Positions 1 through 64,000 of a DNA stretch of 64,000 bases are shown here, one piece after another. Origin of the DNA: an uncultured Gammaproteobacteria bacterium (GTDB lineage Bacteria > Patescibacteriota > Microgenomatia > Levybacterales > GWA1-39-11); the NCBI GenBank assembly GCA_964427615.1, contig CAYRUR010000001.1, positions 50,425 to 114,424 of the forward strand. The letters are read 5' to 3'. Each line of letters starts with the position of its first letter. Position 1 is the first letter of the stretch. The notes beneath the pieces were generated by a model. That model was not told the DNA's origin. It saw only the letters and a list, made by a program, of their open reading frames with translations, and did not search any database. The position numbers and the translations under genes are program-made.

Positions 1-36
1 TCTGAAAAAAACTTTGGCAATCTCTTTTTTTTAAGA

Positions 37-1020
37 GTGCTCATTACTATTGCTACCATCGGTCTTATTGCACTTATTACTCTTTTTCTCCCATCAGGAG
101 AGAAAGGCTATTCCCCTTTTGAAAAAATAGGAATTTTTCTTTTTTCTCTTACTCTTTTTACACAGTCATTTTTACTCAGTGTTAACGCCATTTTCCAAAA
201 GCATTTGCGCTACACATTACTGTTGATTCCGCAGAGTGTTGCTTTTGTGGCATTTCTCGTTGTGCTTGTGTTGGGAATCTTTTTTAAAAACACCTATCTA
301 CTTTTATCTGCCTACTTTATTTCAGGTGTTTTCTTTTGTCTGATAGCCTATCCTCTGGTTGTAAAGCAGTACCACATTTCTACACTTACTCATAATTTCG
401 TTTCGGTTTCGAAAAAACTTCTTATTTCTTCAGCTCCTTTAGGCATTATGCTTGCTTTTAACTTAGTCTACTTTCGCATCGATACCATTATTCTGGCTTT
501 GTATCATGAAAATACTGCAGTAGGAATCTATGGACTTTCATATAAATTTTTCGAATTTATAGTCGTTATCCCTACGTTTTTTGCCAACAGTATTTACCCA
601 GTGCTCCTGGCAAAACAGTCAAATCCTAAGGATTTTACCCAACACATCAAGTCCTATGCTTTTATCTTAGCAGGCGTTTCAGTGGTGTTTACCATAGCTG
701 TGCTTATTTTTGCTCCCTTTTTAGAGCTGATCCGTGAAGAGTTTGGTCAGTCAGTTCTGCCTTTGCAAATTCTTGCTTTTGCCTTCCCCCTCTTTTTTCT
801 AACAAGCCTTTTGCAGTGGGTGATGATTATTAACAATCAAAAGAAAAAACTACTCTTGATCTACTTTTTTTCGATGATTGTTAATGTTATTCTCAACCTT
901 ATCTTTATTCCCCAGTACAGCTACATTGCAGCTGCTATTACAACTGCCATTTCAGAACTGGTTGTGTTAGTATTAATACTGTTCTCGATTTTTGTATCGC
1001 TAAAAGCGAAATTTATTTGA
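37..1020 (+). CDS. Polytopic membrane protein, MOP-superfamily flippase-like (MurJ/Wzx-type C-terminal region). The ORF opens at the window edge, so it is probably 5'-truncated.
   Basis: About 10 hydrophobic helices throughout. The C-terminal pattern resembles polysaccharide-biosynthesis/MurJ C-terminal domains. The ORF runs to the window start. Confidence 0.45.
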   Translation: MLITIATIGLIALITLFLPSGEKGYSPFEKIGIFLFSLTLFTQSFLLSVNAIFQKHLRYTLLLIPQSVAFVAFLVVLVLGIFFKNTYLLLSAYFISGVFFCLIAYPLVVKQYHISTLTHNFVSVSKKLLISSAPLGIMLAFNLVYFRIDTIILALYHENTAVGIYGLSYKFFEFIVVIPTFFANSIYPVLLAKQSNPKDFTQHIKSYAFILAGVSVVFTIAVLIFAPFLELIREEFGQSVLPLQILAFAFPLFFLTSLLQWVMIINNQKKKLLLIYFFSMIVNVILNLIFIPQYSYIAAAITTAISELVVLVLILFSIFVSLKAKFI

Positions 1021-1036
1021 AACCAAATCATAAAGT

Positions 1037-1456
1037 ATGGAAATCATTTTTTACTCAGACGGAGGAGCACGAGGTAATCCAGGACCAGCAGCCTATGGGT
1101 TTTTAGTCTACCAAAAACCTGACGTGCTTTTGTACAAAGAAGGCAAGACATTAGGAAACAACACTAATAACGTGGCAGAATACACAGGAGTTTTGCAAGC
1201 ATTGACCTGGATAAAAAATAACATTAACACGCCTCTTGAGAAGATTACGGGCTATCTTGATTCAGAGTTGATTGTAAAACAACTCTCAGGAGAGTATCGG
1301 GTAAAAAATGACACGTTAAAAGAGCTCTTTGCAAACGTCAAACAACAAGAAGCTCACCTAGCTGTTCCTATCCGGTATATCCACGTTCCTCGTGCACAAA
1401 ACAAAGAAGCAGATGCCCTCGTAAATCAAGCATTGGATAACGCTCCTCACTTCTAG
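1037..1456 (+). CDS. rnhA: Ribonuclease HI
   Basis: N-terminal YSDGGARGNPGPAAYGF and TNNVAEYTGVLQAL match the RNase H type-1 DGSxxGNPGPGGYG / TNNRMEL motifs. Size is 139 aa. Confidence 0.85.
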   Translation: MEIIFYSDGGARGNPGPAAYGFLVYQKPDVLLYKEGKTLGNNTNNVAEYTGVLQALTWIKNNINTPLEKITGYLDSELIVKQLSGEYRVKNDTLKELFANVKQQEAHLAVPIRYIHVPRAQNKEADALVNQALDNAPHF

Positions 1457-1471
1457 ACAACGTGTCTGGCT

Positions 1472-4156
1472 TTGACTACAATTAAAACTACTATGCCTGC
1501 TCCATTAACGATTGAATCCATAGAAAAACAGAATTCTATCCTTCTGCTATATGGCAATAACAATCCGCTGATTACTTATTTTCTCCAGCAAAACAGCAAG
1601 CCTGATAAGATCATTTTAGTTTCCCCAGATAACATAGCTGCTCTTAAAACAGAGGATATTATTCAGATTGATCCTCAATCTGCTTATTTGGTTACTAAGC
1701 TTGAAGAACAGATCAATTACGCGCTTCTTTTTTTTACTGGTGAAAAAGACAAACCAGCTCTTGCTTCTTTACTGGAAAAACTAAAAAAAGACCGGGTAAA
1801 AACAGTCCTTATTATTCCGGTTGACCTTCTGCCTCAAGCAGCAGATATCCTCTCAGTAGCAAAAGAAGCAAAGAGTACCATCGTTATTTTAGGAGATATG
1901 TTTAATGCTCCTTCTTTTATAGATAACAACGCACTCTCAAACATCATGCAGCAAGCACTAGCTCAAAAAACAGTATACTTGACGGGAAATGACCTTTATC
2001 CCCTGTTTCCCATTTCATTTGCAGACGCCATTACAGGACTCAAGTACCTGCTCTACAGTTCACATACCAAAGCTTCTTCTTTTTACTTTTTTTACCAACA
2101 CCCTCAAACCATTATTTCTGCCGTACATTTGATAAAAAGAGTAGAGCCTGAATTAGAAGTAAAGCTAGAAGAAAAAAAAGAGCAAAGGACACCACGTATC
2201 ACCCGAGAAGAGGCAACTACACACCTTGCGCTAAGCAACCTAAAACCCACCTACCTTGATCACCTTTTTAAAGGATTTGAAAAAAGTATCCAAGAAATAG
2301 GACCAACAGTACAGAGTATTATCACTCCAGAAAAAAAACAGGAGAAAAGAGTATTACCCAACGCCATACAAAGCATTCCCCGTTTTCCGTTTTTAAAAAT
2401 AGGGGTTGTTGCTTTTTTGCTTTTTTTTATCCTTAACATGACTTTTTTTATCGGAGGCATTCTCTCAGCTCAACGTGCCCAAACTGCTTTACAAAAACAA
2501 AATACTACTCAAGCTATCACAGCACTTAACCAAGCCCAGATCTTACTGCGTTTATCCCTTCCTTTTATCTACCAAGTCTCATCTCTTCCTTTTCCTCATA
2601 CTATCCACACGGCGATTGAAGGAAAAACGTATGTGCTTTCTCTAGCAGAAGATATTCTTAACAACACAACGGAGCTTGTACAGGCAACAGAGCAGTATAC
2701 CCTTAAAAACCCACCGGCTCTTGAGGCGCTACTCTCACACCTCTCGCAAATTACATATATCTACTTTAAAACGGTTGAGTTAAGTAACTCTGGACAAGAT
2801 GTGCCTGATTTACTTTCGCAAAATGCTTCTCTTTTTGCTTTTTCATCTGTAGCACCTGACATCTTAGGCTACACCTCTGAAAAAAACTATCTACTGTTAT
2901 TTCAAAACAACGGAGAACTAAGACCTACCGGAGGATTTATCGGCTCAATTGGAGAACTAACCCTTAACAAAGGCAAAATAGAGCAGTTAAGCATCAAAGA
3001 CGTCTATGATGTAGATGGACAGCTAAAAACCCATGTGGAGCCTTCTTATGTGATAAGAAGGTATCTGCAACCCCACCTTTACTTGCGAGACAGCAACTTT
3101 TCACTTGATTTCCAAAATGCAGCTTCTACTTCTGCACTTCTTTACAAACTATCAACTGGTAAAGAAGTTGATGGCGTTATTGCCATTGATTATGAAGTAT
3201 TAAAAGAAATTATTGCCTCTATTGGTCCTCTTAACTTGGCTGATTATCAAAAAACCCTTACCAAAGACAACGCTTTTGATTTTATCCATAACACCATAGA
3301 AAGCACTTTTTTTCCTGGTTCAACCCAGAAGAAAGACTTGTTAACAGCAGTTATGAATCAAATTATTATCAAGCTTGAAACAGATAAAAATGCTGCTTCA
3401 AAACTCGTAACCCTTTTACCAAAACTGATGGAAGAAAAACATTTGCTCTTTGCTTTTAGAGATGAAAGTGTCCAAAGTCTTTTTACCACATTGGGATATG
3501 CAGGTACTTTCTCAGATACAAGAATGAAAGAAAAGGGAGTAGTACAAGACATCTTTGCTATCAACGAAGCCAATATTGGAGTAAATAAAGCAAATACCCA
3601 TATAAAACGCTCGGTAACCTACAATGCCTCTATCCAAAAAGAAGCTCTCGTTTCAGATGCTACTATTTCACTGGCCAACACTGGGCAACAGGAAAATTAC
3701 CAAGTCTACTTACGGATTATTACCCCTGAAAACAGCCAACTCCAATCAGTCACTATTGATGGAGTAGCACAAAAAATAACCCCTGCAATTACTGACCCTG
3801 CCGAGTATGAGTCGCCTCGATTTAAAAAACCCGTAGAACTAGAGCTTGATACAACCCATGCTACTACTTATACTGCGTATGGATTTATAACCACGGTTGC
3901 TAAAAACACTATCCAAAAAATAAGAGTGACTTACGCTTCACCGCTTACTGACTCTTCTTTCTCTCAATACTCACTGCTTGTTATTAAACAACCCGGAATT
4001 ACCAGTATGCCGTTTACATTACAACTCCATTATCCGCCAGAATTAAAAGTAGAGAATAGCACACACACTATTTTAGGAAGTAGTCAAGTAAGCCAACAGC
4101 AGGAGATTGTAAAGGATACTCTCTTTAAGTTCAGCTTTTCTAAAAGAGAGAACTAG
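1472..4156 (+). CDS. Large membrane-anchored extracytoplasmic protein, possibly DUF4012-like
   Basis: 894 aa with a single TM segment near residue 300 (IGVVAFLLFFILNMTFFIGGIL). Contains an NGELRPTGGFIGS motif as seen in DUF4012 proteins. No catalytic motif recognised. Confidence 0.4.
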   Translation: MTTIKTTMPAPLTIESIEKQNSILLLYGNNNPLITYFLQQNSKPDKIILVSPDNIAALKTEDIIQIDPQSAYLVTKLEEQINYALLFFTGEKDKPALASLLEKLKKDRVKTVLIIPVDLLPQAADILSVAKEAKSTIVILGDMFNAPSFIDNNALSNIMQQALAQKTVYLTGNDLYPLFPISFADAITGLKYLLYSSHTKASSFYFFYQHPQTIISAVHLIKRVEPELEVKLEEKKEQRTPRITREEATTHLALSNLKPTYLDHLFKGFEKSIQEIGPTVQSIITPEKKQEKRVLPNAIQSIPRFPFLKIGVVAFLLFFILNMTFFIGGILSAQRAQTALQKQNTTQAITALNQAQILLRLSLPFIYQVSSLPFPHTIHTAIEGKTYVLSLAEDILNNTTELVQATEQYTLKNPPALEALLSHLSQITYIYFKTVELSNSGQDVPDLLSQNASLFAFSSVAPDILGYTSEKNYLLLFQNNGELRPTGGFIGSIGELTLNKGKIEQLSIKDVYDVDGQLKTHVEPSYVIRRYLQPHLYLRDSNFSLDFQNAASTSALLYKLSTGKEVDGVIAIDYEVLKEIIASIGPLNLADYQKTLTKDNAFDFIHNTIESTFFPGSTQKKDLLTAVMNQIIIKLETDKNAASKLVTLLPKLMEEKHLLFAFRDESVQSLFTTLGYAGTFSDTRMKEKGVVQDIFAINEANIGVNKANTHIKRSVTYNASIQKEALVSDATISLANTGQQENYQVYLRIITPENSQLQSVTIDGVAQKITPAITDPAEYESPRFKKPVELELDTTHATTYTAYGFITTVAKNTIQKIRVTYASPLTDSSFSQYSLLVIKQPGITSMPFTLQLHYPPELKVENSTHTILGSSQVSQQQEIVKDTLFKFSFSKREN

Positions 4157-5163
4157 TCCGTAAACTCCTGCACAAACATCTTGCCATATACTCCCGCATC
4201 AACCACACCAATACCAACATTGTGGTAAAGAGAAGAAAGAATATTTTCCCGATGTCCTTTACTTTTCATCAACCCTTGCATAGCAATACGGGTATCAGGA
4301 GCAAGCGCCAAATTTTCTCCCGCAGCAATATAGGAAATACCTGCTGCTTCCAGACGATCAAAAGGTGAGTAGCCTTCTAAAGAGTAGTGAGAAAAATACT
4401 GCCGTTCGAGCATGTCAAACGCATAGGTACGAGCCACTTCTGCAAGCTCTTCATCAAACACTAATCGAGAAAGTCCTCTTTTTTCCCGCTCTTGATTTAT
4501 AAGCATTAGCATTGCTTGTTCTGCATTTTTGTCAACAGAAAGATCCTGAGCTTTAAAATGTAAATAGACTGTTTCCTCAGACTCTGGTTTTATGGTTAAA
4601 AAGTTAAGTGTCTCCTCAATAGCTCCTCCAAAAACCTGCTTTACATTTGTCTCAATGACTGATGTTCTAGCTATCAAAAACCCAGCAGCTGAAGAATTAA
4701 CCAGCTTTTCTTTCACTCCCTTGGCAATCGGAAAAGAGAGTAAAAGAGAAAAGAAAAAAGAGGCAAAAAATAAATAAGAAAGCACACCAAAAAAAGCTCC
4801 TCCTAAAAAATCAACTCTTCTGTCTAAAAAAAGAGGGGGTAGAACCTTATAAAACAATGAAAAAAGGATTTTAATAATGATCCAAGAAAGGCTTGCTACC
4901 AACAAAAAACTAAGTGCATCTGCCAACCCTTTTGACAGAGAAAAGGTTCCAGATAAAACTCCAGCTACATAACTATAAAAAGTAATGCCTATTAAAAAGG
5001 ATAAGACCACAGTGATAAAGTGCAAAACAGCAGAAAGTATCCCATTTGAGCCTTCTTCTAACACATAAAAAAAGAACAGTAGAAAAAAAACAATATCAAA
5101 GATATTTGCTGGAAGAGACAGAAAAAAATCTCTTACCTTTACCACTGATTCAAGAGGAGTCAT
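4153..5163 (-). CDS. Membrane protein with a C-terminal CAP/SCP (YkwD-like) domain
   Basis: N-terminal ~150 aa has 4 TM helices (CvpA-like architecture). The C-terminal part has SHYSLEGYSPFDRLEAAG...GENLA...GHRENIL, typical of bacterial YkwD/CAP domains. Confidence 0.65.
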   Translation of the reverse strand: MTPLESVVKVRDFFLSLPANIFDIVFFLLFFFYVLEEGSNGILSAVLHFITVVLSFLIGITFYSYVAGVLSGTFSLSKGLADALSFLLVASLSWIIIKILFSLFYKVLPPLFLDRRVDFLGGAFFGVLSYLFFASFFFSLLLSFPIAKGVKEKLVNSSAAGFLIARTSVIETNVKQVFGGAIEETLNFLTIKPESEETVYLHFKAQDLSVDKNAEQAMLMLINQEREKRGLSRLVFDEELAEVARTYAFDMLERQYFSHYSLEGYSPFDRLEAAGISYIAAGENLALAPDTRIAMQGLMKSKGHRENILSSLYHNVGIGVVDAGVYGKMFVQEFTD

Positions 5164-5223
5164 ACTATCTATGATATAATAATTGACACCTAAAATACAT
5201 TTATCAGTTCTTTAGATGAAGTT

Positions 5224-7407
5224 ATGAAAAAGGCAAAACGTATCCTCAATAAGTCCATTAAAATTGTATTTACCCCTAAAAAAATTCTCTTTTTAACACT
5301 GGTAGTAGGACTGATAGTAGGCAGTTATTTTTTTGTATTAAAAGACATTCCTGATGCTACTCAAATTGCCAAAAGCAACTATCCCCAATCCACTAAAATC
5401 TTGGATAGAAACGGAAAATTACTGTACACCATTTACGGCAATCGAAATCAGTCATTTGTACCTTTGACAAAAATTCCAAAGCATGTACAGCATGCCACCA
5501 TTGCTATTGAGGATAAAGATTTTTATCACCATGGTGCAATTGACATCCAAGGCATCGCCAGAGCAGCTTACTCGACACTCGTCAAACGGGATATTCAGGG
5601 TGGATCTACACTTACGCAGCAATTGGTTAAAAGCTCTCTATTAACACCAGAGCAAACGATTACTCGTAAAGTAAAAGAGATCATCCTTTCCTATATCGTA
5701 GAGGCTATTTATAGCAAAGATAAAGTCTTGGAGATGTACCTTAACCAAGTACCATATGGAGGAACTGCCTACGGCGTACAAGCAGCCAGTGAACTGTATT
5801 TTGGCAAATCAGTAGGATCACTCACTTTGGCAGAAAGTGCTTTTATAGCAGCACTTCCACAAGCACCCAGCGTCTTCTCTCCTTTTGGCTCTCATCCAGA
5901 ACTTGGTAAAAAACGGCAAGAAGAAGTCTTGACCAAAATGAGAGAGCAAGGTTATATCACTAAAAAAGAAGAGCAGGAAGCAAAAGAAGCAAAACTTACT
6001 TTTTCTCAAATCCAAAATAAAATTTTAGCCCCTCACTTTGTTTTTTATGTTAAAGACTTATTAGTACAAAAATATGGACAACGGTTAGTAGAAGAGGGAG
6101 GTCTGACTGTAAAAACCACCCTTGATTACTCCTTGCAGGAGTTTGCTGAGCAAGCAGTTGCTAGCGAAGTAGCTTCCCTTGCCAAAGCGCATGTTACCAA
6201 TGGAGCAGCCGTAGTTACTAATCCAGCCAGTGGAGAAATTTTAGCCATGGTTGGCAGTAAAAATTACTTTGACGCAGAACACGACGGCAATGTAAATGTA
6301 ACCATTGCCAAACGCCAACCGGGTTCATCTATCAAACCGATTAACTATGCAGTAGGACTTATAAAAGGCTATACTGCGGCCACTCCCTTTGTTGATACCA
6401 AAACGTGTTTTCCTAACCAAGGCGGACAAACATACTGTCCCCAGAACTATGATTTTAAGTTTCATGGAGTAGTACAAATGAGACAATCGCTGGCAAGCTC
6501 TTTAAATATTCCGGCTGTTAAAATGCTCAAACTCAATGGACTTGATGCCATGATTGCCACTTCCAGTGCTATGGGCATTGAAACGTTTACCAACCCTGAA
6601 AAATACGGACTTTCTCTAACCCTGGGTGGGGCAGAGGTAACTATGCTTGATATGGCTGAGGCATTTGGGGTCTTTGCCAACTCAGGATACCGTTCCGATA
6701 TCCACTCTATTTTAAAAGTAACAGATAAAAAAGGGGATATTCTTGAATCTTACGACCCACCTAAGAGCCCTATTTTTGGTAAAAAAGTACTCCCAGAAGG
6801 AGTAGCTTTTATCATCTCTGATATGCTCTCAGACAACAGCGCCCGCAGCCTTGCTTTTGGCACCAACTCTCCCTTACAAATTGGACAGTACAAAATTCCG
6901 GTTAAAACAGGAACTACTAATGACTACCGAGATAACTGGACTATTGGCTACACGCCAGAATACGTAGTAACTGTCTGGGTAGGCAACAACGATAACTCTG
7001 CTATGCAAGGTGTTGTCTCAGGTATTACAGGTGCTGCTCCTATCTGGCATGATATTATGCAACACTTAACTGAAAAAAACCCTCCTTCCCAAATTAAAAA
7101 ACCTGCTAATGTGGTTGGTGCCACCATCTGTGCCACCTCAGGACTTCTACCTCAGCCAGAAGGCTCACCGTATCGTTGTCCAACTCGATTTGAGTACTTT
7201 ATCAAAGGAACAGTTCCAAATAAAGTTGATTCAGGCAAAATGAAATTCTTTATAGATACAACCAACAACAGTGTCGTAAAAGAGAAAACGAGTGACAAAG
7301 TTATTGAAAGTGAAGAGGCAGTAGTTATGGATCCATTAGGGAGCACCTACTGTGTCACCTGCGCTGCTCCTGTAAAAGAAGAGGATAATGCTAATAAGCC
7401 TCAGTAG
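5224..7407 (+). CDS. Class A penicillin-binding protein (PBP1A; glycosyltransferase GT51 plus transpeptidase)
   Basis: N-terminal TM. GT51 motifs IEDKDFYHHGAIDIQGIARA and GGSTLTQQLVK. Transpeptidase SxxK (GSSIKP) and KTGTT motifs. Confidence 0.9.
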   Translation: MKKAKRILNKSIKIVFTPKKILFLTLVVGLIVGSYFFVLKDIPDATQIAKSNYPQSTKILDRNGKLLYTIYGNRNQSFVPLTKIPKHVQHATIAIEDKDFYHHGAIDIQGIARAAYSTLVKRDIQGGSTLTQQLVKSSLLTPEQTITRKVKEIILSYIVEAIYSKDKVLEMYLNQVPYGGTAYGVQAASELYFGKSVGSLTLAESAFIAALPQAPSVFSPFGSHPELGKKRQEEVLTKMREQGYITKKEEQEAKEAKLTFSQIQNKILAPHFVFYVKDLLVQKYGQRLVEEGGLTVKTTLDYSLQEFAEQAVASEVASLAKAHVTNGAAVVTNPASGEILAMVGSKNYFDAEHDGNVNVTIAKRQPGSSIKPINYAVGLIKGYTAATPFVDTKTCFPNQGGQTYCPQNYDFKFHGVVQMRQSLASSLNIPAVKMLKLNGLDAMIATSSAMGIETFTNPEKYGLSLTLGGAEVTMLDMAEAFGVFANSGYRSDIHSILKVTDKKGDILESYDPPKSPIFGKKVLPEGVAFIISDMLSDNSARSLAFGTNSPLQIGQYKIPVKTGTTNDYRDNWTIGYTPEYVVTVWVGNNDNSAMQGVVSGITGAAPIWHDIMQHLTEKNPPSQIKKPANVVGATICATSGLLPQPEGSPYRCPTRFEYFIKGTVPNKVDSGKMKFFIDTTNNSVVKEKTSDKVIESEEAVVMDPLGSTYCVTCAAPVKEEDNANKPQ

Positions 7408-8693
7408 ACTTCCTTTTCTAAATTCGTCCACGCAAGGCCCATTATTGTGGCAAATAAGAACTGTCCTTGCTGCAGGGTGAGCAAGAAGTGGTCAAAACAT
7501 CCAATGACAAGCATACTCACAAAAAGAAACATAACAACTCTATAAAATGCACGGATATGAGCATCATTTTCTACACTCATTAATCCATACAAACGCATGC
7601 CTGTCTTAAAAAGAAAGTAGAGAAAAAGCAGGAGTCCCAACACCCCTACCTGTACTAACACGAGTAAGAAGATGTTATGCACTGGCTGTAGAAAAGTAGC
7701 CGTAACTTCTTTTTGCAGAGTAGATTCATAATAGAAAAAGTTAAGCAAGCCTACGCCAAAAAGAAAGTGCGAAGAAATAATATCTAAAAATACGGCTATC
7801 AAATCAAACCGAAATAAGCTGTCTCGCAGCAATAAAGCACTATTGAAAAACCGATTAGCGTATATTCCAAAATAGAGGAGTAAACTACCTACAATAGGTA
7901 AAATAATCGGCATTCTCCTTTTTTTTATCAAAAAATAACCCAGACAGAAAAAAAATAACAGCACAACTACCCGAGAAAAAGTCAGTAACAAAGCACTTCC
8001 TGAGAGAAAAAGAATAAGCGTAAAAAAGACTTTATCAACCCTCTGCTTTACTAAAAAGAATTGAAATAAAGCAAAAGTAAAGGTTACAAAAAGAAAAAAC
8101 GCCAAAACATTAGGATGGGGAAATGAGGCGTAGGGCCGCAATAAAACGTGTTCACCAGTACTAAAAACAGCAATATGAGGTGTTGAAGCAGTAAAGACAC
8201 GTTCTCCTAAAAAATAAAAAATACCCCCTACATTTCTTTGTAGTGCAAATTGTACAAAAGCTAACAGAGAAGAAAAAAGAGCTCCCCAGGCAAGTATTTC
8301 GATAAAAGGAGTAATGTCTTTACGTTGAAAATACTGAGCTATATACCAACCAAAAAAGGAGAATTCAGCTACTTTGATAAGTCCATAGAATGCAGCCAAC
8401 GGTTGAAAAGCAAAAAAAGTAGAGAGCAAAAGAATACACAACCCAAAGATTACTAATTTTTTACTGGCAAAACGCACAATAAAGTCTTGAAGTATTGTCT
8501 TTTGATAGGCTCTTCTTAAAAAAAGACAGAAAAGAAAAAAAATAAGAATATCAGTTATGTAAACGGTAGGAGAAAGATAATCTACCCTGATTCCTTCGAC
8601 ATAAGAAAAAGAGGGCCAAAAGTGTTTTCCAAGCTGACTAATGAAAAAAAAGATGGTTAAAAAGAAGATTCCGCGTTCGAGTCTTGCAATCAC
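7401..8693 (-). CDS. Polytopic membrane protein, possibly O-antigen ligase/Wzy-like
   Basis: 430 aa with more than 10 predicted TM helices and a mid-protein periplasmic-type loop. The family call is weak. Confidence 0.35.
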   Translation of the reverse strand: MIARLERGIFFLTIFFFISQLGKHFWPSFSYVEGIRVDYLSPTVYITDILIFFLFCLFLRRAYQKTILQDFIVRFASKKLVIFGLCILLLSTFFAFQPLAAFYGLIKVAEFSFFGWYIAQYFQRKDITPFIEILAWGALFSSLLAFVQFALQRNVGGIFYFLGERVFTASTPHIAVFSTGEHVLLRPYASFPHPNVLAFFLFVTFTFALFQFFLVKQRVDKVFFTLILFLSGSALLLTFSRVVVLLFFFCLGYFLIKKRRMPIILPIVGSLLLYFGIYANRFFNSALLLRDSLFRFDLIAVFLDIISSHFLFGVGLLNFFYYESTLQKEVTATFLQPVHNIFLLVLVQVGVLGLLLFLYFLFKTGMRLYGLMSVENDAHIRAFYRVVMFLFVSMLVIGCFDHFLLTLQQGQFLFATIMGLAWTNLEKEVY

Positions 8694-9136
8694 TTTTTCT
8701 TAATGACTAATACTCTGTCTCTACCTTCACCCTCTGATTCAGTTACGACTTCGCTATCCTCTGCCAAACACATATGCACAAACCGTCTTTCCCAAGGCTT
8801 TAATCCTCTAATCGTTTTGCTTGTTGATCCTTCAACGACCTCGTCTCTTAATCTATTTGCCAGATCTTTTAAGTATTCTTCGCGCTCTTTGCGATAATCA
8901 CCAACCTCAACCACAATACGTTCAAAATCACCTAGTTTTTGAACAACCATGAGTGAGAGAATATGCTCAAAAGAAGTAAGCGTATTACCATGCTTTCCGA
9001 TAAGCAGGGCATTATCAGGAGTATTCAAAGAAAGAGCGTAGAACCCATCTTCTTCTTTTATCTCGATTTCTGCTTCAAAACCGATAGTAGCTAAAAGCTC
9101 TTCTGCTGTTGTACGAATTGTATCTATTTTATCCAT
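8690..9136 (-). CDS. jag: Jag/SpoIIIJ-associated RNA-binding protein (KH plus R3H domains)
   Basis: KH GxxG (LLIGKHGNTLTSFEHIL) and a C-terminal R3H-like RRFVHMCLAEDS...RVLVIKK. Lies immediately downstream of yidC. Start taken at the internal MDKIDTI ATG (9136) because the longer ORF overlaps yidC. Confidence 0.75.
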   Translation of the reverse strand: MDKIDTIRTTAEELLATIGFEAEIEIKEEDGFYALSLNTPDNALLIGKHGNTLTSFEHILSLMVVQKLGDFERIVVEVGDYRKEREEYLKDLANRLRDEVVEGSTSKTIRGLKPWERRFVHMCLAEDSEVVTESEGEGRDRVLVIKKK

Positions 9137-9941
9137 TTTTGCGAATTTTTTGTATCCAGGGCTCAAGACCTCCAGGCCCAGCCAACTGATATTGCTGCAG
9201 TATACCAAAAATTGTAAAAGTATTCCAGTACAAAGAAAGCCCAAAAGGAAGGGTGAAAGAGAAAAAGCCAATCATAACCGGAAATATAAATAGCGATTGT
9301 GCTTGAAATGCACTTTGAAAGTCCTCTTTTTTCTTCTTATCTTTCTTTTTATTCACGACAGGAAGCATCATCTTTGAAAGCACAAACTGAAAAAGTCCAG
9401 TTAGTACGGGGACTAAAACAATAAGAGGAAGAGTTGTGATTACTTGTGAAGGACTCTGCGAAAGTGAAATACCAAAAAAGCTACTGTCCCACACTTGCTG
9501 TATTCTTAAAAAATCAAAATATAACACATTGTTAATACTGCTTATTTTTTCGGGAGTGTTAGCAGCTACCACAGTGGTGAGTACATGATACAAACTCCAA
9601 ATAATAGGGATTTGAATCAGTACTGGCAAACATCCACTCACGGGATTTACCCCATGCTCTTTGTAAAGACGCATGATCTCTGCCTGTTGTTTACGCGCAT
9701 CTGATTTGTGTTTTTCGCGAACTTTGGCGATATGTGGTGCAACTGTCTGCATTTTAACCGCTGATTTTATCTGAGCTGAAACAAAAGGATAGACCAAAAG
9801 GCGGATAAATACCGTCATGACAATAATAGAAAAGCCTAAGGCATACGGAATATGTAATGACTGGAGAGCGTAGAAAAATAACACGAGTAAATTCGTGATG
9901 GGATTAAAAAAAAGTACCGCCAAAATATTTCCAATATCCAT
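9129..9941 (-). CDS. yidC: Membrane protein insertase YidC (short form)
   Basis: 270 aa with GCLPVLIQIPIIWSLYHVL and conserved YidC/Oxa1 TM pattern. Sits in rpmH-rnpA-yidC-jag synteny. Confidence 0.85.
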   Translation of the reverse strand: MDIGNILAVLFFNPITNLLVLFFYALQSLHIPYALGFSIIVMTVFIRLLVYPFVSAQIKSAVKMQTVAPHIAKVREKHKSDARKQQAEIMRLYKEHGVNPVSGCLPVLIQIPIIWSLYHVLTTVVAANTPEKISSINNVLYFDFLRIQQVWDSSFFGISLSQSPSQVITTLPLIVLVPVLTGLFQFVLSKMMLPVVNKKKDKKKKEDFQSAFQAQSLFIFPVMIGFFSFTLPFGLSLYWNTFTIFGILQQYQLAGPGGLEPWIQKIRKNG

Positions 9942-9944
9942 AAT

Positions 9945-10280
9945 TTATTCTCTCAGTAACACACCTGCTTTTTCAAGTGATCTTATCATTTCCTGCTGTA
10001 TATCATCAACTGTTACTTCATGCACCTGTTTTTTTAGAAAAAAAACAAGATTATAAGAGCCAACAGTATATTTTTTTAGTATTTCTTGTAAAGCATGAGC
10101 AGCTCTTCTTTTTAGTTTATTCCTGACTACAGCGCGTTTATCAACTTTTTTTCCTACTACAATTGCACACTGTGTTCTAAACAACGTATTCTTACTGTAA
10201 CGTAGAGTAAAAAGAGGTGTTGCGATTACATATTTGGGTAAACCCCGACGAAATGAGTAACGACTTTCTCTAGTAAGCAT
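9945..10280 (-). CDS. rnpA: Ribonuclease P protein component
   Basis: 111 aa basic protein (RRGLPKYVIATPLFTLRYSKN...VVGKKVDKRAVVRNKLKRR) located between rpmH and yidC. Confidence 0.85.
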   Translation of the reverse strand: MLTRESRYSFRRGLPKYVIATPLFTLRYSKNTLFRTQCAIVVGKKVDKRAVVRNKLKRRAAHALQEILKKYTVGSYNLVFFLKKQVHEVTVDDIQQEMIRSLEKAGVLLRE

Positions 10281-10286
10281 GCTTTT

Positions 10287-10427
10287 CTAGGCAACGGAAA
10301 GTCTTTTTCTTCCCTTAGCTCTTCGCGCTTTTAGTACCTTTCTTCCAGCAGCAGTAGCTAACCGATGCAAAAATCCATGCTTGCGAAGGTGCTTCTTTTT
10401 ACTGTTTTTTGTTAGTTTTTCAGCCAT
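10287..10427 (-). CDS. rpmH: 50S ribosomal protein L34
   Basis: Absent from the ORF track because it is too short. Manual translation of the minus strand gives [46 protein letters not shown] (46 aa), a canonical L34. Lies directly upstream of rnpA. Confidence 0.9.
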
Positions 10428-10489
10428 AGGATGTAATGATAGCAAATTAATAGGCAGAACTCAAGTACAAAAAGAGAGGTGAGAATATT

Positions 10490-11179
10490 TTATTGCCGGG
10501 AAGTTCTACGAGTAAGTATTTTTTCGACAATACAGAGCGTCACAAAGTACCAAATACCTCCTACCATACCGGCAATAACGTCACTTGCATAATGTACTCC
10601 CAGGTAGACTCTACTAAAGCTTACCAACAACACTAACGTACCAGCTCCTGCTAATACAACACCACTCACCAAACGATTACGAGTTGCACGTAAAATAAGA
10701 TACGCCACCAGGGCATAAAAAAGAACAGAGCTCATGGCATGACCAGAAGGGTAACTATACGTTTCTTCTAACACCATCCCTGCAAAAGGAGGGCGAGGAC
10801 GCTGGATAAGCAATTTCAGTAGGAGATTAAGCAAAACACCGCTTCCTACTACAAATGTTGCAAAAAGTGCTTCCCAAATTTGCCTTTTGTAAACAAGAAA
10901 AGCAAAAAATAAAACACCAAAAAAAACAATGAACTCTCTCCCAAAAAGGGTAATAAACAACATAATTTGAGTAAGAAAAGGCGTACGAACAGACGCTACC
11001 CAAGAAGAAACAACACTATCTACAAAAACAAATTCTCCTCGTGCAAAAAAAGCAGTCATCAAAATAAAAACAAAGAGAGAAAGTGTACTTATTCCAATTG
11101 CCATAATCATTTTTAGAGACAGCATTTTTTGGGCAATAACTAGGTGAGTTTTTGACGGAAGTTTTTTTCCTATTTTCAT
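10490..11179 (-). CDS. PAP2-family phosphatase (undecaprenyl-diphosphatase/BcrC-like)
   Basis: PAP2 motifs KLLIQRPRPPF, YSYPSGHAMSS and SRVYLGVHYASDV, with multiple TMs. Start placed at the MKIGKK ATG (11179) to avoid overlap with gap; the longer ORF reaches 11365. Confidence 0.8.
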   Translation of the reverse strand: MKIGKKLPSKTHLVIAQKMLSLKMIMAIGISTLSLFVFILMTAFFARGEFVFVDSVVSSWVASVRTPFLTQIMLFITLFGREFIVFFGVLFFAFLVYKRQIWEALFATFVVGSGVLLNLLLKLLIQRPRPPFAGMVLEETYSYPSGHAMSSVLFYALVAYLILRATRNRLVSGVVLAGAGTLVLLVSFSRVYLGVHYASDVIAGMVGGIWYFVTLCIVEKILTRRTSRQ

Positions 11180-11249
11180 AATACGTAAGATTATTATACG
11201 CAATGTACTATTGAATTTTAAAACCAAGTGTTTTATGCTAGGACTAATC

Positions 11250-12311
11250 ATGATTAACGTTGCCATAAATGGATACGGCAGAATCGGAAGAGTAGCACAC
11301 CGGATTATTATTGAAAAACACAGTGATGCTATTAACATTGTTGCCATTAATGCCGGAAGAAGCACTGATTTACAAGGTTGGATGTACCTCCTACAGTATG
11401 ATACTGTCTATGGACCTCTTCAAGGACATAATTTTAAGGTAAAAGAAATTGAAAACCCAGAGAACACTCCTGGAAAACCCATGGGATATCTGATAATTGA
11501 TGATCAAGAAATTCCTGTGTTCTCCGAAAAAGAGATCGCCAATCTTCCTTGGAAAGATTTAAAAGTAGATGCTGTTATTGAATCAACAGGTGCATTTTTA
11601 AAACACGAAGATCTTATTAAACACATGCATGCAGGAGCAAAATCAGTAGTTCTTTCTGCTCCTTACAAAGGAGATACACACATCCCAACGTATGTCTTAG
11701 GCGTAAATTTAGAAAAAACAAAAGGAGATGTTGAAACCATAGTCAGTAACGCTTCATGTACGACCAACTGCATAACACCTGTGGCTCAAATTATAGAACA
11801 GCACTTTGGCATTGAAAAAGCCATGATGACGACCATTCACGGGTATACATCAGATCAAAGAATTCATGATGGAGGGCACAAAGATTATCGACGAGCCAGA
11901 GCAGCAGCGCAAAATATTATTCCTACCTCAACAGGGGCTACCAAAGCTGCTTCGGAGGCAATTCCCAAATTAAAAGGCATCTTTGAAGGACTAGCTATTA
12001 GAGTTCCTGTACCTACTGGCTCTCTTTCTGATTTTACGTTTTTAGTAAAAAGAGATACTACTGTAGAAGAGATCAACCAAGTCCTTACAGATGCTTCCAA
12101 AGAAGAACGATTCAAAGGCATTTTTGCGGTGACCACAGACCCCATTGTCTCCTCAGACATCATCGGCAACTCACACTCATCTATTGCAGACCTTTCCTTA
12201 ACCCAAGTAGTAGGAGGAAATATGGTAAAAGTTATTGCTTGGTATGATAACGAGTATGGCTATACTAACCGACTCGTAGAAGAGACTCTTATTGTTGGTA
12301 ATAACCGCTAA
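11250..12311 (+). CDS. gap: Glyceraldehyde-3-phosphate dehydrogenase
   Basis: NGYGRIGR Rossmann motif and active-site SNASCTTNC. Start taken at MINVAINGYGRIGR. Confidence 0.95.
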   Translation: MINVAINGYGRIGRVAHRIIIEKHSDAINIVAINAGRSTDLQGWMYLLQYDTVYGPLQGHNFKVKEIENPENTPGKPMGYLIIDDQEIPVFSEKEIANLPWKDLKVDAVIESTGAFLKHEDLIKHMHAGAKSVVLSAPYKGDTHIPTYVLGVNLEKTKGDVETIVSNASCTTNCITPVAQIIEQHFGIEKAMMTTIHGYTSDQRIHDGGHKDYRRARAAAQNIIPTSTGATKAASEAIPKLKGIFEGLAIRVPVPTGSLSDFTFLVKRDTTVEEINQVLTDASKEERFKGIFAVTTDPIVSSDIIGNSHSSIADLSLTQVVGGNMVKVIAWYDNEYGYTNRLVEETLIVGNNR

Positions 12312-12316
12312 TCCCC

Positions 12317-12976
12317 ATGCAGCCATCTATTGAGCAGGAAATACACAATCAAAAGAAAAGAGGAGTGCTTTTAGTACTCACCGGTCCTACAGGAGCAGGA
12401 AAAGATGCTGTGTTGGAAAAACTACAAAGCAAAAATCCTTCTTTGGTGCGCATTGTAACCACTACAAGCCGTGAAAAAAGACCAGGAGAATCAGAAGGAA
12501 AGCCCTATCACTTTATTAATCGAGACCAATTTGAAAAAAAGATTGCTAATGGTGACTTTTTTGAGTGGGTAGAATTTCGCGGAAATCTATATGGAACAGA
12601 AAAAAAAGAACTGCATGAAGCACTCCAAAACGGACATGATGTAGCATGGAAAATAGAAGCAAAAGGAGTTAAAAACATCAAGCAAAAAGTAAAAGAGACC
12701 ATTCCTCGCTCAGTTTTTGTGTACCTCTCAGCCAACAGTATGCAAGTTCTGGAAAAAAGAGTACGAAAAGCTGAGGCAGAGCCCGATAAACGCTGGAATC
12801 CTTCTCTGGTCTCCTGGGAAATGGAACAATTTACTGATTCTGAGTATTTGGTAATCAATGAAGAAAATGAGCTGGAGAAAACAGTGGAAAAAGTACACGC
12901 AATTATGGAAGCTAAAAGACTGGAAACTACTACTCAGCGAGAAAAAGAAGGAAATGGTGTGATAGCAGGAGAGTAA
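12317..12976 (+). CDS. gmk: Guanylate kinase
   Basis: P-loop GPTGAGK, then TTTSREKRPGESEGKPYHFI and EFRGNLYGT, matching the Gmk SxTTRxPRPGE..G..Y.F / GNxYGT pattern. Confidence 0.75.
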   Translation: MQPSIEQEIHNQKKRGVLLVLTGPTGAGKDAVLEKLQSKNPSLVRIVTTTSREKRPGESEGKPYHFINRDQFEKKIANGDFFEWVEFRGNLYGTEKKELHEALQNGHDVAWKIEAKGVKNIKQKVKETIPRSVFVYLSANSMQVLEKRVRKAEAEPDKRWNPSLVSWEMEQFTDSEYLVINEENELEKTVEKVHAIMEAKRLETTTQREKEGNGVIAGE

Positions 12977-15300
12977 TTACAGCGATTTGCAGGTACCGTC
13001 CCTTTTATAAAATACATCTCCCTCCCAAAACAATGTTGCTTTACCACATCAGAAGGGATTTCTACTTTTTCCTGACTACCTTCTATTAACTGACTGATGA
13101 TATCGTGCCACATAGGAGCAGCACCCGTAATACCCGATGCTAAAGCCTGGCTCATAGGAGAGTTATCATTGTTACCTACCCAGGTCGCTACTACATAAGA
13201 AGGTGTGTAGCCAATTGTCCAGTTATCTCTTTTGTTATCACTAGTGCCTGTTTTGACTGATACTCGATGTTCTGGAATATGTAAAGGAGAGTTAGTACCA
13301 AACTCAATACTGCGAGCATTATTGTCAGCTAAGATATCTGAAATAATAAAAGAAACTCCAGGACTTAACACCTCTTTTTTCTTTCCTTCCTTCTTATACA
13401 GTAATTTTCCATGTGCATTTCTCACCTCCAAAATTGGATCAAGATCTACACGAGTACCATGATTGGCTAATGTCCCAAAAACTGTTGCCATATCAAGCAT
13501 AGTTGCTTCACCACTTCCTAGAGTAATAGCTAGACCATATTTGTTGGCATTTCCCCAACTAGACACTCCCATTTCCTTTCCCAGTTTTACCATTTTTTCA
13601 ACTCCATATTGTTGTGTGAGACGTACTGCTGGAATATTGAATGAATTGGCTAAAGCAATACGTAACGGAACTCTGCCATGAAACCTGCCATCATAATTCA
13701 CAGGGGCATACACAGATCCATCTGGATTTACAATAGAAAAAGGAGTATCATCCACCAAACTTGCTTCAGTCATACCTGACGAGAGAGCAAGAGCATAGGT
13801 AATAACTTTCACCGTTGATCCTGGTTGACGCAACGCCGTGGTTAAGTTTACATTTCCCTCGTGTTCTTCATCAAAATAATTTCTACTGCCAACCATGGCT
13901 AAGATATCTCCTGTTTTAGGATTCGTTACCACTGCTGCGCCATTATGTAAATTTAAGTGTTCGTTTGCCTCAACATGTTGAGTAACTTTTTCTTGTGTTT
14001 TCTCCTGTACTGATAGGTCAAGAGTAGTAATAACCTGTAATCCTCCGTGCTCTACCTCTGAAAGTCCATACTTTTCTACCAGTAAATTTTTAACATACAT
14101 CACAAAGTGAGGAGCTTTAAGCGGAATAGCAGGTTTTTGAAAAGTAAGCTCCTCAGCATAGGCTATTTTTGCTTGCTCTTGGCTAATGTACCCTTGTCTC
14201 ACCATCGCATCAAGCACATCTTTTTGCCGCACTTTCCACGTACCTTTCACCCCACTATATGGAGAGTAAATACTCGGAGCACGAGGGAGTCCTGCTAAAA
14301 ATGCTGCTTCAGCCAAAGTCAAATCCGAGACATCTTTACCAAAATAAACTTCGCTCGCCGACTGCACTCCCCAGGCTGTCCCTCCATAAGGAACATAATT
14401 AAAGTACATCTCAAGAATCTGATCTTTGGTATATACCCGTTCTGCCCAAAAAGCTAAGACTACTTCTTTGACCTTACGAATAATCGTAGGCTCTGGGGTG
14501 AGAAAAGCTGATTTAATAAGCTGTTGGGTAATCGTAGACCCTCCCTGAAAACCTTCTTGCTTGAGATCTACGAGAGCTGCCCGTGCAATCCCTCGAATAT
14601 CAAAGCCTGGGTGGGTATAGAAATCTTTGTCCTCAATCGCAATCGTTGCGTGTTGTAAGCTCTTGGGAATGTGCTGAAGTTTTACCACTGTTCTATTTTG
14701 ATTAGCGTAAATTTCATAGAGCAAGTTGCCATTTCTGTCATAGAGTTTAGTAGTCTGGGGGATATAGTTGAGAGACAAATTATCAGGATTGGGTAATTCA
14801 GTTACAAAAAAATAAAACAAAAGGGGAGCAAACACAAAAACAAAAGAAAGAAAAGAACCTAATAGGACATACTTTGCTTTATAAAAAAATGAAGGACGAT
14901 ATAAACCTTTTCTGCTAGGACGACCTCTTTTTTTCTTTTTTTTAAAAGAAAATATTCCCCCAATGAAAGCTAGACTTCTTCTTACCCCATCCACTATTTT
15001 TTTAGGTATCTGCATAATAAATAAAAGAAAAGAGGTACATGACGACGAAATTTTCTGCAATACCTGCAAGGTAATCACAAAACCCTTAGGTTTTCTTGTA
15101 GTAGAGACGTAGAGATCTTTTTTCCGAGCGATTCCTTTTTTCTTTTTTTTAAAAGGAAAAAAGAAGGCATAGAACTGAGAAATTGACAATTGAATTTGGT
15201 GATAAAAAAAAGAAATTTTTTGCAGAATGAAAATAATGGCATCACCAATTTTTATAAAAAAAAGTAATATGTAAAAAAAAAGATAGCGCAACACACTCAT
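12934..15300 (-). CDS. Second class A penicillin-binding protein (PBP1A paralog) with an unusual Lys-rich N-terminal extension
   Basis: IEDKDFYTHPGFDIRGIARA (GT51), GSTVKV (SxxK) and KTGTS. The N-terminal ~150 aa contains a duplicated FxFKKKKKG/R..RK segment. An alternative start is ATG 15015 (MQIPKK), just before the TM helix. Confidence 0.85.
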   Translation of the reverse strand: MSVLRYLFFYILLFFIKIGDAIIFILQKISFFYHQIQLSISQFYAFFFPFKKKKKGIARKKDLYVSTTRKPKGFVITLQVLQKISSSCTSFLLFIMQIPKKIVDGVRRSLAFIGGIFSFKKKKKRGRPSRKGLYRPSFFYKAKYVLLGSFLSFVFVFAPLLFYFFVTELPNPDNLSLNYIPQTTKLYDRNGNLLYEIYANQNRTVVKLQHIPKSLQHATIAIEDKDFYTHPGFDIRGIARAALVDLKQEGFQGGSTITQQLIKSAFLTPEPTIIRKVKEVVLAFWAERVYTKDQILEMYFNYVPYGGTAWGVQSASEVYFGKDVSDLTLAEAAFLAGLPRAPSIYSPYSGVKGTWKVRQKDVLDAMVRQGYISQEQAKIAYAEELTFQKPAIPLKAPHFVMYVKNLLVEKYGLSEVEHGGLQVITTLDLSVQEKTQEKVTQHVEANEHLNLHNGAAVVTNPKTGDILAMVGSRNYFDEEHEGNVNLTTALRQPGSTVKVITYALALSSGMTEASLVDDTPFSIVNPDGSVYAPVNYDGRFHGRVPLRIALANSFNIPAVRLTQQYGVEKMVKLGKEMGVSSWGNANKYGLAITLGSGEATMLDMATVFGTLANHGTRVDLDPILEVRNAHGKLLYKKEGKKKEVLSPGVSFIISDILADNNARSIEFGTNSPLHIPEHRVSVKTGTSDNKRDNWTIGYTPSYVVATWVGNNDNSPMSQALASGITGAAPMWHDIISQLIEGSQEKVEIPSDVVKQHCFGREMYFIKGTVPANRCNYSPAITPFPSFSR

Positions 15301-15452
15301 AGTACAAATCGGCAGGGGACAATTAAAGGGAATTGTAACACAAATAGAATAAAACTAAAAGCATAATTTATGCTATAACACGACTCAGAGTAATAGCATT
15401 TTTTTACTCACCTTTTCTTTTTTTTAGAACTCCGGTACAATGAACAGTATCC

Positions 15453-16454
15453 ATGAATGCACTCGTTATTGGATCAGCAAATATTGACCTTTTTTTAAAA
15501 ACGAAAAGCTCCTCTCATACTGAAATAAATCAAGAAAAGGTTACGCTTACCCTAGGAGATAAAATTCCTATAGATGTGAATAATATGTCTTTAGGCGGAA
15601 ATGGAGCGAATGTCTCAGTAGGACTGGCTAGGCTTGGCATACCTACTCAGTTTTTTACTTACTTAGGTAATGATATTCTCTCACTTGAGATTAAAGAAAA
15701 AATCAAGAAAGAAGGCGTGCAACTCATTACAGAAGAAGCACAAGAAAACAACACCTCTTTTTCTCTTATTTTCCAGTTTGATGATGACAGAATTATTTTT
15801 TCTCACCATCCAGTTCAAGACCATGACTTTACCTACCAACCAAGCGAAGCAATTGATTTTGTATACCTTACTTCTATTGGCAAAGAATGGAAAAAAGCCT
15901 ACCAAAAAGTGCTGCAGTTCATCCAAGCACACCATACCCATTTTGCTTTCTCTCCTGGATCTCAACAATTAGGTAACATGGATGATCTTTTTTTTGAGGT
16001 ACTAGCACATGCTGACAGTGTCTTTGTTAACAAAGAAGAAGCAGAGCGCATTTTAGCTCACCAACAGATTACTACTACCTCTATTGATCAAACTTTACAA
16101 GAGCTACAAAGGTTAGGTCCTAGTCTCGTCTCAGTTACTGATGGAGCCCGAGGAGCATATGCCAAACAAGGTAGCTCTGCCGCCTTGTTTATTGACGTAA
16201 TCCCCTTTATGGATCCGATTGAAAAAACAGGTGCAGGGGATGCCTATGCTTCAGGGTTTTCTGCTGCCTATTTGTATCAACTCCCAATTCCCCTCTGCAT
16301 GCAGTGGGGAATGCTGAATGCTCATGGCACTATGCAAGACATGGGAGCTCAAAATGGCATTTTTACCAAACAACAAATGGAAAAAATGATCACCGAAAAA
16401 GACATACCAGTTGCAACACCAATGCAAGAAGCACTATACTCAAAGAGCATATGA
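15453..16454 (+). CDS. PfkB-family carbohydrate kinase (ribokinase-like)
   Basis: C-terminal PfkB signature GAGDAYASGF and an N-terminal GG dipeptide region (LGGNGANV). Confidence 0.8.
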   Translation: MNALVIGSANIDLFLKTKSSSHTEINQEKVTLTLGDKIPIDVNNMSLGGNGANVSVGLARLGIPTQFFTYLGNDILSLEIKEKIKKEGVQLITEEAQENNTSFSLIFQFDDDRIIFSHHPVQDHDFTYQPSEAIDFVYLTSIGKEWKKAYQKVLQFIQAHHTHFAFSPGSQQLGNMDDLFFEVLAHADSVFVNKEEAERILAHQQITTTSIDQTLQELQRLGPSLVSVTDGARGAYAKQGSSAALFIDVIPFMDPIEKTGAGDAYASGFSAAYLYQLPIPLCMQWGMLNAHGTMQDMGAQNGIFTKQQMEKMITEKDIPVATPMQEALYSKSI

Positions 16455-17320
16455 TGACACTTACGCAAATACACCACAAAGCAAAGGAAGAAAAATGGGC
16501 TGTTCCTCACTTTAATTTTGCAAGCCTCTCTCAACTCAAAGGGATTATTGCCGGAGCAACTCAAGTAAAGGCGCCTATTTTAGCAGGAGCCTCTGAAGGA
16601 GAAAGGAAATTTATGGGACCTGCTCAAGTTGTAGCTCTCATTAGAAGTTACCGCGAAGAGATGGGAATTCCTATTTACTTAAATGCTGACCACTCACACA
16701 GCGTGGAATCAGCTCTAGAAGCCTTTGAAGCAGGATTTGACTCCATTCACATTGACCTATCAAAAAAACCATTTGCCGAAAACCTTGAAGGAACAAAACG
16801 GGTAGTAGATTACATTAAATCCAAAAATCCTGCCGTAGAAGTAGAAGCAGAGTTGGGGTATCTGGCAACTGATTCTTCAAAAGTATATGACACGGTCATT
16901 GAAATTCCAGAAGATAGTTACACAAAAGTAGAACAGGCTATCGAATTTGTAGAAAAAACAGGTATTGATCGTTTTGCCCCTGCCATTGGTAATATTCATG
17001 GTATCGCAGCTAATAAACCTAAAATTAAATTTGATCTTATCAAACAGCTGCAAGAGGCCTTACCAAAAGATCTGACCTTTGTGCTACACGGCGGCTCAGG
17101 TATTGCAGATGAAGATCTACGCAAAATAGTTGAGATGGGCTTTAATAACGTGCATATTTCTACAGAACTGCGTGTAGCTTACACTCAAGGTTTACGCAAT
17201 GCATTAGAGCAAAATGAACAAGATATTGCTCCCTATAACTATTTGCAAAAAGCAGCTGATGCAGTTACCGAAGTGGTAATTAAAAAACTGGAAACATACC
17301 ACACAGTCAACGTACTATAA
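16451..17320 (+). CDS. Class II fructose/tagatose-bisphosphate aldolase family protein
   Basis: YLNADHSHS and VLHGGSG motifs of the F_bP_aldolase (class II) family. Start at the ATGATGA overlap with the pfkB stop; the upstream 49 codons of the ORF overlap pfkB and are probably not translated. Confidence 0.7.
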   Translation: MMTLTQIHHKAKEEKWAVPHFNFASLSQLKGIIAGATQVKAPILAGASEGERKFMGPAQVVALIRSYREEMGIPIYLNADHSHSVESALEAFEAGFDSIHIDLSKKPFAENLEGTKRVVDYIKSKNPAVEVEAELGYLATDSSKVYDTVIEIPEDSYTKVEQAIEFVEKTGIDRFAPAIGNIHGIAANKPKIKFDLIKQLQEALPKDLTFVLHGGSGIADEDLRKIVEMGFNNVHISTELRVAYTQGLRNALEQNEQDIAPYNYLQKAADAVTEVVIKKLETYHTVNVL

Positions 17321-17325
17321 TCATC

Positions 17326-17775
17326 ATGAAAATTTACCTAGGAGCTGACCACCGAGGGTTTGAGCTAAAAAATCACATCAAAACAATTCTTACATCTCAG
17401 AATATATCCTACGAGGACCTAGGCAATACGGAATATGACCCACACGATGATTACCCAATATTTGCAGAGAGAGTCGCTAAAAAAGTAGCTGAAGAAAAAG
17501 AAGTGTTGGGGATTGTATTTTGCGGATCAGGAGCAGGAGTAGATATTACGGCTAATAAAATTGATGGTGTCCGTTCTGTACTTGCTATCTCACCAGAGCA
17601 GGTAGAAGCTGCCCGAAGAGATGATAAGGTGAATGTGCTTGCAATAGCCTCTGATTACACAGATACAGAGCAGGTGGAAAAAATAATTACCGCTTTTGCA
17701 AACACCCCTTATGAAGCAACTGCCAAACGAGAGAGAAGACTTGAACAAATTGAAACAATAGAATATGACAACTAA
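17326..17775 (+). CDS. rpiB: Ribose-5-phosphate isomerase B (RpiB/LacAB family)
   Basis: MKIYLGADHRGFELK and FCGSGAGVDITANK match RpiB motifs. Size is 149 aa. Confidence 0.8.
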   Translation: MKIYLGADHRGFELKNHIKTILTSQNISYEDLGNTEYDPHDDYPIFAERVAKKVAEEKEVLGIVFCGSGAGVDITANKIDGVRSVLAISPEQVEAARRDDKVNVLAIASDYTDTEQVEKIITAFANTPYEATAKRERRLEQIETIEYDN

Positions 17776-18403
17776 TAAGATCATCCCTGCAATTCTGGAA
17801 TACAGCGAAGAGGCAATAGAGAGAAAAATACAAGAAGCCCTTACTTTTGCCACACATCTGCATATAGATATTATTGATGAGTCATTTGCTGAAAAAACCA
17901 CACTTCCTAACCCTTCGCTATTTACCCCATTTAAAGATCTGGCGTTCTTAGAGCTACATATGATGGTAAAAGATCCAAAAAGTCTTTTAAAGGCCTATTC
18001 TGACGCGGGATTTAAGCGTTTTTTAGGGCACATTGAGACTCTTGCTGACCCTACCTCTTTTATTGAAGAAACACACGATTTTGAAAAAGAAGCTTTTATT
18101 GCCATTGACCTCCCTACCCCTATTGAAAAGGTCTACTTACCCCTCCTTCCAGACGGCATAACCATTATGGGAGTAAAAGCCGGTGCTTCAGGGCAACCTT
18201 TTACTGAAAGCATATATGAGAAAATCAGAACAGCCAAAAGACAATTTCCATACCTACCACTGGAAATTGATGGGGGAGTAAATAGTGCCACTATCCAAAA
18301 AGCACACCAGTGTGGAGCCTCTGCCTTTGTAGCCTCAAGTGCTATTTTTACAACCTCTTCTCCTACGGAAGCATTTAGGCAACTGCACCAACTATTAAGT
18401 TAA
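17765..18403 (+). CDS. Ribulose-phosphate 3-epimerase-like TIM-barrel protein (divergent)
   Basis: IIPAILEYS start and C-terminal LEIDGGVN...GASAFVASSAIF resemble RPE. The expected HxDxMDGxF motif is replaced by HIDIIDESFAE, so function is uncertain. Confidence 0.5.
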   Translation: MTTNKIIPAILEYSEEAIERKIQEALTFATHLHIDIIDESFAEKTTLPNPSLFTPFKDLAFLELHMMVKDPKSLLKAYSDAGFKRFLGHIETLADPTSFIEETHDFEKEAFIAIDLPTPIEKVYLPLLPDGITIMGVKAGASGQPFTESIYEKIRTAKRQFPYLPLEIDGGVNSATIQKAHQCGASAFVASSAIFTTSSPTEAFRQLHQLLS

Positions 18404-20727
18404 GAGAAAATATCTCTTAAAAATGGGTTCATCATAATAAGTACCTGCAAAAGTAAAACCATAATAATAGAGGCAAATAAAAATTTATTAATTGGGAAAA
18501 AAGTGCCTCGAGCCACAAAAACTATAATCATCTCACCTACTACCAAACTATTAAACAAAATTAATTGTGCCGTACTTACTGAAAAAAACTGCAAAGCCAA
18601 AACATATATTCCAATTAAAACAAGCGAGAATGGAATCGTGATGGCTGCAATAAGACGCATTCTGGAACCATTTAAAATATGTTCTGAAACATTACGAGGG
18701 GTGCGTGATAAGAGACCATTTTTACGTGAATCAGTAGCCAGAGCCAGAGCAGGAAGCCCATCAGAGATCAGGTTTACATATAAAATTTGAACGGGTAGAA
18801 GAGGAATGGGCAAACCAAGCAACACGCCTAGAAAAATCACCAAAAACTCAGAAGCATTAGAAGAAAACAAAAAAACAACTACACGGGTAATGTTATCAAA
18901 AATACCTCTTCCTTCCTCGACAGCTTTAATAACCGTGCTTAAATTATCATCGGTAATTACCATGTCTGCTGCTTCTTTGGCTACATCTGTGCCTGTGTCC
19001 CCCATAGCTACACCAATATGCGCCTCTGACAAAGCAAGCGCATCATTGACTCCATCTCCGGTAACCGCTACCACAAAACCAGCTTGACGATACAAACGTA
19101 CGAGACGTAGCTTGTCCTGAGGTCTCATCCTGGCAAAAACACGAACAGTTGGCAACATCCGTAAGAGTTCCTCATCTGTTTGCTTGGCCACATCTTCGGT
19201 AGTCAGCACTACCTCACCTGGTTCAATTAACCCAATCTCCTGTGCAATTTTCAGTGCCGTAACAGGACCATCACCGGTTACCATAACCACTCGAATACCA
19301 GCTTTGCGCGCTTGTTGCAGTGTTTTTTTTGCTTCTTCCCGAGGTGGATCGTAAATAGCCAGCAGTCCTAAAAAGATATAATCTGGCTCATCTCCATTTT
19401 TGTAAGCAAAAGCAACTACTCGTAACCCTTCAGCAGCAAGTTCTGCTACTTTTTTCTCTATTTTTTCACATTCCTTGTGAGAAATAAGTTTTAAAACACT
19501 CTCAGCTGCACCTCGTACAAAGTGGTACCGTTGACCATCCTGTTCCCACTCAACCTCTATCATTTTTTTCTCAGAATCAAACGGTTTTTCTCGAATAATC
19601 CTTCCTTCATCACGAAAGTGGTCTAAATCTCTTACCTCTCCTCTCACAAAAAGAAGAAAGGCACCATCTGTTTTGTCCCCTAGAGTATCAACTCCCTGCT
19701 CATTTTCTTTTAAAATCAAACTTGCAGTATTACCCAATACAGCTGCACGCAATAACAAAGGCTTATTTTTAAGATCTGGAATCCACTGTTTTTTTACAGT
19801 CATTCGGTTTTGGGTAAGCGTACCAGTCTTATCAGACAATACGACACTCGTTGAGCCAAGTGTTTCAATGGAATTCATCTTGCGTACAATGGCTTTACTT
19901 TTAGCCATACGATACGCTCCTACAGCAAGGGCAACGGTTACAACCAATGGTAATCCTTCAGGAATCACTGCGACAGCAAGACTTATCACTGTAATCAACA
20001 GATTTTCAATACTTCTTCCCTGTAAAAAGCCAATTGGTATTAAGATTACTGATAAGCCCAAAGCAATAAAAGCAAGTCGTTTACCTAAGGTATCCAGGTT
20101 TTGAGCAAGCGGAGTAGGAGGCCGTTTTATACCCTTCATTTCTGAGGCAATTTGCCCTAACTTTGTGTTCATACCTGTTGCCGTAACCTGCATATACCCT
20201 CGTCCTTGCAGGATAAAAGTACCTGAATAAATAGTGTCAGACTTCTTCCTTTCAACAGGCAAAGATTCTCCAGTAAGAACTGATTCATCTATCTGTAAAG
20301 GAATGTTTTCAAGCAGCATACCATCAGCTAGAATTCTATCTCCTTCACGCAGCACCACAATATCACCTGGCACCAACAAAGAAGCTTCTATTTCCTGCTC
20401 TTTACCCCCACGTACTACTTGTACAGAAGGAAGGATCAGCTTTTTTAGTTTTTCTAATGCTTTTTCTGCTCTATATTCCTGAACAAACCCAAAAAGACCA
20501 TTTAACATTACAACTAAAAAAATAAAACCTGCGTCCACAAATTCTTGTAAAGCAAGTGCAAAAAGAGCGGCAATAAATAAAATAAAGGTAATAACATTGG
20601 TATATTGAGCTAAAAGAAGCTGCATGAGTGAAACTTCTTTCTTTTGCTCAATGCTGTTTTTACCGTACTGCTCAAAGAGTTTTTTTACCTGGGAAGCAGA
20701 AAGGCCTGTGTATTTGGTGGAATTCAT
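18400..20727 (-). CDS. Cation-transporting P-type ATPase
   Basis: DKTGTLT phosphorylation motif, TGDG, GDGVNDALAL, and N- and C-terminal TM bundles. 775 aa. Confidence 0.85.
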   Translation of the reverse strand: MNSTKYTGLSASQVKKLFEQYGKNSIEQKKEVSLMQLLLAQYTNVITFILFIAALFALALQEFVDAGFIFLVVMLNGLFGFVQEYRAEKALEKLKKLILPSVQVVRGGKEQEIEASLLVPGDIVVLREGDRILADGMLLENIPLQIDESVLTGESLPVERKKSDTIYSGTFILQGRGYMQVTATGMNTKLGQIASEMKGIKRPPTPLAQNLDTLGKRLAFIALGLSVILIPIGFLQGRSIENLLITVISLAVAVIPEGLPLVVTVALAVGAYRMAKSKAIVRKMNSIETLGSTSVVLSDKTGTLTQNRMTVKKQWIPDLKNKPLLLRAAVLGNTASLILKENEQGVDTLGDKTDGAFLLFVRGEVRDLDHFRDEGRIIREKPFDSEKKMIEVEWEQDGQRYHFVRGAAESVLKLISHKECEKIEKKVAELAAEGLRVVAFAYKNGDEPDYIFLGLLAIYDPPREEAKKTLQQARKAGIRVVMVTGDGPVTALKIAQEIGLIEPGEVVLTTEDVAKQTDEELLRMLPTVRVFARMRPQDKLRLVRLYRQAGFVVAVTGDGVNDALALSEAHIGVAMGDTGTDVAKEAADMVITDDNLSTVIKAVEEGRGIFDNITRVVVFLFSSNASEFLVIFLGVLLGLPIPLLPVQILYVNLISDGLPALALATDSRKNGLLSRTPRNVSEHILNGSRMRLIAAITIPFSLVLIGIYVLALQFFSVSTAQLILFNSLVVGEMIIVFVARGTFFPINKFLFASIIMVLLLQVLIMMNPFLRDIFS

Positions 20728-20737
20728 ACCTATCTAC

Positions 20738-22216
20738 TCATCTTAGAGGATTTAGGACAAACTTTTCAATTACCGGGTGATTTTCAGGCGTGTTTTTAAC
20801 AAGCACAACTGCATAGTTATCCCAATACACAGGTACCCATGTTTTGCTTTGTCCAATCCAAGTTAAAAATTGCTGTGCCCAAGGCGTCATATCAGTATGA
20901 CTAAAGTAAATCGCATTAATACCATATTTTTCTGCTTCTTGTTCAAATACTCGCGGGTCTGTCTGCATTTTTTTATAATTGTCAAAAAAAGATGCAGGAT
21001 ACGCCTCAGGTCTACCATCAACAAATACTTTTTCTTCCGGGTACAAATAAAAGGTCAAAAAACTTCCCACATCAAAGTTATTAAAAAGAGGTCCTTTAAC
21101 CTGTTCTTTTGTAAACGCTACACTTTTTTCAAATTCTCTCACATAAGAAAATGCCGGTTGAGGCAAAAATAACAATTTAATTGTGGCAAAAAGAAGAACA
21201 AGAGAACTTATTCCTATAACCACAACCTTTGCTTGAGCAATCGTGGGAGTCGAAAAACGCTCAAAAAAACGTGAGTAAAGAAAACAAATATAGGGAAAAG
21301 AAATAAGTACAAAAAGAGGAAAATTACGAATCATCATAACAGAGGCCACGAGAGCAAAGAGAGTAGCCAACGTATAAAAGACATCTAACTTACGCAAGTT
21401 TACCACCAAGCCAAACAGCGCTAAAACGGCCAGTATCTCAAAAATTAAAATGCGGTAATTAAAGAAAAATGTATTTAAAAAGAAAATATTTTGATTTTCC
21501 ACAATCGAGTACCCATAATTATCAAATATATGCAGGGGGTAAAGTGCTCCCTGCCATCCTTGCGGATTTATAAAAAGAGTCAATAACAAACCTCCTAAAA
21601 GAAAAAACAAGCGTTTATCAACCTTTTTTCTAAACTGTACTAACTGATCAATACAGAGAAAACCGAATAGCCCAATACCTACTAAAAAGTAAATATGCAT
21701 GTTATTCCAGAGCATTTGGATAAAAAGTAGTGGTAAAAGGATCCAAAACTTTTTGTTTGTTTTATACAAATCAATCAAAAAAAGGTAGATAGATAAAAAA
21801 AGAAAACTAAACACCTCTGGTCGAGAATCAAATCGCTCACTAAACAACAAAACGTAGAGTATGGCAAAGCCAAACACCCAAAATGAGTGCGCTTTTTTAA
21901 AAGCAAGCCAAAGCACAAGCAAAAACGAAGCAGTAATTACCATAATTTTGGTAGCTAAAATAAGACCAAAACCTCCTGATACGTAGAGCGCATAAAAAAC
22001 AACCTCTGAAAGCCAGTGATGATTTACAAAAGGAAAATCAGGGTTAGTAAAAGAAAGTAAGTTAGTGCCAGGAATACACTTACATTCCCAGATAATTTCA
22101 CCCATTTTTATATGCCTACCAAGATCTTGCATGAGTGCTTTGTCAGGCTGAGAAAGCACTATGAGCAAAAACCCCACTAATAACGTACTTAAAAAGAGAG
22201 GGAGAAACCGTTTCAT
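20738..22216 (-). CDS. Polytopic membrane protein of unknown function
   Basis: 492 aa with more than 10 hydrophobic helices. Long uninterrupted ORF that overlaps the next gene by 4 nt. Confidence 0.5.
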   Translation of the reverse strand: MKRFLPLFLSTLLVGFLLIVLSQPDKALMQDLGRHIKMGEIIWECKCIPGTNLLSFTNPDFPFVNHHWLSEVVFYALYVSGGFGLILATKIMVITASFLLVLWLAFKKAHSFWVFGFAILYVLLFSERFDSRPEVFSFLFLSIYLFLIDLYKTNKKFWILLPLLFIQMLWNNMHIYFLVGIGLFGFLCIDQLVQFRKKVDKRLFFLLGGLLLTLFINPQGWQGALYPLHIFDNYGYSIVENQNIFFLNTFFFNYRILIFEILAVLALFGLVVNLRKLDVFYTLATLFALVASVMMIRNFPLFVLISFPYICFLYSRFFERFSTPTIAQAKVVVIGISSLVLLFATIKLLFLPQPAFSYVREFEKSVAFTKEQVKGPLFNNFDVGSFLTFYLYPEEKVFVDGRPEAYPASFFDNYKKMQTDPRVFEQEAEKYGINAIYFSHTDMTPWAQQFLTWIGQSKTWVPVYWDNYAVVLVKNTPENHPVIEKFVLNPLR

Positions 22217-23736
22217 GATTCAAAAACAATCTTAGGTCTATATTGTAAAGCTTCTAAAATATGGTGAGAAGCAACAGTCTCTGATCCTTCAAGATCAGCA
22301 ATGGTTCTGGCAACCTTCATCACCTTATGGTATGAGCGGGCAGATAAAGAAAATTGCACCAAAGCTTCTTTTAATACATCGAGAGCTTCTTTCGTAAACT
22401 CCCCATGCTCTTTAATATGTCTGCCTCCCATCTCACTATTCACAATAAGAGTGGTTCCTTTAAATCGTTCTTGTTGCCTGTTACGTGCTTTTTGTACTCT
22501 TTCGCGAATCGTTTTGGAGCTTTCTGCTAGAGTGTCATCGGTGATTTTATCAGGCTCAACTGCTGCCACATCAACATGGATATCAATTCTATCCAAAATT
22601 GGCCCTGAAAGCCGTTTTTGATAGCGCAAGATTTGGGAAGTAGAACATACACATTCTTTTGTTTTGTCTCCTAAATACCCACATGGACAGGGATTTAAGG
22701 CTGCAACCAGCATAAATCGCGCTGGAAATACTACTCGCTGTTTTGCACGAGAAACCACTACCTTTCCATCCTCCATAGGTTGTCTGAGGGTTTCAAGTAC
22801 ATACCGTGAGAATTCTGGAAACTCATCCAAGAAAAGAACACCTCTATGAGCAAGAGACACTTCTCCTGGCTTAGGAGTAGCTGATCCACCAATTAAGCCC
22901 GCATGAGAAGTCGTGTGATGTGGACTGCGAAATGGCCTCACATTAACAATTGCGTTTTCTCCAAGTAACCCTGAAATACTGTAAATTTTAGTTACTTCAA
23001 GCGCTTCAGAAAAAGTAAGCGCAGGTAAAATAGAAGGAATTGTTTTTGACAGTAGCGTTTTACCACTTCCAGGAGGACCTTTAAGTAAAATATTGTGCCC
23101 TCCAGCAACAGCTATTTCCACCGCACGTTTTACAAATTCCTGTCCCCGCACATCTTTCATATCATACTCGTAAAGAGGGTCTTGTAAATGTTGCTCGTAT
23201 TGAATAAAAGGAGTTGCTTCCATTTCTTTTTGGCCCGTTAAGTGGAAAAAAAGCTGTTTAAGGGTTGTAACCGGGTAAATACTGACCCCATCAACAATAG
23301 CTGCCTCCTGCGCATTACCTTCGGGTAAAAAGATACTATCAATCTTTTGTTCCTTGGCTAGTAACACTGCAGGTAGCACACCAGGGATAGAACGAAGACT
23401 TCCATCAAGGGATAACTCTCCTAAAAATAAGCTTTTGGAGAGATCTCCCTTTATTTGTCCACTAGCCGCCAATATGGAAATAGCTATGGGTAAATCAAAA
23501 GAGGAACCTTCTTTTGGCAGATCACCAGGGGCTAGATTAACCGTAATTTTGCGTGCTGGCAGATCAGCTCCCGTATTTTTTAAAGCAGAGCGTACCCGTT
23601 CACGCGATTCTTCTACTGCTTTATCTGGTAAGCCGACAATTGAAAAAGAGGGAAGACCTGAGAGAATATCTGTTTCTACTTCTATTAACACACCATCCAA
23701 CCCTACAATAGAAGCAGAGAAGACTTTGGCAAACAT
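22213..23736 (-). CDS. YifB/ComM-family Mg-chelatase-like AAA+ ATPase
   Basis: MFAKVFSASIVGLDGVLIEVETD start typical of ComM. Walker A GPPGSGKT, Walker B VLFLDEFPEF, and a C-terminal Mg_chelatase_C-like region. Start chosen at the MFAK ATG. Confidence 0.8.
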   Translation of the reverse strand: MFAKVFSASIVGLDGVLIEVETDILSGLPSFSIVGLPDKAVEESRERVRSALKNTGADLPARKITVNLAPGDLPKEGSSFDLPIAISILAASGQIKGDLSKSLFLGELSLDGSLRSIPGVLPAVLLAKEQKIDSIFLPEGNAQEAAIVDGVSIYPVTTLKQLFFHLTGQKEMEATPFIQYEQHLQDPLYEYDMKDVRGQEFVKRAVEIAVAGGHNILLKGPPGSGKTLLSKTIPSILPALTFSEALEVTKIYSISGLLGENAIVNVRPFRSPHHTTSHAGLIGGSATPKPGEVSLAHRGVLFLDEFPEFSRYVLETLRQPMEDGKVVVSRAKQRVVFPARFMLVAALNPCPCGYLGDKTKECVCSTSQILRYQKRLSGPILDRIDIHVDVAAVEPDKITDDTLAESSKTIRERVQKARNRQQERFKGTTLIVNSEMGGRHIKEHGEFTKEALDVLKEALVQFSLSARSYHKVMKVARTIADLEGSETVASHHILEALQYRPKIVFES

Positions 23737-23803
23737 ATATCTAGTATATGCACAAGTATGACAAAAATACAAAAAAAATTATGCTAAAATACGCTAACTC
23801 TCC

Positions 23804-25594
23804 ATGGACGATATAGAACTGGTAAAACAACGCATAGATATTGTAGACCTCCTTAGTAATTATATCCAACTAAAAAAAGCTGGCCGAAATTTTAAAGCCT
23901 TGTGTCCGTTTCACACAGAGAAATCACCCTCATTTGTTGTTTCCCCAGAGCGCCAAATTTGGCACTGTTTTGGCTGTAGCAAAGGAGGAGACATTTTTAC
24001 ATTTATAGAAGAGTATGAGAAAGCAGATTTTTCAGAAAGCTTAAAAATATTGGCAGAACGAGCAGGCGTAAAACTTTCTGCGCCAGTGTATAAAACCAAA
24101 CAAGAAGAGAAAAAAGCGCTCATTTACAACCTCAACGCACTTACGGCACAGTTTTACCACTATTTACTTACAGAACACACCGTAGGCAAACATGCTCTTG
24201 ATTACCTTACCCAACAACGTAAAATTCCTCTTCCGCTTATCAAAAAACTCCAATTAGGGTTTGCTCCGGAAAATAACACGGCCCTTTACCGTTATCTGCT
24301 TAAAAAGAAGGGATATAAAGAGCAGGACTTGCTTGATGCAGGACTTATCTCCAGAGAAAAAAGTGGAAGACTCTCAGACTTTTTTAGAAATAGGATTATC
24401 TTTCCCATTCAGGATATCAGAGGTAATTATATTGCTTTTTCCGGTAGAGCATTAACTGATGCTGTCATGCCTAAATACATTAATACTAGGGAAACAGATG
24501 CATATAAAAAAAGTGAGAGCTTGTATGGTATTTACTTTGCCAAAGATGCTATTCGTACAGAAAACAAAGTACTTTTGGTAGAAGGAGAGTTTGATGTTAT
24601 TTCTGCTTTTAAAGAAGGTATTCAATATGCAGTAGCTGTCAAAGGTACTGCTCTGACTGAAGAGCAAATAAAATTGCTGAAAAGATATGTAGAAAAAATT
24701 CTTATCTGCTTTGATACTGATCCTGCAGGTACTGCAGCTCAAAAGAGATCTATTAGCTTGATTGAAAAAGAAGGACTGTTAGCAAGTGTGATCCTGCCAC
24801 CTGAAGGTAAAGATCCCGATGAACTCCTGCGTGAAAATCCTGGATTATTTAAACAAGCGCTTAAGAAAAGCATTCATATCTATGACTTCATTATCTCCTC
24901 AGCGCTCACTCAAAATACTCCAAATACGGTTGAAGGCAAACGCGCTATTTTGGAAAACACACTCCCTTTTTTATCTGTTATTCAAAATGAAGTCGTAAAA
25001 GAGCACTATTTAAAAAAGCTTGCTGAAAGCCTACATACCTCTTTGGAATCCATCCGCACTGAAGCCGAAAAAATGAAAAAACCCACCCCCTCCATCAAAA
25101 GAGCAGAAAAGAAAGAAGAAAAAATAAGCAGAGAAGAGATGGTTGAAAAGTATCTCCTTTCACTTTTGCTCCAGTACCAACATCCTAAAGAAATTCTCTC
25201 CTCCCTTGATCCCACTCTTCTGGATTCACTCTTCTCCATTCCAGCAATACATCGTATTGTAAAGCAACTGACTACTTATGCTGCAAACCAAGATACCATT
25301 TCCATAGAAGTATTTGCCAAAACGCTGCCCACAGAACTACTTCCTATGTTTGATACTAGCTTTTTAGCTCCTATTCCTCATTTTGCAAGTACAGAAGAGT
25401 ACAAAAAAGAGATTGAAACAAAAATCCAGGAAACCAAAACAAATACCATTAGAAAAAAATTAAAAGAGTTGAATGAAAAAATAAAAGAAAAAGAACAGGC
25501 AGGAGATGATGAAACACTCCAAAAATTGCAAACCACATATGACACTCTGACCAAATTACTCCAGGAGGACTCTTATCAATCTCTTGTTGAATAA
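23804..25594 (+). CDS. dnaG: DNA primase
   Basis: CHC2 zinc finger CPFHTEKSPSFVVSPERQIWHCFGCSKGGD and a TOPRIM region EGEFDVISAFKEGI...DTDPAG. Confidence 0.9.
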   Translation: MDDIELVKQRIDIVDLLSNYIQLKKAGRNFKALCPFHTEKSPSFVVSPERQIWHCFGCSKGGDIFTFIEEYEKADFSESLKILAERAGVKLSAPVYKTKQEEKKALIYNLNALTAQFYHYLLTEHTVGKHALDYLTQQRKIPLPLIKKLQLGFAPENNTALYRYLLKKKGYKEQDLLDAGLISREKSGRLSDFFRNRIIFPIQDIRGNYIAFSGRALTDAVMPKYINTRETDAYKKSESLYGIYFAKDAIRTENKVLLVEGEFDVISAFKEGIQYAVAVKGTALTEEQIKLLKRYVEKILICFDTDPAGTAAQKRSISLIEKEGLLASVILPPEGKDPDELLRENPGLFKQALKKSIHIYDFIISSALTQNTPNTVEGKRAILENTLPFLSVIQNEVVKEHYLKKLAESLHTSLESIRTEAEKMKKPTPSIKRAEKKEEKISREEMVEKYLLSLLLQYQHPKEILSSLDPTLLDSLFSIPAIHRIVKQLTTYAANQDTISIEVFAKTLPTELLPMFDTSFLAPIPHFASTEEYKKEIETKIQETKTNTIRKKLKELNEKIKEKEQAGDDETLQKLQTTYDTLTKLLQEDSYQSLVE

Positions 25595-25621
25595 CAAATC
25601 TAAAAAAGATACAATACACCT

Positions 25622-26713
25622 ATGTCTTCCAAACCTGCAGTAAAAAATGAGAAGGTGGAAGAGCTTCTTGCTGTGGCAAAAAAGAGAGGATACATCTCTC
25701 AAGACGAAATTTTAGAAGCTTTTCCAAAACCAGAGAATCATATCGAGGCTTTAGATTACCTCTATGATCAGCTTATCTCAAAAAGTATTGATATTTTTGA
25801 GACAGTTGAAGAAGATGGTGATAACCAAAAGCCAATTGAGGATCTGGAAAGAGAGCTTGAAGCCCTCAATATCATTCAGGGTGGAGCAGTTACTGATCCA
25901 GTACGCATGTATTTAAAAGAGATTGGTAGAATTCCCCTGCTTACTTTTGAACAAGAAGTAGATCTGGCAAAGCGACTTGAGGCAGGAGATGAATCAGCCA
26001 GAAAAAAGTTAGTGGAATCTAACTTAAGACTCGTTGTGTCTATTGCTAAAAAGTATGTCGGAAGAGGTATGAGCCTTTTGGACCTCATTCAAGAAGGAAA
26101 TCAAGGACTTATCCGTGCTGTTGAAAAATACGACTGGAAAAAAGGATTCAAATTCTCAACGTATGCTACTTGGTGGATCAGACAAGCTATTACTCGAGCT
26201 ATCGCAGATCAGGCCAGAACTATCCGCATTCCGGTACACATGGTAGAAAATATTAACCGCTTTATGCGTGCACAGCGCAAGCTCATGCAAGAGTTAGGCA
26301 GACAACCCACACCTGAGGAAATTGCCCAAGTTTTGGAGATAGAACCTGACAAAGCACGGGAAATCATTAAAATTTCTCAACAACCAACAAGCCTTGATAC
26401 TCCAGTAGGGGATGAGGAAGACAGCTATCTAGGAGACTTTATCTATGATATTACCGCTCCAACGCTGTTTGATACCGCCTCACGCGGACTCTTAAAAGAA
26501 CAGCTGAATCAAGTCCTTTCAACGCTTTCTGACAGAGAAAAAAGAGTAGTTGAGGAGCGCTTTGGCTTAAGAGATGGCAAACCTAAAACGCTTGAGGAAG
26601 TAGGAAAGATGTTTGCTGTAACCCGTGAGAGAATCAGACAAATTGAAGCAAAAGCTTTGAGAAAGCTTCGTCATCCTTCACGCGGTAATAAACTGCGTGA
26701 TTACATAGAGTAA
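25622..26713 (+). CDS. rpoD: RNA polymerase sigma factor RpoD (primary sigma-70)
   Basis: Region 2 [28 protein letters not shown], region 3 and region 4 [31 protein letters not shown]. Confidence 0.9.
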
Positions 26714-26754
26714 CCTCTTCACTTTTTCATTTTTCACCTTATAATAAAGCTGCT

Positions 26755-27765
26755 ATGTCTGAAAGATTATCTGCCGTGCCAGCTGAGGTTAGAGAAGAAA
26801 GTATAGACCATCAAGTAGAAGAAGATGCTACTCCAATAGACACACTTCTACCTTCGCCAGAAAATTTCACTCCTATAGACCCCTTTGATATTTACCTACA
26901 AGAGATTGGTTCTATCCCTTTGTTAACAGAAGAGGAGGAAATGATACATGCAAGAAGGCTAGAAGAAGCAAAAAAGGTTCTTAATAGTCCTGCTGCTAAA
27001 GACTTAGAAGTAGAGGAAATAAAAAGACTAGAGACACAAAAAAGAGAAGCACAAACACGTCTTATGGAAGCAAATTCAAAACTTGTAGTATGGGTAGCAA
27101 AAAAATTTCAAGGAAGAGGACTAGACATTTTGGATTTAACACAAGCGGGAAATATGGGATTGATGAAAGCTATTAATAAGTTCAAATTAAGCGAAGGTAA
27201 AAGATTAACAACATTTGCAGTCTATTACATCAGAGGAGCTGTTCAGAGAGCAATTGCTGAAAGTTCGCGCAATGTTAGATTACCAGTTCATATGCATGAC
27301 CGTCTTATTCGAGTAGGAAAAATAGAACAACAATTAAGAGACGAGTTTGGGAGAGAAGCAACTCTGGAAGAAATTGCTGAAAGGATGGATTTATCAGTAG
27401 CACAAGTCAAAAAGGTTTTATATCTCAGAAAAAACAACAACACAACTAGTATTCATGAGAAAAATAGAGAAAGAGAAAACGAAGAAATAGGAAACCTTAT
27501 TTTGGATAATGATAAAGGAGTGGATCCTGAAGAACAAGCAATTACTGCTTCACTAAGAGAACATGTACAAAGTTTTCTTTCACAACTGTCGGATAAAGAA
27601 AGAAGAGTAATGGAACTTCGATATGGCATAAGAGACAACATACCAAGAACCCTTGATGAGGTAGGAAAAGAGATTGGAGCTTCAAAAGAATGGGTAAGAC
27701 AGATAGAAAAAAGAGTCTCTCAAAAATTTAGAGAAGAATTATCTCATCTAAAAGACTTTCTCTAA
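26755..27765 (+). CDS. Second sigma-70-family sigma factor (RpoD-like paralog)
   Basis: TFAVYYIRGAVQRAIAESSRNVRLPVHM (region 2.4/3.0) and region 4 RTLDEVGKEIGASKEWVRQIEKR. Directly downstream of rpoD. Confidence 0.8.
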   Translation: MSERLSAVPAEVREESIDHQVEEDATPIDTLLPSPENFTPIDPFDIYLQEIGSIPLLTEEEEMIHARRLEEAKKVLNSPAAKDLEVEEIKRLETQKREAQTRLMEANSKLVVWVAKKFQGRGLDILDLTQAGNMGLMKAINKFKLSEGKRLTTFAVYYIRGAVQRAIAESSRNVRLPVHMHDRLIRVGKIEQQLRDEFGREATLEEIAERMDLSVAQVKKVLYLRKNNNTTSIHEKNRERENEEIGNLILDNDKGVDPEEQAITASLREHVQSFLSQLSDKERRVMELRYGIRDNIPRTLDEVGKEIGASKEWVRQIEKRVSQKFREELSHLKDFL

Positions 27766-27844
27766 CTCCTTTGCATATCAAGCTCAATATTGTATAATCG
27801 AAAGCGTATTCCGCGGTAGCTCAACGGTAGAGCAGGAAGCTGTA

Positions 27845-28412
27845 GCACTTTAAAAGAATTCTTTATCTGGCTATACTAAAAGTATGGCAGAAAAGAGAAC
27901 GTATGCTGACCGCCGAGAGTATTTAATTATGGCTGTTGCTCGAAGAAGAAAAAAACTTCGGGAAAAAGCTGTTGAATACAAAGGCGGAAAATGTATGATT
28001 TGTGGATATTCTCGCTGCCAAGCAGCGTTAGATTTTCATCACCTGGATGCCAATGAAAAAGAGTTTGGTATCTCGAAAGATGGAATAACAAGATCTTGGA
28101 AAAAAGTTCAAAAAGAGCTAGATAAATGTGTGCTCATTTGTTCTAACTGCCACAGAGAAGTACATGCAGGCATATTGCAGCCCTCTGCAGTAATGCAGAG
28201 TGGAAACATGGGGTGAATTCAGGGAAGCCCGCATCTTCAAAGAAGGGTAATCCTGAGCCAAGCTCGATAAATTGACAATAAAGTAATCGAGAAGGTGCAG
28301 AGACTAAGAGTGAGGAGTCATACCAATAAGCTCTATAAGCGCCCCATACCCTTAATATATGTATTAAGGGTAATGAGATAGTCCACACTTCTGGAAACAG
28401 AAGATAAAAGTG
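27845..28412 (+). mobile_element. Group I self-splicing intron inserted in the tRNA anticodon loop
   Basis: Conserved group I core elements are present: R-like GTGCAGAGACTAA (28296-28308) and S-like GAGATAGTCC (28375-28384), with P7 pairing GACTA/TAGTC. There is a terminal G before exon 2. The intron encodes an HNH ORF in a 5' peripheral region. Confidence 0.7.
27884..28216 (+). CDS. HNH homing endonuclease encoded within the tRNA group I intron
   Basis: 110 aa with CMICGYSRCQAALDFHHLDANEKEF...CSNCHREVH, i.e. an HNH motif (HH..N..CxxCH) with zinc-binding cysteines. Confidence 0.75.
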   Translation: MAEKRTYADRREYLIMAVARRRKKLREKAVEYKGGKCMICGYSRCQAALDFHHLDANEKEFGISKDGITRSWKKVQKELDKCVLICSNCHREVHAGILQPSAVMQSGNMG

Positions 28413-28438
28413 TAACTTCAAGGTTCTAGGTTCGAATC

Positions 28439-30127
28439 CTAGCCGCGGAGCACAGAAGGATTTTGAGACCACAAATCTTCTAAGTTAGTTGTATTATCAA
28501 CCTTTTCCGCAGGTTCTAACCGTGCAGAAATTGTAATTACTTTTTCTTTTGTTTCAGAAATATATTCCAGTGGTCTTTGAATCTGAGGAATAAGAATTTT
28601 GTCCCTAATTTTTAGGTTCGCACCAAGACCTGCAAATATTTCCCGTTTTGTTTGTCTGTCACCATTCTTAAACCAGTAACGGGCATAACATGCAAATTCA
28701 AACGTCTTTTCTGACAGCTCAACCCATTTACTAATTCTGTCTCCTGTATCTCCCAACTTTTCCTCAAGTCTTTGCTTTTCCCTCATCAATACCTCCTTTT
28801 GTGATCTAAATTCTTCATCACTGAGAAGGTTACCATTTGAATTGTGAGGAGATATCTTTAATTTAATAAGGTTATCAATACGCTTCGTAACATCACTGTA
28901 TGCCTCCTGTAACGCTCCTAGAGAAGCATTTCTGTCCTCAACCTCTCTATCATATAGCTCATTAATATACTTGATTGCCCAAGCCTTAAATTTCTCGGAT
29001 ATTTGAATGATAGAGAGTATCTCATCAATTTGTTTCTCAAGCTCTTCTTCTCGTATGCTACCTTGAGAACAATTAGAATCAACACGCTTTGTACAATGAT
29101 AATAAATATAATGAAGCAGGGTAGGATTATTCATCTCCTCAATTTTTACTTCACACTTAGGACAGACATCTTTATTTTGTGATGCAAATTTTTGCTTACA
29201 ATGAGGACAGATAATCTGGTACTTTTCTTCTGCGGTAATAGCAGCTCCACACTCACCACACTTCATAAGACCTCTATACAGAAATTCATAAGTTCTTGCT
29301 CTTGGACTTCCTTTTCTGCCAAGTAGCATTTGGACTCTCTGAAATTCTTCACGAGTAATCATTGGCTGATGTTTTCCTTTATGCCAAACTCCACTACCAA
29401 CGGGATATTCAAATTCCCCATAATAAAATGGATCAGTAAAAATTTTATAGATAAAACTTCTCGTCATTGGTTTTCCTCCTATACTTTTATGCTTGGGAGT
29501 TCTGTAGCCCATCTCGTCATTCAACATTCTAAGAATCTGAGGTGGAGTGTAGGTCCCCGTGAGCATCATATCCCATGCCTTCCTAATGAGAGGGAATCTC
29601 ACTGGATCAACTTTAATGGTCTTATTGCCTTTCTCAGCGTATTTATCATTCATATATCCAGGTTTTGCACCTGAAGGAAGCCATCCTTTTTCTGCTTTTT
29701 CCCGTAGTCCCCGCTTTACATTCTTTGAAAGATCATCAATAAACTTTTGAGCCATCCCAAATTCAACATACATCATAAATGAATTTTCACTTGCTTGATT
29801 GTACTCATTGGCAGGAGTACGCACCTCAATTCCTTTTTCTTTTATCATCCATATAACAGAACCTCCATCAACAGGATTCCTAGCCAAACGATCAACTTTC
29901 CAGCACAAAACGCCATCTATTCCCCCCTCGTACAAATAATTCATCATTTCGTTAAAAACGGGCCTTCCAGGGGCTTTTGCTGACCGTGACTCAGTATATA
30001 CCTTCACCACAGCGATATTGAGTCTTTTAGCCAACTCTTGAAGTTCTTTTATCTGAGAATCAATGGAGAGAACTTGTCTATCCTCTGACTCAGAGCTCTT
30101 TCTTGCATAAATGACATACTTTTTCAT
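28439..30127 (-). CDS. Large serine recombinase (integrase) with intact catalytic, recombinase and zinc-ribbon domains
   Basis: N-terminal resolvase domain [19 protein letters not shown]...[16 protein letters not shown], a recombinase domain, and zinc ribbon CGECGAA...CPHCKQKF...CPKCEVK with coiled coil. The 3' end overlaps the tRNA 3' exon by 12 nt. Confidence 0.85.
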
Positions 30128-30177
30128 AATCTTATTTTTATTTTGACCCGTCGCTTTTCCTAAGTCAACGGCCCTAC

Positions 30178-30741
30178 TTAACCCTTAATATTTTCATGAA
30201 TCCACCTGATATCACTTTCATCTAAGAGAGAGAAACGCTCTCTATCAAAATCCCAGTCGCTATTTTGATAACGTTCTTCTGATGAACCACCACCAGAAAC
30301 CTTATTCTTATCCTTATAGGAAACTATAGTATTACCACTACTTTTGCCTGAATCCTGTTGCATTGATGCATTATTTTGTTGCACCCTCGCATCATTAAAT
30401 TGCATACCTGAATTAGCTGACTGCACCTCTGCAATATCACTTACTAATACCCTATACCAACCATCCCCAATTTTACTCAAAACTCCCTTCTTTATTAGGC
30501 TATTGCGTGTTCTACAAACCTTTGAAGGTGACCAATGAAGAATGTTAGAAATATCGTAATCTGTAGCCTCAACTGTCATATATGTCTCTGTGTGTTTTTT
30601 ATCCCAATCATACAAAGCAAGACATAGATCAAATAAACGAAATTCTTGGTCTGTAAATTCCATTTCCTTTGCAATGACATGCCTGTTTCTTTTAACTTTT
30701 TGGTACGTTGTGTTTAGCCTTCTCTCAATAGGTCTTTTCAT
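30178..30741 (-). CDS. Hypothetical protein, possibly DNA-binding, carried by the integrative element
   Basis: 187 aa with a basic N-terminus, a putative winged-helix-like segment ([19 protein letters not shown]) and a low-complexity Q/N/S-rich C-terminus. Function unknown. Confidence 0.45.
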
Positions 30742-31311
30742 CTTTTATGCGATACTGTTTATAAATAAAAGCAAAAAAGTTCAAGAATCTTTTCGCAACT
30801 AATTGTGCCTCTTTTTCAGTAATATCTTCTCCATATTCTTCTTTCCATATTTTTTGAAACTCACTAATTGCACTTTTACTCAGCATGTTTCCTCCAATGA
30901 TCGGTTTTCAACAAAAATAATCTTTTTGAAAGTTTTAATAGTACCCAGAAGTATTCTTCATGTACAAATTGGGAATTTTTGCTGAAGTCACTTACATGCT
31001 CAATACATTTACCATAGAGAGAAAACTGAGAGTAGAGGGTGAAACTATTACGTCTTATACTGTGAAACTGTATGTCTTTTTGGGTAAGTAAGATTGGGAA
31101 GGTCTTTTTATCCTTGGTCGCAGAAAGGTTTTGTTTTGAGATTTCGTCTTTCATATACATATCCACACTCACATTTGTGCGGATGTGTACCGACCTTTCA
31201 ATCTCAGTACCTATGAAGGTATAGCGCCACTATACAAAATGCAATTTAGATTGTCAATACAGGTAAAACGTGTTATCTGAAGACACAAAATATACATCTA
31301 TATCACAGGTG

Positions 31312-31533
31312 TTACAAAGAGAGTAGTTCTGATAAGGAAATCTTTAGTGCTTCTGCAATTTTATGAACGGTATATATTGGCGGGTTACTCTCGCCTCTTT
31401 CAATCCTACCCATGTATGTTCTGTGAATTTCAGCATCATCCGCAAGATCTTCTTGGGAAATGTTCTGCTTCTTTCTCAGTTCCCTTATCCTTTCTCCGAA
31501 TCTTTTTAAAAATACATCCTTTGACTGCTTCAT
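31312..31533 (-). CDS. XRE-family helix-turn-helix transcriptional regulator (Cro/CI-like)
   Basis: QNISQEDLADDAEIHRTYMGRIERGESNPPIYTVHKIAEALKISLSELL is a canonical HTH_XRE. Confidence 0.8.
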   Translation of the reverse strand: MKQSKDVFLKRFGERIRELRKKQNISQEDLADDAEIHRTYMGRIERGESNPPIYTVHKIAEALKISLSELLSL

Positions 31534-31578
31534 GTTGAAATCGTATTCAAATGAACACTTGCAGTCTACACACGGAGA

Positions 31579-31788
31579 GTGTACAATACTCTCAACATTA
31601 TGATTTTTTCAAAGAAAAAGTGCCCAAGATGCAACAGCATAAACCTGAATAAAGTAAAGCCTAGTTTGTGGAAAAAATGGCAAAACGCATCAATGAACGT
31701 AATGTTCTTTCCATTTAGCTTATTAAGAAAACAAGTAAAGACTTTAAATGTGTGTCGCGATTGTGGGTTCTCTTGGGAAGATAGGTAA
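31579..31788 (+). CDS. Small zinc-ribbon protein
   Basis: 69 aa with CPRCNS...CRDCGF, two CxxC pairs. Divergent from the XRE gene across a 45-bp gap. Confidence 0.4.
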   Translation: MYNTLNIMIFSKKKCPRCNSINLNKVKPSLWKKWQNASMNVMFFPFSLLRKQVKTLNVCRDCGFSWEDR

Positions 31789-32071
31789 GTATGGGGAAAT
31801 ATAAGAGAGATTTTGAAAATTTTTACTATATCTTTTTACTAACTACGATACCTCAAAATCAACTTCAAAAATAGAATTTTAAATAGGGGGCATACTTTTG
31901 TAGAAGTAAAGAGACATACACGCTTACTCCCTTATAAACATGTTTTTCAACCTAATAAACTCTTATTTTGAATATCTTCCACTATATAATTGTTCATAAA
32001 ATCAGGTTATCTTGATATATCAAAGAGAACCTGCATACACACATTACTTTATCATTCAGATAATAAAGTAG

Positions 32072-33541
32072 TTGACAACTCTTTATCACTGGATTAATAT
32101 AGAGCTGATGGATAATCAAACTCACGAAAAAGTATATACTTACCTTCGGAATCAACTTGCACAGGCTGAAAAAAGACTTCAGGCATACACTGTAGATAGA
32201 GAAGGAAAACCATATTTGAAGCGAAGTGCAGCACTTGTACTTGAAAAGTATGTAAAAAACTTTTCTCAGAGTGGAAAGGAACCAAGATGGGTTGCTGTTC
32301 CAGGATTAAGAGGAGTGGGTAAAACCACATTGCTAGCACAAATATATACAGAATTAAGTTGTCCTCCTGGATATAAACTATATATTTCGCTAGATGAGGC
32401 GAGTCGTGTCCTTGGTGTAAGCTTAACAGACATACTTACAGTACACGAGGAATTGTTAGGAAAGCTCTATGAAGAACTTGATAAACCAGTATTCCTGTTT
32501 ATTGACGAAGTTCAATACGAAAAAAATTGGGGATTAGTTCTGAAGAGTATATATGACAGAAGTAAAAAAATATTTATCTTCTGTACAGGATCATCTGCTG
32601 TATCTTTACAAACAAACCCAGACGTATCAAGAAGAATTGTATTTGAAAAACTTTACCCACTTTCCTTTGTTGAATACATGCTTCTTAAACATCGTAAAAA
32701 GCCTATTACTGGCCTTGGAAAACAATTAAGAGACGCGCTAATTGCATCTTCTAGTGGAGAGGAAGTATATAAAAGACTTCTTAACTATCAGAATGATGTT
32801 AATAAGTACTGGATAGGAGTAGGAAGACTTGAAATTCAAAAGTACTTCAAATACGGCTCATTACCTTTTACCTTTCAGTTTACACAGGAACCCTTGATAT
32901 ACCAACAAATTGAACAGACCTTAACCAATATTCTTAACAAAGATATTCCTCAGTTAAGTAAATTTGAATCTGACACAATCACAAAAATGTATCAAATTCT
33001 TTACACAATCTCTGGTTCAAGTGTAACAAGCCTAAACTCCTTATCAAAAACTTTTAAAATATCAATTGTAACAATGGCAGAAATACTTGAGGTTTTTGAG
33101 AAATCAGAGATGTTACTTAGAATATACCCAAATGGATCACATTTTGGGCAAGTAAAAAAACCTTCAAAATATCTTTTTATCTCACCAGCATATAGGAGTA
33201 TGTTTTTCAACCTTATAGGTAGCACTTTTTCATACGATAATTACAAAGGGTTTCTTTTGGAAGATGTCGTTGGATTGTATCTCTATCGCACTTTGGGTTT
33301 AAGGTTTGGAACAAGCCTTACTTATGATAGTGCAGAGGGAGGAGCAGATTTTATTATAAGCTTTGATGATAAAAAAATAGTAGCTGAGATAGGTTATGGA
33401 AAAAAGGACTTTCAACAAGTAAAGACAACAATGAAGAGAGTTGGGGGTACATATGGCTTATCAATCTCTTCAACCCGACTTGCATTTGATAAAGACCAGA
33501 ATGTAATCTCAGTACCACTTGGCTACTTTTTACTAATATAA
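32072..33541 (+). CDS. AAA+ superfamily ATPase of the COG1373 / AAA_14-DUF4143 type
   Basis: Walker A VPGLRGVGKTTLL, Walker B FLFIDEVQY, and a C-terminal DUF4143-like region. 489 aa. Confidence 0.65.
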   Translation: MTTLYHWINIELMDNQTHEKVYTYLRNQLAQAEKRLQAYTVDREGKPYLKRSAALVLEKYVKNFSQSGKEPRWVAVPGLRGVGKTTLLAQIYTELSCPPGYKLYISLDEASRVLGVSLTDILTVHEELLGKLYEELDKPVFLFIDEVQYEKNWGLVLKSIYDRSKKIFIFCTGSSAVSLQTNPDVSRRIVFEKLYPLSFVEYMLLKHRKKPITGLGKQLRDALIASSSGEEVYKRLLNYQNDVNKYWIGVGRLEIQKYFKYGSLPFTFQFTQEPLIYQQIEQTLTNILNKDIPQLSKFESDTITKMYQILYTISGSSVTSLNSLSKTFKISIVTMAEILEVFEKSEMLLRIYPNGSHFGQVKKPSKYLFISPAYRSMFFNLIGSTFSYDNYKGFLLEDVVGLYLYRTLGLRFGTSLTYDSAEGGADFIISFDDKKIVAEIGYGKKDFQQVKTTMKRVGGTYGLSISSTRLAFDKDQNVISVPLGYFLLI

Positions 33542-33705
33542 CTAATCTTATGCAATAAGTTGGAGATTAATTTCATATCCTAACTCTGCTACTATTTTTA
33601 TGGGTCACACGTTTGTTCATTGCATGCTTCTGAGAACTAAGAAGAAATAATGAGCTATTTAAGAGCAGAGAAATGGAATTAAAGTAATCATAAGGTTATT
33701 TTGTT

Positions 33706-34659
33706 TTGAATAATTCTACTTGTAGAGGATATTCCTTCATGCCAAGACATAACAAAAAACATCACAAAATCCCAAAAACATATCTTGAAAGATTCACTGA
33801 TTCTGAAGGGTTTGTATGGATTGCAGATAGAAATCTCAATCTCTATCCCCAGAAACCAATAAACACTCTTACTGAAAATGATTATTACACAATACGGTTT
33901 AGAACAGGCGGTGGAACCCTTAATGTTGAAACAAAATTTTTAGGAGGAATAGAGACAAGATATTCAAAAATATATAAGCAAAAACTTGAAGGACAACAGC
34001 CCATATCTCAAGAGGACAAAGCAAAACTTTCAATATTTGTTGCCTCTATGTTGGAACGTCAACCAATGACACGACAGTCTCTTGAGAAGTTTTTCTCAGA
34101 AATTGAAGAACATATAACTCACATGAGAGGTTTACCAGACCATGTTAAGGAAAAAATGGCATCGGTTCCCGTGCTCTCTGGAAGTGGTCCATCATTCTCT
34201 GCGGATGAATTACTTGAAGCTGGGAAAGATGTCAGTTCACTTCACTCATCTCTTATACCCGACACTGTTGTTGATATTGCACCTATCATTTTTGATATGA
34301 AATGGGCATTTATGGTAAAACCAGAAAAATCAGAGCCTTTTATAACTTCCGATAATCCTTGTGTAATGGTTGACCCAGTGGGAGAAGCAGAATTCGGAAG
34401 GGGAACGTTTGGCGCAGCTCCAGGGTTTGTAAAAAAACATATAGAACTTACTCTGCCATTATCCAAGAATATGGCTCTCTTATGTGGATGGAAACTGGAG
34501 CATGACTGTTTTTACATAACAGTACCAGAAGGGCAGGTCAAAAACATAAATTTAAGGACAAAACGACACGCAGATTATGTTATTGGACACGATAAGAAAA
34601 TGCTCGAAGAAATGATAGAGAGAGTGAAAGCTTTTGAGAGAAAAACAGGCTCAAAATGA
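33706..34659 (+). CDS. DUF4238-like protein (a family reported as an antiphage gene)
   Basis: N-terminal NKKHHKIPKTYLERF resembles the conserved HH.P..YL..F start of DUF4238. 317 aa. The probable true start is the MPRHNKK ATG at 33739. Confidence 0.45.
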   Translation: MNNSTCRGYSFMPRHNKKHHKIPKTYLERFTDSEGFVWIADRNLNLYPQKPINTLTENDYYTIRFRTGGGTLNVETKFLGGIETRYSKIYKQKLEGQQPISQEDKAKLSIFVASMLERQPMTRQSLEKFFSEIEEHITHMRGLPDHVKEKMASVPVLSGSGPSFSADELLEAGKDVSSLHSSLIPDTVVDIAPIIFDMKWAFMVKPEKSEPFITSDNPCVMVDPVGEAEFGRGTFGAAPGFVKKHIELTLPLSKNMALLCGWKLEHDCFYITVPEGQVKNINLRTKRHADYVIGHDKKMLEEMIERVKAFERKTGSK

Positions 34660-34771
34660 TATATAGAAATTTCTTATATTGTCCTACATGCGGAACCAAC
34701 TATTTAGATTCAGAATTCTAGTACCCCACATGAGGCAGTAGAAACTCTGGTATACTTTTTGTGAAAATATA

Positions 34772-35464
34772 ATGAATAAGTCAGTAATCTACGCACGAGC
34801 ATTTGGAAAGCTCTACAAGCTATTTGATATTGTACTGAGAAACGATGAATCAATATACTTATACTTTCCAAGAAGAAAAGGCTACATTATAAAGAATAAG
34901 CAGGATATAGACCTTGGTGGCCAACAGAGCAAAACTTTTACCTTTAACAAGAATGTTCATGATAGAGTTACTAATCCATATGTGTCATTTCATCCAGGTA
35001 AAGGAGTAATACATGTGAATGCATTTAATGAAGAGAAAAAGATAGTACCTTTTCTTAAAGATAGAATGAGTCATTCTTTTAATGAGATATTAGATTCACA
35101 AACGTTTTTTCCTATACTAACAGTCCTTATCCCACCTGACATATTCAGCTTTGACAGTTTTGATGTACCACACAAGAATAATCTTATAGCTAACATTCCA
35201 CCTAATTTTCCCAAGGCTCTTTCAGTTGACTTAATAATCCATGAAAAGGGTGGTTATGTTGATAAGACTGAGCTGCCTTATGCAAGATTAAGAGATTTAG
35301 CTTTTATGGCTCATCTAAAAGATATACATACAAATAAAATCTCTTATACATTAGTTTTTAACAATGTTGAGGTGAGTGGTGAAGAGCTTTCAAGAGAAGT
35401 AATTACAATTATATGGAACAAGGAGATGCCGTTTTCTTTCTGTCTGAAGCCTCTTAAGGATTAG
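34772..35464 (+). CDS. Hypothetical protein
   Basis: 230 aa uninterrupted ORF with no recognised motif. Its stop overlaps the stop of the convergent recombinase fragment by 4 nt. Confidence 0.4.
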   Translation: MNKSVIYARAFGKLYKLFDIVLRNDESIYLYFPRRKGYIIKNKQDIDLGGQQSKTFTFNKNVHDRVTNPYVSFHPGKGVIHVNAFNEEKKIVPFLKDRMSHSFNEILDSQTFFPILTVLIPPDIFSFDSFDVPHKNNLIANIPPNFPKALSVDLIIHEKGGYVDKTELPYARLRDLAFMAHLKDIHTNKISYTLVFNNVEVSGEELSREVITIIWNKEMPFSFCLKPLKD

Positions 35465-36816
35465 GAAACAGACAAATAATAGGTTCTGATTGAGTCCATC
35501 AGGCGGAGCCAGAGTTCTCTTATCCGAACCAAGTCCATGTCTATGCAGGCTTGGAAGGCTTCGGTATAAGTGATATCAATGATTTTTTTGTTCTTAATCC
35601 AGATTTTTTGGATAAACCACTTCAGGAATTGTTTCCTCTCATTTTTGGTAAACGATTTATACAGTGCTGGTAAATCTTTTAGGGTGTTTATAATGGTATC
35701 TATCTTTTGCTCGTCTAAATTAGCGGATGGCCTTTTCAGTTTAGCAATTTTACCTTCAACTGCTTTCAGCTCTTCTCGTAATGGCACATATTTTGGTTCA
35801 ATTCGTTCTTTAGGAACCAGTTCTGATATTAACTGATCCTCCAGCTTATCCTTTTTCTTTTCGATAATTCTTTTACGATCTTCCAAGGCTTTAATTTGAC
35901 CTTGAATATCTTTACCTTGGGATCTCATGACATCCTCAAGCTCTGTCCGCAAAGCTCGTAAGAATCGTTCTCCAAATTTAATACCAGCAATATGGTCTTC
36001 GAGTTGTTTATGAACATCTTCCATGGGAGCATAAGGTTGAGTACATTTTATCTTTCTGTTTTTTGGCCCCATACATCGGTAATAACGGATTATTAACCCA
36101 CTTGGTTTTTTGTGCTCCTCACCGCTCATTAAAGTAGTGCATTCTTTACAAAAGACCATACCAGCCAGGAAAAAATTATGTTTTCTGGTTCTATCAGCGC
36201 CTTTATTGTGTTCTGCAAGCATAGCTTTTGCCTTATTTATATCATCCATCTCTACTACTTTAGGGTGGTGCCCTGGGTAAACCTTGCCCAAATATAAAAC
36301 TTTCCCTGCATATCTGACATCAGTAAGGATCGTATGAATTAAGCTATGACTTACTCTTTTACCATTAGGAGAGCGGAATCCTTCTTGATATAATTCTTCC
36401 TCTAACGTATAGACCGAAGGTGAAAGCCGGTTGTTAAACCTTCTAAAAATCTCTTTGATAAAATACTCTCGCTCCTTGTCAATTTTCCAGGGTACGCCTT
36501 TTTGAAATGAGTTAATATAGCCAATTCGTGCTTGTCCTGGTTGGAATCCTTTTTCAGCAAGAGCGATCATGGTACGCCTTGTTTTCTCACCAGTTATTTC
36601 TCGTTGGAGTTGATTAGCACCAGCCATCACCAAATCAACAAATTTTCCTACTGGATCATCTCCAAAGTTTGGTTGTTGCGTAGCAATAAGCTCGATATTA
36701 TGTTTTTTGAGAAGTGCTTTAACAGCTAAGTGATCTTGAGCATTTCTGGCAAACCGATCTGTTTCTTCCAGGAGAACGATATTTACATCCTTATCTGTAG
36801 GATATAATCGGGTTGT
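35461..36816 (-). pseudogene. 5'-truncated large serine recombinase that has lost its N-terminal catalytic region
   Basis: The ORF track shows a recombinase domain plus zinc ribbon from MVMAGANQ onwards. Manual upstream translation in the same frame gives TDKDVNIVLLEETDRFARNAQDHLAVKALLKKHNIELIATQQ (the C-terminal half of the resolvase catalytic domain; compare VDRLARN in the intact copy). The frame then hits a stop at 36817-36819 with no Ser-containing YxRxS motif upstream. An IS481-type transposase gene follows. Confidence 0.7.
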
Positions 36817-36835
36817 TTACACTTTTGGGAGGTGA

Positions 36836-37650
36836 AGACCTATCACAATTCATAAGAATACTCGATTAACCCCACATTTGCGAAAGGAGATATTTGAAAA
36901 GTATCATGTAGAGCGGATACGAGTAACTGAACTGGCTCGGCTGTATCATGTTTCACGAGTAACGATTTACAAAGTTTTGAAACGAGCTCGTCAGCAAGAG
37001 CTGTACCAACGCTCAAGTACTAATCTGCGTTATCGTAGTCTGGAGTATGGACTCAAGCGCTTAGCCAAGATCGAACAAAAACTTGAAGAAAAGCTAAAAA
37101 CACAGGCCAAACGTTATAACAAAGCCTATCCTGGTGAGATGCTCCATGTGGATACTTGTTCTCTGCCTCATCTACGGGGTGAGTCTCGTTTTACGCCTCA
37201 GGAATGTTTGCATATAGCCATTGATGATTTCTCTCGAGAGCTCTATGCAGCTATTCTGCCTGATAAAACAAGTGCTTCTAGTGCTTTGTTTTTAAAACAA
37301 GTTCTTGCTGAGTGTCCTTACACCATTGAACAAGTATACTCAGATAACGGGGTTGAATACAAAGGAAATCCTGATAAGCATGCATTTATGCAAGCTTGTG
37401 CAGAGCATGGCATTACCCAACGGTTTACCAGAGTCAGGACACCACGCACGAATGGAAAAGCAGAACGAGTGATCAGAACTATCTTTCAGATGTGGCATGA
37501 TAAGCATGAATTTACCAGTCGAGCTCAGCGGAAAGTGCTGTTAGTGCGTTTTGTCAATTATTGCAACACAGTTTGGGTTAAATCTTGTTGGATACGCAAC
37601 TGACGGATTCTATTTGCTAATTTTTTATCCTCTCGTTTTAACCTCCTCCT
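36836..37650 (+). mobile_element. IS481-family insertion sequence (boundaries approximate)
   Basis: Transposase ORF flanked on the left by the broken recombinase frame. Terminal inverted repeats could not be defined confidently by eye. Confidence 0.4.
36878..37603 (+). CDS. IS481-family DDE transposase (HTH plus rve integrase-core domain)
   Basis: N-terminal HTH RVTELARLYHVSRVTIYKVLKR, DDE core with HVDT..., SDNGVEY and TNGKAERVIRT. The apparent start is TTG at 36878; the frame is open from 36836. Confidence 0.8.
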   Translation: MRKEIFEKYHVERIRVTELARLYHVSRVTIYKVLKRARQQELYQRSSTNLRYRSLEYGLKRLAKIEQKLEEKLKTQAKRYNKAYPGEMLHVDTCSLPHLRGESRFTPQECLHIAIDDFSRELYAAILPDKTSASSALFLKQVLAECPYTIEQVYSDNGVEYKGNPDKHAFMQACAEHGITQRFTRVRTPRTNGKAERVIRTIFQMWHDKHEFTSRAQRKVLLVRFVNYCNTVWVKSCWIRN

Positions 37651-37809
37651 TTTTATGCGCTTCTTTCCCTCCTTCGATTCCATGTTTTTTAGTCTCGCAA
37701 GGAAGCAAATGGGTTACCATTAGCGCAAAGACAAGGAAAAGAGCTAAATGTATTGACTTTAGGATCTATTCTCGATACGCTTTTATATAGACCAGGCGCT
37801 AAGACAAAT

Positions 37810-38004
37810 ATGAAATTTCAAGTTCTCAACAAACATGACAATCCGAAAAGAAAGGAGCTTCTTAAAAAGGAACTACAGCTTTTTAAGGATCATCTCCAGA
37901 CACTTGCATGGCAATCTCACACCATTTTGAGTGGATTAAAAGAAGTACAGCAACGAAAACAAATAGAAGAAAAGATTAGACAGTTACAAACTCAACCAAA
38001 ATAA
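37810..38004 (+). CDS. Small coiled-coil protein immediately upstream of the MoxR-like ATPase
   Basis: MKFQVLNKHDNPKRKELLKKELQLFKDHLQTLAWQ...IEEKIRQLQTQPK. Ends 6 nt before the ATPase start. Uncertain whether it is expressed. Confidence 0.35.
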   Translation: MKFQVLNKHDNPKRKELLKKELQLFKDHLQTLAWQSHTILSGLKEVQQRKQIEEKIRQLQTQPK

Positions 38005-38010
38005 AAATGT

Positions 38011-39732
38011 ATGTCACAACCAACAGAGCCCCATATAGAAGATAATGTTAGAGGACTGGATCAGCGTGCCGAAAAACAACTTGTAAGACGAGAAATTTCT
38101 GAAGGTGTTAGTGAGTATTTTGATACTAAAGCAGAAGCTCGCACAGCAGCAGAGCATACACGAGGTGCTATTGGTCAGGATTTAAGATATGCCGAGGGAT
38201 TAAGAGATACGGGTGGGTCTACTGCTGAAACGGGCATCAGACGAATTAAGGATATTGCAGATCAGGTTGATACAGATACAGCAGCGTTTGAAGCAAAAGC
38301 AGATCGGTTGAGTTCTCCATACGTTATTTCTCCCCAGTTAGCAAAAGAACATAAAGTTGCAAGATTTCTTAAAAAACCACATTTACTTGAAGGTGAACCT
38401 GGAACAGGGAAAACCTCGCTTGCTTACGCCGTTGCAGGTGACGAAGGTTTGCCCTTAATTCATTGCCGAGGGAAAAGTACGCTAACTGCTCAATCAGTTA
38501 TGTATGAGGTAGATTATGTTGGGAGATTAAATGATGCCATGCTTGCACAAAATATCCCCGATGTATTACGAGGACAGACACAACAATGGGTCAAGTATTT
38601 AGAGTCTGGTGGGGATCCTAATGCAGCAGAATTCCAAAGTTTTATGGTTGGTTTTGAACACTCAGCAAAGTTATTAAATTTAGAAAAAGTATCAGATGTT
38701 AGAAGATACTTAAAATACGGTGAATTAGGAGAGGCTATTATCAGAGGAGCACAGGGTGAAAAAGTAGTTTTACTCTTTGATGAAATTGATAAGGCAAAGC
38801 GAGAATTCCCCAATGATTTACTTGATGAATTAGAACATCTAACTATACGAATCAGAGAAACAGGTGAGGAAATAAGCGCACCGAGAGAAAATGTTTTTGT
38901 TCTAATCACCTCAAATCATGAACGAGACTTACCAGAACCATTTTTAAGAAGATGCGTTTATAGTTATATAGATTTTCCTGATGCTGAACAAATGACAGAA
39001 ATTGTGAGGGCACATACTCCGGATATCAATGAGAGACTTCTTGAGAGCGCTGCAAGAAGATTTTACGAGATACGAGGACGAGCTGACTTACAGAAAAAAC
39101 CGTCTACATCAGAAATGTTAGATTGGGTACGAGTTCTCCAAGAGTTTGGAGTGGAAGAAGTAACTGACGAGACCCCATTTGCTGAAACACTACTTAAATA
39201 TAAGGAGGATCAAGATAAGTTAGGTGTCAGAGGGCGAAGAGAAGAAAAACTAATACAATCTGGTTTACCAGAATCAGTTGTCGCAGCACTCAATGGGGAT
39301 AAAGTAGTTCGCTTAAGAGCTGCCTCGTATTATGACCGAAATCCAAGCCCACAAGCATTAGTAAAATTAGCAAACGCTGGGTATCGGTTTACAACCGCAA
39401 AATCTGAAGACAGAAATGGCAGACCGTTTAATATACACGCCGATAATGTAAGACGAGTTGATGACTTAACATTTACTATTCTACCTTACGAAAAAACCAA
39501 GGATGGTACTATTACAAGCCCAAGTGATTTATACGAAATTTTAGAAGGAGCAGAAGCTATTGAATCAACAATGGAAGTGACAGATACACCAATAGAACTT
39601 GCTTCTATAGAAGATGGCAATGAGTATTTTATAAAAGGCAAAGATGCCCAAGGAAGAACAGTCTATCGAATGTCAGATGGGCGATTTGTCTACGAACAAC
39701 AAGTAGGGCAACATGCCAGCGAAAACTATTAA
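38011..39732 (+). CDS. MoxR-like (AAA_5) AAA+ ATPase with N- and C-terminal extensions
   Basis: Walker A LLEGEPGTGKTSLAYAVA, Walker B VVLLFDEIDKA, sensor region VFVLITSNHERDLPEPFLRRC. About 200 aa of unrecognised C-terminal sequence. Confidence 0.75.
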   Translation: MSQPTEPHIEDNVRGLDQRAEKQLVRREISEGVSEYFDTKAEARTAAEHTRGAIGQDLRYAEGLRDTGGSTAETGIRRIKDIADQVDTDTAAFEAKADRLSSPYVISPQLAKEHKVARFLKKPHLLEGEPGTGKTSLAYAVAGDEGLPLIHCRGKSTLTAQSVMYEVDYVGRLNDAMLAQNIPDVLRGQTQQWVKYLESGGDPNAAEFQSFMVGFEHSAKLLNLEKVSDVRRYLKYGELGEAIIRGAQGEKVVLLFDEIDKAKREFPNDLLDELEHLTIRIRETGEEISAPRENVFVLITSNHERDLPEPFLRRCVYSYIDFPDAEQMTEIVRAHTPDINERLLESAARRFYEIRGRADLQKKPSTSEMLDWVRVLQEFGVEEVTDETPFAETLLKYKEDQDKLGVRGRREEKLIQSGLPESVVAALNGDKVVRLRAASYYDRNPSPQALVKLANAGYRFTTAKSEDRNGRPFNIHADNVRRVDDLTFTILPYEKTKDGTITSPSDLYEILEGAEAIESTMEVTDTPIELASIEDGNEYFIKGKDAQGRTVYRMSDGRFVYEQQVGQHASENY

Positions 39733-39735
39733 CTT

Positions 39736-41307
39736 ATGTATGAAGGCGCAGAAACAAGTCCACAACCGCAACCACCTCATATCCCAGAACTATCTTCCCA
39801 GCAAGAAGGCGGACATGATTTCCAATATGACCCCGAAGCCCAAAGTATTCTTGTCCGTTCTGTAGATAGGTCAGGGACAATTAAGGAACAAAAACATCCC
39901 TTTCAAGAACTTCTTTACTCTCTGCGAAATGAAGGTGTTCAAGCTACAACTAGCGAATGGCTTGATCTTCAACGTTGTTTAGCAGAAGGCCAAGTACAAA
40001 GTCTTGATGACTTATATGTCATTGCCCGGAGCTTGCTGGTAAAAGATGTCTCAGGATTTCCATCATTTGATACTGTGTTCGGAAGAGTTTTTTATGGCGT
40101 TGAACCACCAAAGCCAAAAAATGAAGATGAATGGAGTGATGAATATGAAGAACCAGAAGAAGAGCCTCAACAAGAACGAGATCAAGATGAGGCAGAAGAT
40201 GAAGCCACAGAAGAACCTATTCAAAAGGAAAAAGAAGATATAGAAGAAGTGGTAGAAGCAACTACAAAAACTTCGGAAGATGTTCATGGTGGTGATGAGG
40301 CGACCAAAGACATAGAAGATTCTCCAAATGCTGCAAATGAAGGCAAGCAACTTGATAACCATGGTGCTGAAAAAGGAAAGAGTAAAGAAAATCAAAAGAA
40401 AAAAGGCGAAGGTGGAGGCCAACAGCAACAAAATGCTCAGGGTGGAGGTAATCAACAAGAAAAAGGACAAGGAGGCGGTGACAAAAATACTGAAGGAGAA
40501 GGTGGCGATGGTGAAAAAGAAAATGATGCCGGTGGAGGTAAAAGGTTAGAAAAAGCAGAAGGTGTAGTAAAGGAAGGAAAAGGTGGGTTTTCTGCTCGTG
40601 AACGAGTCATGGAGCGAAGGTATGATGGCTATGACAAAGACAAGATCTTAGGATATGAACAATTTAGCCAAGTTCTTGCAAAACTTACTACTATTATGCG
40701 TGATGCAACTACAATTAGGACATCACGATTAGATCAGCTTGCTACTGCTCGGAGTATTGCACAGCATGGCGGCGTACCAGAATTTGTTTGGGAAGAAGAA
40801 GCAGAGGAAAAGCCAAAAGTTGTTGTATTATTTGACGTTGGAGGAAGTACTGATGAATTCCGTCCTATTATGGAAAAACTTTTCGCCGCTGCAAAAGATA
40901 CTATTGATGAACTTGATGTTTATTATTTTCATAATGCTATCTACGGCGATGTTTGGCCACAGAAAGATGGTAACTGGGGGGAGCACTTTATTCCAATGCG
41001 AGAAATACTAAAAAGAGATGAAAACACCAGGGTTATAATTGTAGGTGATGCTTGGATGGCAGAAGGTGAGCTACATGGTGGAGGTTCTTATTATGATGAA
41101 CAAGAAAGTTCAGAAACCGGATACGATAACTTCAGAAAAATACAACGAACATTTCCTCATACTGTCTGGGTAAATCCGATTTTAGAAAGAGATCATGAGC
41201 AATGGGATAATTCAGGAACAATTGCAGACATTAAAGGTATTTTCCCAATGTATGATTTAACTCTACGAGGTTTAGAAAATGCAGTTAGACGTTTAATGGA
41301 AGAATAA
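39736..41307 (+). CDS. vWA-domain protein (partner of the MoxR ATPase) with a long acidic/Gly-rich disordered linker
   Basis: C-terminal VVVLFDVGGSTDEF (MIDAS-like DxGxS/T) ... IIVGDAWM. The central ~170 aa is E/D/K/G/Q low complexity (EDEWSDEYEEPEEEPQQ...GGGQQQQNAQGGGNQQEKGQGGG). Confidence 0.65.
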   Translation: MYEGAETSPQPQPPHIPELSSQQEGGHDFQYDPEAQSILVRSVDRSGTIKEQKHPFQELLYSLRNEGVQATTSEWLDLQRCLAEGQVQSLDDLYVIARSLLVKDVSGFPSFDTVFGRVFYGVEPPKPKNEDEWSDEYEEPEEEPQQERDQDEAEDEATEEPIQKEKEDIEEVVEATTKTSEDVHGGDEATKDIEDSPNAANEGKQLDNHGAEKGKSKENQKKKGEGGGQQQQNAQGGGNQQEKGQGGGDKNTEGEGGDGEKENDAGGGKRLEKAEGVVKEGKGGFSARERVMERRYDGYDKDKILGYEQFSQVLAKLTTIMRDATTIRTSRLDQLATARSIAQHGGVPEFVWEEEAEEKPKVVVLFDVGGSTDEFRPIMEKLFAAAKDTIDELDVYYFHNAIYGDVWPQKDGNWGEHFIPMREILKRDENTRVIIVGDAWMAEGELHGGGSYYDEQESSETGYDNFRKIQRTFPHTVWVNPILERDHEQWDNSGTIADIKGIFPMYDLTLRGLENAVRRLMEE

Positions 41308-41318
41308 TCCCTCAGCTT

Positions 41319-41546
41319 TTATAAAGCTATTGCAGGAGCTTGAGAACTCTCTGTTTTTGCCCTATAATCGCTTATGGTACGGATAATATCCCAGAGGGGG
41401 AGCCATAGTTGATTATCATTGTACGATAATATCGTATCAAATGGTTTTTGAGCTTGAAATTGCACGTTTTTACCCTCTAATTTCAGGTTCTGAAGTGTAA
41501 GCCTTATTAACTGCCGTCTTTCTTCAACTTCTGAACTTTCAAACAA
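41319..41546 (-). CDS. Small hypothetical protein, last gene of the minus-strand four-gene cluster
   Basis: 75 aa ORF with no motif. Confidence 0.3.
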   Translation of the reverse strand: MFESSEVEERRQLIRLTLQNLKLEGKNVQFQAQKPFDTILSYNDNQLWLPLWDIIRTISDYRAKTESSQAPAIAL

Positions 41547-41652
41547 TTCATACGCTTTATTTGCCAGTTCTAGTAGGTATTTAGCCGTGATGTAGTAGTT
41601 ATCCTCTGCTTCCTGTAATAATGCCAGTATGGTATCTATATCCGCAATCTGT

Positions 41653-42129
41653 TCACAGAACGACTGATAAATCTGTCATGGTCGCTTTCAGTAATACACC
41701 TGTAGCTATATCATATTGGGGTGTTTGCATGCCCTTTATTATGTTTAGCTGTTGTTCCAGTATCTGTATTTGAAGCTCCGTCATATACGCCTCACATTCT
41801 TCTTTTTGTCTTTCCCAGTCTGATTTTTTGATAGTTACAGGCGGGTCATATCTTTCAAAATTAACTAAATCAACTTCAGGTGGTTCGTATATCGGTAGCT
41901 CTGGCATTTTGATAGTCTGCAAAATGTCTAAAGCAGGAAACTTGTAAGCTGTGATCGTCTTCAAAACTTCTGCCATGTTTGAGTTTGCTATCTCGGCTAA
42001 AGTAGTCCCTAGTTTGGTAAATTGCTCATGATTTGCTTCTACAATCGGTTTTAATGCTTCTGCTCGTTCTTCAACAGACATCTTATCCAAATCGTAGAGA
42101 GTTACTTTTTTATCAGATAATTTCGGCAT
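41653..42129 (-). CDS. Hypothetical protein, third gene of the minus-strand cluster
   Basis: 158 aa, acidic, with coiled-coil-like segments. No motif recognised. Confidence 0.4.
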   Translation of the reverse strand: MPKLSDKKVTLYDLDKMSVEERAEALKPIVEANHEQFTKLGTTLAEIANSNMAEVLKTITAYKFPALDILQTIKMPELPIYEPPEVDLVNFERYDPPVTIKKSDWERQKEECEAYMTELQIQILEQQLNIIKGMQTPQYDIATGVLLKATMTDLSVVL

Positions 42130-42155
42130 ATGTCATTACATCTTCAAAAAACGGT

Positions 42156-43154
42156 CTATAAAAACCGTTCAGTTATGGGCAATAAATGTTTTCGTATTGG
42201 CACTGGAAACATGTGTAAAAACTTATTCCACTTTTCAACTTTGTTTTCTGGAAACTCTGCAAACATCGGGTCTTTTTGAAGCATTTTCTGTTCATATGGT
42301 AATAAGCGACACAGTCTAAATGGTATTTTGCCTTGAGCTATTTCTTCTTTCGTCCAATTATCTTTTACTCCAATTGCCCCAGTACCCTTACGCACCATTA
42401 CAATCACTTTCTCATCGGGGTCTTTACTAAAATCAGGGTGTACATCAATGACTTCAGCCTTGTCGTAGGTCGCTTTGTATATTTTTACCAATCGTGTCAT
42501 TACTTCAAAGTATGCAAGGGTCTTATTTACAAGCTTCATTACATCGTCTGTTTTATACACCTTAGTAGGACTAGGAATACGTACCTCATCATCATATAAA
42601 CAGTAATCAGAGTGAAAAACTGCGTTTCTCAAGTCTTTATCAAAAATACTTACTAATGGCTCAATGTTTTTTTCCAAACCTTGGATTTTTGCCATTTCCT
42701 TTATTTTGTTTAACTTTTCAGAAGCGAACATTGGTCTAGTCTTGCCACTTTTCCCGAGCTTTATATCTGGAAAGCAAAACGCAGAGTATCTGTTGCCCGA
42801 AATAACCCTCAGTAAATTACACAGCAAGTCGTATGGATAAGCGGCTTCTAATATTAAGCCGTAGAGGACAAGGAATAAATGCAACTGCTCGGTGTTGTAG
42901 CAAACTTTGTACTTCAGCTTATTAAAGGTTTCAAAAATATCTTGAGTTGTTTCAAATGCGTCCCAACCCGCATCATGCATTCCCTTTATATTTATTAGTG
43001 TGCAAATAAACTCAAAATCGGATTGTTCCTGTGCCTTGGCAAAGAGCGGGTCTAAAGCATTGAAGTAATCAACCAAAGCTTGTGCGTATGTGGGGTTAGT
43101 GTCCTTTGGAACATTGTGTGCTATCCATAATCCATTTTCGTCTCGTTTTATCAT
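42156..43154 (-). CDS. Hypothetical protein with a HEPN-like Rx4H motif
   Basis: 332 aa. Contains DLRNAVFHSDY (R-x4-H) in a predicted helical context. Separated from the upstream TIGR02391-like gene by 4 nt. Confidence 0.45.
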   Translation of the reverse strand: MIKRDENGLWIAHNVPKDTNPTYAQALVDYFNALDPLFAKAQEQSDFEFICTLINIKGMHDAGWDAFETTQDIFETFNKLKYKVCYNTEQLHLFLVLYGLILEAAYPYDLLCNLLRVISGNRYSAFCFPDIKLGKSGKTRPMFASEKLNKIKEMAKIQGLEKNIEPLVSIFDKDLRNAVFHSDYCLYDDEVRIPSPTKVYKTDDVMKLVNKTLAYFEVMTRLVKIYKATYDKAEVIDVHPDFSKDPDEKVIVMVRKGTGAIGVKDNWTKEEIAQGKIPFRLCRLLPYEQKMLQKDPMFAEFPENKVEKWNKFLHMFPVPIRKHLLPITERFL

Positions 43155-43157
43155 AGG

Positions 43158-43931
43158 TCATATAGTAGTTTTTATTTCTGCTTGGTCTAATAGGTTCATA
43201 GCAAGGCTACTTAAAGATAGGTATTCGTAGGCTCTTTGAGGGTCATCTATCTTTGCGTCAGAAGTGTGGCTTTTTTCGTTTCTGAACATATCAATAGCCA
43301 TTGTTAAAAACTTTACTCCTTCATTGAAGTCATGGTCTACATTACTGGCAACAGCACCTTTAATATGTAACTTAGTGTTTCCAAAAGCCTTAGAGCCTGT
43401 TTCATATCCCGTCAAATCTCTTAATCTATCTCTAACAATCTTAAATCCTTTTTCTACAGCCTCTGGGTATTCTGCTTTTTCAAATAAGCTCTGGCATTTT
43501 GCAAAAATCTCTGGGTGTAAAACAGAAAGGTCGTGTTTTAATTGCGAAACAATTTTTTTAGGAGTTTTACCCATAAACTCTTGATACTCTGGCTCATTTT
43601 GTATTTTCAGAAAGTAATCATCAAAAGCAGGTAACAACTCAATATGATAAGAACCATCGTCTGGCTCGTTCAATCCATACATAGCTCCAGCTTCTCTTAT
43701 GCGATTTCCTACTTTAAGAGTGATAATCACTTTTTCTTCCTGCTCTAGCTTTGCAAATAGTAGGCTAAGTTCATCGCCTTTATATTTATTATTGAGGTTC
43801 CGTGTGGCGTGTATTTTCAAAGATTGTCCCGATGGTGTAATTTCTCTTACATCCTCAAGCCTATTTAGTAAAAAATAAAGTTTCTGCTTGCCGTTCATCA
43901 TATAGTCATTACATTTTCGTAAAATGAGCAA
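43158..43931 (-). CDS. Protein with a C-terminal TIGR02391/Abi_C-like (HEPN-superfamily) domain
   Basis: C-terminal AVEKGFKIVRDRLRDLTGYETGSKAFG...LHIKGA...NEGVKFLTMAIDMFRNEKSHT (R-x4-H) resembles the TIGR02391/Abi_C consensus AV.KAF..VE.RLRELSG...KAFG...FRNP.AH. An alternative start is ATG 43901. Confidence 0.55.
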   Translation of the reverse strand: MLILRKCNDYMMNGKQKLYFLLNRLEDVREITPSGQSLKIHATRNLNNKYKGDELSLLFAKLEQEEKVIITLKVGNRIREAGAMYGLNEPDDGSYHIELLPAFDDYFLKIQNEPEYQEFMGKTPKKIVSQLKHDLSVLHPEIFAKCQSLFEKAEYPEAVEKGFKIVRDRLRDLTGYETGSKAFGNTKLHIKGAVASNVDHDFNEGVKFLTMAIDMFRNEKSHTSDAKIDDPQRAYEYLSLSSLAMNLLDQAEIKTTI

Positions 43932-44118
43932 GCTCTATTTTATCATTGTTTAGCAATAAGTAGGAGTATTAAGTGTAAGCGGATTGGATTTCAAAAGTTT
44001 CAAAGACCGTTTTTATGTTCTGTAAGCTAAACCCGAACTCTATTTCTCGGTTACGGAACACATCAGCTAGTGGAGCCAAATAGAACAAACTACATTTTAT
44101 TCATGATATACTTTAGGT

Positions 44119-44427
44119 ATGTCTAAAAACCCTATTATTAATGCTTTGAGTGCTTCAGGGTATATCATCCTCGTTGTTTCTGTTATCACCTTTATATCTC
44201 AAACCCAGAAGAACAAGCCTGATACTTTTTTGGCTCCAATTATATTTTTATCACTACTTACTCTTTCTGTTACCGTAATGGCATGTCTGTTTTTTTATCA
44301 ACCTTTGCAGCTGTTTATATCGGAAAAGAAAAAAGAGGCAGTAGATTTATTTGTTAAGACAGTGGCTATATTTGCAGGATTGACACTTATTGCTTTAGCT
44401 TTACTTCTTACAGGGGTTATCAAGTAA
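44119..44427 (+). CDS. Small membrane protein (3 TM helices)
   Basis: 102 aa, entirely hydrophobic helices. Confidence 0.4.
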   Translation: MSKNPIINALSASGYIILVVSVITFISQTQKNKPDTFLAPIIFLSLLTLSVTVMACLFFYQPLQLFISEKKKEAVDLFVKTVAIFAGLTLIALALLLTGVIK

Positions 44428-44590
44428 TACTAGAAAATAAATTCGAACATTGACTAGCCCTCGAGCCAATTCATTCTTAATGAGAGATTGCATTCCTATT
44501 GATAAGTTTATTCTGACAATCTTTCCTCATTTCTTTTAAAAAACGTCTTGACTTAAAGAAATACATACACAATTCTAGATCTTCTGTAGT

Positions 44591-44635
44591 AATGAACTCC
44601 CCCGCGGCAAGCTGACGGGGTAGTTCATTCTTTTT
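44591..44635 (+). terminator. Rho-independent terminator-like hairpin
   Basis: AATGAACTCCCC ... GGGGTAGTTCATT (12-bp stem with a 1-nt bulge) followed by CTTTTT. Confidence 0.45.
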
Positions 44636-44691
44636 AAAAAATCAACTAAAATCCTTACAAAAAAATTACTGTGGGTTGATACAATCACGAC

Positions 44692-45342
44692 ATGAAAAGC
44701 TGGATCATTTTGGCTATTTTTTCAATTATCCTTTTACTTTTCGATCCATCGTTAGCGATAGCTCAATCCAATGCAGAAAGCAGCAACCATACTGCTCGTG
44801 AAGAAATGGAAGGAAAAGGTATATGGGAAAAACTACAGTCAAAACAACTAGAATGCAAGAACTTAACCGAGCATAATTTTGAAATATTAGGAGAATACTT
44901 TATGGGTCAATCTATTGACAATACTCAAAGACATGAAGCTATGAACAAAATGATGACCAGTATGATGGGAGAAGAAGGCGAAAGACAGATGCATGTTACT
45001 CTGGGCGAAAGGTATAGTAGCTGCGATACTGCTGCTACATATCCTCAAAATGGGTGGGGTTTTATGCCAATGATGTGGATGAGAGAAGGAGGTGGAAATT
45101 CAATGATGGGTTATGATGGTTGGGATCACATGATGGGCTGGAGTTTTGGCATTTTAGGATGGTTTTCTATGTTGATTTTTTGGATACTTCTTATTCTAGG
45201 AGTTATTGCTCTAATTAGATATCTAACCAGATCAGAGTCAAGTAGAGAAAGCACCTCATCTCTTAACATTCTCAAAGAACGATATGCTCGAGGAGAAATT
45301 AATAAAAAAGAATTTGAAGAAAAAAAGAAAGATCTACTTTAG
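44692..45342 (+). CDS. Secreted or membrane Met-rich protein with a C-terminal SHOCT domain
   Basis: Signal peptide MKSWIILAIFSIILLLFDPSLAIAQS. Met-rich block MPMMWMREGGGNSMMGYDGWDHMMGW, a TM helix, and C-terminal SHOCT-like LNILKERYARGEINKKEFEEKKKDLL. Confidence 0.6.
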   Translation: MKSWIILAIFSIILLLFDPSLAIAQSNAESSNHTAREEMEGKGIWEKLQSKQLECKNLTEHNFEILGEYFMGQSIDNTQRHEAMNKMMTSMMGEEGERQMHVTLGERYSSCDTAATYPQNGWGFMPMMWMREGGGNSMMGYDGWDHMMGWSFGILGWFSMLIFWILLILGVIALIRYLTRSESSRESTSSLNILKERYARGEINKKEFEEKKKDLL

Positions 45343-45607
45343 TAATTTTATTTACTTTTTGATGAGTTTTAGACATTCTAATTAAGTATCCTTGAATAAA
45401 GACTGCTTCTTTACAAAACTATAAAAACGATATTTACTCTTTAATTGAAAAAGGCACATAAATAACTGTTTCGGTAAGATGTAACAATCACACCCAATAA
45501 TTCTCCTTTTAAGACAAAATTTCCTTACTTTTTTATTTCACGAGTTATACATGATGTTTAAGAGCACGACGTATAAACGGTGCCATAAAAAGGGAGGTGA
45601 TAAACAC

Positions 45608-45895
45608 ATGCGTATTTTAAGTATAAAAAAGGTCATTCTCTCCGTTGCAGTAGCGGTAGTAGCACTTAGTTCTTTGTTTATGACACCATCAGCGTTTGCT
45701 GGTTACGACTATGGAAATAACTGGAATTGGAATCGCTACGATAACTATAACCACTACGGACGCGATAGAGATGATTGCTACAGAAATAACCGATATGACT
45801 ATTACCGCAATAGAGATCGGTTCTCCAGAGTTTACTATAAAGCCGTTTACAGTTCCTTTTATGGAAATAACGGCTACGGGTACTGGGGGTACTGA
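45608..45895 (+). CDS. Small secreted Tyr/Asn/Arg/Asp-rich low-complexity protein
   Basis: Signal peptide MRILSIKKVILSVAVAVVALSSLFMTPSAFA, then YDYGNNWNWNRYDNYNHYGRDRDDCYRNNRYDYYRNRDR...GNNGYGYWGY. The longer ORF starts at 45551. Confidence 0.5.
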   Translation: MRILSIKKVILSVAVAVVALSSLFMTPSAFAGYDYGNNWNWNRYDNYNHYGRDRDDCYRNNRYDYYRNRDRFSRVYYKAVYSSFYGNNGYGYWGY

Positions 45896-46227
45896 TAGTA
45901 GCAAATTCCAGCCGACAGCTTAAAAACTGTTGAACCAAAGAGTAACGTACCATTCTATTTCTAGAAAACGTTTCTCGCAATTTAGAGGGGCTTTACTGTC
46001 CCTCTAAATTATGGGGAATACATATAACTCAAGTAATTGTTCTTAAAAACCCTCAAGAAGTAGAGTAATTTTTAGAAAATGTTACATAAAATAGTTTTTC
46101 ATTATTTAATGTAACGAAGCGATTACGTATAAATCTTTTCCTTACTAATAATTAATATCTCTTTTTTAGAAGAAATTGCTTTCATCATATATATTTATAT
46201 TAGTAGTAATAGTAGAGGGTGTTAATA

Positions 46228-46419
46228 TGTGTATAAACGGTGAAGAAAAGGTTCAAAAAATATGTGGATAACTCCGGCATAACTTTGGGGAAATAATGTT
46301 AATAAAAATGAACCTCTTTTTATTATGTTAATATCTGGCTCGTATTCTACAAAAACAAACATCTTTTACACATTTGCCAATTGCCCTGATCCCCAACATA
46401 TCCACATGAGTTATCCCCA
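46228..46419. promoter_or_regulatory. Cluster of DnaA-box-like 9-mers in an AT-rich intergenic region
   Basis: TGTGtATAA (46228-46236), perfect TGTGGATAA (46263-46271), aTATCCACA (46398-46406) and TTATCCcCA (46411-46419), preceded by a very AT-rich tract at 46141-46215. Confidence 0.4.
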
Positions 46420-46483
46420 TTTTGGGATACCTTTAAAAAGGTACTTTCTAAACTAATTCCTATCTGTTTCTCATAAAAATCTT

Positions 46484-47743
46484 ATGCTTTTGCAGTATAC
46501 AAAAGGTATGAAAGAAAGTAGTGAAGGTAGAAGTCCTCTGGGTATGCAAACGCGATTGACTAGAAGGCAATTGTTGGTAGGCGCGGGAGCATCACTTCTT
46601 ACATCTTGTATAAAAGCACCTGAAAAGAAACCGAATGAAACACTACTCTCCAGGGCTCCTTCTACAGGAGATTCTTTTGTAACAGAACAAGCTTCCTTTT
46701 CACCGTCCCTAAATCTTTTAGAATGTGATCCTGTACATATGAGAGAAGCAAGAGAAGCCTTTATTGTTGGTTATGAGAACTGGAAAAGACAATTTTTATC
46801 ATCAGCAGGCAAAGAACAGCTGAGGGTGATTTCTAATGAAGAAGAAGGAACCTTCTCAGAGTTTATGGGACACGGCATGCTTTTTTCAGCTTACAGGGAT
46901 GATAAACCTACTTTTGAAGGACTTTGGAAGTATGCGCAGCAGCACACAAATACTGATGGACTGATGAGTTGGAACGTTGATGCTTTAGGTAGCCCTAACA
47001 GTAACAGTTCTGCAGCAGACGCAGATATTGATATCGCACAGGCTTTATTGGTTGCAGATAAAAGGTGGGGTGGATATAGTGACGAGGCTGGCGAACTTAT
47101 TACTACTATTATGGATCATGATGTAGAACCAGATACTTTTATATTGAAAGGCGGAAATGATTGGGGGGGAAGCAGCGGCACAAATTCTTCCTATTACTCA
47201 CCTCTTTCCTATGAGGAATTTGCAGTACATACAGGAGACACAAGGTGGAAAAATGTCGCACAAAAAAGTTGGGAGGTAATTGATGCAGTTAAGGAAGCAA
47301 GACATACCAGAACAGGTCTTCCTCCAGATTGGACACTTCCCAACGGAGAACCACTTTTATCAGTAGGACCCACAACTCATTATTATGGATATGAAGCAAT
47401 ACGGGTACCCTTACGGCAAGCAGAAGCAGCTCTTGTGTCAAGAGACGACGCTGTACGAGTTCATGCTGTAAAACAAATGATGAAAGTAAACGCTTTCTTT
47501 GAAACTATTGATCCTGACTATATGAAAGACGGATACGATATTCGTACCGGTAAGACAGTGGGAAAATATTATGAGGTTCCTGCATTTATCTCAACAACTG
47601 CAGTTGCCTCACTTGTCTCTTCCAGAGAAGAGTATCGTCAAAGGCTGCATGAGAAGACGATAAGACAGGTAAGTAAGCAGGTCTATAATGAGACTATCCG
47701 ATTGCGTGCTCTACTCCTACTCAGTGGATTGATGAAAGAATAA
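46484..47743 (+). CDS. Glycoside hydrolase family 8 (endoglucanase/chitosanase-type) lipoprotein
   Basis: AADADIDIAQALLVADKRW closely matches the GH8 PROSITE signature A-[ST]-D-[AG]-D-x2-[IM]-A-x-[SA]-[LIVM]-[LIVMG]-x-A-x3-[FW]. The N-terminus has a twin-Arg-like TRRQLLVGAGASLLTSC with a lipobox-like Cys. Confidence 0.7.
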   Translation: MLLQYTKGMKESSEGRSPLGMQTRLTRRQLLVGAGASLLTSCIKAPEKKPNETLLSRAPSTGDSFVTEQASFSPSLNLLECDPVHMREAREAFIVGYENWKRQFLSSAGKEQLRVISNEEEGTFSEFMGHGMLFSAYRDDKPTFEGLWKYAQQHTNTDGLMSWNVDALGSPNSNSSAADADIDIAQALLVADKRWGGYSDEAGELITTIMDHDVEPDTFILKGGNDWGGSSGTNSSYYSPLSYEEFAVHTGDTRWKNVAQKSWEVIDAVKEARHTRTGLPPDWTLPNGEPLLSVGPTTHYYGYEAIRVPLRQAEAALVSRDDAVRVHAVKQMMKVNAFFETIDPDYMKDGYDIRTGKTVGKYYEVPAFISTTAVASLVSSREEYRQRLHEKTIRQVSKQVYNETIRLRALLLLSGLMKE

Positions 47744-47763
47744 AAAGAGGATACAATAAGAGC

Positions 47764-48420
47764 ATGAAGCCTATGGTTTGTATTTTTGCTCATCCTGATG
47801 ATGAATCTTTTGGTCCCGGTGGTTCAATTGCTTCTTTTGCCAAAGAGCGCGATGTATACCTGATTTGCGTGACGAGTGGAGATGCTCAGGAACAATTTAA
47901 TCATTCAGATATAAGTGATTTAGGAAAGGCAAGAAAACAAGAACTCATACGTGCAGCTTCTATTTTAGGAGTAAAAAAGGTTGATTTTCTAGGGTACCAG
48001 GACGGAACACTTTCCAATAACCTTTATCATGAAATTGCAGAGAAAATACAGCAAAAAATAGAAGAGTATCAACCAGACACACTGCTTACGTTTGAGCCAA
48101 GAGGAGTATCAGGGCATATTGATCATATTGCGGTCTCCATGATAACTACCTATGTGTTTTACAAACTCCCATATCTTAAAAAACTTCTCTATTTTTGCGA
48201 AACCAAAAAAATGGAAAGGGAGATGCGTGAGTACTTTATTTATGTTCCTCCTGGGTATGAATCAAAAGACATTGGTTTGACAATTGATACTACTGAAATG
48301 TGGGAAACAAAAATAACTGCGATGAAAGAACACCAATCCCAGCAAAAAGATGTTGACTGGATGCTACACATTTTGGCTAAATACCCTAAAGAAGAACATT
48401 TTCTGGTGCTGGAGAAGTAA
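47764..48420 (+). CDS. PIG-L/LmbE-family N-acetylglucosaminyl deacetylase
   Basis: FAHPDDESFGPGGSIA and a downstream HxxH region (GHIDHIAVS). Confidence 0.75.
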   Translation: MKPMVCIFAHPDDESFGPGGSIASFAKERDVYLICVTSGDAQEQFNHSDISDLGKARKQELIRAASILGVKKVDFLGYQDGTLSNNLYHEIAEKIQQKIEEYQPDTLLTFEPRGVSGHIDHIAVSMITTYVFYKLPYLKKLLYFCETKKMEREMREYFIYVPPGYESKDIGLTIDTTEMWETKITAMKEHQSQQKDVDWMLHILAKYPKEEHFLVLEK

Positions 48421-48430
48421 TATAAAAGTT

Positions 48431-49210
48431 TTAGATATTTTGTTCAAGTGTATCTTCTACTGTATATGGTCCTACTCGGGTTCTTTTAATAGAAAGAGCC
48501 AAAGCTCCTACTCCCAATCTTTCCCCTAAGTAATGGCAAAGAGATCTGATATAGGTCCCACTGGAGCAATGTATGTGAAAAGTAATAACAGGAAGTAGTG
48601 TTTCAGGTGGATAGAGAGAAAAAAAAGATTGCCATCTCTCCTTTATTTCTTTTTGCCGAAACTCTCCTTCAACTCGGTCTATTTGAGGAAAAATGCGGTC
48701 TTTGAGTTCTGAAAGGGTAATGGTCTTAGTATCAAGCATTTTAAGATCAAATATCTCTACTACCTTTGTTGGAATTACTATTTCTTTTAGTTTTTTTTTC
48801 CTTGCCCAGTAAAAAAGAGGTTTTCCATTAACTCGCGCTGAAGAGTAGGCAGGATAGGCTTGTTCCTGTTTTCCTTCCAGTAAGGGGAGGAGATAGGAAA
48901 GCTCTTCTTTCCAGTTGGAAGAAGGAGTTTTAATCTGAGGATCATCAAGTATTCCTAATGTATCATGGGTGTCTGTTTGGAGACCAAAAATAGCTTCAAA
49001 TAGATACTCTTTTTCAAGTCGTTCATAGTCTTTGCGTTTTTTATTCTCATCTCCTACAAGCACCAGAAGAACACCCTCAGCCATAGGGTCAAGTCTACCT
49101 GCATAGCCTAACTTTTGCTCCTGATAGGAAGGATTTTCTTTTTGAAATTGTTGAATAAGTTGCAGGGGAGTAATGCTTACTGGCTTATAAAGAGGTAGTA
49201 CTTTTTTCAT
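48431..49210 (-). CDS. truB: tRNA pseudouridine(55) synthase
   Basis: GYAGRLDPMAEGVLLVLVGDENKK matches the TruB GHxGTLDPxAxGVL...G..TK motif. Confidence 0.85.
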   Translation of the reverse strand: MKKVLPLYKPVSITPLQLIQQFQKENPSYQEQKLGYAGRLDPMAEGVLLVLVGDENKKRKDYERLEKEYLFEAIFGLQTDTHDTLGILDDPQIKTPSSNWKEELSYLLPLLEGKQEQAYPAYSSARVNGKPLFYWARKKKLKEIVIPTKVVEIFDLKMLDTKTITLSELKDRIFPQIDRVEGEFRQKEIKERWQSFFSLYPPETLLPVITFHIHCSSGTYIRSLCHYLGERLGVGALALSIKRTRVGPYTVEDTLEQNI

Positions 49211-49225
49211 AGCTTCTGATTATAC

Positions 49226-49262
49226 AAAAAGAAGAGGGTTTTTTGCCCCCTTCTTCTGTTTT
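49226..49262 (-). terminator. Intrinsic terminator of the sod gene
   Basis: On the minus-strand transcript, AGAAGGGGG-caaaaaa-CCCTCTTCT forms a stem and is followed by TTTTTGT. Confidence 0.5.
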
Positions 49263-49273
49263 TAAGAATAGTG

Positions 49274-49894
49274 TTATTTATTCTTTAATTCTTCAAAACG
49301 ATTACTGATAGCTTGCCAATTAAGGACTTGCCACCAGGCATCAATATATTCAGGACGCCTGTTTTGATACTTTAGGTAATAGGCATGCTCCCATACATCA
49401 AGACCCATAATGGGTTGTTTACCCTCCATTAAAGGAGAGTCTTGATTGGGAGTGGTGGTAATGGATAATGAACCATTATCAAGTACTAACCATGCCCAAC
49501 CGCTTCCAAATACGGTTGTTGCCGCTTGAGAAAATTTTTCCTTAAAAGACGCAAAATCACCAAAAGTGCTATCTAAAGCGCTAGCAAGTTCTCCTGTTGC
49601 TTCTCCACCTCCATTTGGTTGCATAATCTCCCAAAACATGGAGTGATTTGCATGTCCTCCTCCGTTGTTACGTACGGCGGTTCTGATATTCTCAGGGATT
49701 TGATCCAAGGATGACAGAATCTTTTCAATAGGCATTGCTGCCAGGTCTTCATGTCCTTGGAGAGCAGCATTGAGCTTATCTACATATGCTTGGTGATGTT
49801 TGTCATGGTGAAGATGCATGGTTTGCTCGTCAATATAAGGTTCCAGAGCATTATAAGCGTAGGGTAAATCTGGTACTCTAAACATAATATTCAC
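49274..49894 (-). CDS. Fe/Mn superoxide dismutase
   Basis: [32 protein letters not shown] and DVWEHAYYL metal-ligand motifs. Confidence 0.9.
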
Positions 49895-50001
49895 CTCCTT
49901 TCCTTATTAAGTATACATGAATAAGGAGTTTTATTTCACAAGCTAAGAAGGTAGATTTTAGTATCTACCTTCTTATACTAGTCTCGTTTTACGGACCATC
50001 G

Positions 50002-50283
50002 TTATATTCCTCGTGGTCCCAGAACCATTCTTCCAATCCAGATTAGGAGTATAGCTCCCAGCGTGGCTACAAGAATGCTGTAGAGATTAAATCCGGTTAC
50101 CCCAGGAGCGCCAAAAAGATTGGCTACAAAACCTCCTACAACTGCTCCCACGATACCAAAAAGAATATCCATGAGAGCTCCTTGAGAGCTATTTGTTTTC
50201 ATAACTACTGAGGCTAGCCATCCAGCTATAAGTCCTAGTAGTATCCATAATAGAAAATTCATATGTTCACCTCCTTTCAGCAA
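50002..50283 (-). CDS. GlsB/YeaQ/YmgE-family stress-response membrane protein
   Basis: 93 aa with LLGLIAGWLAS...GALMDILFGIVGAVVGGFV, typical of the transglycosylase-associated protein family. Confidence 0.7.
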   Translation of the reverse strand: MLKGGEHMNFLLWILLGLIAGWLASVVMKTNSSQGALMDILFGIVGAVVGGFVANLFGAPGVTGFNLYSILVATLGAILLIWIGRMVLGPRGI

Positions 50284-50378
50284 TTTATTCTGACATGATT
50301 ATCTTAGGTTGAATTGTTGAAAGTGTAATAATAACAACGTAAGAAAGGAGTAAGAGATACAGAACAGAACACACTTTA

Positions 50379-51470
50379 TTGATTTTAGCGGTTATAATAG
50401 GAGCCAACATGGATCAGGAGAAGGTTGCAGGTTTGGATATTAAAACACTCGCGTTGCTACCTCCTGTCGTAATTACTACCTGGGGAGGAACTGTTTTATT
50501 TTTGAATAATACAGCCGAAAAGTTGTTGAATACTTCTGATGGTAAAGGAAAGTCAACAAGGTCCCTTTTTCATGTCTCTAAGGAGGTAGAGAAAAAAATT
50601 ATTACTCAAAAGGAGAGCGTTATTACATTTGAGCACAAAACAAAAAAACACACTCATTACTTAAAAGTAACCACAAAACCTTTGTTGAAAGAAAAAAAAC
50701 TGCTGCTTATTGTACAGGATGTTACTGAGAGAAAACAGGAAGAGGAATATAGAGATTTCTTTGTTGGTATTGTAAGTCACGAATTAAAAACGCCTCTTGC
50801 TAGTATCAAGGCTTATGCTGAGTTACTAGAAATGAAAAACAAGCAAATTTTAGATGAGAAATCGTTAGGATATTTGAAACGTATTCATGGACTTATTTAC
50901 ACCCAAACACGACTTATTAATGAGTTGCTAGATCTTACTAAAATAAAAGCTGGAACCATGCAATATACTTTTGAAAAAGTTTCCTTGGATGATCTGTTGA
51001 AAGATACTGTTGAGGAAATTCAGCAAACTACTTTGACTCACCATATTACTTTAAGAGGAAAAAGTGGTGTATCTCTTACTATGGATAAAGTAAAAATAAA
51101 AGAAGTATTGTCTAATTTAATTATAAATGCTATTAAATATGCTCCTGAGAAAGATGAAGTTGTGGTGGAGGTATTAGAAAATGAAAAAGAGGTCACAGTG
51201 CGCGTTATTGATCAGGGAATAGGTATTGCTCCAGAACACCAAAAACAGATATTTGATCCTTATTTTCAAGGAAGGCAACGCAAAAAAAAGAAATCATCTA
51301 CAGGATTGGGGGTAGGGCTTTATATTTGTGCTGAAATTATCAAAAATCACCGAGGGACAATTTGGGTGGAGAGTCATCCAGGAAAAGGGTCTACTTTTTC
51401 TTTCAACCTGCCTAAATCTATAACTGTGAGAGAAAAGAGACAAAAAGAGGCACAAACAGCTAGTCTTTGA
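50379..51470 (+). CDS. Sensor histidine kinase (PAS-like, HisKA and HATPase_c)
   Basis: H-box VSHELKTPLASIKAYAELL, N-box LIINAIKYAP, and G-boxes DQGIGI / GLGVGLYIC. Confidence 0.8.
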   Translation: MILAVIIGANMDQEKVAGLDIKTLALLPPVVITTWGGTVLFLNNTAEKLLNTSDGKGKSTRSLFHVSKEVEKKIITQKESVITFEHKTKKHTHYLKVTTKPLLKEKKLLLIVQDVTERKQEEEYRDFFVGIVSHELKTPLASIKAYAELLEMKNKQILDEKSLGYLKRIHGLIYTQTRLINELLDLTKIKAGTMQYTFEKVSLDDLLKDTVEEIQQTTLTHHITLRGKSGVSLTMDKVKIKEVLSNLIINAIKYAPEKDEVVVEVLENEKEVTVRVIDQGIGIAPEHQKQIFDPYFQGRQRKKKKSSTGLGVGLYICAEIIKNHRGTIWVESHPGKGSTFSFNLPKSITVREKRQKEAQTASL

Positions 51471-52131
51471 TCATGTACCCAAATCCTCTCACAGAGTGTA
51501 TGAGCTTCTTGTCATAATGGGAGTCAATTTTCTTACGCAAGTACCCCACATATACATCAACAACGCGACTTTCAATATCAGATGAATATGCCCATACTCG
51601 ATTCAGTATCATCTCACGGGTCAACACGCGTCCTTTATTACTCAAAAGGTACTGCAGCAACTGGAACTCTGTTTGCGTAAGATTAATGAGTTTATTAGCT
51701 CTTTTTACCTCAAGTGTTTCATTGTTGAGTTCTAAATCACCTGCCAGGAGTTTTGATTCATGATTCTCTCCTTGTCTCAGGCGTGCTTTAATGCGAGCGA
51801 TAAGCTCTTCTCCTGCAAAAGGCTTAGTCATGTAATCATCAGCACCAATATCAAGTCCTTTTACGATATCTGAGACACTATCTCGAGCAGTAAGAATAAT
51901 AATAGGAAGGTCAGGATAGATTTTTTTAATTTCTGCACAAATTGCTTCTCCGCTAATATCGGGTAGACCCAGATCTAGTACTACCAGATCTGGCTGTGTT
52001 TTTTTAATGGCTTTTAGCGCTTTGACACCATCGGCAAATGCTTGAACAGTAAATCCGTTATCAAGCAAAAGCTCCTTTAAGTAATCTCGAAGATCTTGAT
52101 CATCCTCAAGCACAAATATAGTGTGAAGCAT
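51460..52131 (-). CDS. OmpR-family response regulator
   Basis: Receiver domain ILVLEDDQDL...DLVVLDLGLPD...IIILTARD and a C-terminal winged-helix trans_reg_C (VDVYVGYLRKKI). Overlaps the kinase gene 3' end convergently. Confidence 0.85.
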   Translation of the reverse strand: MLHTIFVLEDDQDLRDYLKELLLDNGFTVQAFADGVKALKAIKKTQPDLVVLDLGLPDISGEAICAEIKKIYPDLPIIILTARDSVSDIVKGLDIGADDYMTKPFAGEELIARIKARLRQGENHESKLLAGDLELNNETLEVKRANKLINLTQTEFQLLQYLLSNKGRVLTREMILNRVWAYSSDIESRVVDVYVGYLRKKIDSHYDKKLIHSVRGFGYMIKD

Positions 52132-52275
52132 ATGCTCTATTATATACCATCGTCAAGTATTATAAATCCCCTCTAGCATGTCCTTACCAATTTCTTACGA
52201 TTTTATGGTTACACTTTCATCAAAAAGAGCCAAAATAGCTTATGAAAAATGCCAATAGAGAAGGAGGTGATACAT

Positions 52276-52434
52276 ATGGCAGGTAAAGGTAGAGGCTGGC
52301 ACGGAGATCCAGAAGGACACAAGCGGGCTGGAAGAAAAGGTGGCAAAGCTCCTCATAAAACAAGAGGATTAGCTGCTGCGTCTCCAGAAACAAGACAGCG
52401 AGTAGCCAGAAAAGGCGGAAAAGCTTCTCACTAA
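52276..52434 (+). CDS. KGG-repeat general stress protein (YciG-like)
   Basis: GRGWHGDPEGHKRAGRKGGKAPH...ARKGGKASH contains repeated KGG motifs in a small basic protein. The longer ORF starts at 52249. Confidence 0.55.
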   Translation: MAGKGRGWHGDPEGHKRAGRKGGKAPHKTRGLAAASPETRQRVARKGGKASH

Positions 52435-52588
52435 CGGTGAGGTAAATACAAGGTAGGTAGTAGTTAACGAAAAACGTACAACTATCTATCTTGTGCTGTG
52501 TTATTTATTTTCAAACATTATTATAAAAACGCTTTTAGGTAAAGAGGAATCAGGGTATTAAGGGCGCGAGAAAAAAGTATGCTTCTTT

Positions 52589-53599
52589 TTGTATTCATGC
52601 TATAATCATGAAAATATGCATCGGCTCATTGCCTATATTGTAAACCACCAAGTTATCTTACTCTTTGTACTCGTTCTTTTTAGCTGGTTTTTATTCACGA
52701 TAAGAGATATTCTCATTGGTCTTTTTATCTCTTATATTGTGATGGCTACATTGCTTCCTTCTGTTCAGTTTTTGAAGCAAAAAGGGGTTCCTAACTCATT
52801 TGCGGTTATTGCTGTCTATAGTGCTGCTTTACTCGTGCTTTTTTTGCTGATATTTCCGCTTATCCCTTTTTTGGTAGAGCAGGTGCAGGCGCTCTTTCTT
52901 AACTTGCCTAATTATCTTAATACCTCCGCAAGTGTTTTTGGATTTGAACTAGATGTCAATCAACTACGAGAACTTATCTCCTCCCAACTAGAAGTAATAG
53001 GAGGTAATATTCTGGCACTTACTACCACTCTGATTGAAGTGGTGTTCGCGTTTTTAACTATTTTTATTATTGGACTGTACTTACTGTTAACTCATGATCA
53101 AATTCTTAAAAGCATTGTTTCTTTCTTCTTTCCTAAAAATGAAAAACAAGCATTTGAGGTTATTAGTCGAGTAGATGCCAAAATGGGAGCTTGGCTTAGA
53201 GGTCAAATAGCCCTTTCTTTGATTATTGGAGTACTCACGTGGTTGGCTCTCACTATTTTAGGTGTTAACTACGCACTTCCACTGGCGCTTATTGCTGGCA
53301 TTCTGGAGATTGTACCCACCATTGGACCTATTATTGCAGCTATCCCAGCAATTATTGTTGCTTTAGGTGTTTCGTTACCTTCTGCGCTTCTGGTAGCCGG
53401 TGTATACTTAGGAATTCAACTTTTTGAGAGCAACGTCTTGGTGCCCAAAATCATGAATAAAGCAGTAGGTCTTAATCCAGTAGCAGTCATTTTGGCTGTT
53501 ACTATTGGAGGAAAGTTATTGGGAATCTTAGGTGCATTACTTGCTGTTCCTTTCCTTTCTTTGATCATCGTTGTGTATAGTAACATAAAAGAGTCTTGA
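52589..53599 (+). CDS. AI-2E family transporter (UPF0118/PerM)
   Basis: 336 aa with 8 TM helices and a characteristic central loop with W-rich segment. Topology typical of the AI-2E family. Confidence 0.65.
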   Translation: MYSCYNHENMHRLIAYIVNHQVILLFVLVLFSWFLFTIRDILIGLFISYIVMATLLPSVQFLKQKGVPNSFAVIAVYSAALLVLFLLIFPLIPFLVEQVQALFLNLPNYLNTSASVFGFELDVNQLRELISSQLEVIGGNILALTTTLIEVVFAFLTIFIIGLYLLLTHDQILKSIVSFFFPKNEKQAFEVISRVDAKMGAWLRGQIALSLIIGVLTWLALTILGVNYALPLALIAGILEIVPTIGPIIAAIPAIIVALGVSLPSALLVAGVYLGIQLFESNVLVPKIMNKAVGLNPVAVILAVTIGGKLLGILGALLAVPFLSLIIVVYSNIKES

Positions 53600-53632
53600 A
53601 GCCCTCTACTTTCCTCAGTACAATACAGACAC

Positions 53633-55006
53633 ATGAAAATACAAAACTTTGATGAAGCATTGAATTACCTTTTTAATGCGATACCTCAGGGTAGCCAGCA
53701 GCAGTTCCCAGGAGAGTTAGGGCTAAAGCGTGCAAAACAACTGCTTATGCTTTTGGATTCTCCTCAAGAGAAGATGAAAGTTATTCATATTGCTGGAACT
53801 TCAGGTAAGGGCTCCACAGCTTATCTTACGAGTGCTTTATTAGTTGGTATGGGTAAAAAAGTGGGACTGCATCTTTCTCCCCATATTCTTGACATCCGTG
53901 AACGGGCACAAATTAATAATGAATTAGTATCAAAAAAAGTCTTTGTACAGTACCTTAATGAAATTATTCCTGCTGTGGAAAAGCTAACACAAACCTCTTT
54001 TGGTAAACCTACCTACTTTGAAATTCTAGTAGCTCTAGCATTTTATATCTTTTATAAAGAAAAAGTTGAGTACGCAGTGATTGAAACAGGTATGGGAGGG
54101 TTACTAGACGGTACCAATATTGTTCAAAATCCTAATAAAGTTGCGGTTATTACCCGTATTGGTATGGATCATACTGCCATCTTGGGTAACACACTTGCTG
54201 CTATTACTAAGCAAAAGGCAGGGATCATCCAGACCAAAAATACCGTTTTTGCTATTCAGCAGTCTCCTGCAGTATTACATGTTTTAAAACAAACAGTAAA
54301 AGAAAAAGGAGGAGCATTAATGGTAGTAGAGTCAAAAAAACACTACAAACATGTTTCTTTCAGTGAGCAAGGCACTTTCTTTGATTTCTCTTTTGAAGGT
54401 TCGAGTTTTAAAAAGTTACATCTTTCTTTAATTGGTGCCTATCAGGCTGAGAATGCTGCACTTGCTTTGGCGACAGTTTTGCATATAAGCAAAAGAGATA
54501 ATCTTACTATTACAGAACCAACCATTCGGGACGCACTTGAACAGGTACATATTCCAGCACGAACTGATTTACGCTCTTATCACACGAAAAAAATCATACT
54601 TGATGGGGCACATAATCCTCAAAAAGTGTCTGGCCTTGTAACTACACTTAAAACGCTTTATCCAGATAAAAAAATGACATTTGTTATTGCGTTTAAAAAA
54701 GGAAAAGAATATAAAAAAATGCTTTCTCTGCTAACTCCTTTAGCAGAAAAGATTATTATCACTGGTTTTTTTAGTGAAAAACAGGACCTGGTTCATTTAT
54801 CAGAAGACCCAGAGAAATTAAAAAAGATACTTTTTTCCCTGGGGTTTGTAAATGTTGTAGTTGCTGATTCTATTCCAAAAGCTATAGACCAAGCAGAAAA
54901 AAGCTCCTCAGAGATTGTTATTTTTACGGGGTCTTTGTATTTTTGTGCTGAGGTATATCAATTTCTTCCTTCTATTGTCTATTCTTCACAACAGGGGTCT
55001 TTGTAG
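53633..55006 (+). CDS. Mur-ligase-family folylpolyglutamate synthase/dihydrofolate synthase-like protein
   Basis: HIAGTSGKGSTAYLTSALL (Mur ligase P-loop) plus the central and C-terminal Mur ligase domains. Confidence 0.7.
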   Translation: MKIQNFDEALNYLFNAIPQGSQQQFPGELGLKRAKQLLMLLDSPQEKMKVIHIAGTSGKGSTAYLTSALLVGMGKKVGLHLSPHILDIRERAQINNELVSKKVFVQYLNEIIPAVEKLTQTSFGKPTYFEILVALAFYIFYKEKVEYAVIETGMGGLLDGTNIVQNPNKVAVITRIGMDHTAILGNTLAAITKQKAGIIQTKNTVFAIQQSPAVLHVLKQTVKEKGGALMVVESKKHYKHVSFSEQGTFFDFSFEGSSFKKLHLSLIGAYQAENAALALATVLHISKRDNLTITEPTIRDALEQVHIPARTDLRSYHTKKIILDGAHNPQKVSGLVTTLKTLYPDKKMTFVIAFKKGKEYKKMLSLLTPLAEKIIITGFFSEKQDLVHLSEDPEKLKKILFSLGFVNVVVADSIPKAIDQAEKSSSEIVIFTGSLYFCAEVYQFLPSIVYSSQQGSL

Positions 55007-55116
55007 CCACAATTACGGCAGATTGAATCACGAGATCCGGGCATGGCACTAATAGTCTCTTCACAGCGAGGACATGTTCTTAGTGGAATATCAAATTGAC
55101 TTCTGTCATCTTGCAT
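54980..55116 (-). CDS. Small zinc-ribbon protein (speculative)
   Basis: Manual translation gives MQDDRSQFDIPLRTCPRCEETISAMPGSRDSICRNCGYKDPCCEE, with two CxxC pairs. Overlaps the folC 3' end by about 27 nt. Not in the ORF track. Confidence 0.25.
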
Positions 55117-55148
55117 ATAAAAAGTATAGCATAATATATTTTTAGCAC

Positions 55149-57332
55149 TTGACTTTATCGAGTGCTTATTTTATTCTATATACAGCTATGAATGGTGGTG
55201 GAATAGAAGAACTTCTAAAACCTGTAACACCTGAAGAGGCATTAAAAAAGTTTACAATAAGCCTCACAGATCTTGCACGAAGCGGAAAAATTGATCCAGT
55301 TATTGGTAGAGAAAGCGAGATAAGACGGGTCATGCAGATTTTAGCCCGTAGAACCAAAAATAACCCTATTTTGCTAGGAGATCCAGGAGTCGGAAAAACA
55401 GCGATTGTTGAAGGATTGGCACAGAAAATAGTAGATGGAGAAGTGCCTACACCCCTTAAAGACAAAGAGCTCTTATCTTTGGATTTTGCACAATTGCTTG
55501 CTGGAGCAAAGTTTCGGGGAGAGTTTGAAGAGCGACTGAAAGCAGTTGTTAGGGCTATTGAGGAAGCAAGCGGTAAGTATATTGTCTTTATTGATGAATT
55601 GCATACGATTGTGGGTGGGGGCTCCGCTGAAGGAGCTGTAGATGCAGGTAATATGTTAAAGCCAGCTTTGGCACGAGGAACCCTGAAGATGATTGGGGCA
55701 ACTACTGTGCAAGAGTATCGCAAATACATTGAAAAAGACCAGGCTTTGGCACGACGTTTTCAACCAGTATCAGTTGATGAGCCAAGTCTTGAGGATACGA
55801 TCTCTATCTTGCGAGGTATAAAAGAGCGCTATGAATTACATCACGGCATTAGAATTACGGATAACGCTTTAATCGCTGCTGCCAAACTTTCTACTCAGTA
55901 TATACCCCAGCGTTTTTTGCCTGACAAGGCAATTGATTTAATTGATGAAGCAGCCTCAGCTATTAAAATAGAAACAGAAAGTATGCCTACAGAGCTTGAG
56001 GAGTTGAAGCGCAAAATTACTCAAATAGAGATAGAACTAGCAGCACTCAAAAAAGAAAACACTCCAGTCTCAGAGAACAAAAAAGAGCAGAATAAAAAAG
56101 AGCTCGAGGAGTTGAAAGAAAAAGCAAGCAAACTTGAGAAAAGCTGGGAGAAGCAAAAAGAGGTAATCCAAAAAATACAGGAAGGACGCTCAAAGTTAGA
56201 TTTGTTAAAAACAGAACTAGATAGAGCAGAACGGGAAGTAAATCTTGAGAAGGCAGCAGAAATTAAATACGGCAAAATACCAGAACTTGAAAGGCAGCTG
56301 CAAACTCATTTAGAATCGTGGGAGAAAATTCCTGAAGAAGAACGTATTTTGCGAGAGGAAGTAGATGAAGAAGACGTGGCAAAAGTAGTGGCTCGCTGGA
56401 CTGGTATACCCGTTACCCGTATTCTTTCAACAGAGGCAGAACGTCTTCTCCACTTGGAAGAAGAACTCAATAAGCGAGTAATAGGACAGGAAGAAGCATT
56501 AAGGTCTTTGGCTCGCGTTATTCGTCGTTCTCGTTCTGGATTGGCTGAAAAGAATAAACCTATTGGTGCTTTTCTCTTCTTGGGTCCTACCGGCGTGGGG
56601 AAAACTGAAACCGCCAAATCTTTGGCTCAAATTCTTTTTAATGATGAGCATGCCATGGTAAGAATTGATATGGGAGAGTATCAAGAAGCCCATACGGTAG
56701 CTCGTCTTATCGGTGCTCCTCCCGGCTATATTGGATATGATGAAGGAGGACAGCTAACTGAGGCAGTCAGAAGAAAGCCTTACACTGTGATCTTATTTGA
56801 TGAGATAGAAAAAGCTCATCCTCAGGTTTTTAATCTCTTTTTACAGTTGCTTGATGAAGGAAAGTTAACAGACAGTAAAGGTGTAGTGGTTGATTTTAAA
56901 AACACCATTATCATTATGACCTCAAATCTAGGAAGTGAAATTATTAAAGAATACGCTCACGATGATAAAAAATTAAATGAAAAGATGATGGAAGTATTGC
57001 ATACTGTCTTTAAACCTGAATTTATCAATAGGCTTTCAGGAATTGTTATCTATGATCCTTTGAATATGCAGGATATTCGCCAAATTGCTCGTTTGCAACT
57101 GAAAGAAGTAAAAAAGCGGGTTGCAGAACTAGGGATTACTTTGCACATCTCAGATGGTTTAGTAGATTACTTTGCGCAAAGAGGGTATGATGAGGCTTTT
57201 GGAGCACGCCCATTGAAGCGTTTGATAGAAGAAAAATTGGTGGATGAAATAGCCCTCAAGACCATTGAGGGAAAGGTAAAGGCAGGAGATGTTATCAATC
57301 CTTCCATAAAAGAAGAAGAACTTATTATTTAA
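55149..57332 (+). CDS. clpB: ClpB-type AAA+ disaggregase lacking most of the N-terminal domain
   Basis: Two AAA modules (GDPGVGKT ... [12 protein letters not shown]), a long coiled-coil middle domain between them, and the C-terminal small domain. Only about 40 aa precede the conserved [14 protein letters not shown] motif. Confidence 0.85.
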
Positions 57333-57347
57333 CGCCTCTTTTTTCTT

Positions 57348-57388
57348 TCTCCTACTTGACAAAAAGTTATCCACATTCGTATACTCAA
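57348..57388 (+). promoter_or_regulatory. dnaA promoter with an embedded DnaA box
   Basis: TTGACA (57348-57353), 17-bp spacer containing a perfect TTATCCACA (57367-57375), then GTATACT as the -10. Confidence 0.5.
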
Positions 57389-57469
57389 GCTGCTACGAAG
57401 GGCACAGCTGCCCACTGATTAAAGACCTTAACGCTTCGACTGCCAGGTGAGGTTTCTCTGCTTTGTTAT

Positions 57470-58807
57470 ATGGACACATTATGGAAATTAGTACTCGATG
57501 AAATAGAAGTTGAAGTTTCAAAACCCATTTTTCACACCTTTTTCAAAGGAACGGAGTTGGTCTCAATTCAGGATGAAGAAGTGGTTGTCTCAGCTCCTAC
57601 CCATATGACTGCCGATTATATTGAGAAGCGTTATGCCCCGCTTATTCAAAGAATTCTGGAAAAAAAGCTAGAACACTCTATTACCCTTTCCTTTGTTACT
57701 GCAGCTAAAAAAGAAAACCAAAAAAAAGAAAATTCAGGTCCTTTGTTTGCCAAAGAGGTTTTAATGTCTAAAAGAAGTAGATCTAGACCCTCTCGTATTC
57801 GTCCTGACTATACATTTGATACCTTCGCCGTATCTGAGAGTAATCAACTGGGCTATACTGCTGCGTTAACAGTGGCCAATAATCCGGGCATTAACTACAA
57901 CCCACTCTATTTGTACGGTACGGTAGGAGTAGGAAAAACCCATTTAATGCATGCGATTGCCAATCATATTTATGACAAAGATGATATTCAGGTTTTATAT
58001 TTGACGACTGAGGAGTTTACAAATGAAGTAGTAGAGGCAATCCGCGATAAGACTACCACTCAGTTGCGTAAGAAATTCAGAAACATCAACTTGCTCTTGC
58101 TTGATGATATCCAATTTTTAAGCGGAAAAGAGCGGGTGCAGGAGGAGCTGTTTCATACATTCAACACCTTGATAGACAAAGGGAATCAGATCGTATTTTC
58201 CTCTGATCGTCCTCCCCATGAAATTCAAAAAATAGAAGCGCGTCTTGCTTCTCGCTTTGAAGGAGGACTGACGATTGACATTGCGCCACCGGATTTTGAG
58301 TTAAGAACGGCAATTCTCCTTATCAAAAGTAAAAAATATAATGTAGAGCTTTCATTAGATTTGGCCAAAATTGCTGCTGAAAAAATTATGGATACGAGAG
58401 CTTTGGAAGGATTTTTGCTGCGTCTCTCATCTGAGGTGATGCGAGGCAATACCATAGATGAAGCGCTTATTTTAACTATCTTAGGTAAGCAAAAAGAAGC
58501 AAATAAAGTGTTGCGTCCGGATGATGTGATTAATACGATTTGTGATTTTTTCAGTATCAAGCCCACCCAGCTCAAAGGCACCAAACGAGATGCCATTTTA
58601 GTGCGCCCCCGACACATGTGTATGTATCTTTTGAAAGAAGAAGCAGGTCTGACGTTTGTGGAGATCGGTAATTTACTTGGAGGACGGGATCACACAACAG
58701 TCATGCACGGAGTCGAAAAAGTAAAAACGCTTCTTTCAAAAGAGGAAAAAGTAAAAGGTGAAATGTTGTCTATCAAAAAGAAAATAAGCGAAGAGTTTAT
58801 GCATTAG
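57470..58807 (+). CDS. dnaA: Chromosomal replication initiator DnaA
   Basis: AAA+ LYLYGTVGVGKTHLMHAIAN, sensor motifs, and C-terminal DNA-binding domain ...GGRDHTTVMHGVEKVK. Confidence 0.95.
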   Translation: MDTLWKLVLDEIEVEVSKPIFHTFFKGTELVSIQDEEVVVSAPTHMTADYIEKRYAPLIQRILEKKLEHSITLSFVTAAKKENQKKENSGPLFAKEVLMSKRSRSRPSRIRPDYTFDTFAVSESNQLGYTAALTVANNPGINYNPLYLYGTVGVGKTHLMHAIANHIYDKDDIQVLYLTTEEFTNEVVEAIRDKTTTQLRKKFRNINLLLLDDIQFLSGKERVQEELFHTFNTLIDKGNQIVFSSDRPPHEIQKIEARLASRFEGGLTIDIAPPDFELRTAILLIKSKKYNVELSLDLAKIAAEKIMDTRALEGFLLRLSSEVMRGNTIDEALILTILGKQKEANKVLRPDDVINTICDFFSIKPTQLKGTKRDAILVRPRHMCMYLLKEEAGLTFVEIGNLLGGRDHTTVMHGVEKVKTLLSKEEKVKGEMLSIKKKISEEFMH

Positions 58808-58857
58808 GAGTTCTGTTGCGTTTTGTAAGACAGCAGGCTATACTACTTGAATACACG

Positions 58858-59958
58858 ATGAAAATTGAGTTTTTAACTGAAAACATAGAGAAGTTTCTTC
58901 CCATGTTGGTAAAAATAGTCCCCTCACATGCACAAGTCCCTGTTCTTTCTCATTTATTGCTGGAGACAGATGGTGCACATTTTTATATTTCTGCCACAGA
59001 CTTGGAAATAGGTATGAAAGTAAAAATTCCAGCCAAAATAGAGGAAGAGGGTGCTATCACCGTTTCAGGAAAGCATTTTGCCGAGGTTATTAGTTCTCTT
59101 TCTAAAGGGAAAGTAAAACTTGAAACAGAGCAGGAAAATGTCGTGCTATCCTCATCTGATGGAAAAATGGTTTTTCAGACCATTCCTAAAGAAGAATTCC
59201 CAGAGCTATTCGCTGAGAAAGGTGAGAAAATACGCACCTTTACCCAAAAAGAAATAAAGGATATTTTTGCACGTCTTCCTTTTGCAGCTTCTATTGATGA
59301 ATCACGTCCTCAGTTAACTGGTGTATATATCAATCAAAAAGATGATCATACTGATTTTGTAGCTACAGATGGATTTAGGTTGAGTCTTAAAAGAATAAAA
59401 GAAAAAGGTATGCTTGATGAGGATAAAGGACTTATTTTATCGGCAAAATTAATGAATGAGGTACTTTCTTTGAAAGAGGAACAAGTAGAAATGTATGTGT
59501 ATGAGGCTGGAAATCAGGTGCTTTTTGAAACGCCCAATGTTATTGTTATTGGACGGCTTATTCACGGTGATTTTCCTCAATATGAGCGGGTTATTCCAGA
59601 AGAAAACAAAACAAAAGTGACGGTGGCCAAAGACGAATTTGCACAAGCCTTACGTCTTTCTTCAGTATTTGCCAAAGAAAGTGCCAATATTGTAAAACTA
59701 GTAATTTCTGGTGGGAAAATACTTTTTCTGACCCGCTCCTCGGGCATTGGAGAAGGAGAAATTACGGTAGATGCTAAGCAAGAAGGAGAAGATAACGAGA
59801 TTTCTTTTAACGTAAAGTATCTGAATGATTTACTGAGAAACGTGGATGCAAAACAAATTACCATGGAAATAAATAGTCCTCTAGAATCAGCTCTTTTTAA
59901 AGTAGACAATGATCCAGACTTCTTACACGTCATCATGCCTGTACGGGTGCAGGAGTAG
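58858..59958 (+). CDS. dnaN: DNA polymerase III beta sliding clamp
   Basis: MKIEFLTENIEKFL...LSHLLLETDGAHFYISATDLE shows the DnaN pattern with a three-domain length. The longer ORF starts at 58816. Confidence 0.85.
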   Translation: MKIEFLTENIEKFLPMLVKIVPSHAQVPVLSHLLLETDGAHFYISATDLEIGMKVKIPAKIEEEGAITVSGKHFAEVISSLSKGKVKLETEQENVVLSSSDGKMVFQTIPKEEFPELFAEKGEKIRTFTQKEIKDIFARLPFAASIDESRPQLTGVYINQKDDHTDFVATDGFRLSLKRIKEKGMLDEDKGLILSAKLMNEVLSLKEEQVEMYVYEAGNQVLFETPNVIVIGRLIHGDFPQYERVIPEENKTKVTVAKDEFAQALRLSSVFAKESANIVKLVISGGKILFLTRSSGIGEGEITVDAKQEGEDNEISFNVKYLNDLLRNVDAKQITMEINSPLESALFKVDNDPDFLHVIMPVRVQE

Positions 59959-59961
59959 GGA

Positions 59962-60711
59962 TTAAGGAGTATTCGTGTAATTGATAGTGTGAGTTGCAGG
60001 GTCTACCCCATTACTTCTAATCCAATCAGTAACTTCTTTTTTTATCTCTTCCAGATCTTTTGTTTTATTTTTTACCTGTACCTCAAGGGTTAAACGCCCT
60101 GTGTAATTGATACTATAGTCAGCAGTAGTATGGGGGGTAACATCAAACAATGGGTAGTACTTATTGATACGTTCTTCTTGTTGTTCATTTAACAGTTGCG
60201 GTGCAGATTCAGCAGATTCGGATGAAGTAGTAAAAGACCATGTTTTGATTATTTTTTGTGTGGTATTGTCAGTAACAGAAAATGTATAGGTTGTATTTGG
60301 ACTAAATCCTCCTAGTACTCTTACTTCTACTTTTTCTGTTGGATAAGTGTTAATCACTTTTAGTGAGTGGTTTTCCGGTAGAGCAGGGTTTATGGACAAA
60401 GTAAATGCGCTCTCTGAGAGAATAGGGGTGTTAGTAGCAAATGAAATAATGATCTCACCATTGGAAACGTTCTGTTGCTTATCTTGCGGAAAAGTAGATA
60501 TAACCTCAAATGACTTTTGTTGAGGAGGTTGTGTTATTGAGGGTGTAGCTTTTGGAGAGGTATCAGTAGAGATGGGTTCTTTTTTATTAGAGAATAACAA
60601 CAGGAGGCCAATAGTAAAAAGCATCAAAAGAACTACTACTGCAATAATAATTTTCTTTTTATGCAGTTGTAAAAATGATGGTTGAGGTGTTATTGGTTGA
60701 ATGTTTTCCAT
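59962..60711 (-). CDS. Membrane-anchored extracellular protein of unknown function
   Basis: N-terminal TM IIIAVVVLLMLFTIGLLLLF, then a Thr/Ser/Pro-rich extracellular region and beta-rich domains. Confidence 0.45.
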   Translation of the reverse strand: MENIQPITPQPSFLQLHKKKIIIAVVVLLMLFTIGLLLLFSNKKEPISTDTSPKATPSITQPPQQKSFEVISTFPQDKQQNVSNGEIIISFATNTPILSESAFTLSINPALPENHSLKVINTYPTEKVEVRVLGGFSPNTTYTFSVTDNTTQKIIKTWSFTTSSESAESAPQLLNEQQEERINKYYPLFDVTPHTTADYSINYTGRLTLEVQVKNKTKDLEEIKKEVTDWIRSNGVDPATHTINYTNTP

Positions 60712-60713
60712 GG

Positions 60714-61397
60714 TTATTGTTTTACCCGGTAAAAGTGTTGATAAAGTTCAACTAAGCGTACTTTGTCATCTGTAACTCTACAATCACTATCTCCATTTGA
60801 TTCTACTGCCTCGAAACGAATATCGTCAAGTTGTCGTTTGACAAACAAAATATGTCCTGGATAACCAAGATTTACTCCGATATCTCCTGGTTGCAATTTT
60901 TCCGTGTTTGGAATTTTGACAAACGTAATACCTCCAAAAGTATAACTATTTTCAGTTACTGCTCCAGCATAACCTTGTTTAAAGGTATCGGTTGTGCCAG
61001 TAATTAATGAAGTTACTATTCCTATAAATCCCAGACATTGAGTACATCCATCTGCAAAGCTTCCTTGTCTACGTTGTTCAAATGTTCTGATTTGTTCTTC
61101 TGAATATCCGGAAGAGAGGAGCTGATCATGCAAACAATTATTTAAACCTACTCTTGCGTGGGTATACCCTGCAGAACATTTGTCATATGCAAGTTTTGTA
61201 GCAATTGCAGCTTTTAAAATGTCACTATTAACTCCATCAAGGGCGGGTGGAAGAACTGCTGGATCTCCGACACTAGTTCTGACTGTCTCACTTTTTTGCG
61301 TAGCAGCCAGGGCAGGACTTACTAGATTGAAAAGTAAGATAACTGGCATGATGATAGTGAATATGTAATTGTACTTTCTCATTGTTCTTGTAACCAT
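60714..61397 (-). CDS. Secreted CHAP-domain-like amidase/peptidase
   Basis: Signal/TM at the N-terminus. CTQCLGFIGIV ... GDIGVNLGYPGHILFV fits the Cys...His CHAP arrangement. Confidence 0.45.
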   Translation of the reverse strand: MVTRTMRKYNYIFTIIMPVILLFNLVSPALAATQKSETVRTSVGDPAVLPPALDGVNSDILKAAIATKLAYDKCSAGYTHARVGLNNCLHDQLLSSGYSEEQIRTFEQRRQGSFADGCTQCLGFIGIVTSLITGTTDTFKQGYAGAVTENSYTFGGITFVKIPNTEKLQPGDIGVNLGYPGHILFVKRQLDDIRFEAVESNGDSDCRVTDDKVRLVELYQHFYRVKQ

Positions 61398-61957
61398 TGT
61401 TCTGCTCGTTCTTGGATAAAGGCTCTATCTCCCCAATTGATATACATGTTTTCAGGTTTTGCTCCGTGCTCTTTAAGAATAGTGTAAATGATATTAACTG
61501 CTTCTAAAAAGGTACTGCGCTCTTCTGCATATTGAGCGTGAGTAGCAGGAATTGTGTAGTCAATACCACCTATGTATACAGGTAGTACCCATGGTCTTGT
61601 TTCAAGTCCATTAGTTGAAATAATAATGTCTACTATTCTTCCTGTTGAAAGCGTGTATGGTCTTTTGATGGGCAGATAGGGTAACACTTTTTTGATTTCT
61701 GCAGTAGAGGCCTCTACTTTATCTTCGTTTGTATTTACACCCCCTCCTTGTGATGAGGGGATAGTGGGAATGGTTCTAGTGCTTGGAGGTGGGGTAACTT
61801 CTTTTAAGAATTCTCTTCTGAAATAAGGAGAAGAAGTAGGAGTTGGAGTGAGGTTGGGTTTTTCTGATGTATTTTGCGAGCGAAATAAACTAGAGATGAT
61901 GTAGAAAAAGAGAAAGAATATAGAAATAAAAATGATGATATAGATTGTCTTTTTCAT
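61379..61957 (-). CDS. Secreted or membrane-anchored hypothetical protein
   Basis: N-terminal TM, a Pro/Thr-rich linker, and a C-terminal globular region. No motif recognised. Confidence 0.4.
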   Translation of the reverse strand: MKKTIYIIIFISIFFLFFYIISSLFRSQNTSEKPNLTPTPTSSPYFRREFLKEVTPPPSTRTIPTIPSSQGGGVNTNEDKVEASTAEIKKVLPYLPIKRPYTLSTGRIVDIIISTNGLETRPWVLPVYIGGIDYTIPATHAQYAEERSTFLEAVNIIYTILKEHGAKPENMYINWGDRAFIQERAEQWLQEQ

Positions 61958-61963
61958 TGTGTA

Positions 61964-63961
61964 TTACTGAGCAAATCTACTAACTCCTAGCATAGCTGAT
62001 GCTGCTCCAAGTCTTCTATCTAGTGTAGGGTCGCAAGCGGTAAAATCAGCACAGAAAATGATGAACATTTGCTCATGCTTTCTATCATACAGGTTCATAA
62101 CGTACGTGTCATCTTCTCCTGTAAATTCTGGAGGGCAGTAGGCATAAGGAGTAGGATATCGAGGGTTACAGTTAGCATTACCCCCACCGTTATAGTAGGA
62201 AAAAGACTTTACGAGTGCTGCAAAATCAGCTGGTACTTCGCCTCCATTTTTCCCTTTGAGATGATTTCCAGCATAAATAGCTGAGTCAAGTAAAGTTCTA
62301 AAGCCACATCCTCCTCCTGGCAGAGGAATGGGCTTGCCCGGTCCAGCTCCTTGACTGCAGCCTCCACTGATGACGATATCTGGTTCATTTTGACCAATTG
62401 TTCTGCCACTGACTAAAGATTTATCAGGTCCCATATTTCCTTCCCGGTAATGTAGTCCTGCAAGTACTTGCCAGGGTACTCCTGTAGCTTCTGAAGCTTG
62501 CTGGTACACCTCTACATTCGAAGGATGGGTTTTATAAAGGAGTTCTGCAACTTCTTTTTGAGCGGCATCAGCTTTTTCAGTCGATTCAGTTGCAGGTAGG
62601 AAAGAAAGGCCTGTTGCTGATCTGCCTATGCCAGCAGCTCGTGCTTCCAGGTAATTATCAATTACTGTATTATCTTCTGTAGGTTTGAGTACAATATGCA
62701 GGGTGTAGCGTCTGGTACCACTCAATTGGTTAAAGCCAGCGTTGTATACCCCTGCGATGAGATTAACAACTTTTTGTCTGTTATAGTAACTGGAACTCCA
62801 ACTCTCCATACGATCAGCAATAGAAATGACTCCATTGTTATCCACATAGGTCTTAAATTTTTTTACCACAAGATAGGTGCCAATAGCATCATCTTTGAAT
62901 AAAATACCTGCGAGCTCATGCGATCTTCTATCCCCTGCTATGTACCCGTTGACGATCATATCTATAGTTACATCAGAGGGAAATTTGCCTCCTTCAAAAG
63001 TGATTGCTTTGCTTCTGGTATCGCGTGTTTTTGACTGATCAATTACCCGTTGTCCAATAGATTGAATAGAGGTACTGGCAGGATACATCTTCTCAATTGC
63101 TTCTTTTAGGTTCTCAATTTCATCACGAGGGTGATTACCATACCCTACTTGCCATTCTCTGCCAAAGTAAGGACAGGGAGAATTGGGGTCAAAATCGCTG
63201 TCATTGCAGTTGTCCATATACGTATTAAAGTGATCCTCAATCCAAGCCCACATACTTGCCAGGCCTACCAGCCCTGCGTCAGAATCAATCATCTCTGCTG
63301 CTTTGACTGCATGAGGCATAAAGTATGTTTTGTAGCGCGCTAGTTCATCAGGGGTCATAGCAGTGGGAGTGGTAGGAGCAGGAAAGCCATAGCGTTGGAA
63401 TAAGGTTTGAGGAAAGGTATTTTTGGCACTAGCTGATCCTTCTGCGCCCTCCGGTTGGAGGCTATTGAGCTTCCAGATAATATTGGAAGCATTGACGGTG
63501 TGCGGTTCTGTAGCAGAGACAAATGTGGCATTGGAAGGAATAGGATCAATAATCGTAATATCATCATTACCGGTATAGGTGATGTGAGCCACATACTCAA
63601 TATTTTGCCCATTATCTATTTTGTTTGGTCCCGTAAGCGAGATCGTCAGCCCGGGAATACTATCTGCAGTGTCTTCTTGGTCATAGTCTCCAGTAATAAA
63701 AAGAATAAGTATGATTAGAAATAAAAATAGAAAAAGTAAAAAGATAATGCCTCCAATAATGAGAATTGGAGCCCATACCTCACTCGTTGCAGCAGCTGTT
63801 CCAGCAGTCCTTGCTGCTGTAAAGGCAGTACGTGCTCTTTTTAGTTTGTTAGCAAGATTTCTGCCTCTTCGGAGTGTGTCGTATCCTGATTTGATTCTTT
63901 CGCCTGTTTGCTGCCTTCTTTGATTTCGTTCTTCTTGTAGTTCTTGATCTTGATTATCCAT
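61964..63961 (-). CDS. Large membrane-anchored extracellular protein, possibly cell-wall hydrolase-related
   Basis: 665 aa with a basic N-terminus, one TM, and a long extracellular region with Cys pairs and a Gly-rich C-terminal segment. Function unknown. Confidence 0.4.
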   Translation of the reverse strand: MDNQDQELQEERNQRRQQTGERIKSGYDTLRRGRNLANKLKRARTAFTAARTAGTAAATSEVWAPILIIGGIIFLLFLFLFLIILILFITGDYDQEDTADSIPGLTISLTGPNKIDNGQNIEYVAHITYTGNDDITIIDPIPSNATFVSATEPHTVNASNIIWKLNSLQPEGAEGSASAKNTFPQTLFQRYGFPAPTTPTAMTPDELARYKTYFMPHAVKAAEMIDSDAGLVGLASMWAWIEDHFNTYMDNCNDSDFDPNSPCPYFGREWQVGYGNHPRDEIENLKEAIEKMYPASTSIQSIGQRVIDQSKTRDTRSKAITFEGGKFPSDVTIDMIVNGYIAGDRRSHELAGILFKDDAIGTYLVVKKFKTYVDNNGVISIADRMESWSSSYYNRQKVVNLIAGVYNAGFNQLSGTRRYTLHIVLKPTEDNTVIDNYLEARAAGIGRSATGLSFLPATESTEKADAAQKEVAELLYKTHPSNVEVYQQASEATGVPWQVLAGLHYREGNMGPDKSLVSGRTIGQNEPDIVISGGCSQGAGPGKPIPLPGGGCGFRTLLDSAIYAGNHLKGKNGGEVPADFAALVKSFSYYNGGGNANCNPRYPTPYAYCPPEFTGEDDTYVMNLYDRKHEQMFIIFCADFTACDPTLDRRLGAASAMLGVSRFAQ

Positions 63962-64000
63962 AATCTACATCTTAGGCAGAAGGATTGGGAGTTGGTGTAT

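Follow-up and report, generated by a model that had tools for sequence, protein, structure and literature searches.

Locus architecture

The DNA analysed here (hereinafter designated the window) is a 64,000-nt stretch of contig CAYRUR010000001.1 from a Patescibacteria (CPR) genome. It carries four closely spaced minus-strand ORFs (Table 1), which the original prediction took for a four-gene operon of two HEPN-motif proteins and two small acidic partners. An ORF check confirms all four, coordinates included, together with spacers of 26 nt and 106 nt; the first spacer is 3 nt rather than the 4 nt given before. The operon itself does not stand: no genes other than 1 and 2 are intact, and the sole part of the arrangement to recur, in four related elements, is gene 1 next to gene 2. 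Comparison loci are labelled in the style of L001-L056, L005 being the related element used to map the deletion described below.

The maximal gene 1 ORF reaches a TTG at 43931. The true start is probably the ATG at 43901 (MMNGKQK) instead, because a 247-aa product identical to that of gene 1 is recorded (P0191) and all homologs begin at this position.

Table 1 Features of the gene 1-gene 2 locus (window positions)
Feature	Coordinates	Strand	Description and evidence
Gene 1	43158..43901	-	247 aa; winged-helix N-terminal and Ymh-family HEPN C-terminal domain; ORF, identical product, profiles, AF2
Gene 1 N-terminal domain, winged-helix fold	43572..43901	-	~residues 1-110
Gene 1 C-terminal HEPN domain (Ymh / TIGR02391)	43176..43520	-	
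Gene 1 RNEKSH motif	43266-43283	-	
Gene 2	42156..43154	-	332 aa, uncharacterised; ORF, family conservation, AF2
Gene 2 RNAVFH motif	42612-42629	-	Translation confirmed
Gene 3, truncated copy of element-backbone gene	41653..42129	-	Homology to L005, L049
Deletion junction	41690..41700	.	blastn; 11-nt overlap of two homology blocks
Large serine recombinase C-terminal remnant (pseudogene)	41388..41675	-	tblastn, translation
ORF 4, in-frame tail of recombinase pseudogene	41319-41546	-	
Conserved ~75-nt non-coding-looking piece with stem-loop	43981..44052	-	Recurrence in related elements

Genes 3 and 4 are deletion debris

A 4.47-kb deletion has fused the middle of a gene for a 237-aa protein to the final ~95 codons of the gene for a large serine recombinase. 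In blastn comparisons, window positions 44107->41690 match L005 2332-4785 and positions 41700->41396 match L005 9253-9558, so that the window is collinear with L005 on both sides of the mapped deletion. Residues 1-146 of gene 3 correspond to the start of a 237-aa backbone protein, with 59% identity to residues 1-145 of the protein encoded at L005 4348-5061 and 57% identity to the 237-aa protein of L049, and the last 12 codons of gene 3 are recombinase DNA read out of frame. The resulting 158-aa product forms a singleton cluster, unique to this genome. ORF 4 is 74% identical to recombinase residues 436-488, and the homology continues 5' of its start codon up to residue 393. By tblastn, recombinase residues 393-488 are present in the window at 78% identity and the remainder of the protein is missing; the recombinase of L005 has an N-terminal resolvase-type catalytic region.

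The two small proteins are acidic, as had been noted (pI 4.68 for ORF 3 and 5.28 for ORF 4), yet neither comes from an intact gene, the first being encoded by a truncated backbone gene and the second by what is left of a recombinase gene. Because the deletion joined them, the supposed antitoxins or regulators are debris, and junction mapping leads us to reject an antitoxin role for either. In PADLOC-DB v2 at E <= 1, ORF 4 has no match and gene 3 has one insignificant match (BnzB, 13 bits). No conserved small partner gene of the kind that marks type II toxin-antitoxin systems is found at this locus or among 37 gene 2 loci. A four-gene abortive-infection or toxin operon, with the small acidic ORFs restraining or regulating two HEPN toxins, would fit the close spacing of the genes on one strand and the low pI of ORFs 3 and 4, but we give it hardly any credence: the deletion brought the two ORFs together, and full-length gene 3 also lies 3' of an unrelated 282-aa protein and is therefore not tied to gene 2. 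For annotation, the locus illustrates how short motifs and tight ORF packing can disguise deletion debris as a toxin-antitoxin operon.

Gene 1 joins a winged helix to a Ymh-family HEPN domain

The proposed TIGR02391 membership of gene 1 is borne out. Residues 138-252 score 76.3 bits with TIGR02391 (curated cut-off 39.45) and 57.6 bits with PF09509 Hypoth_Ymh (curated cut-off 25). The other suggested assignment, Abi_C (PF14355), finds no match, since a Pfam scan at E <= 1 gives PF09509 only; PADLOC-DB v2 at E <= 1 likewise yields nothing for gene 1. Ymh, defined by Anantharaman et al. 2013 (PMC3710099), is a HEPN family that keeps Rx4-6H, is fused to varying domains at its N-terminus and has ties to R-M systems. 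We found no experimental study of any Ymh member in the literature searched.

In the AF2 model of gene 1 (pLDDT 82.7), the C-terminal domain adopts a predicted HEPN alpha-helical fold, and the N-terminal domain, earlier described as unrecognised, models as a winged helix. The Rx4H motif is intact (RNEKSH). Across 32 homologs, N, E, K and H of FRNEKSH never vary and R reaches at least 90% conservation, and upstream of this motif E147 and K151 of EAVEKGFK, which constitute an Ex3[KR] motif, are invariant. The Ymh HEPN domain is ~75-80% identical among proteins with unrelated N-terminal domains; the winged-helix domain is duplicated in the relatives of 362-364 aa. An IMG/VR scan with gene 1 gave one distant match.

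Judged from its motif, gene 1 would be a metal-independent endoribonuclease, probably gated by nucleic-acid binding through the winged helix; in its winged-helix-Ymh architecture it is a straightforward candidate for a HEPN RNase gated by nucleic acid. Alternatively, gene 1 might be mainly a transcription factor of the element, with the winged helix binding DNA and the HEPN domain sensing a ligand or RNA to control downstream cargo. Such a role agrees with the predicted winged-helix fold, with gene 1 being the gene nearest to a strongly conserved upstream region (82% identity to L005, above that of coding DNA) and with the existence of non-catalytic HEPN regulators such as MtlR (PMC3710099). 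We regard it as improbable, however: the catalytic Rx4H and Ex3K motifs are nearly invariant and the HEPN domain is conserved despite unrelated N-terminal domains, which argues for a conserved enzymatic function.

Gene 2 belongs to a widespread family with a conserved RNxxxH motif

The R-x4-H motif reported in gene 2 is real, and its RNxxxH form is conserved family-wide. Taken by itself, RNAVFH in the gene 2 sequence would be weak evidence; a single Rx4H occurs in 22% of shuffles of the gene 2 protein, and RNx3H in 1.2%. Conservation of R-N-x3-H over the family is strong evidence. In 29 homologs, R176, N177, F180 and H181 never vary; across a diverse set of 41, R176, N177 and H181 reach at least 90% conservation, and in phage and plasmid homologs of 22-25% identity these three are again invariant; other polar residues are likewise conserved down to 22% identity; and R-[polar]-x3-H is retained in 131 of the 132 full-length family members. 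The invariant residues of the family are E103, R176, N177, H181, D183 and R192, and the dN/dS of gene 2 against L005 is 0.028.

The AF2 model of gene 2 has a pLDDT of 90.6, and the protein is laid out as a helical core of ~235 residues bearing RNxxxH, followed by an alpha/beta C-terminal region. A Foldseek comparison with the PDB yields no close structural relative (best E = 0.19), and support for a HEPN fold is marginal. The HEPN or Abi profile match anticipated for gene 2 did not materialise in Pfam, NCBIfam or, at E <= 1, PADLOC-DB v2; neither these collections nor PHROGs contain any match to the protein, Pfam finds no HEPN family in 41 diverse family members, PDB sequences searched with the gene 2 sequence and the family profile return nothing, and hhalign of the family against a Ymh alignment gives a probability of 0.1%. 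Gene 2 may be read in two ways. It would, in our proposal, be a second, independent HEPN-like RNase. Somewhat unlikely is the reading that it is not a HEPN RNase and that the conserved E/R/N/H/D/R set serves other chemistry or binding, in a role maybe unrelated to defence.

The gene 2 family comprises about 480 clusters at 50% identity, sporadically distributed over many bacterial phyla, a cyanophage and plasmids; the relatives in the cyanophage and on Agrobacterium plasmids are distant. The homolog in Microcystis phage Mwe-Yong1 is a moron-like gene, that on plasmid pAt2 adjoins a KAP NTPase and a TIR protein, and that of L011 adjoins a KAP NTPase and a type I R-M system; at two loci, gene 2 lies within a heme-biosynthesis cluster. 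Clustering of the +-2 neighbours at 37 non-redundant loci reveals no constant partner, and Pfam and PADLOC scans of 126 neighbours return a heterogeneous set. An IMG/VR scan with gene 2 found no relatives. The family lacks annotation, is under strong constraint, is mobile and has an R-N-x3-H/E/D/R constellation that looks catalytic; it merits a Pfam entry.

A probable front end of a broken serine-recombinase element

The original prediction placed the genes in mobile or accessory DNA, and this setting is upheld. The locus is probably the surviving front end of a broken serine-recombinase element together with genes 1 and 2 as stand-alone RNase-type cargo. The original element would have spanned ~8-10 kb and been driven by a large serine recombinase. 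From L005, L006 and L049, we infer that an intact element begins with the ~75-nt piece, a variable cargo slot, the 237-aa backbone protein, small ORFs and a SpoVG-like gene, and would continue with a ~380-aa protein, an excisionase-like HTH protein, further cargo (a methyltransferase or R-M system) and the serine recombinase. In the intact relatives L005, L006, L001, L004 and L009, the element ends in a recombinase whose domains are of the resolvase, recombinase and zinc-ribbon types, and an excisionase-like HTH protein is also present. The remaining backbone genes are absent from the window, and the element here is no longer able to move.

We considered and rejected a recognisable prophage: PHROGs matches are confined to excisionase-like proteins, and phage structural proteins have no matches in the element backbone. 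The ~75-nt piece recurs in L001-3, L048-50, L053, L054 and L056, and sits at the cargo-region edge of related elements; it has no match in Rfam. The window contains no tRNA genes. Occupants of the cargo slot are Ymh, gene 2, a 2-TM protein, a DUF5677 protein and a PD-(D/E)xK-like 280-aa protein. The 282-aa occupant was considered as a divergent gene 2 relative and rejected, as it shows no similarity to gene 2 and has two TM helices.

Genes 1 and 2: autonomy or coupling

The gene 1-gene 2 pair occurs in four independent Patescibacteria elements, with same-strand gaps of 3, 3, 9 and 4 nt, and each gene mostly occurs without the other. Among Ymh genes with the same N-terminal domain, gene 2 follows in four elements and the unrelated 2-TM protein in two; the remainder have some other gene in that place, or no gene at all. 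Both genes show dN/dS of 0.03-0.1 where dS is measurable, which indicates strong purifying selection.

These spacings raise the question of a true two-component system, which would pair the Ymh RNase, as effector, with the following slot gene as sensor, regulator, immunity protein or second effector. Gaps of 3-9 nt in four distinct elements fit functional coupling, as do the 6-21 nt that separate the alternative 282-aa partner from its Ymh gene and the purifying selection on both genes, and there is a precedent in the type IX retron, where a winged-helix protein restrains a HEPN nuclease (bioRxiv 10.64898/2026.07.14.738597). We nevertheless judge such a system unlikely: 34 of the 37 non-redundant gene 2 loci lack a Ymh gene, among them housekeeping contexts and 73-76%-identical relatives (L001, L004, L012); some five Ymh genes that share this N-terminal type lack any downstream gene on their strand; and the slot occupants are mutually unrelated.

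The most likely reading is that genes 1 and 2 work autonomously, as RNase-type genes of conflict or exclusion stacked in one cargo slot, and make up no new multi-gene system. Each would serve by itself in abortive infection, exclusion or addiction, and the genes would form no obligate two- or four-component system. Tentatively, with the odds somewhat against us, we suggest that gene 2 represents a new widespread family of HEPN-like ribonucleases, an autonomous exclusion or defence module of a single gene that has recurrently become coupled to winged-helix-Ymh in Patescibacteria cargo slots. If so, gene 2 and the winged-helix-Ymh HEPN protein would make up a dual-RNase cassette in the cargo slot of a serine-recombinase element.

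Comparison with known systems

Gene 1 resembles the Ymh family of PMC3710099 in passing its cut-offs, keeping Rx4H and Ex3K, having a predicted HEPN fold and a variable N-terminal domain, and lying in mobile or R-M-rich DNA. By contrast, its fusion partner is a winged helix, whereas the fusions described in 2013 are paraMORC, AbiJ-NTD1/2 and AbiTii. Neither the single-protein HEPN genes of abortive infection or defence (AbiD/F, AbiJ, AbiU2, AbiV, ApeA) nor the minimal HEPN toxins of HEPN-MNT toxin-antitoxin pairs (PDB 8xdj, 7ae2) give a profile match, and no MNT-type or other constant partner is present here. The structural similarity of gene 2 to both groups is marginal, and, unlike them, gene 2 has a beta-hairpin inserted after the motif and an additional alpha/beta C-terminal region of ~100 residues.

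The HEPN nuclease of the type IX retron (Retron-Kva2) is kept in check by msDNA together with a winged-helix protein, and the system acts by abortive infection (bioRxiv 10.64898/2026.07.14.738597). As in gene 1, a winged-helix module is paired with a HEPN RNase, and the retron illustrates that a winged helix can gate a HEPN active site. The retron, however, uses separate proteins and needs a reverse transcriptase and msDNA, whereas gene 1 is a single fused chain with no reverse transcriptase or ncRNA nearby and no PADLOC match.

A conserved backbone whose slot genes are swapped between related elements is also found in P2/P4 hotspots (bioRxiv 10.1101/2021.01.21.427644), and exchangeable slot genes on a conserved backbone in Tn7-like transposon cargo (PMC8649781). 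The present carrier differs from both in being a Patescibacteria serine-recombinase element, in the window a deletion remnant, and in that the defence role of its slot cargo is putative. HEPN RNases are well established as mobile-element cargo, and our results leave current concepts unchanged; what they do provide is the outline of a family of small elements, each with a serine recombinase and an exchangeable cargo slot, in Patescibacteria, of whose mobile elements and defences little is known.

A convergent MoxR-vWA pair had been counted as part of the same defence-like block. This AAA/vWA pair is outside the gene 1-gene 2 element because it is located beyond the recombinase remnant. Its NCBIfam names are MadB/MadC, for which a literature search gave unrelated papers only, and it adjoins an IS and a second truncated recombinase.

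Gene 1 encodes a winged-helix-HEPN fusion of the Ymh family

The sequence observations behind the original prediction of a four-gene toxin operon are largely accurate: all four minus-strand ORFs are present, separated by spacers of 3, 26 and 106 nt, and R-x4-H occurs in the products of both gene 1 (RNEKSH, 43283-43266) and gene 2 (RNAVFH, 42629-42612). A single Rx4H also arises in 22-28% of shuffles of the two proteins (RNx3H in 1.2-1.5%), so that a lone motif is weak evidence and the weight must rest on conservation across homologs.

Gene 1 most likely starts at the ATG at 43901, because an identical 247-aa product is recorded and all homologs open with MMNGKQK. Residues 138-252 match both TIGR02391 (76.3 bits; cut-off 39.45) and PF09509 Hypoth_Ymh (57.6 bits; cut-off 25). 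The TIGR02391 call was therefore correct. A Pfam profile search gave no match to PF14355 Abi_C, and PADLOC models gave none either. Gene 1 is a winged-helix-HEPN(Ymh) fusion, an arrangement previously unlisted for this known family, which a 2013 survey classed among the HEPN families retaining Rx4-6H, its members being solos or fused to paraMORC, AbiJ-NTD or AbiTii and often found in R-M neighbourhoods (PMC3710099). We found no experimental work on Ymh proteins in the literature searched.

Among 32 gene 1 homologs, the N, E, K and H of the FRNEKSH-type motif never vary, and one sequence has K in place of R. The Ymh domain retains ~75-80% identity even where the N-terminal domains are unrelated (family alignment A3; 43176-43520 and homologs P0250-P0309), and at such identity it is spread over several phyla (Patescibacteria, Elusimicrobia and others). 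For a presumed toxin domain this evolution is unusually slow, which suggests either strong constraint on the target or that horizontal transfer has often shuffled the domain. Judged by its motif, gene 1 would be a metal-independent HEPN endoRNase, a class of enzymes in which Rx4-6H has been assigned the catalytic role (PMC3710099), and its winged helix may gate this activity through nucleic acid binding. A functional precedent for such gating is the type IX retron, in which a separate winged-helix protein and msDNA enclose the HEPN active site until phage attack (bioRxiv 10.64898/2026.07.14.738597), although no retron parts are present at this locus.

In gene 1 variants of 362-364 aa (L066; P0215, P0222, P0233, P0240, P0244), an insertion of ~110 residues separates the winged helix from the HEPN domain and, by eye, looks like a duplicate of the N-terminal domain. 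The variant of locus L066 also has a gene-2 ortholog downstream.

Gene 2 represents an unannotated family with a conserved HEPN-type motif

Gene 2 has no match in Pfam, NCBIfam, PADLOC, PHROGs or PDB sequences. It is a member of a real family, as shown by 44 clusters (90% identity) and 481 representatives (50% identity, E <= 1e-3), and this family is unannotated, widely scattered and marked by a conserved HEPN-type motif. R176, N177, F180, H181, E103 and Y108 are invariant in 29 homologs; a set of 41 family sequences (21-51% identity) shows no variation at Y98 and E103 and at least 90% conservation of R176, N177 and H181; and the phage and plasmid homologs (22-25% identity) share invariant F38, W64, L95, Y98, E103, R176, N177, H181, D183 and R192. 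R-[polar]-x3-H is kept in 131 of 132 full-length members. Comparison with the ortholog in related locus L005 (dN/dS 0.028, dS 1.49) shows that gene 2 is under purifying selection.

The confident AF2 model (pLDDT 90.6, pTM 0.88) comprises a helical core, with the motif ending a short helix, followed by a beta-hairpin, a long helix and an alpha/beta C-terminal region. Foldseek of this model against PDB found nothing, HEPN Pfam models match 0 of 41 family members, and hhalign puts the probability of a match between the family and the Ymh alignment at 0.1%. We call gene 2 HEPN-like because of its conserved motif; a HEPN fold is an unproven candidate.

The 126 proteins flanking gene 2 include scattered Eco29kI endonucleases, DNA methyltransferases, resolvases and a PD-T4-6-like kinase, plus heme and purine genes, with Radical_SAM, HemN_C and Amino_oxidase among the families. 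By our own reading of the sequences, the homologs in L023 and L024 have HemN-like genes on one side and protoporphyrinogen-oxidase-like genes on the other. A role other than that of a HEPN protein, and perhaps unconnected with defence, is on the unlikely side; more probably, gene 2 is another RNase-type conflict gene that acts independently of gene 1.

Distant homologs occupy mobile contexts. In Microcystis phage Mwe-Yong1 (L132, MZ436628.1 15529-16479), the gene is moron-like and lies on the opposite strand, flanked by tail genes and a Dam methylase; in Agrobacterium plasmid pAt2 (L133, NZ_CP048588.1 11696-12712) it adjoins a KAP NTPase and a TIR protein; in pAtG3_79a it lies near HipA and NT-HEPN genes; and in L011 (2151-6838) it directly follows a KAP NTPase beside a type I R-M system. 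A KAP-family NTPase thus accompanies the homolog in two unrelated replicons (pAt2 and L011).

ORFs 3 and 4 are debris of a deletion

The closest related locus, L005, whose gene-2 ortholog is 92% identical, has the order Ymh, gene 2, 237-aa protein, small ORFs, SpoVG-like, 379-aa protein, HTH_17, methyltransferase and large serine recombinase. Window 44107 to 41690 is collinear with L005 2332-4785, and window 41700 to 41396 jumps to L005 9253-9558. Because homology passes from L005 4785 to 9253 with an 11-nt overlap between the two blocks, the locus lacks 4,467 bp. The match of ORF 3 to the 237-aa protein is confined to residues 1-145 of the latter (59% identity), and ORF 4 matches the recombinase at residues 436-488 (74% identity). 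Upstream of the ORF 4 start the recombinase match continues nearly to the junction, covering residues 393-488 in all (78% identity); read by eye, it reaches the junction in another frame slightly beyond that stretch, which would put at least one frameshift in the remnant. The 158-aa form of ORF 3 occurs only in this genome; full-length gene 3, an element backbone gene, also lies downstream of an unrelated occupant of the variable cargo slot in L049.

These alignments and the deletion junction identify the two small acidic proteins, put forward as candidate antitoxins, as a truncated backbone gene (ORF 3) and a recombinase pseudogene (ORF 4). The reading as a novel four-gene abortive-infection/toxin-antitoxin module with acidic antitoxins thereby loses its support. 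What remains is a HEPN protein of a known family and a member of an unannotated family with a HEPN-type motif, both cargo of a decayed Patescibacteria integrative element.

Pairing of gene 1 and gene 2

Around gene 2, 37 non-redundant loci (metagenomes and genomes of Patescibacteria, Actinomycetota, Acidobacteriota, Planctomycetota, Pseudomonadota and other phyla) show no recurrent neighbour family, except in small groups of closely related elements. The window, L005 and L006 are the only loci of this survey with a Ymh gene ahead of gene 2; L001, L004 and L012 (73-76% identity to gene 2) have a divergent 268-280-aa gene in place of the Ymh gene. Starting from gene 1, ~14 distinct Ymh genes share its N-terminal domain and have a readable downstream region, which is occupied by gene 2 in four independent elements (window/L047, L005, L006 = L055 and L066; gaps of 3, 3, 9 and 4 nt), by an unrelated 282-aa protein with two N-terminal TM helices in two (L048 6760-7608; L049 6766-7614), by four different singletons, and by a convergent gene or nothing in ~5. 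The Ymh-membrane protein pairing might be a different effector arrangement.

Given the mixed neighbours in both surveys, co-conservation comes down to a gene 1-gene 2 pairing that recurs within one element clade but is obligate in neither direction. A true two-component system, with which the recurrence and short gaps would be compatible and the exchange of partners less so, seems improbable. We favour, with some reserve, two autonomous conflict genes carried as cargo of a decayed element; the two-component and non-HEPN alternatives overlap partly with this account and with each other. The two genes would be stacked in the cargo slot, with selection on both persisting after the carrier lost its recombinase, a persistence that would fit addiction or an advantage to the host from keeping out phages or rival elements. 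Nearly all the uncertainty lies in function, not anatomy.

The surrounding integrative elements

Features of the gene 1-gene 2 region and its surroundings (window coordinates)
Feature	Coordinates	Strand	Remarks
Serine recombinase	28439-30127		intact
AAA_14/DUF4143-type ATPase and DUF4238 protein	32072-34659	plus	just upstream of truncated recombinase
Serine recombinase	~35737-36795		N-terminally truncated (without first ~67 codons); abuts IS
IS, rve transposase	36878-37603
AAA+ ATPase and CoxE-like vWA pair	38011-41307	plus
ORF 4	41546-41319	minus	TTG start
Serine recombinase	41388-41675		C-terminal remnant
ORF 3	42129-41653	minus
ORF 2 (gene 2)	43154-42156	minus
ORF 1 (gene 1, maximal)	43931-43158	minus
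Conserved ~75-nt stem-loop sequence	43981-44052		edge of cargo region; also L005 2372-2466, L048 4987-5045, L049 5134-5193, L001 9004-9075, L053, L054, L056
Putative small ORF	45551-45895	plus

Besides excisionase-like HTH_17 proteins and a serine recombinase, the related elements hold further cargo (type I or Eco57I-like R-M genes, Fic); the searches detected no phage structural protein in them. The window holds three large serine recombinase genes, and because one is intact, one truncated and abutting an IS and one a remnant, 28-46 kb looks like a pile-up of integrative elements at varied stages of decay. The AAA+ ATPase (AAA/AAA_5 matches; weak sub-threshold NCBIfam 'MadB' match) and the CoxE-like vWA protein, whose low-complexity linker of ~170 residues is acidic and rich in Gly and Lys, lie between two decayed recombinases and therefore outside the gene 1-gene 2 element. 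The supposed compact defense-island-like block with a MoxR-vWA pair is a patchwork of integrative elements, not one designed block.

The ~75-nt stem-loop sequence (CCGAGAAATAGAGTTCGG) is 76-86% conserved, above adjacent coding DNA, and has no match in Rfam. On the opposite strand its variation is partly synonymous-looking (MFCKLNPNSISR vs MFCRLNPNSASR). Candidate roles are an element end or att-proximal site and a regulatory site; alternatively, the sequence may be a tiny ORF or what is left of a gene.

The ATPase and DUF4238 genes, whose Pfam labels were taken from the identical Logan contig L047, are accessory genes of the same island as the truncated recombinase. The putative small ORF, overlapped by long ORFs in other frames, has a signal-peptide-like N-terminus, beyond which the sequence is of low complexity and extremely rich in Tyr, Asn, Arg and Asp (...GYDYGNNWNWNRYDNYNHYGRDRDD...).
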